Positions 1 through 14,859 of a stretch of 14,859 nucleotides of DNA are shown here, piece by piece. The stretch comes from Octopus sinensis (lineage: Eukaryota), in contig NW_021825800.1 of assembly GCF_006345805.1 (NCBI RefSeq), positions 1-14,859 of the forward strand, written 5' to 3'. How positions within the stretch are numbered: position 1 is the first letter of the stretch; every line of letters begins with the position of its first letter. The notes beneath the pieces are model-generated. The model had not been told where the DNA came from. It saw only the letters and a list, made by a program, of their open reading frames with translations, and did no database searches. The position numbers and the translations under genes were made by a program.

Positions 1-3
1 GTT

Positions 4-35
<32 letters not shown>

Positions 36-41
36 TATATA
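4..41. repeat. (TA)n microsatellite
   Basis: Direct reading. Confidence 0.95.
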
Positions 42-413
42 CTTATACAAATGAGCTTATGTGCATATGTATGTTTGTGTGTGCATGGGTATATGTATAA
101 GCATATACACTGGCATTTCAACCAAGACCACCACTCCTTTTTTTAACATACCTACAACTAAACTATTTACTATATCCTTCCTTATATCTAACACAGTAGA
201 GCATGATATGAGTGAGTGGTGGGGCTGCTATTTCTACAAGTGCACTTGAGCACTGTGTACAATTAGTTGATTCATTAAATCAAGTGACTTGCAGAGGCAT
301 CGTTTCTATCCAATATCTCTTTCAGTCTTCTACAATGGTTAGAGTCTTGTTCCAAGTCAATACGAAGAATCTCTGATACTGAAAGAAGGAATCTCAAAGA
401 GCTTATGTTATTT

Positions 414-577
414 GGTGCTGGCGTGACTGTATGGTTAAGAAGCGTGCTTTGCAATCATGTGGTTTTGAGTTCAATCCAACAGCACAGCACAGCATGGGGC
501 AAGTGTCTTGTTTAGAGCTGATCAATGCCTTGTGAGTGAATTTGGTAAACAGAAAACTGGGAAACTGTGAAAGCTCA
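414..577 (+). mobile_element. SINE family A, 5' half, diverged
   Basis: A-box-like TGACTGTATGG, B-box-like GAGTTCAATCC, GGGCAAGTGTCTT, GCCTTGTGAGTGAATTTGGTA, then runs into the microsatellite. Confidence 0.85.
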
Positions 578-622
578 TATATATGCATACACACACACAC
601 AATTATATATATGTATGTATGT

Positions 623-682
<60 letters not shown>

Positions 683-725
683 TATATATTATAGAAATAT
701 CTATATATGTAATATATATATATAT
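578..725. repeat. Compound (CA)n/(TA)n microsatellite
   Basis: Direct reading; lies at the internal microsatellite position of the preceding SINE A. Confidence 0.95.
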
Positions 726-792
726 GCTATGGAGAAATGAAATTTGCATGTTTGGGAATTGCTAGTTTCACCACAAACAAACAAAAACTCGC

Positions 793-1003
793 TAAAGTTT
801 GCTTCTCAACCACATTTGTTCTGGGTTCAGTCCCACTGCGTGACACATGGGTCGGTGTTTTCATCCATAACTTCAAGCCAACCAAAACCTTGTGAGTAGT
901 CTCAGTAGAGAGAAATTGAAAGAAACCCATTGTATATATATATATGATGATTTCATTTGAATGAAACAGTTCTAGTCCTGTAGAAGCTCCTTCTATAAAA
1001 TAA

Positions 1004-1037
<34 letters not shown>

Positions 1038-1225
1038 ACATATATGTGTGTGCATCTGTCTGTATGTGTTTGTCCACCATTAGCACTTAACCACCAGTGT
1101 TGGTGTATTTACATCCCCGTAACTTACTTCCCTATAAATTTTAGTGCTGCCGTCGATTCATTTGACTAAAATTCTAAGGTGGGGCCCCGGCATGGCTACA
1201 AACAAATAATTGAAAGAAGTAAAAA
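793..1225 (+). mobile_element. SINE family A, diverged, missing the extreme 5' end, with internal insert
   Basis: GGGTTCAGTCCCACTGCGTG, CCAAAACCTTGTGAGT, TTTACATCCCCGTAACTTA and GTCGATTCATTTGACTAAA match 12560-12977. Confidence 0.85.
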
Positions 1226-1560
1226 TTAATAACAAAAAAATGAAAAACGGTCCATGTGGTGCTACATGGCCATGGAGATATGTTGATCAATGGAGGATCT
1301 CCTTTAATGGATTTCTTTTATATGCTGTATACATGCTAAGGTCATTTGGTTTGTATGGATGTATGCATGTGTGTGTATATGTATGTACATAAATACACAC
1401 ACAATAAAACTTATACATGGAAGAGTATATATGTTAGAGCATGCATGGTCAAGGTAAAGAAAATGCAATTCCAGTTCCAATAGTAGAGTGAGGTAATTAT
1501 TTATTAGAAATGGAAATTTCACAAATTTCAGCAACAATTTATGAAGATTCAACCCCAAAA

Positions 1561-1564
<4 letters not shown>

Positions 1565-1605
<41 letters not shown>

Positions 1606-1642
1606 ATGTGAGTGTGTATATATATATATATATATATATACA
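1565..1642. repeat. (TA)n/(TATG)n microsatellite
   Basis: Direct reading. Confidence 0.95.
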
Positions 1643-1644
1643 TA

Positions 1645-1811
1645 GGTGGGGCATGGCTGTAGGGTAAGAAGCTTGCTTGACAACCAATGTTGTTCAGCAA
1701 AAGAACCTGGTAGAATAAGTACCAGGCTTACAAAGAATAAGTCTCAGGGTCACTTTGTTTGATTAAAGGTGGTGTTCCAGTATGGCCACAGTCAAATGAC
1801 AGAACAACTAA

Positions 1812-1815
<4 letters not shown>
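1645..1815 (+). mobile_element. SINE family A, internally deleted (head fused to tail)
   Basis: TGGCTGTAGGGTAAGAAGCTTGCTT is joined directly to GACAACCAATGTTG and then CAAAAG..TAGAATAAGTACCAGGCTTACAAAGAATAAG. Confidence 0.85.
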
Positions 1816-1851
<36 letters not shown>

Positions 1852-1912
1852 TACATACATAAATTTATGTTTGTGTGTGCGCATGTGCATGAGTGTGCAT
1901 GTGTGTGTATGC

Positions 1913-1947
<35 letters not shown>

Positions 1948-1994
1948 CATATGTGTATGAGTGTGTGCATCTATGATGATGATGATGATGGTGG
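1816..1994. repeat. Compound (TA)n/(TG)n/(GAT)n microsatellite
   Basis: Direct reading. Confidence 0.95.
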
Positions 1995-2024
1995 TCTTCC
2001 TTAGTCTCTTAGTCTAAGAAAGAC

Positions 2025-2262
2025 ATTTCTGCAGCCATTCCTTGCTCAACAAAATGCCCAAATGATTTGTTTATAGTAAACAATTGTCTTTGCTGTAAAA
2101 TTAGCTAACGCTCTCCATCAAATCAATATTGTCTAACCAGGTACCATAGATCAGGTTTCGAAGTGTACCATACATCAGTTTTGGGAAGTGACTGCAGAGC
2201 AGCATGAGTCAAAGTGTTTCGTTCAAGAACACTAAGCACCAACCAGACCAGGATTTGAAATC
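2025..2262 (-). mobile_element. Probable third, old tRNA-derived SINE fragment cut off by the family A tail at 2265
   Basis: Minus strand reads GATTTCAAATCC (B-box-like) then GTGTTCTTGAACGAAACACTTT (resembles the CTTGAGCAAGACACTT segment of CORE/V-type SINEs). Single copy here; the left boundary is uncertain. Confidence 0.5.
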
Positions 2263-2264
2263 TG

Positions 2265-2376
2265 GGCTTACAAAAGAATAAGTCCCGGGGACGAGTTGCT
2301 CGATTAAAGGCGGTGCTCCAGCATGGCCGCAGTGAAAATGACTGAAACGAGTCAAAGAGTAAAAGAGTAAGAGTAA
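2265..2376 (+). mobile_element. SINE family A, 3' tail only (5'-truncated)
   Basis: GGCTTACAAAAGAATAAGTCCCGGGG...AAAGGCGGTGCTCCAGCATGGCCGCAGT...GAGTAAAAGAGTAA; CpGs are largely intact. Confidence 0.9.
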
Positions 2377-2536
2377 TGATTAATTTATATATAATGGTAA
2401 TAGAATATTTTATGTAATGAATGTAGGATCTATATCAGTAAGAACTGATGTTTACTTGTACTGAATCAGTTTCAAAATTTCTCAATTCTTACCAAAATTT
2501 ATGCATAAATCCAAATTCTTTCCAGAATAACATCTA

Positions 2537-2627
2537 CCCCCCCCCCACCACCACCACACATGTATACACATGCACATACGCATATGCATGTGCACCAACC
2601 ACCCACACACACACGCACACACGCACA
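2537..2627. repeat. C-run, (CCA)n and (CA)n low-complexity tract
   Basis: Direct reading. Confidence 0.85.
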
Positions 2628-3613
2628 AGAAAAGCAGGGTTGAAAGTCCCTGGGGCTGTATTTGTGCATCTCATCATGCATATGCCCAACTGGAAAGATG
2701 CACATGCACACATGTGCAGTGATGTAACTTTGATTCAATAAGCTATTACCATGGCAACGATTGTTGATAGATGTCATTATATCTTTATATATAGTCTTTT
2801 CAATTCTATGGTCTCAACAAACACTTCATTACGTAGAAGATTTTTCTTTCTTTCTCAAACTCTCTCTCAATGAACCATTGCCTATGAAACGTTGCATTAA
2901 ATTAAGTTTAACCAAAATAAATAAAGAAGTGAAATAAAATACAATAAAATAAAATAAATTTTTAAAAAAAATACTGTTTCCACATATTTGGCAATCAGAG
3001 ATCACTATACATTGAATAACTTTCACGTTGATCATTGAATTATCTTTTTTTTTTTTTTTTTAATTTTCTGTTCTGTTCCTTTCTGTGAATCACAAAACTT
3101 TGCAGAGAGATATGAATTGAAAGCTTGATAAAGAAGCATTAACAAGCAATAAATATGATATACAATAACGAATGCATTATATTTCCTTTCTTCATTTCCA
3201 ATTAATCCTTTATTCACTGCTTCGTATTTACGTAGAAAAATAACTACAAAATGACTTAACCATAAATCAAAACATTTAACAAAATTTAACAAAAAAAAAC
3301 CAAAAAAAAACCAAAGAAAAAGACACGAAGAAAGGCTTTTTACATATATGGCACCTGTACAATATCAGGTAACTCTGCTGGTATTCTATTTAATGAATGT
3401 AGACTGTTGTTAAAGTTAAGCTTATATAACAATCAGAAGAGTCTAGTTCTTGCTCATTCTGATTTTACAGTAATTTTCCTCAGCAATTTAAATATTTGAT
3501 ATGCCACTCCCTGTGGATTTTCTGGTGTTAAGGATTATCGTTTTAAAATGGGTTTAAATATGATGGACAGGCAGTTATTAATGATGTGAGAATAGCAATG
3601 AATAAGTTATAGA

Positions 3614-4047
3614 GATGCAGGTATAACTGTGTGGTATGAAGTTTGCTTTCCAAACAAATGGTTCCAGGTTCAATTCCACTGTATGGCACTTTGAGCAAGT
3701 GTCTTCTACTGTAGTCTTGGACCATCCAAAGCCTTGTGAGTGGATCTGGTTGACAGAAGCTGAAAGAAGACTGTCATACATACATACATACATACATACG
3801 TACATACATATGTGTGTGTGTGTCTTTATGTCTGTGTTTACCCTTCCCCACCACGCAGTTTGGCAACCAGTGTTTGTGTATTTGTGATCTTGAACTTAGC
3901 AGTTCAGTAAAAGAAATCAACAAAATAAATATTAGGTTTAAAAAAGAAATCAATTACTGGAGTTGATTTGTTTGGCTAGAATTCTTCAAAGTTGTCCCCC
4001 AGCATGACTGCCATCTAATGACTGAGACAAGTAAAAGATAAATGATA
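3614..4047 (+). mobile_element. SINE family A, full-length, diverged
   Basis: GGTTCAATTCC B box, GCAAGTGTCTTCTAC, CCAAAGCCTTGTGAGTGGAT, internal (CATA)n, tail GACTGAGACAAGTAAAAGATAA. Confidence 0.9.
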
Positions 4048-4273
4048 GATATGCATATAAATATGATTAAGCAGGAAGCAGGGAAAAAAAGTTCATAGTA
4101 GTTCTTTATATATAGGTAGATATCTGGAAAATTCATACATTAACATCAAAGGTAAGAGAGAGTAGAATTGATGGCAGTTCTTTACAGCTGTTTCTGAGGT
4201 TCATTGATCAATAAGTGGAGTAGTGTGCATTGTAAGTACACATGTATGTACTAAATTGACGTTAGCAAATTTA

Positions 4274-4703
4274 TTACTCTTTTACTCTCTTTTACTTGTT
4301 TCAGTCATTGACTGTGGCCATGCTGGAGCACTGCATTTTAGTCAAGCAAATTGACTCCAGGACTTATTCTTTGTATGCCTAGTACTTATTCTATCGATCT
4401 CTTGTGCCGAACCACTAAATTACAGGGACATGAACACACCTGCATTGGTTGTCAAGCAATGGTGGGAGGACAAACACAGACATACAAACATATACACACG
4501 CACACACACATATATATATACATATATACGTACATATATACGACGGGCTTCTTTCAGTTTCTGTCTACCAAATCCACTCACAAGGCTTTGGTTGGCCCGA
4601 GGCTATAGTAGAAGACAGTTGCCCAAGGTGCCACGCAGTGGGACTGAACCTGGAACCATGAGGTTAGTAAGCAAGCTACTTACCACACAGCCACTCTTAT
4701 GCC
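4274..4703 (-). mobile_element. SINE family A, full-length
   Basis: Reverse complement aligns end to end with 12560-12977; tail of GTAAAAGA(GA) repeats. Confidence 0.93.
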
Positions 4704-5366
4704 TTATATGGAATAACAAAAATTTAAGTTATAATTATCATGTCTCCTACCCCATTATCAGAAGGAATAACTTTTGGTGATTGAAAATACTCAATTTATT
4801 TAAATATAAATCCTCATCGTGATAGAGGGCGACAGAATGGTGGGTCGGAGATCAATAGGGGAGACAGTAAAGAGAAGGCTTAAAAGTAAGAGTGAGATCA
4901 AAACAGCATTAGAAGTAAGAGAGGGTGTTAGTGGCATGATACATAGAAGAGCAAGGAAGAAAAGGAGAGAGAATGTAGAAGATGCCTTTTGACGTACTTT
5001 TACCCCATTATAAAATGGATTTATTATGTAAATAAAGAGATTAAAGTAAATAAGAAACAGACTTACTGAATAATGAATATCAGTCAACTGCTAAATGCAC
5101 AGTAATTTGAAGGCAAAAGAAAAATCCCGCTTTAAAATAAAGATAACTTCTTCAAAATGGCTGCAGGAAATGTAAATAAACTAATAGAGTGCCTCAGTTT
5201 TTTCTTGCGGTAAATTTTCAAAGAAGTATTGTTAGGTTGGGATTTTCATTACACTAGACATCATTATTATGGAAACTGGCTTACCTGGTTTTCCCTTTTT
5301 TACATGTTTGCTATGAAACAACTATGGCTACATTCAGTATATGAAAGTAAGAAAGTGTTTGAGTAC

Positions 5367-5628
5367 AAGGCTATATATATAAGGCTATATATAAGGCTAT
5401 ATATAAGGCTATATATATGGCTATATATATATGGCTATATACAAGGCTATATATAAGGCTATATATAAGGCTATATATAAGGCTATATATAAGGCTATAT
5501 ATATGGCTATATATATATGGCTATATACAAGGCTATATATAAGGCTATATATAAGGCTATATATAAGGCTATATATATGGCTATATATATATGGCTATAT
5601 ATAAGGCTATATATAAGGCTATATATAT
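5367..5628. repeat. Minisatellite (AAGGCTATATAT)n, 21 units
   Basis: Direct reading; variant ATGGCTATATATAT-ATGGCTATATA(C/T) pairs recur at 5417, 5503 and 5577. Confidence 0.97.
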
Positions 5629-5789
5629 GAATTCTGTAAACAATGTGAATCTTATCGACCTTGTGCGCATCTTATAGTGTCTTGGGAGGGTCATCATGCT
5701 AATATTAATATCACATGAACAGGTTCAATTCCACTTCTTTGTTATTAGCCAGTTGGTGAAATTTTCTAATCAACTGACTAATTGATCAT

Positions 5790-5880
5790 TTACAGTTCTA
5801 TATTTAAGAGATGAGGAATTATGTACATTATTTACATTATTTACATTATTCACACTTGACGGATATTTGTGCACATCTTG
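5790..5880. repeat. Possible terminal fragment of another dispersed repeat, with (TACATTATT)x3
   Basis: The 9-bp triplication at 5824-5850 is visible. Assignment to a dispersed octopus repeat is from recall only. Confidence 0.35.
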
Positions 5881-5881
5881 T

Positions 5882-5882
5882 A

Positions 5883-5916
<34 letters not shown>

Positions 5917-5954
5917 GGTGGTGGTTGTGGTGGTGGTTGTGGCGGTGGTGATGG

Positions 5955-5995
<41 letters not shown>
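5882..5995. repeat. (GAT)n-(GGT)n-(GAT)n trinucleotide repeat
   Basis: Direct reading. Confidence 0.96.
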
Positions 5996-6015
5996 TATTA
6001 GTAATAATGATAATA

Positions 6016-6196
6016 AGGCAGTGAGCTGGCAGAAACACTAGCACACCAAGCGAAATGCCTAGTAGTATTTTGTCTGTCTTTACATTCTGAGTTCAAATTC
6101 TGCCAAGGTCGACTTTGCCTTTCATCCTTTCAGGGTTGATAAATTAAGTACCTCCTCCCCAAAAATTTCTGACCTTGTGCCTAGAAGAGAAAAGAA
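6016..6196 (+). mobile_element. SINE family B copy 1 (internal deletion)
   Basis: Head AGGCAGTGAGCTGGCAGAA, B box GAGTTCAAATTC, central GACTTTGCCTTTCATCCTTTCAGGGTTGATAAATTAAGTACC, tail CTTGTGCCTAGAAGAGAAAAG; flanked by 14-bp direct repeats. Confidence 0.92.
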
Positions 6197-6210
6197 TAAC
6201 AATGATAATA

Positions 6211-6677
6211 AGGCAGCAAGCTGGCAGAAATGTTAGCACACTGGGCGAAATGCTTAGTGATATTTCATCTGTCTTTGTGTTCTGAGTTCAAATTCTGCCG
6301 AGATCGACTTTGCCTTTTATCCTTTCAGGGTTAATAAATTAAATGCCTATTTCTTTATTACCCACAAGGGGCCAAACATAGAGGGGACAAACAAGGACAG
6401 ACATAGGTATTAAGTCGATTACATCGACCCCAGTGCGTAACTGGTGCTTAATTTATCGACCCCGAAAGGATGAAAGGCAAAGTCGACCTCGGCGGAATTT
6501 GAACTCACAACGTAACGGCAGATGAAATACCGCTAAGCATTTCGCCCGGTGTGCTAACATTTCTGCCAGCTCACCGCCTTAATAAATAAATTAAATACCA
6601 GTTGCATACTGGTGTCAATCTAATCGACTGGCCATCTCCTCAAACATTTCAGGCCTTGTGCCTAGAGTAGAAAAGCA
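6211..6677 (+). mobile_element. SINE family B copy 2, interrupted by inverted copy 3
   Basis: 5' part 6211-6344 and 3' part 6585-6677 are co-linear with the reverse complement of 13683-13895. Confidence 0.92.
6345..6579 (-). mobile_element. SINE family B copy 3 (different 3' tail), nested in copy 2
   Basis: Reverse complement starts AGGCGGTGAGCTGGCAGAA; tail ...GGCCCCTTGTGGGTAATAAAGAAATAGG. Target duplication AATAAATTAAAT at 6333-6344 and 6585-6596. More CpGs retained, so probably younger. Confidence 0.93.
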
Positions 6678-6744
6678 TAATAGTGATAATAAATTCACTC
6701 TTAGTTACACGTCCACAAATATCAAATTCAATGAGAATATGTTG

Positions 6745-6990
6745 AAGAAACAGACATACAGAAATATGTACAGAAATATAGCTAAGACAGCAAAAGAGAT
6801 AAAGTGAGTGAGAGAGAGAGATCAACTGATAAACAGATGGACAAATATACAGAGAATATAGATGAGCAAATGTGTGCTTGTACATGAGCGAGAGAGAGAG
6901 AGAGATGGGTAGATAGACAGTCAAATACATTAAGAAACATAATAGTGAGCCGGTGGAAGAGGAAAAGATAAATAGGCAGACAGATATGCA
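6745..6990. repeat. Degenerate purine-rich (GA/GATA/GACA) tract
   Basis: Strong purine skew with (GA)n runs. Confidence 0.7.
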
Positions 6991-7393
6991 TTAATATAGT
7001 TTTAGGGAAAGATATGAATAAATAGATCTTCCTCTTATATTTTTAATTCTGTGAATGCCTATGAGCAGTGTGTGTGTGTGTGTGTGAGCACATGTAATTA
7101 AGTTTAAGAAGTGAGATACACTGCTGTAAACTATGGATATCAGAAGAACTTGTTCTGAAATTCTACATGTATCCTCTTAAATTGAGTTTTGGCAGTGAAA
7201 ACGGTCAAATCTGGAAAAAGGTGCCCACAGGGTTCCAAGCTGTTAGATCTTTCTGAAGATCTCTTGTAACTTTTATAGATCTTTACTTGTACTAGGAACA
7301 ACTGAGAGAACCATGTTAGCATTTTGTTACCATTTTAATCACATTTCTTGCTGAGGGCTTCTCTTCTTTCATAGAGATTAAGGAAATTCATGT

Positions 7394-7418
7394 TGATGAT
7401 GATGATGATGATGATGAT
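7394..7418. repeat. (GAT)n microsatellite
   Basis: Direct reading. Confidence 0.93.
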
Positions 7419-7529
7419 AACGATATTACAGATGGCTATTGTGATTGATATCGCCAAAGTTAAAGTTCTCAAAGAAGAATGTGATCAAAGTGATAGAGGA
7501 AAGTTAGTGGTCAAATGAGATGATGGTAA

Positions 7530-7589
7530 TATATCTATCTATCTATCTATCTATCAATCGATCTATCTTTCTATCTCTGTCTCTGTCTG

Positions 7590-7646
<57 letters not shown>

Positions 7647-8004
7647 CACACACATACACATATATATATATACACACACGCATATATATATACACACACA
7701 TGTATATAGCAATGTATGTAATTATATATAATATATATATATATATATATAATTATATATATGTTATATATATAATATATATGTATATATATGTATATAT
7801 ATTATGTGTGTGTATATGTATATATATATATATGTATATATATATATACACATACATATACATGTGTATATAATTGCACATATCATTATATAAGTCTATC
7901 TATCCAGGTAACTATCTAAGTATATATATGTGTGTATGTGTGTGAACATATACATACATACACACATATATACATACATATATATATATATATATATAAT
8001 ATAT
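7530..8004. repeat. Long compound (TCTA)/(TC)/(TA)/(CA)/(TG) microsatellite block
   Basis: Direct reading. Confidence 0.95.
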
Positions 8005-8010
8005 TTATCA

Positions 8011-8061
8011 AACCCATGCTAGTGTGGAAAGCGGATGTTAAATGACGATGATGATGATGAT
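8011..8061 (+). mobile_element. Very short RTE 3'-terminal fragment with (GAT)n tail
   Basis: AACCCATGCTAGTGTGGAAAGCGGATGTTAAATGACGATGATG matches the reverse complement of 8105-8146 and the end of the 12979-13415 copy. Confidence 0.85.
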
Positions 8062-8083
8062 ATATATATATATGTATATGTAT

Positions 8084-8115
<32 letters not shown>

Positions 8116-8260
8116 TTAGCGTCCGTTTTCCATGCTAGCATGGGTTGGACGGTTCAACTGGGGTCTGGGGAGCCCGAAGGCTGCACCAGGCCAGTCAGAT
8201 CTGGCAGTGTTTCTACAGCTGGATGCCCTTCCTAACGCCAACCACTCCGAGAGTGTAGTG

Positions 8261-9740
8261 GGTGATTTTATGTGCCACCGACACAGGTGCCAGACGAGGC
8301 TGGCGAACGGCCACGCTCGGATGGTGTTTTTATGTGCCACCGCCACACACAGGTGCCAGACGAGGCTGGCAGACGGCCACGCTCAGATGGTTTTTTATGT
8401 GCCACCGACACAGGTGCCAGATGAGGCTGGCGGACGGCCACGATCGGATGGTGTTTGTTACGTCCCCAAAGCACGGAGGCCAGTCTATGCGGTACTGGCT
8501 ACGGCCACGTTCGGATGATTTTCTTGTGTGCCACGGCACTGGTACCACACAAAGATACAAATTCCATTTATGTTCATCTATTTTGATTTGTTTTGATTTG
8601 ATTTGATTTGATTTGATTTGATTTTCACTTGCCTCAACAGGTCTTCACAAGTGTCACAAGAAGGAAGGTATGCATAGGTGGACTGTCTACGTCGCCGGTC
8701 TTCGGATGGTGTCTTTATGTGCCACCGACACAGGTGCCAGATGTGGCTGGCGAACGGCCATGATCGGATGGTTTTCTTGTGTGCCACCGGTACTGGAACC
8801 ACAAAGATACAAATTCCATTGATGTTCATCTATTTTGATTTGGTTTGATTTCACTTGCCTCAACAGGTCTTCACAAGTGTCACGCGTGTCACACACTTGC
8901 CTCAACAGGTCTCCACAAGTGTCACACACTTGCCTCTGCCTCAACAGGTCTTCACAAAGTGTCACACACTTGCCTCTGCCTCAACAGGTCTTCACAAGTG
9001 TCATAAGAGGGAAGGTAAGCACAGGTGGACTGACTACGTCGCCGGGTCTTTGATGGTGGTGGTGTTTTTATGTGCCACCGACACAGGTGCCAGGTGAGGC
9101 TGGCGAACGGCCACGATCAGATGGTGTTTGTTGTGCCCACAGCACGGAGGCCAGTCGACGGCCCCACGTTCGGATGGTTTTCTTGTGTGCCACCGGTACT
9201 GGAACCACAAAGATACAAATTCCATTGATATTCATCTATTTTGATTTGGTTTGATTTTCACTTGCCTCAACAGGTCTTCACAAGGACACACTTGCCTCAA
9301 CAGGTCTCCACAAGTGTCACACACTTGCCTCTGCCTCAACAGGTCTTCACAAGTGTCACACACTTGCCTCAACAGGTCTTCACAAGTGTCATAAGAGGGA
9401 AGGTATGCACAGGTGGACTGACTACGTCGCCGGGTCTTCGGATGGTGTCTTTATGTGCCACCGGCACAGGTGCCAGATGAGGCTGGCGAACGGCCACGAT
9501 CGGATGGTGTGTGTTGTGCCCACAGCACGGAGGCCAGTCGATGCGGTACTGGTTACGCCACGTTTGGGTGGTGTGTGTTTCTTGTGTGCCACCGGCACTG
9601 GTACCACGAAGAATACAATTCCACTGATGTTCATCTATTTTGATTTGTTTTGATTTGATTTGATTTTCACTTGCCTCAACAGTCTTCATAAGTGTCACAA
9701 GAAGGAAGGTATGCACAGGACTGACTACGTCCCCGGTCGG
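8261..9740 (-). repeat. Hierarchical tandem-repeat array in the RTE 3' UTR
   Basis: A ~62-bp unit with core TGTGCCAC starts at 8271, 8333, 8398, 8527, 8718, 8780, 9071, 9186, 9454 and 9585. A ~30-42-bp unit starting CACTTGCCTC occurs at 8626, 8852, 8894, 8927, 8967, 9259, 9289, 9322, 9361 and 9668. Four (ATTTG)n tracts delimit super-units of 226, 407 and 409 bp. Confidence 0.93.
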
Positions 9741-9760
9741 GGCCACGGGTTATGGCCTGA

Positions 9761-11969
9761 CTAGTCTTGCCGGGTCTTCTCATGCCAGCATACTTCCATA
9801 GGTCTCGGTCTCTAGACATTTCCTTAGTGAGACCTAAAGTTCGAAGGTCGTGCTTCACCACCTCGTCCCAGGTTTTCCTGGGTCTACCTCTTCCACAGGT
9901 TCCCTCCACTGCTAGGGTGTAGCACTTTTGCACACAACTATCTTCAGCCTTTCTTGTCACATGACCATACCAGCGCAGCCGTCTCTCTTGCACGCCACAA
10001 CTGACGCTTCTTAGGTTCAACTTTTCTCTCAAGGAACTTACACTCTGACGATTATGAACCCTGACATTACACATCCATCGGAGCATACTGGCTTCATTTC
10101 TTGCGAGCTTACGCATATCCTCAGCAGTCACGGCCCATGTTTCACTACCATGTAGCATGGCTGTACGTACACATGCATCATACAGTCTGCCTTTTACTCT
10201 GAGCGAGAGGCCTTTTGTCACCAGCAGGGGTAAGAGCTCTCTAAACTTTGCCCAGGCTATTCTTACTCTAGCAGTTACATTTCAGCACACACCACCCACC
10301 CCCGCTACTGACTTGGTCTCCTAGGTAGCGGAAGCTATCAACTACTTCTAGTTTGTCTCCCTGGAACGTGGCAGAAGTTGGTCTCTGCATATTTCCAGTG
10401 TTTATTGCTCCTGAGCATTTGCCACAGACAAAAACTATTTTCCTAGTTAGCCTTCCTTTGACATTGCTGCACCTCTTATGTGTCCATAGCTTACACTTGG
10501 TGCATCTTATAGAGTTTCTACCTACACCTTTTTTACAGATCGAGCAGGGCCATCTACCTGAAGGCGTTTGTGATTGATCTACCTTCCTACTTATAGAACT
10601 TTGGTTTTGGCTAGGTTGATTCTAAGGCCCTTCGATTCTAATCCTTGTTTCCACACCTGAAACTTCTCCTCCAGTTCTGATAGTGACTCAGCAATTAGAG
10701 CAAGGTCATCAGCATAGAGGAGCTCCCAGGGGCAACCTGTCTTGAATTCCTCCGTTATTGCCTGGAGGACTATGATAAATAGGAGGGGACTGAGGACTGA
10801 ACCTTGGTGGCCCCAACCTCTACCCGGAATTCTTCACTGTACTCGTTGCCAACCCTCACCTTACTAGCAGCGTCTCTGTACATGGCTTGAACAGCTCTCA
10901 CCAACCATCTTCTATCCCTAGTTTCCTCATTGACCACCAGATAAGGGACCGGGGGACCTGTCAAAGGCTTTCTCCAAGTCACAAAAGCCAGGTACAAGGG
11001 CTTATCTTTGGCTAGGTATTTCTCCTGCAGCTGTCTTACCAGGAATATAGCATCAGTAGTACTTTTCCCTGGCACGAACCCAACTGCATATCATCTAAGG
11101 TAACTCTCTCTCTAATTAGTTGGCTACAACCCTCTCCGTAACCTTCATTACCTGATCCAGCAGCTTGATGCCCCTGTAGTTATTTGTCTCTAGGGCGTCG
11201 CCTTTACCTTTGTAGCAGTTGACTATTATGCTGCTACACCAGTCATTGGGTATGACCCCCTCGTGTATCACCTGGTTAACTATACGGGTGACTAAGCTAT
11301 AGCCGACACCACCAGATATTTTGAGCATCTCTGCAGTAATTCCTGATGGGCCTGGGGCTTTCCCTGTTTTCATGCTTCTAATTGCCTTATCTACTAAGGA
11401 ACTGTTAACTCGGATTGCTGGTCCCTCTGTTGGGTCGACATTCGGCAGACTCTCTTTATCCCATTCATTTTCCTCATTCAGCAACCTTTCATAGTGCGTC
11501 TCCAAGCTTCTCTCTTTGCATCCTCATTTAACGCAAGTGAACCATCCTCCATGCGAACACATTTCTCTCCTACCACGTCACGATTCTCTCTCACACACTG
11601 TCTTGCAACACGAAATACCTCAAGTCTTTCATCCTCACGACGCAGGACATGGCAAATTTTTCCTTATCTGCCTCCCCTCTGGCTAGATAGACCTGCTCCT
11701 GGCTTCCCTTCTGGCAGACTGATACACTTCCCTGCTACCACCGTTCTTCCAGGCCTTCCAAGCCTGTTTCTTTTGTCTAATAGCCCTGTCAACAATATTG
11801 TTCCACCACCACGTATTTTGGGTCTTAAGGGGACTTTGCACCAGCCACAGATCTGGTCAGCGGCTTTCAGCAGGTTGTCCCTCAGAAGCGTCCAGTTGTC
11901 TTCTACCCCATGCGTAGCTATACTCCCTTCCATTTCGTCTAAGGCTTCAAATAACATATCTCTAAATCT
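9761..11969 (-). pseudogene. Frameshifted RT ORF of the RTE element (linker, RT, C-terminus; APE endonuclease missing)
   Basis: ORF pieces 11116-11505, 10770-11075 and 9676-10221 join after correcting about a dozen 1-bp deletions. YADD is at 10705-10716. The probable native stop is TAG at 9763-9761 (..DRDLWKYA[V]HEKTRQD*). Confidence 0.92.
10415..10546 (-). other. PHD-type (C4HC3) zinc finger coding segment inside the RT
   Basis: Hand translation: CSIC-KKGVGRNSIR-CTKC-KLWT-H-KR-C-SNVKGRLTRKIVFV-CGKC, i.e. C-x2-C-x10-C-x2-C-x4-H-x2-C-x14-C-x2-C, in frame with the downstream LEVVDSFRYLG. Confidence 0.85.
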
Positions 11970-11971
11970 AA

Positions 11972-12038
11972 ATATATATATATATATATATATAATATAT
12001 ATATATATATGTATAGATATATATATATATATATATAT
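11972..12038. repeat. (TA)n microsatellite at the RTE 5' junction
   Basis: Direct reading. Confidence 0.95.
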
Positions 12039-12332
12039 CCATCCAGGAACTTTAATATGGGAAATCAAGTTTTTCTAAGCAGAGTTTATGGCTGCACAAT
12101 CATCAGAGATAGTTCAACCAAAAAGGAATCTTGACAATACTTTTTGGTCAACAGTGTCTGGCAGTTGTTTAAACATACTGTCAGCTTAAAAAACATAATT
12201 TCAACATGAAACTGCCCAGTGACTTTGCTTGACCAAACACGTTTCATAATTTACAGTATTATGCAAAAATTATACCCACTTCATTACTTCATATAAAGTG
12301 TGCTTTTTTTCTACTTATGAACTCTCCTCAGA

Positions 12333-12451
12333 CATCATCATTATTTCTACCACCAACACCACCATCATAATCATAATCATCATCATCTTCAACATCACCA
12401 TCATCATCATCATAATTATTATCATCTTCACCATCACTATCGTCACCATCA
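12333..12451. repeat. Degenerate (CAT)/(CAC) trinucleotide repeat
   Basis: Direct reading. Confidence 0.9.
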
Positions 12452-12559
12452 TTTTATATGTTCCACTTTTCCTTGCTTGCGTGCAGCAGATTTTTTTATG
12501 TTTGCATACCCTTCCTGTCACACAACCATACTTATTTCTAAGTAAAATATTTCCCCATA

Positions 12560-12977
12560 GGCGTAGGAGTGGCTGTGTGGTAAGTAGCTTGCTTACCAAC
12601 CACATGGTTCCGGGTTCAGTCCCACTGCGTGGCACCTTGGGCAAGTGTCTCCTACTATAGCCTCGGGCTGACCAAAGCCTTGTGAGTGGATTTGGTTGAG
12701 GGAAACTGAAAGAAGCCCGTCATATATATATATATATATATATGTATGTCTGTGTGTGTATATGTTTGTGTGTATGTGTTTGTCCCCACCCCCGAGCATC
12801 ACTTGACAACCGATGCTGGTGTGTTTACATCCCCCGTAACCTAGCGGTTTGGCAAAAGAGACCAATAGAATAAGTACTAGGCTTACAAAGAATAAGTTCT
12901 GGGGTCGATTTGCTCAACTAAAGGCAGTGCTCCAGCATGGCCACAGTCAAATGTCTGAAACAAGTAAAAGAAAAAAA
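12560..12977 (+). mobile_element. SINE family A, full-length (tRNA-derived head, CORE-like segment, internal microsatellite)
   Basis: A box TGGCTGTGTGG, B box GGTTCAGTCCC, then CCTTGGGCAAGT (CORE-SINE-like), central (TA)/(TG) tract and tail TGAAACAAGTAAAAG. Seven related copies lie in the window. Resembles octopus OR-type SINEs (from recall). Confidence 0.93.
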
Positions 12978-12978
12978 T

Positions 12979-13415
12979 AGGCAAAGAGGCTGAGCTTCTT
13001 TCAAGTGTTGGGCCTCGCAGAGGCAAAGTGGCTGAGTTCCTTAATGAGTTTTTGGCCTCACGGAGACATTGACTGAGACCTTAGGCATTATGTCGTGCTT
13101 CAGAAGATGACCCATCAAGCGAAGCAAAATCACAGTCATGGCAGGGACCGGTGTTACACAATTGGTACCCATGCTGGTGGCATGTAAAAGTACCCCCAGT
13201 ATCATACAAATGGCACCCATGCTGGTGACATGTAAAAGCATCCATCACACTTTTGGAGTGGTTGGCATTAGGAAGGGCATCCAGCTGTAGAAAACTATGC
13301 AAATCAGACTGGAGCCTGGCACAGCCTTCCAGTGTGCCAGCTTGGTCAAACCATCCAACCCATGCCAGCATGGACAACGGACGTTTAATGATGATGATGA
13401 TGATGATGATGATGA
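12979..13415 (+). mobile_element. Diverged RTE-related 3' fragment (ORF C-terminus remnant, short 3' UTR, (GAT)n tail)
   Basis: GGAGTGGTTGGCATTAGGAAGGGCATCCAGCTGTAGAAA...CCAACCCATGCCAGCATGGACAACGGACGTTTAATGATG aligns to the reverse complement of 8110-8250. 13054-13120 resembles the LGLT..DRDLW.YAV.EKT coding end. A ~42-bp tandem duplication lies at 12981-13065. Confidence 0.88.
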
Positions 13416-13454
13416 GATGGGTTTACACAAAATATTGCAAGTGACTGTAATATT

Positions 13455-13663
13455 GATTATAAATTTTGGCACAAAGCCAGCAAGTTTTAGGGAGAGGATA
13501 AGTCAATTACATCGACCCCAGTGTTCAACTGGTATTTATGTTATTCTGAAAGAATGCAAAGCAAAGTCAACCTTGATGGAATTTGAACTCAGAATGTAAA
13601 GACAGATGAAATACCGCTAAGCTTCTTGCCTGGTGTGCTAACAACTCTGCCCACTCGATGCCT
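13455..13663 (-). mobile_element. SINE family B copy 4, diverged
   Basis: GGAATTTGAACTCAGAATGTAAAGACAGATGAAATACCGCTAAGC and ATTACATCGACCCCAGTG match 6418-6540. Confidence 0.9.
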
Positions 13664-13682
13664 TACGAGTGAATATAATATT

Positions 13683-13895
13683 CTTTTCTACTCTAGGCAC
13701 AAGGCCCGAAATTTTGGGGGAGGGGGCCAATCGATTAGATTGACTCCAGTGTGCAACTGGTACTTAATTTATCAACCCTGAAAGGATGAAAGGCAAAGTT
13801 GACTTCAGTGGAATTTGAACTCAGAACGTAAAGTCAGACAAAATAACGCTAACTATATTGCCTGACATGCTAATGTTTCTGCCAGCTTGCTGCCT
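13683..13895 (-). mobile_element. SINE family B copy 5, full-length
   Basis: Reverse complement matches copy 2 from head to tail; flanked by TGAATATAATATT at 13670-13682 and 13902-13914. Confidence 0.93.
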
Positions 13896-13953
13896 TGCAA
13901 ATGAATATAATATTAATGCTTGTTTAAATCTATCACACAACATCAAAACAAGG

Positions 13954-14047
13954 CAACACAAACACACATGTATACACACACACACACACACACCACCACA
14001 CATACACACACACACACATATATATATATATACACACATATATATAT
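13954..14047. repeat. (CA)n/(TA)n microsatellite
   Basis: Direct reading. Confidence 0.93.
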
Positions 14048-14048
14048 G

Positions 14049-14443
14049 CTTTTTTACTTGTGTCAATCATTTGATTGCGGCCATGCTGGAGCACTGCCTT
14101 AAAGAGTTTGTTTTAGTTGAAGAAATCAACCCCAGGACTTATTCTTTGTAAGCCTAGTACTTATTCTATCCATCTCTTTTGCTGAACTGCTAAGTTACAG
14201 GGACATAACCACATCAGCATCAGTTGTCAAGCAATGATGAGGGGTCAAACACAGACACACACAATATATATATATATGTATATATACAACGGGCTTCTTT
14301 TAGTTTCTGTGTACCAGATCCACTCACAAGGCTTTGGTTGGCCTGAGGCTATAGAAGAAGACTCTTGCCCAAGGTGCCATGCAGTGGGACTGAACCTGGA
14401 ACCATATGGTTGGGAAGCAAGTTTTTTTACCATGCAGCCTCAT
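14049..14443 (-). mobile_element. SINE family A, near full-length
   Basis: Co-linear with 4290-4695 (e.g. CCAGGACTTATTCTTTGTA, CCACTCACAAGGCTTTGGTTGGCC, GCAGTGGGACTGAACCTGGAACCAT). Confidence 0.92.
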
Positions 14444-14509
14444 GTAAATCTATATGGTGGGAATTTAACCATATCAGATTTAACTATGGCTCCATAGACT
14501 GGGAAAAAA

Positions 14510-14660
14510 ATGACAAACCACTTCAGTGAACTTTTGAACTCTCTTGTATATGCTTCAGAGATCTCTACACCTCTTCCTATTTGCTTATTCCCAGGGGAAT
14601 AAGAGAATAGCTATGGGAAACTGAAGTGCCTAATTTGCATAATAGTACTTAAAATTTCAT
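14510..14660 (+). pseudogene. Possible highly decayed LINE (RTE-like) linker fragment
   Basis: Translates as MTNHFSELLNS...GE*ENSYGKLK...VLKIS, loosely like HYERLLNE...AIRSMK...MLKIS of the large RTE; contains a stop. Confidence 0.35.
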
Positions 14661-14859
14661 TTATTGTCAGTGGCCTGTCAACAACAACCGCAGTCTACAT
14701 AATATCATGGCATAATACAGAATAAGTAAACCTATAAAGCAAATATATAAACAAAGCAAATTTAACTATTGCTTTGTAGATTGAAAAGAAAAGATGATTT
14801 TAATCATTATTCAATCAATTTTCAAAACTTAATGTGTTCTCGTTAGGGGTGCCCATATC

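Follow-up and report, generated by a model that had tools for sequence, protein, structure and literature searches.

The 3' UTR of an RTE-type LINE in Octopus sinensis carries 13 copies of a 25-nt module that can be described as a short stem, a GGU loop, an A-rich linker and ACC. The reading that we favour, at roughly even odds, is that the module is a fold captured from a SINE body and then passively amplified, that its intact copies are pseudoknotted, and that a separate stem-loop at the end of the element serves as the handle for the reverse transcriptase (RT). The LINE would have acquired the module within a SINE-like cassette, where it formed the body and was followed by an RTE 5'-UTR block and an RTE 3' tail. 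Nested slippage duplications would have multiplied the module, and the extra copies would be by-products, presumably neutral ones. Intact copies would fold into a compact H-type pseudoknot of luteovirus size with the A-rich linker in the minor groove of stem 1 (S1), a placement that is established for luteovirus-type knots. Such a pseudoknot would help to pack or protect the RNA, and the terminal stem-loop would remain the RT handle.

The window, which is the whole 14,859-nt stretch analysed, is animal DNA rich in microsatellites. A LINE occupies its minus strand from about 11970 to 8084 (Table 1), with domain matches of the ORF to RVT_1 (E 2.5e-13) and to a PHD finger (E 5e-6). At E <= 1e-10 the C-terminal region of the LINE protein has 148 relatives; among those that carry a name, an RT protein of O. 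bimaculoides is nearest, with 89% identity across 46% of the query. RT similarity, the microsatellite tail and single-ORF relatives fit an assignment of the host to the RTE clade by sequence comparison; the label is used because of the (ATG)n tail and of a full-length PHD-RTE at locus L115, which is encoded in one 1143-aa frame and shares 50% identity with the window LINE in the common region. The available part of one account describes RTE 3' UTRs as extremely short (PMC2887409), in contrast to the 1.65 kb of the octopus LINE, and an octopus RTE with UTRs of ~600 nt appears in the accessible text of Petrosino 2022 (PMC9115989). An older RTE 3' end of another subfamily lies on the plus strand, with module copies at 13170-13194 and 13218-13242 (spacing 48 nt). 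Both subfamilies share one order: ORF end, module(s), 5'-UTR block, RTE tail.

Table 1. Coordinates of the LINE features, module copies and related elements (S1 and S2, stems 1 and 2; L1 and L3, loops 1 and 3).
Feature	Position	Strand	Description
PHD-type RTE LINE ORF	9761..11970	-	5'-truncated, frameshifted; RT fragment, PHD finger and C-terminal region
Stop codon of PHD-type RTE ORF	about 9763-9761	-	end frame
Expanded 3' UTR, about 1.65 kb	8113..9760	-	four macro-repeats with minisatellites, 5-nt repeats and ~62-nt units
Copy A1	9570..9599	-	S1 4 bp; L3 longer, at 11 nt; marginal
Decayed copy C1	9506..9529	-	loop GGU lost
Copy B1	9444..9468	-	strict: S1 5 bp, L1 1 nt, S2 4 bp, L3 6 nt, all Watson-Crick
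Copy A2	9176..9200	-	mismatches break S1
Decayed copy C2	9123..9146	-	loop GGU lost
Copy B2	9061..9085	-	strict fit; S1 with one U-G
Copy A3	8770..8794	-	mismatches break S1
Copy B3	8708..8732	-	strict fit; S1 with one U-G
Copy A4	8517..8540	-	one loop G deleted; S2 broken
Decayed copy C3	8450..8475	-	CG kept at both S1 ends
Copy B4	8389..8412	-	S2 3 bp only
Copy B5	8323..8347	-	S1 insertion; 4+4 bp; marginal
Copy B6, last, directly before RTE 5'-UTR block	8261..8285	-	strict; S1 with one U-G
RTE 5'-UTR element homologue, GGAAGGGCATCC core, displaced to 3' end	8200..8241	-	93% over 42 nt to G001:C269
Terminal nested stem-loop of RTE 3' tail	8115..8151	-	covariation in 11 tails
(ATG)n microsatellite tail	8084..8115	-	tandem ATG repeats
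Older RTE 3' end, other subfamily	13010..13419	+	ORF end, two motif copies, 5'-UTR block, terminal stem-loop, (ATG)n
RTE 5'-UTR block in older element	13262-13300	+	same order as young LINE
RTE 5'-UTR blocks in L115	4403-4350 and 596-543	-	upstream of ORF start codons

How many copies of the module are present, and how many of them could form a knot? The sequence-only reading had described about ten tandem copies of an H-type pseudoknot in 8261-9605. The strings that it quoted are exact in letters and position (TGTGC-C-GGTG-GCACA-TAAAGA-CACC at 9468-9444 on the minus strand and CATGC-T-GGTG-GCATG-TAAAAG-TACC at 13170 on the plus strand), and the weaker second copy that it saw in the older element does exist, starting at 13218; by eye, S2 of that copy has four pairs, one of them G-U, and S1 contains a mismatch. 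Ten copies with a GGTGGCA core are likewise found, and three decayed ones (9529, 9146 and 8475) bring the UTR total to 13. To call them ten tandem pseudoknots is an overstatement, however, as the H-type geometry is strictly fitted only by a minority, namely the four copies at 9468, 9085, 8732 and 8285; one further copy has a 3-bp S2, two are marginal and six are broken (5/13 intact). The tandem arrangement holds for the head-to-tail 62-nt array at 8475-8261, whereas the other copies are distributed over macro-repeats of 350-400 nt. A covariance model built from 15 copies (13 from the UTR, two from the older element) recovers all 15 and none further in the window. What the units of the two subfamilies have in common is the motif, the rest of the unit differing in sequence. 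Young B units (the 8476-8420 region and others) carry an extra 5-bp hairpin, GCCAG/CTGGC, just 5' of the motif, where the older element has a different sequence.

The strict descriptor (S1 of 5 bp, L1 of 1-2 nt, S2 of 4 bp, an A-rich L3, no more than one G-U) is post hoc, having been chosen after the motif was seen. It fits four times in the UTR, compared with a mean of 0.075 (maximum 1) in 200 dinucleotide shuffles. Because the copies are duplicates, the fair chance figure is that for one 385-nt unit, which with the same post hoc descriptor is P = 0.017 (1000 shuffles). Among the matches listed, those outside the UTR are mostly TA repeats. In its compact H-type size the predicted octopus fold is similar to the luteoviral P1-P2 frameshift pseudoknots (BWYV, PEMV-1, PLRV and ScYLV). 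Luteoviral knots have an A-rich loop over S1, a C in L1 and an L1 of 2 nt, against 1 nt in the octopus motif. They are situated in a coding overlap after a slippery site, whereas over 160 nt separate the ORF stop from the first octopus copy. Stems of 4-5 bp (S1) and 3 bp (S2) are given for them in the available part of PMC3835772.

Covariation was assessed in 15 related, dead copies (14 distinct), a set of low power in which S1 is 91.2% and S2 77.8% paired. Two-sided changes affect two of nine pairs, both in S1 (U-A/C-G and G-C/A-U), and 269 of 500 shuffles reach that count; the four S2 pairs show none among the 14 distinct copies in the window, again with low power. The double pair-preserving change to which the sequence-only reading had pointed is present, but it is of the CpG type. 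In the copy at 8475 each end of S1 still reads CG, which is likely the ancestral state, so that the young TG/CA and the old CA/TG are both products of CpG decay, as the reservation that came with the original proposal allowed. Outside CpG positions there is no covariation, both S1 changes being at CpG sites and S2 having none, and S2 is no better conserved than its surroundings (columns at 0.83-0.87 compared with 0.78-0.84 in the flanks). The available data, at low power, speak against selection on the knot.

The energetics are those of a borderline structure. Nested folding of the whole UTR assigns S1 a probability of 0.00-0.56, with the loop G often paired elsewhere. For the strict copies with flanks, the break-even pseudoknot loop penalty is 6.1, 4.5, 6.8 and 5.8 kcal/mol, and for non-strict copies it is 3.9 kcal/mol or less. 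Usual loop penalties are ~7-10 kcal/mol before coaxial stacking and triples are counted, and the knot wins only below 4.5-6.8 kcal/mol, so folding is marginal. A pseudoknot in the intact copies is a plausible prediction. When the Rfam covariance models were run over 8116-9800, only two Histone3 matches were returned, with E about 3 and far below the gathering score. Known self-cleaving ribozymes were rejected as candidates, as the Rfam search of the UTR gave nothing relevant. A relaxed pseudoknot descriptor applied to 80 loci and the window had one match outside the window (L031:1650-1700, plus strand), which consists of a hairpin plus a UUAAA-CC segment.

Where might the module have come from? 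It is followed in both subfamilies by a homologue of an element that occurs twice in L115, at 35 nt upstream of the ATG that opens a 1070-aa PHD-RTE ORF and at 26 nt upstream of the ATG that opens a second endonuclease ORF. These positions identify the block as a 5'-UTR element, and the end of the octopus LINE is thus made up of module(s), an RTE 5' block and an RTE 3' tail. A pattern search found the block in 21 genome contigs, where by context 11 matches are animal-type repeats and 10 are apparent chance matches in bacterial genes. In the short elements L085, L090, L096 and L103 it is joined to an RTE tail; L095 and L098 have it behind a tRNA-like head, with another 3' end joined to it in L098. 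The metagenome loci contain 24 occurrences, most of them close to where a short dispersed element starts. The one match in viral_contigs was judged to be due to chance.

The succession of a body, an RTE 5'-UTR piece, an RTE 3' tail and a microsatellite is that of bipartite RTE-derived SINEs and non-autonomous RTEs (HaSE1, Bov-tA, AfroSINE; Kojima 2018). SINEs of the type tRNA-body-RTE5'-RTE3', such as HaSE1, are described in the accessible portion of that paper (PMC5786205), and the HaSE1 body is called unrelated to known sequences in the available text of PMC3272025. Unlike bipartite SINEs, the octopus cassette follows the ORF of a LINE of autonomous type, and the 5'-UTR block is found at the 3' end of that LINE. 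We infer that a SINE-like 3' cassette was captured by the LINE via template switching. The cassette with its 5'-UTR block is new here, and was absent from the earlier account, as was the likeness to Deu/Nin domains discussed below.

The block may have a fold of its own. Its loop GGGCA has a complement of at least four pairs shortly downstream in 15/22 animal-type variants, at an offset of 5-8 in 13 of these 15; such a complement is also seen in 5/9 bacterial chance matches, and covariation affects only 1/10 pairs. On sequence grounds, a pseudoknot may be formed by the RTE 5'-UTR block at 26-35 nt ahead of the start codon, a candidate translation-initiation element. The contig with L115 (L115:1-4593, G001:C269) carries a full-length PHD-RTE and then the start of a second RTE, head-to-tail, in a bacterial genome assembly, and is probably eukaryotic contamination. 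Animal-type SINEs or bipartite RTEs are found in further contigs of prokaryote assemblies (L083, L087-L089, L095, L097, L098, L101, L085, L090 and L096), several at ends; contamination or chimeric joins are the probable cause.

To what is the module itself related? A short CG-closed stem, a G-rich loop end, a UAAA linker and (A/U)CC are shared with the Deu/Nin-DC domain, which occurs as tandem units in BivaMD-SINE1, EbuSINE2 and gastropod Nin SINEs (PMC4824008, PMC4758252, PMC5786205). In HaSE1 and EbuSINE2 this domain also precedes an RTE 5'-UTR piece. The comparison was made by eye with published consensus sequences, for a short and self-complementary motif and with the likeness deliberately sought. 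Read in this way, the Deu/Nin core comprises a tandem pair of units, each having a stem with UAAA behind it. In BivaMD-SINE1 (CrVi; PMC4824008) the second unit, with loop GGU and downstream ACC, agrees with copy B6 in about 23/27 columns by eye, eight loop bases being gapped (two gaps). S1 of the first unit reads GUCUU/GAGAC in gastropod Nin SINEs, CUCUU/GAGAG in Sgi_1, GUGUU/GGCAC in HaSE1 and UUCUU/GGGAA in BivaMD TeGr; the last three represent double changes, none of the CpG type. In 12 of 14 consensus sequences the first-unit loop GGA(U) has a (G)UCY complement downstream, the exceptions being Lottia, which lacks it, and CrVi, where the reading is ambiguous. Among the published Deu/Nin units S2 is near-invariant, and because it hardly varies in the first unit this complement alone proves nothing. 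Furthermore, in the available part of PMC4758252 the second unit, to which the motif bears the closest likeness, lacks the loop GG in Lsa_3, Nla_1-3, Pan_1-3, Sgi_1 and Nla_Nin and keeps the downstream AAAGA(A/U)CC, so this stretch may be conserved for another reason.

Compared with Deu/Nin domains, the octopus element has a single minimal unit of one type, whose variable loop is cut to about 5 nt and which is repeated 13 times, and it sits in a LINE 3' UTR behind the ORF end, with no tRNA head. Deu/Nin-DC is defined by a ~70-bp core with both units and a tRNA or 5S head, and the octopus element falls outside this definition; the window has no tRNA head and no full Deu domain. A Nin-unit pattern matched none of 101 loci and nothing in viral_contigs, and a Deu-unit pattern matched none of five genomes. 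The searched supplements of PMC9115989, PMC11481361 and PMC5804259, in the parts available, contain no element sequences. In the accessible text of the O. vulgaris annotation, five recent tRNA-Deu insertions cover 26,935 bp (PMC13282606). SINEs are shorter than this length implies, and LINEs that carry a Deu-like tail would be compatible with it; the observation is circumstantial.

The role of the Deu/Nin domain is stated to be unknown (PMC4824008, in the part available, and PMC11481361), and greater RNA stability is among the roles proposed for SINE central domains in the available text of PMC4824008. A search of the openly accessible literature on pseudoknots in RTE UTRs or SINE central domains and on octopus RTEs and SINEs gave no account of the octopus repeat or of a Deu/Nin pseudoknot; in the main SINE-domain papers the word 'pseudoknot' occurs zero times. 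The RTE tail at 8151-8115, several mollusc SINE tails, Deu/Nin units and the octopus motif all have a CG-closed stem with (U)UAAA behind it, which is possibly a common retroposon RNA signature. A wider and much more tentative proposal can be made: the Deu/Nin domain, the function of which has been open since 2006, would consist of tandem compact H-type pseudoknots with an A-minor loop, and the octopus RTE would have taken up a minimal working version of it along with an RTE 5'-UTR block, multiplying what it had captured. The CG-stem/UAAA fold would then perhaps be a common signal for RNP assembly or RNA protection in SINE bodies, RTE 5' UTRs and LINE tails.

The same evidence can be read with a simpler structure, which we regard as a serious possibility yet clearly less probable than the captured pseudoknot. 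The module would be a plain hairpin with a 6-bp stem and a GGU triloop, followed by a UAAA..ACC stretch that matters for its sequence, either as a protein site or as the relic of a retroposon 3'-end hairpin; the complement between loop and ACC would be incidental. The isolated hairpin has an energy of -7.2 or -4.5 kcal/mol, S2 shows no covariation, the RTE tail and several SINE tails likewise terminate in a CG-closed stem with UAAA, and the Nin second units without loop GG retain the downstream stretch. All of this is as expected for a hairpin, whereas the chance of a strict fit per unit (0.017) and the loop-downstream complement of the first Nin unit in 12/14 consensus sequences favour the knot.

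How did the copies multiply? The UTR contains four macro-repeats (about 9735-9440, 9439-9052, 9051-8704 and 8703-8257) that are 86-97% alike, and each has minisatellites of 33-40 nt, 5-nt repeats and 2-5 copies of the ~62-nt unit. It is likely that the copies arose via nested duplications, of 62 nt and of 350-400 nt. Because the minisatellites and 5-nt repeats are also present in each macro-repeat, duplication was not motif-specific. When the UTR end was translated in antisense, 11 proteins were matched, including nine from O. vulgaris and one from O. bimaculoides. The O. vulgaris protein P0121, which is 94% identical to the end of the window across 67 residues, has three units and P0122 has five in a row; with three and five units in sister copies, copy number varies within the family. 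The family master already has about three copies, and for that reason some selection on copy number is possible. The octopus hypothetical proteins P0121-P0131 are antisense translations of the LINE UTR and probably annotation artefacts.

Which structure does the RT recognise? The motif is absent from RTE relatives, which have in common a covarying terminal stem-loop instead, and this weighs against the proposal that it is an RT-recruitment module. The relatives were 79 loci from metagenome contigs (from the best 80 of at least 512 matches), many of them close kin and hence not independent. The motif model was run over these and 18 other loci, after 20 had been excluded as bacterial chance matches or overlaps, and none of the 97 gave a match below E 2.3; seven matches outside the window at E 2.3-4.8 were taken as noise. 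A microsatellite tail begins within 200 nt of the protein match in 44 of the 62 relatives that have at least 150 nt after it. The window tail was aligned with 10 others, nine of them from other loci, that were picked by sequence pattern. In this alignment the terminal stem-loop is 91.5% paired and has two-sided changes, some of the CpG type and some not, in 6/10 pairs; its covariation score was matched by 0/500 shuffles. The motif is not beside the terminal repeat: its last copy ends about 145 nt before (ATG)n, and the place is taken by the other stem-loop. A search of viral_contigs gave no match for the RT or the motif.

Judged from these alignments, the stem-loop at 8151-8115 is likely the RT-recognition element of the LINE, and the repeated motif is probably not the RT handle. 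The stem-loop fits the class of stringent LINE 3' stem-loops (UnaL2, ZfL2, CR1/L2 tails; PMC4824008) in being terminal, common to partner SINEs and covarying, unlike the repeated motif, which is internal and lineage-limited. For the motif, a role as an RNA-stability or RNP module is possible.

An array of pseudoknots under selection, as first proposed for this UTR, would act like the tobamoviruses' upstream pseudoknot domain (UPD), more copies making the RNA more stable or better translated, or loading more RT. Both systems have several small pseudoknots, predicted ones in the octopus, in a 3' UTR that lacks poly(A) and upstream of a terminal structure, here the recognition stem-loop. The TMV UPD binds eEF1A according to the available text of PMC13564737, and RTE RNAs are described, in the portion of the literature available, as ending in microsatellites and not in poly(A). 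More than one copy is present in both subfamilies (2 and 13), and sister copies have three to five or more. However, the knots of the tobamovirus UPD are adjacent, intact and conserved, whereas the octopus copies are 60-400 nt apart, mostly not intact (5/13) and absent from relatives; unrelated minisatellites were amplified with them, and S2 is conserved no better than its flanks. We therefore consider selection for the array unlikely. That the module has no structure at all, being a chance complementary 25-mer of the octopus lineage that was amplified with its surroundings and resembles Deu/Nin by coincidence, is more doubtful still: every two-sided change is of the CpG type, two of the four ways in which two facing CpGs decay give Watson-Crick pairs, the descriptor is post hoc and six copies are broken, but the motif is the very portion of the unit that two subfamilies share while the remainder differs, and it matches a bivalve Deu unit by eye at 23/27 columns.

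The window contains other repeats besides the LINEs. Copies of a dispersed repeat at 12559-12980 (minus strand), 4337-4704, 3627-3837 and 14112-14421 are 78-88% alike and have an internal TA/TG tract; we take this family to be, probably, a tRNA-derived octopus SINE. A third dispersed family is found in both orientations at 6011-6682 and 13499-13896, with nested inverted pairs at 6011-6584.

Taken by itself, as one repeat within a LINE copy that is dead, the module is of minor importance. RTE UTRs are being engineered for gene insertion (PMC13708176), and for this reason it is useful in practice to tell the RT handle from passenger folds. The 25-nt unit would also provide a minimal, testable model for the Deu/Nin domain. 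If capture from a SINE body is the correct reading, SINE-type modules may flow back into the 3' UTR of a LINE, the reverse of the usual direction from LINE to SINE, and they would do so in an RTE family of the kind reported to be active in the octopus brain.

What the first reader, a model, noticed from the sequence alone, without database searches (positions are those of the whole stretch)
10330..10620. PHD-type zinc finger inserted inside the reverse transcriptase of an RTE LINE
Seen: between RT subdomain 6 (INLAKTKVL) and subdomain 7 (LEVVDSFRYLG) lies CSICKKGVGRNSIRCTKCKLWTHKRCSNVKGRLTRKIVFVCGKC (10546-10415). All eight C4HC3 ligands are present, plus the W-x-H and aromatic-x-C signatures of PHD fingers. 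The ORF track misses it because of a 1-bp deletion near 10592. Established: this loop is normally only about 20-25 aa in RTE elements, RTEs typically lack a C-terminal zinc knuckle, and PHD fingers in LINEs are known mainly from CR1-type ORF1 proteins. Inference: a histone-reader-like or RNA-binding module grafted onto the polymerase could guide insertion or template capture. This finger is basic and lacks an obvious acidic H3K4 pocket, so nucleic-acid binding is plausible. I cannot tell whether this architecture is already recorded in repeat databases.
Basis: partly seen in the sequence, partly recalled or inferred. Interest (0 to 1): 0.85.

Follow-up and report, generated by a model that had tools for sequence, protein, structure and literature searches.

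The report
Chromatin-reader finger inside jumping-gene polymerase
A recently active octopus LINE jumping gene carries a conserved PHD-type zinc finger inside its reverse transcriptase, as do relatives from a cnidarian to a fish, and its copies sit almost only in CpG-poor housekeeping-gene regions, so the finger likely reads a chromatin mark and steers insertions there.

Summary
Confirmed. The C4HC3 finger (10546-10415) passes Pfam's PHD cut-off, is in frame with YADD in 29 of 29 other best-matching copies, and is under purifying selection among octopus subfamilies. It marks one RTE subclade (tree without the insert, 98/99) with members named from octopus, clam, hydrozoan and catfish. It occupies the RT motif 6-7 loop, where R2's '6a' loop touches target DNA, and keeps four of five residues of the Pygopus methyl-lysine cavity on a basic surface. 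New here: the family (at least 5,473 copies) is nearly confined to CpG-depleted domains. Flanks of young copies are CpG-low in 19 of 20, against 19 of 40 control stretches; its 3' ends number 65 in 36 low and 4 in 40 high stretches. A PHD-less RTE and four SINE-like families are spread about evenly; one MITE is also skewed. The low domains hold housekeeping genes. Best reading: the finger tethers insertion to transcribed, methylated chromatin (inferred; binding untested). It is the same family as the published 'potentially active' O. bimaculoides RTE; that paper names no PHD. I found no description in the searchable literature (Repbase not searchable). The scan had not noted this before.

The parts
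8084..11969 (-). 5'-truncated copy of the PHD-bearing RTE LINE (starts between APE and RT; no endonuclease in this copy)
   Evidence: 98.6% identical over 3.9 kb to natural copy L036; 5' junction into (TA)n
9761..11969 (-). Remnant of the single ORF (linker, RT, finger, thumb), broken by 14 one-base gaps and one 5-base extra
   Evidence: unbroken in L031, L032, L034, L035
10705..10716 (-). YADD, catalytic RT motif 5
10594..10620 (-). RT motif 6 strand INLAKTKVL; aligns to R2Bm residues ending at 666, six residues before the R2 6a loop (672-677)
   Evidence: PMC10499050 passages
10415..10546 (-). PHD-type C4HC3 zinc finger, 44 aa, 13 basic and no acidic residues
   Evidence: PF00628 26.9 bits; ligands invariant in alignments A2, A3; model matches PHD folds
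10484..10552 (-). Predicted methyl-lysine cavity residues: W (10552-10550), V (10525-10523), S (10513-10511), W (10486-10484), matching Pygo Y341, V350, A356, W366
   Evidence: alignment to Pygo2, conservation profile, PMC2726290 passages
10319..10351 (-). RT motif 7 (primer grip) LEVVDSFRYLG
   Evidence: beta-hairpin in the model
8116..9760 (-). 1.6-kb 3' UTR built of internal tandem repeats
   Evidence: shared by the long copies
8084..8115 (-). (GAT)n tail
11972..12038 (.). (TA)n tract at the 5' junction; the 3' flank is also TA-rich. Window flanks have CpG o/e 0.34 (low class)

Best explanation
This is a copy of an RTE LINE whose single protein carries a conserved PHD finger in the loop between RT motifs 6 and 7, and the finger likely tethers the protein-RNA particle to nucleosomes of transcribed, DNA-methylated housekeeping-gene domains so that insertion happens there. 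Steps: (1) shown: finger in frame, conserved, one origin; (2) shown: same loop as the target-DNA-binding R2 6a insertion; inferred: it faces target DNA upstream of the nick; (3) shown: four of five Pygo cavity residues kept, acidic lip absent, surface basic; inferred: a methyl-lysine pocket plus DNA contacts, PWWP-like, with H3K36me3 the most likely mark and H3K4me1/2 the alternative; (4) shown: copies confined to CpG-depleted domains; inferred: these are germline-methylated and the finger is the cause; (5) inferred: APE then nicks a nearby TA-rich site and the (GAT)n tail primes reverse transcription.
For: Selection: changes shared between subfamilies in the finger 27 silent/11 replacing, private changes 15/38, Fisher p=1e-4; without the 12 codons used to find the copies 24/9 vs 11/33, p=6e-5; the linker after the finger shows none (p=0.75). 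One clade, 41 rows, 98/99, one change of state. RT-only query: 114 of 120 listed hits keep all eight ligands. Cavity: aromatic before C1 92%, V 89%, S/A 98%, W 100% of 130; Pygo2 alignment. Distribution: young-copy flanks CpG-low 19 of 20, PHD-less RTE-2 flanks 9 of 20, fixed positions 10 of 20, Fisher p=2e-4; DNA adjoining copies low in 7 of 7 young, 25 of 26 old, 5 of 11 RTE-2; 3' ends 65 in 36 low vs 4 in 40 high stretches not chosen on this element; DEAD-helicase loci 15 of 16 low with 28 ends, GPCR loci 2 of 20 low with 1; on contig C1, 0 of 16 old copies but 8 of 15 RTE-2 copies fall in the young family's gaps. (TA)n tracts are commoner in the avoided regions, and the bias is as strong for 99%-identical copies as for old ones. 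Octopus 5mC sits on bodies of broadly expressed genes (PMC9476566).
Against: No binding was measured. Only one PHD-less LINE served as control, and it is a distant RTE. A 230-bp TTAA-bounded MITE is also confined to low domains (17 vs 0; 8 vs 0), so the bias can arise without this finger. The rank test of PHD flanks against fixed positions gave p=0.10; the 0.65 threshold was set after seeing the bimodal values. Most counted 3' ends are short pieces assumed to be moved by this protein. In the O. bimaculoides insertion file only 74 of 211 records, and 15 of the 35 PASS records I read, lie in annotated introns (no baseline, fragmented assembly), so 'gene body' may be too narrow. The acidic lip and R2-binding acid of H3K4 readers are missing and the net charge is +1 to +13, which fits nucleic acid as well. 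Methylation is inferred from CpG depletion.
Confidence: 0.5

Rival explanations
1. The finger is a basic nucleic-acid clamp (target DNA, like R2 6a, or the element's own long 3' UTR) that raises efficiency; the domain bias comes from something else, such as open or transcribed germline chromatin or the endonuclease.
For: Median net charge +6, +13 in this family, no acidic pocket residues; R2 6a binds DNA directly (PMC10499050, PMC11601368); an unrelated MITE has the same bias.
Against: A DNA clamp does not need the invariant Trp two residues before the His, or the V and S/A at the cavity base; four SINE-like families and RTE-2 show little or no bias.
Confidence: 0.25
2. The finger binds a host protein that travels with transcription or maintenance methylation, and is tethered to those domains indirectly, as HIV integrase is by LEDGF (recalled).
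For: Same distribution data; PHD fingers also bind non-histone partners (Pygo-BCL9, PMC2726290); invariant G and N in the first loop are unexplained.
Against: The loop-2 region that binds BCL9 in Pygo is about eight residues shorter here; the conserved residues map to the histone face.
Confidence: 0.15
3. Insertion is unbiased and copies are lost from unmethylated domains by selection or deletion, or the copies themselves caused the CpG loss.
For: Only fixed or assembled copies were counted; no de novo insertions.
Against: Copies 99-100% identical are already 19 of 20 in low domains; flanks 6-16 kb away are depleted after masking the element; RTE-2 and SINEs persist in the avoided domains; housekeeping introns should be the costlier place; 21 of 30 ends in helicase loci are in sense orientation.
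Confidence: 0.07
4. The finger is a chance Cys pattern, a passenger or an assembly artefact.
For: The window copy is frameshifted; fold-search scores of the small domain are weak (best Foldseek E 0.017, Z 4.8).
Confidence: 0.01

Closest known systems
The 'potentially active' RTE of Octopus bimaculoides (Petrosino et al. 2022, PMC9115989; VCF name RTE8BF6ALB220127)
   Same: Same family: 112 of 123 variant positions fit L031 at one offset (chance about half), and 32 of 36 across finger and linker, 12 of 14 inside the finger (eight positions are in both sets). The name points to Repbase RTE-8_BF (inference).
   Different: The main text and the 4 of 8 supplementary files searched do not mention a PHD in it, nor any domain bias.
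RTE-2_OV and BovB-like RTEs
   Same: Single ORF, APE + RT, microsatellite tail, TA-rich flank; present in this genome (six primers match L045).
   Different: No finger in the 6-7 loop (0 of 119 with the motif), C-terminal C2H2, separate clade, no domain bias.
Finger-less sister RTEs (Rex3/Expander-like, plant-RTE-like; labels recalled from motif likeness)
   Same: Nearest relatives on the RT+thumb tree.
   Different: YADD-to-YLG 65-70 aa, no insert.
PHD domains of CR1/L2 ORF1 (PMC4120745)
   Same: PHD in a LINE; Pygopus structures as top hits; general targeting was suggested there.
   Different: There in ORF1 or upstream of APE; here inside the polymerase. No targeting data in the passages read.
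R2 RT '6a' insertion (PMC10499050, PMC11601368)
   Same: Same loop between motifs 6 and 7; needed for target recognition in R2Bm.
   Different: A six-residue base-reading loop, described as unique to R2; no sequence likeness to the finger.
Pygopus, TAF3, PHF13 PHD fingers
   Same: Best sequence and fold matches; four of five Pygo cavity residues.
   Different: No EVND aspartate, no acid after the third Cys, basic rather than acidic face, short loop 2.
Chromodomain of chromovirus integrases; HIV integrase with LEDGF (both recalled, not looked up)
   Same: A chromatin reader steers integration.
   Different: LTR elements or retroviruses; reader on the integrase or a host factor, not in an RT.

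Membership tests
RTE clade LINE | One ORF with APE endonuclease and RT, no ORF1 | tested here: met
   Exo_endo_phos and RVT_1 in one frame in L031, L036; longest frame in 1.4 kb upstream in L036 is 105 codons (one copy only)
RTE clade LINE | RT groups with RTE elements | tested here: inconclusive
   Tree has only RTE-like rows and no named Repbase references; the O. bimaculoides member of the family was classed RTE in PMC9115989
RTE clade LINE | 3' end in a short tandem repeat | tested here: met
   (GAT)n in the window and in 8 of 8 long loci
PHD finger | C4HC3 ligands with PHD spacing and profile score | tested here: met
   PF00628 26.9 bits over cut-off 24 for the 116-aa piece; 19.8 bits, under the cut-off, in the 995-aa protein
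PHD finger | Cross-brace two-zinc fold | tested here: met
   Predicted model only: pLDDT 91-96 over the finger in context; top fold matches are PHD fingers, scores weak (E 0.017; Z 4.8, rmsd 4.3, 53 aligned)
PHD finger | Binds zinc | not testable with these tools
   needs protein
Methyl-lysine-reading PHD | Cavity residues (Pygo W366, Y341, D352, V350, A356) | tested here: inconclusive
   four matched, D352 absent
Methyl-lysine-reading PHD | Methylation-dependent binding to histone tail or nucleosome | not testable with these tools
   needs binding assays
Pygopus PHD family | EVND motif and long loop 2 | tested here: not met
   not filed as Pygo
R2 6a target-binding loop | Position between RT motifs 6 and 7 | tested here: met
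   with PMC10499050
R2 6a target-binding loop | Sequence homology | tested here: not met
   alignment to R2Bm ends at residue 666; analogy only

The most novel reading that the evidence does not exclude
An old, animal-wide RTE subclade built a histone-mark reader into its polymerase and uses it to insert into transcribed, methylated gene domains: a LINE with reader-guided targeting. In octopus it would explain thousands of copies and their satellite SINEs piling into housekeeping-gene regions, and it would offer a 60-residue module for steering LINE-based gene insertion.
Probability: 0.42. Interest if true: 0.88.

Novelty: new variant of a known kind. Interest (0 to 1): 0.74.

Why it matters
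How APE-type LINEs choose genomic regions is open; the endonuclease is usually taken as the only determinant (PMC10499050, discussion passage), and a targeting role for LINE PHDs has only been suggested (PMC4120745). Here a reader-like finger sits in the loop that touches target DNA in R2, is conserved across phyla, and comes with a roughly 18-fold regional bias and a finger-less control in the same genome. That makes the question testable with point mutants. It also re-describes the one LINE reported as polymorphic in O. bimaculoides.

Tried and rejected
Complex prediction of the finger with the genome's own H3 1-30: no answer (score 0.04, alignment not used), no evidence either way. Sequencing runs: no holder on record as RNA; contigs of four runs cover the region and none skips just the finger; no claim on expression. 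Identity with RTE-2_OV: rejected, primers miss by 5-7 bases. Search for finger-less sister RTEs in this genome by one motif: 2 hits, both degenerate finger-bearing copies. Target-site duplications: not resolvable in TA-rich flanks, 8 copies examined. (TA)n preference as cause of the bias: rejected, TA tracts are 2.6 times commoner in avoided regions of C1. Host names for large clusters: none useful. ESM Atlas: unnamed PHD clusters, some with RVT_1. Literature: nine searches that ran on the finger, R2 and octopus methylation and one on targeting gave no description of a PHD inside an RTE RT; Kapitonov and Jurka 2003 and Kojima's 2019 review are not held; Repbase and Dfam could not be searched, so a Repbase note may exist. 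A Pfam scan of the whole alignment was not obtained.

Full report
Observation. The minus strand holds the 44-residue finger at 10546-10415 between INLAKTKVL and LEVVDSFRYLG. It passes the PF00628 cut-off (26.9 bits). The window is contig C2271 of a 2.72-Gb genome; homologue names and exact matches to published primers make it an octopus. The copy spans 8084-11969, is 5'-truncated, has a 1.6-kb repeat-built 3' UTR and a (GAT)n tail, and sits in TA-rich DNA. Against natural copy L036 it has 5 substitutions but 14 one-base gaps in the coding part; four other runs show the missing base at most of these places. I read these as long-read errors.

The family. One 20-mer inside the finger has 5,473 exact matches. 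In 29 of 29 other best matches YADD, finger and YLG share one frame, and frames of 1014-1062 codons carry APE, RT, finger and thumb. These copies are 99-100% identical; a degenerate pattern finds 548 further sites, of older subfamilies 71-91% identical in those aligned. On 25 old copies (27 with cover, two near-duplicates dropped) plus the young family, shared changes in the finger are 27 silent and 11 replacing, private ones 15 and 38 (p=1e-4; pN/pS 0.10 vs 0.64), like the RT core (0.07) and unlike the linker behind the finger (0.67).

Range and origin. A search with the insert region gave 96 proteins, 92 with all eight ligands; a search with the RT upstream of the insert gave 1,492, and 114 of the 120 listed have all eight. 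Named hosts: O. bimaculoides, Mercenaria, Hydractinia, Neoarius; most are unnamed. A thumb-only search gave 150 hits, 39 with the YADD motif: 20 with and 19 without finger. I picked 41 finger-bearing, 11 of those 19 finger-less and 8 of 120 BovB-like proteins; on 449 columns without the insert the 41 form one clade (98/99), one change of state. So one old gain, kept since. Public records already carry RVT_1 plus PHD labels.

Published relatives. RTE-2_OV (PMC9115989; passages, section 8, supplement file 1 in part) is another element, without the finger. The paper's 'potentially active' O. bimaculoides RTE is this family: 112 of 123 variant positions fit at one offset, and 12 of 14 inside the finger, 10 of those 14 at third codon positions. 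The paper reports polymorphic insertions and names no PHD (four supplementary files not searched, two unreadable).

Structure. The RT-finger-thumb model has pLDDT 92 and pTM 0.88 and matches R2 and L1 proteins (Z 21.4, rmsd 3.9, 467 aligned). The finger alone matches PHD fingers first, with weak scores. Motif 6 aligns to R2Bm up to residue 666; R2's 6a loop (672-677) follows and reads target bases upstream of the nick (PMC10499050, passages; PMC11601368, passages). The finger is therefore in the loop that faces target DNA in R2; that it does so here is inferred. The Pygo K4me2 cavity is W366, Y341, D352, V350, A356 (PMC2726290, passages). The finger keeps aromatic 92%, V 89%, S/A 98%, W 100% at four of these and lacks the aspartate (130 of 181 proteins with standard spacing). 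Median net charge is +6.

Where the copies lie. The first 100 hits on C1 (0-57 Mb) leave five gaps that cover half the length; 0 of 16 old copies but 8 of 15 RTE-2 copies fall in them (p=8e-4). Ten-kb stretches are bimodal in CpG o/e. Stretches 6-16 kb from young copies are low in 19 of 20, from RTE-2 copies in 9 of 20, at fixed positions in 10 of 20 (Fisher p=2e-4; rank test vs RTE-2 p=0.003, vs fixed positions p=0.10). Adjoining DNA is low for 7 of 7 young, 25 of 26 old (30 examined) and 5 of 11 RTE-2 copies (12 examined). DEAD-family loci on chromosomes (16 of 57 matches; those on small contigs left out) are low in 15 of 16 with 28 element 3' ends; 20 GPCR loci are low in 2 with 1 end. Over 76 stretches not chosen on this element, 3' ends number 65 in 36 low and 4 in 40 high. 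In 100 stretches, four large SINE-like clusters split 78/58, 72/51, 45/38, 75/48; the element's 3' end 89/4; an old SINE that appears to share this 3' end 20/0; a MITE 17/0. Octopus 5mC lies on bodies of broadly expressed genes and little on transposons (PMC9476566, passages), so the low domains are likely germline-methylated housekeeping regions.

Against. The MITE shows the bias without this finger. Only one PHD-less LINE was compared. In the O. bimaculoides file 74 of 211 records and 15 of 35 PASS records read are in annotated introns, without a baseline. No binding data exist.

Mechanism and verdict. Most likely (0.5) the finger reads a methyl-lysine on nucleosomes of transcribed domains, helped by basic DNA contacts, and holds the RT and APE there; H3K36me3 is my first guess because it marks gene bodies and guides their methylation (established knowledge, not tested). 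Rivals: nucleic-acid clamp (0.25), host-protein tether (0.15), retention bias (0.07). PHDs in LINEs are known from CR1/L2 ORF1 (PMC4120745, passages); I found no account of one inside an RTE RT, but Repbase could not be searched. Also seen in passages without bearing: PMC3849965, PMC8392823, PMC6007223, PMC12503042. New variant of a known kind; interest 0.74.

Noticed in passing
G000 C1 0-57 Mb and 136 sampled 10-kb stretches (L101-L200, L261-L296): The genome is split about half and half into CpG-depleted (o/e 0.15-0.6) and undepleted (0.7-1.0) domains, some several Mb long.
   Followed up: partly
L126:1873, L164, L193, L125:8050-8620: A 230-bp MITE with TTAACCC... inverted ends (piggyBac-like by inference) is also confined to CpG-low domains (17 vs 0); piggyBac transposases end in a PHD-like finger (recalled).
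   Followed up: partly
L198:5990-6170 and relatives; window 13211-13411: Old short elements that appear to share the LINE's 3' end and (GAT)n tail, likely SINE partners; 20 vs 0 in low domains.
   Followed up: partly
window 8116-9760: Unusually long 3' UTR for an RTE, made of 33-66-bp and larger internal repeats.
   Followed up: no
L261-L276: 21 of 30 element 3' ends near DEAD-family exons are in the gene's sense orientation.
   Followed up: no
P0004, P0098, P0099, P0007: Public gene models splice pieces of this element into host genes (LETM1-domain, myosin, diacylglycerol kinase, slc22a21), as expected of intronic copies.
   Followed up: no
P0118, P0416, P0417: Finger-bearing RTs filed under Candidatus Thiodiazotropha bins; likely clam host DNA in symbiont assemblies.
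   Followed up: no
G000 small contigs such as C6303, C8853, C8320, C8701: Many DEAD-helicase hits with very short introns on unplaced contigs; possibly DNA of another organism.
   Followed up: no
window 3627-3769, 4547-4704, 12557-12716, 14293-14439: Copies of a common SINE-like repeat that is spread about evenly over both domain types.
   Followed up: partly
L036:2150-2900: The 5' region of the longest copy repeats a 45-bp motif about 600 bp apart and has a splice-acceptor-like run just before the APE codons.
   Followed up: no
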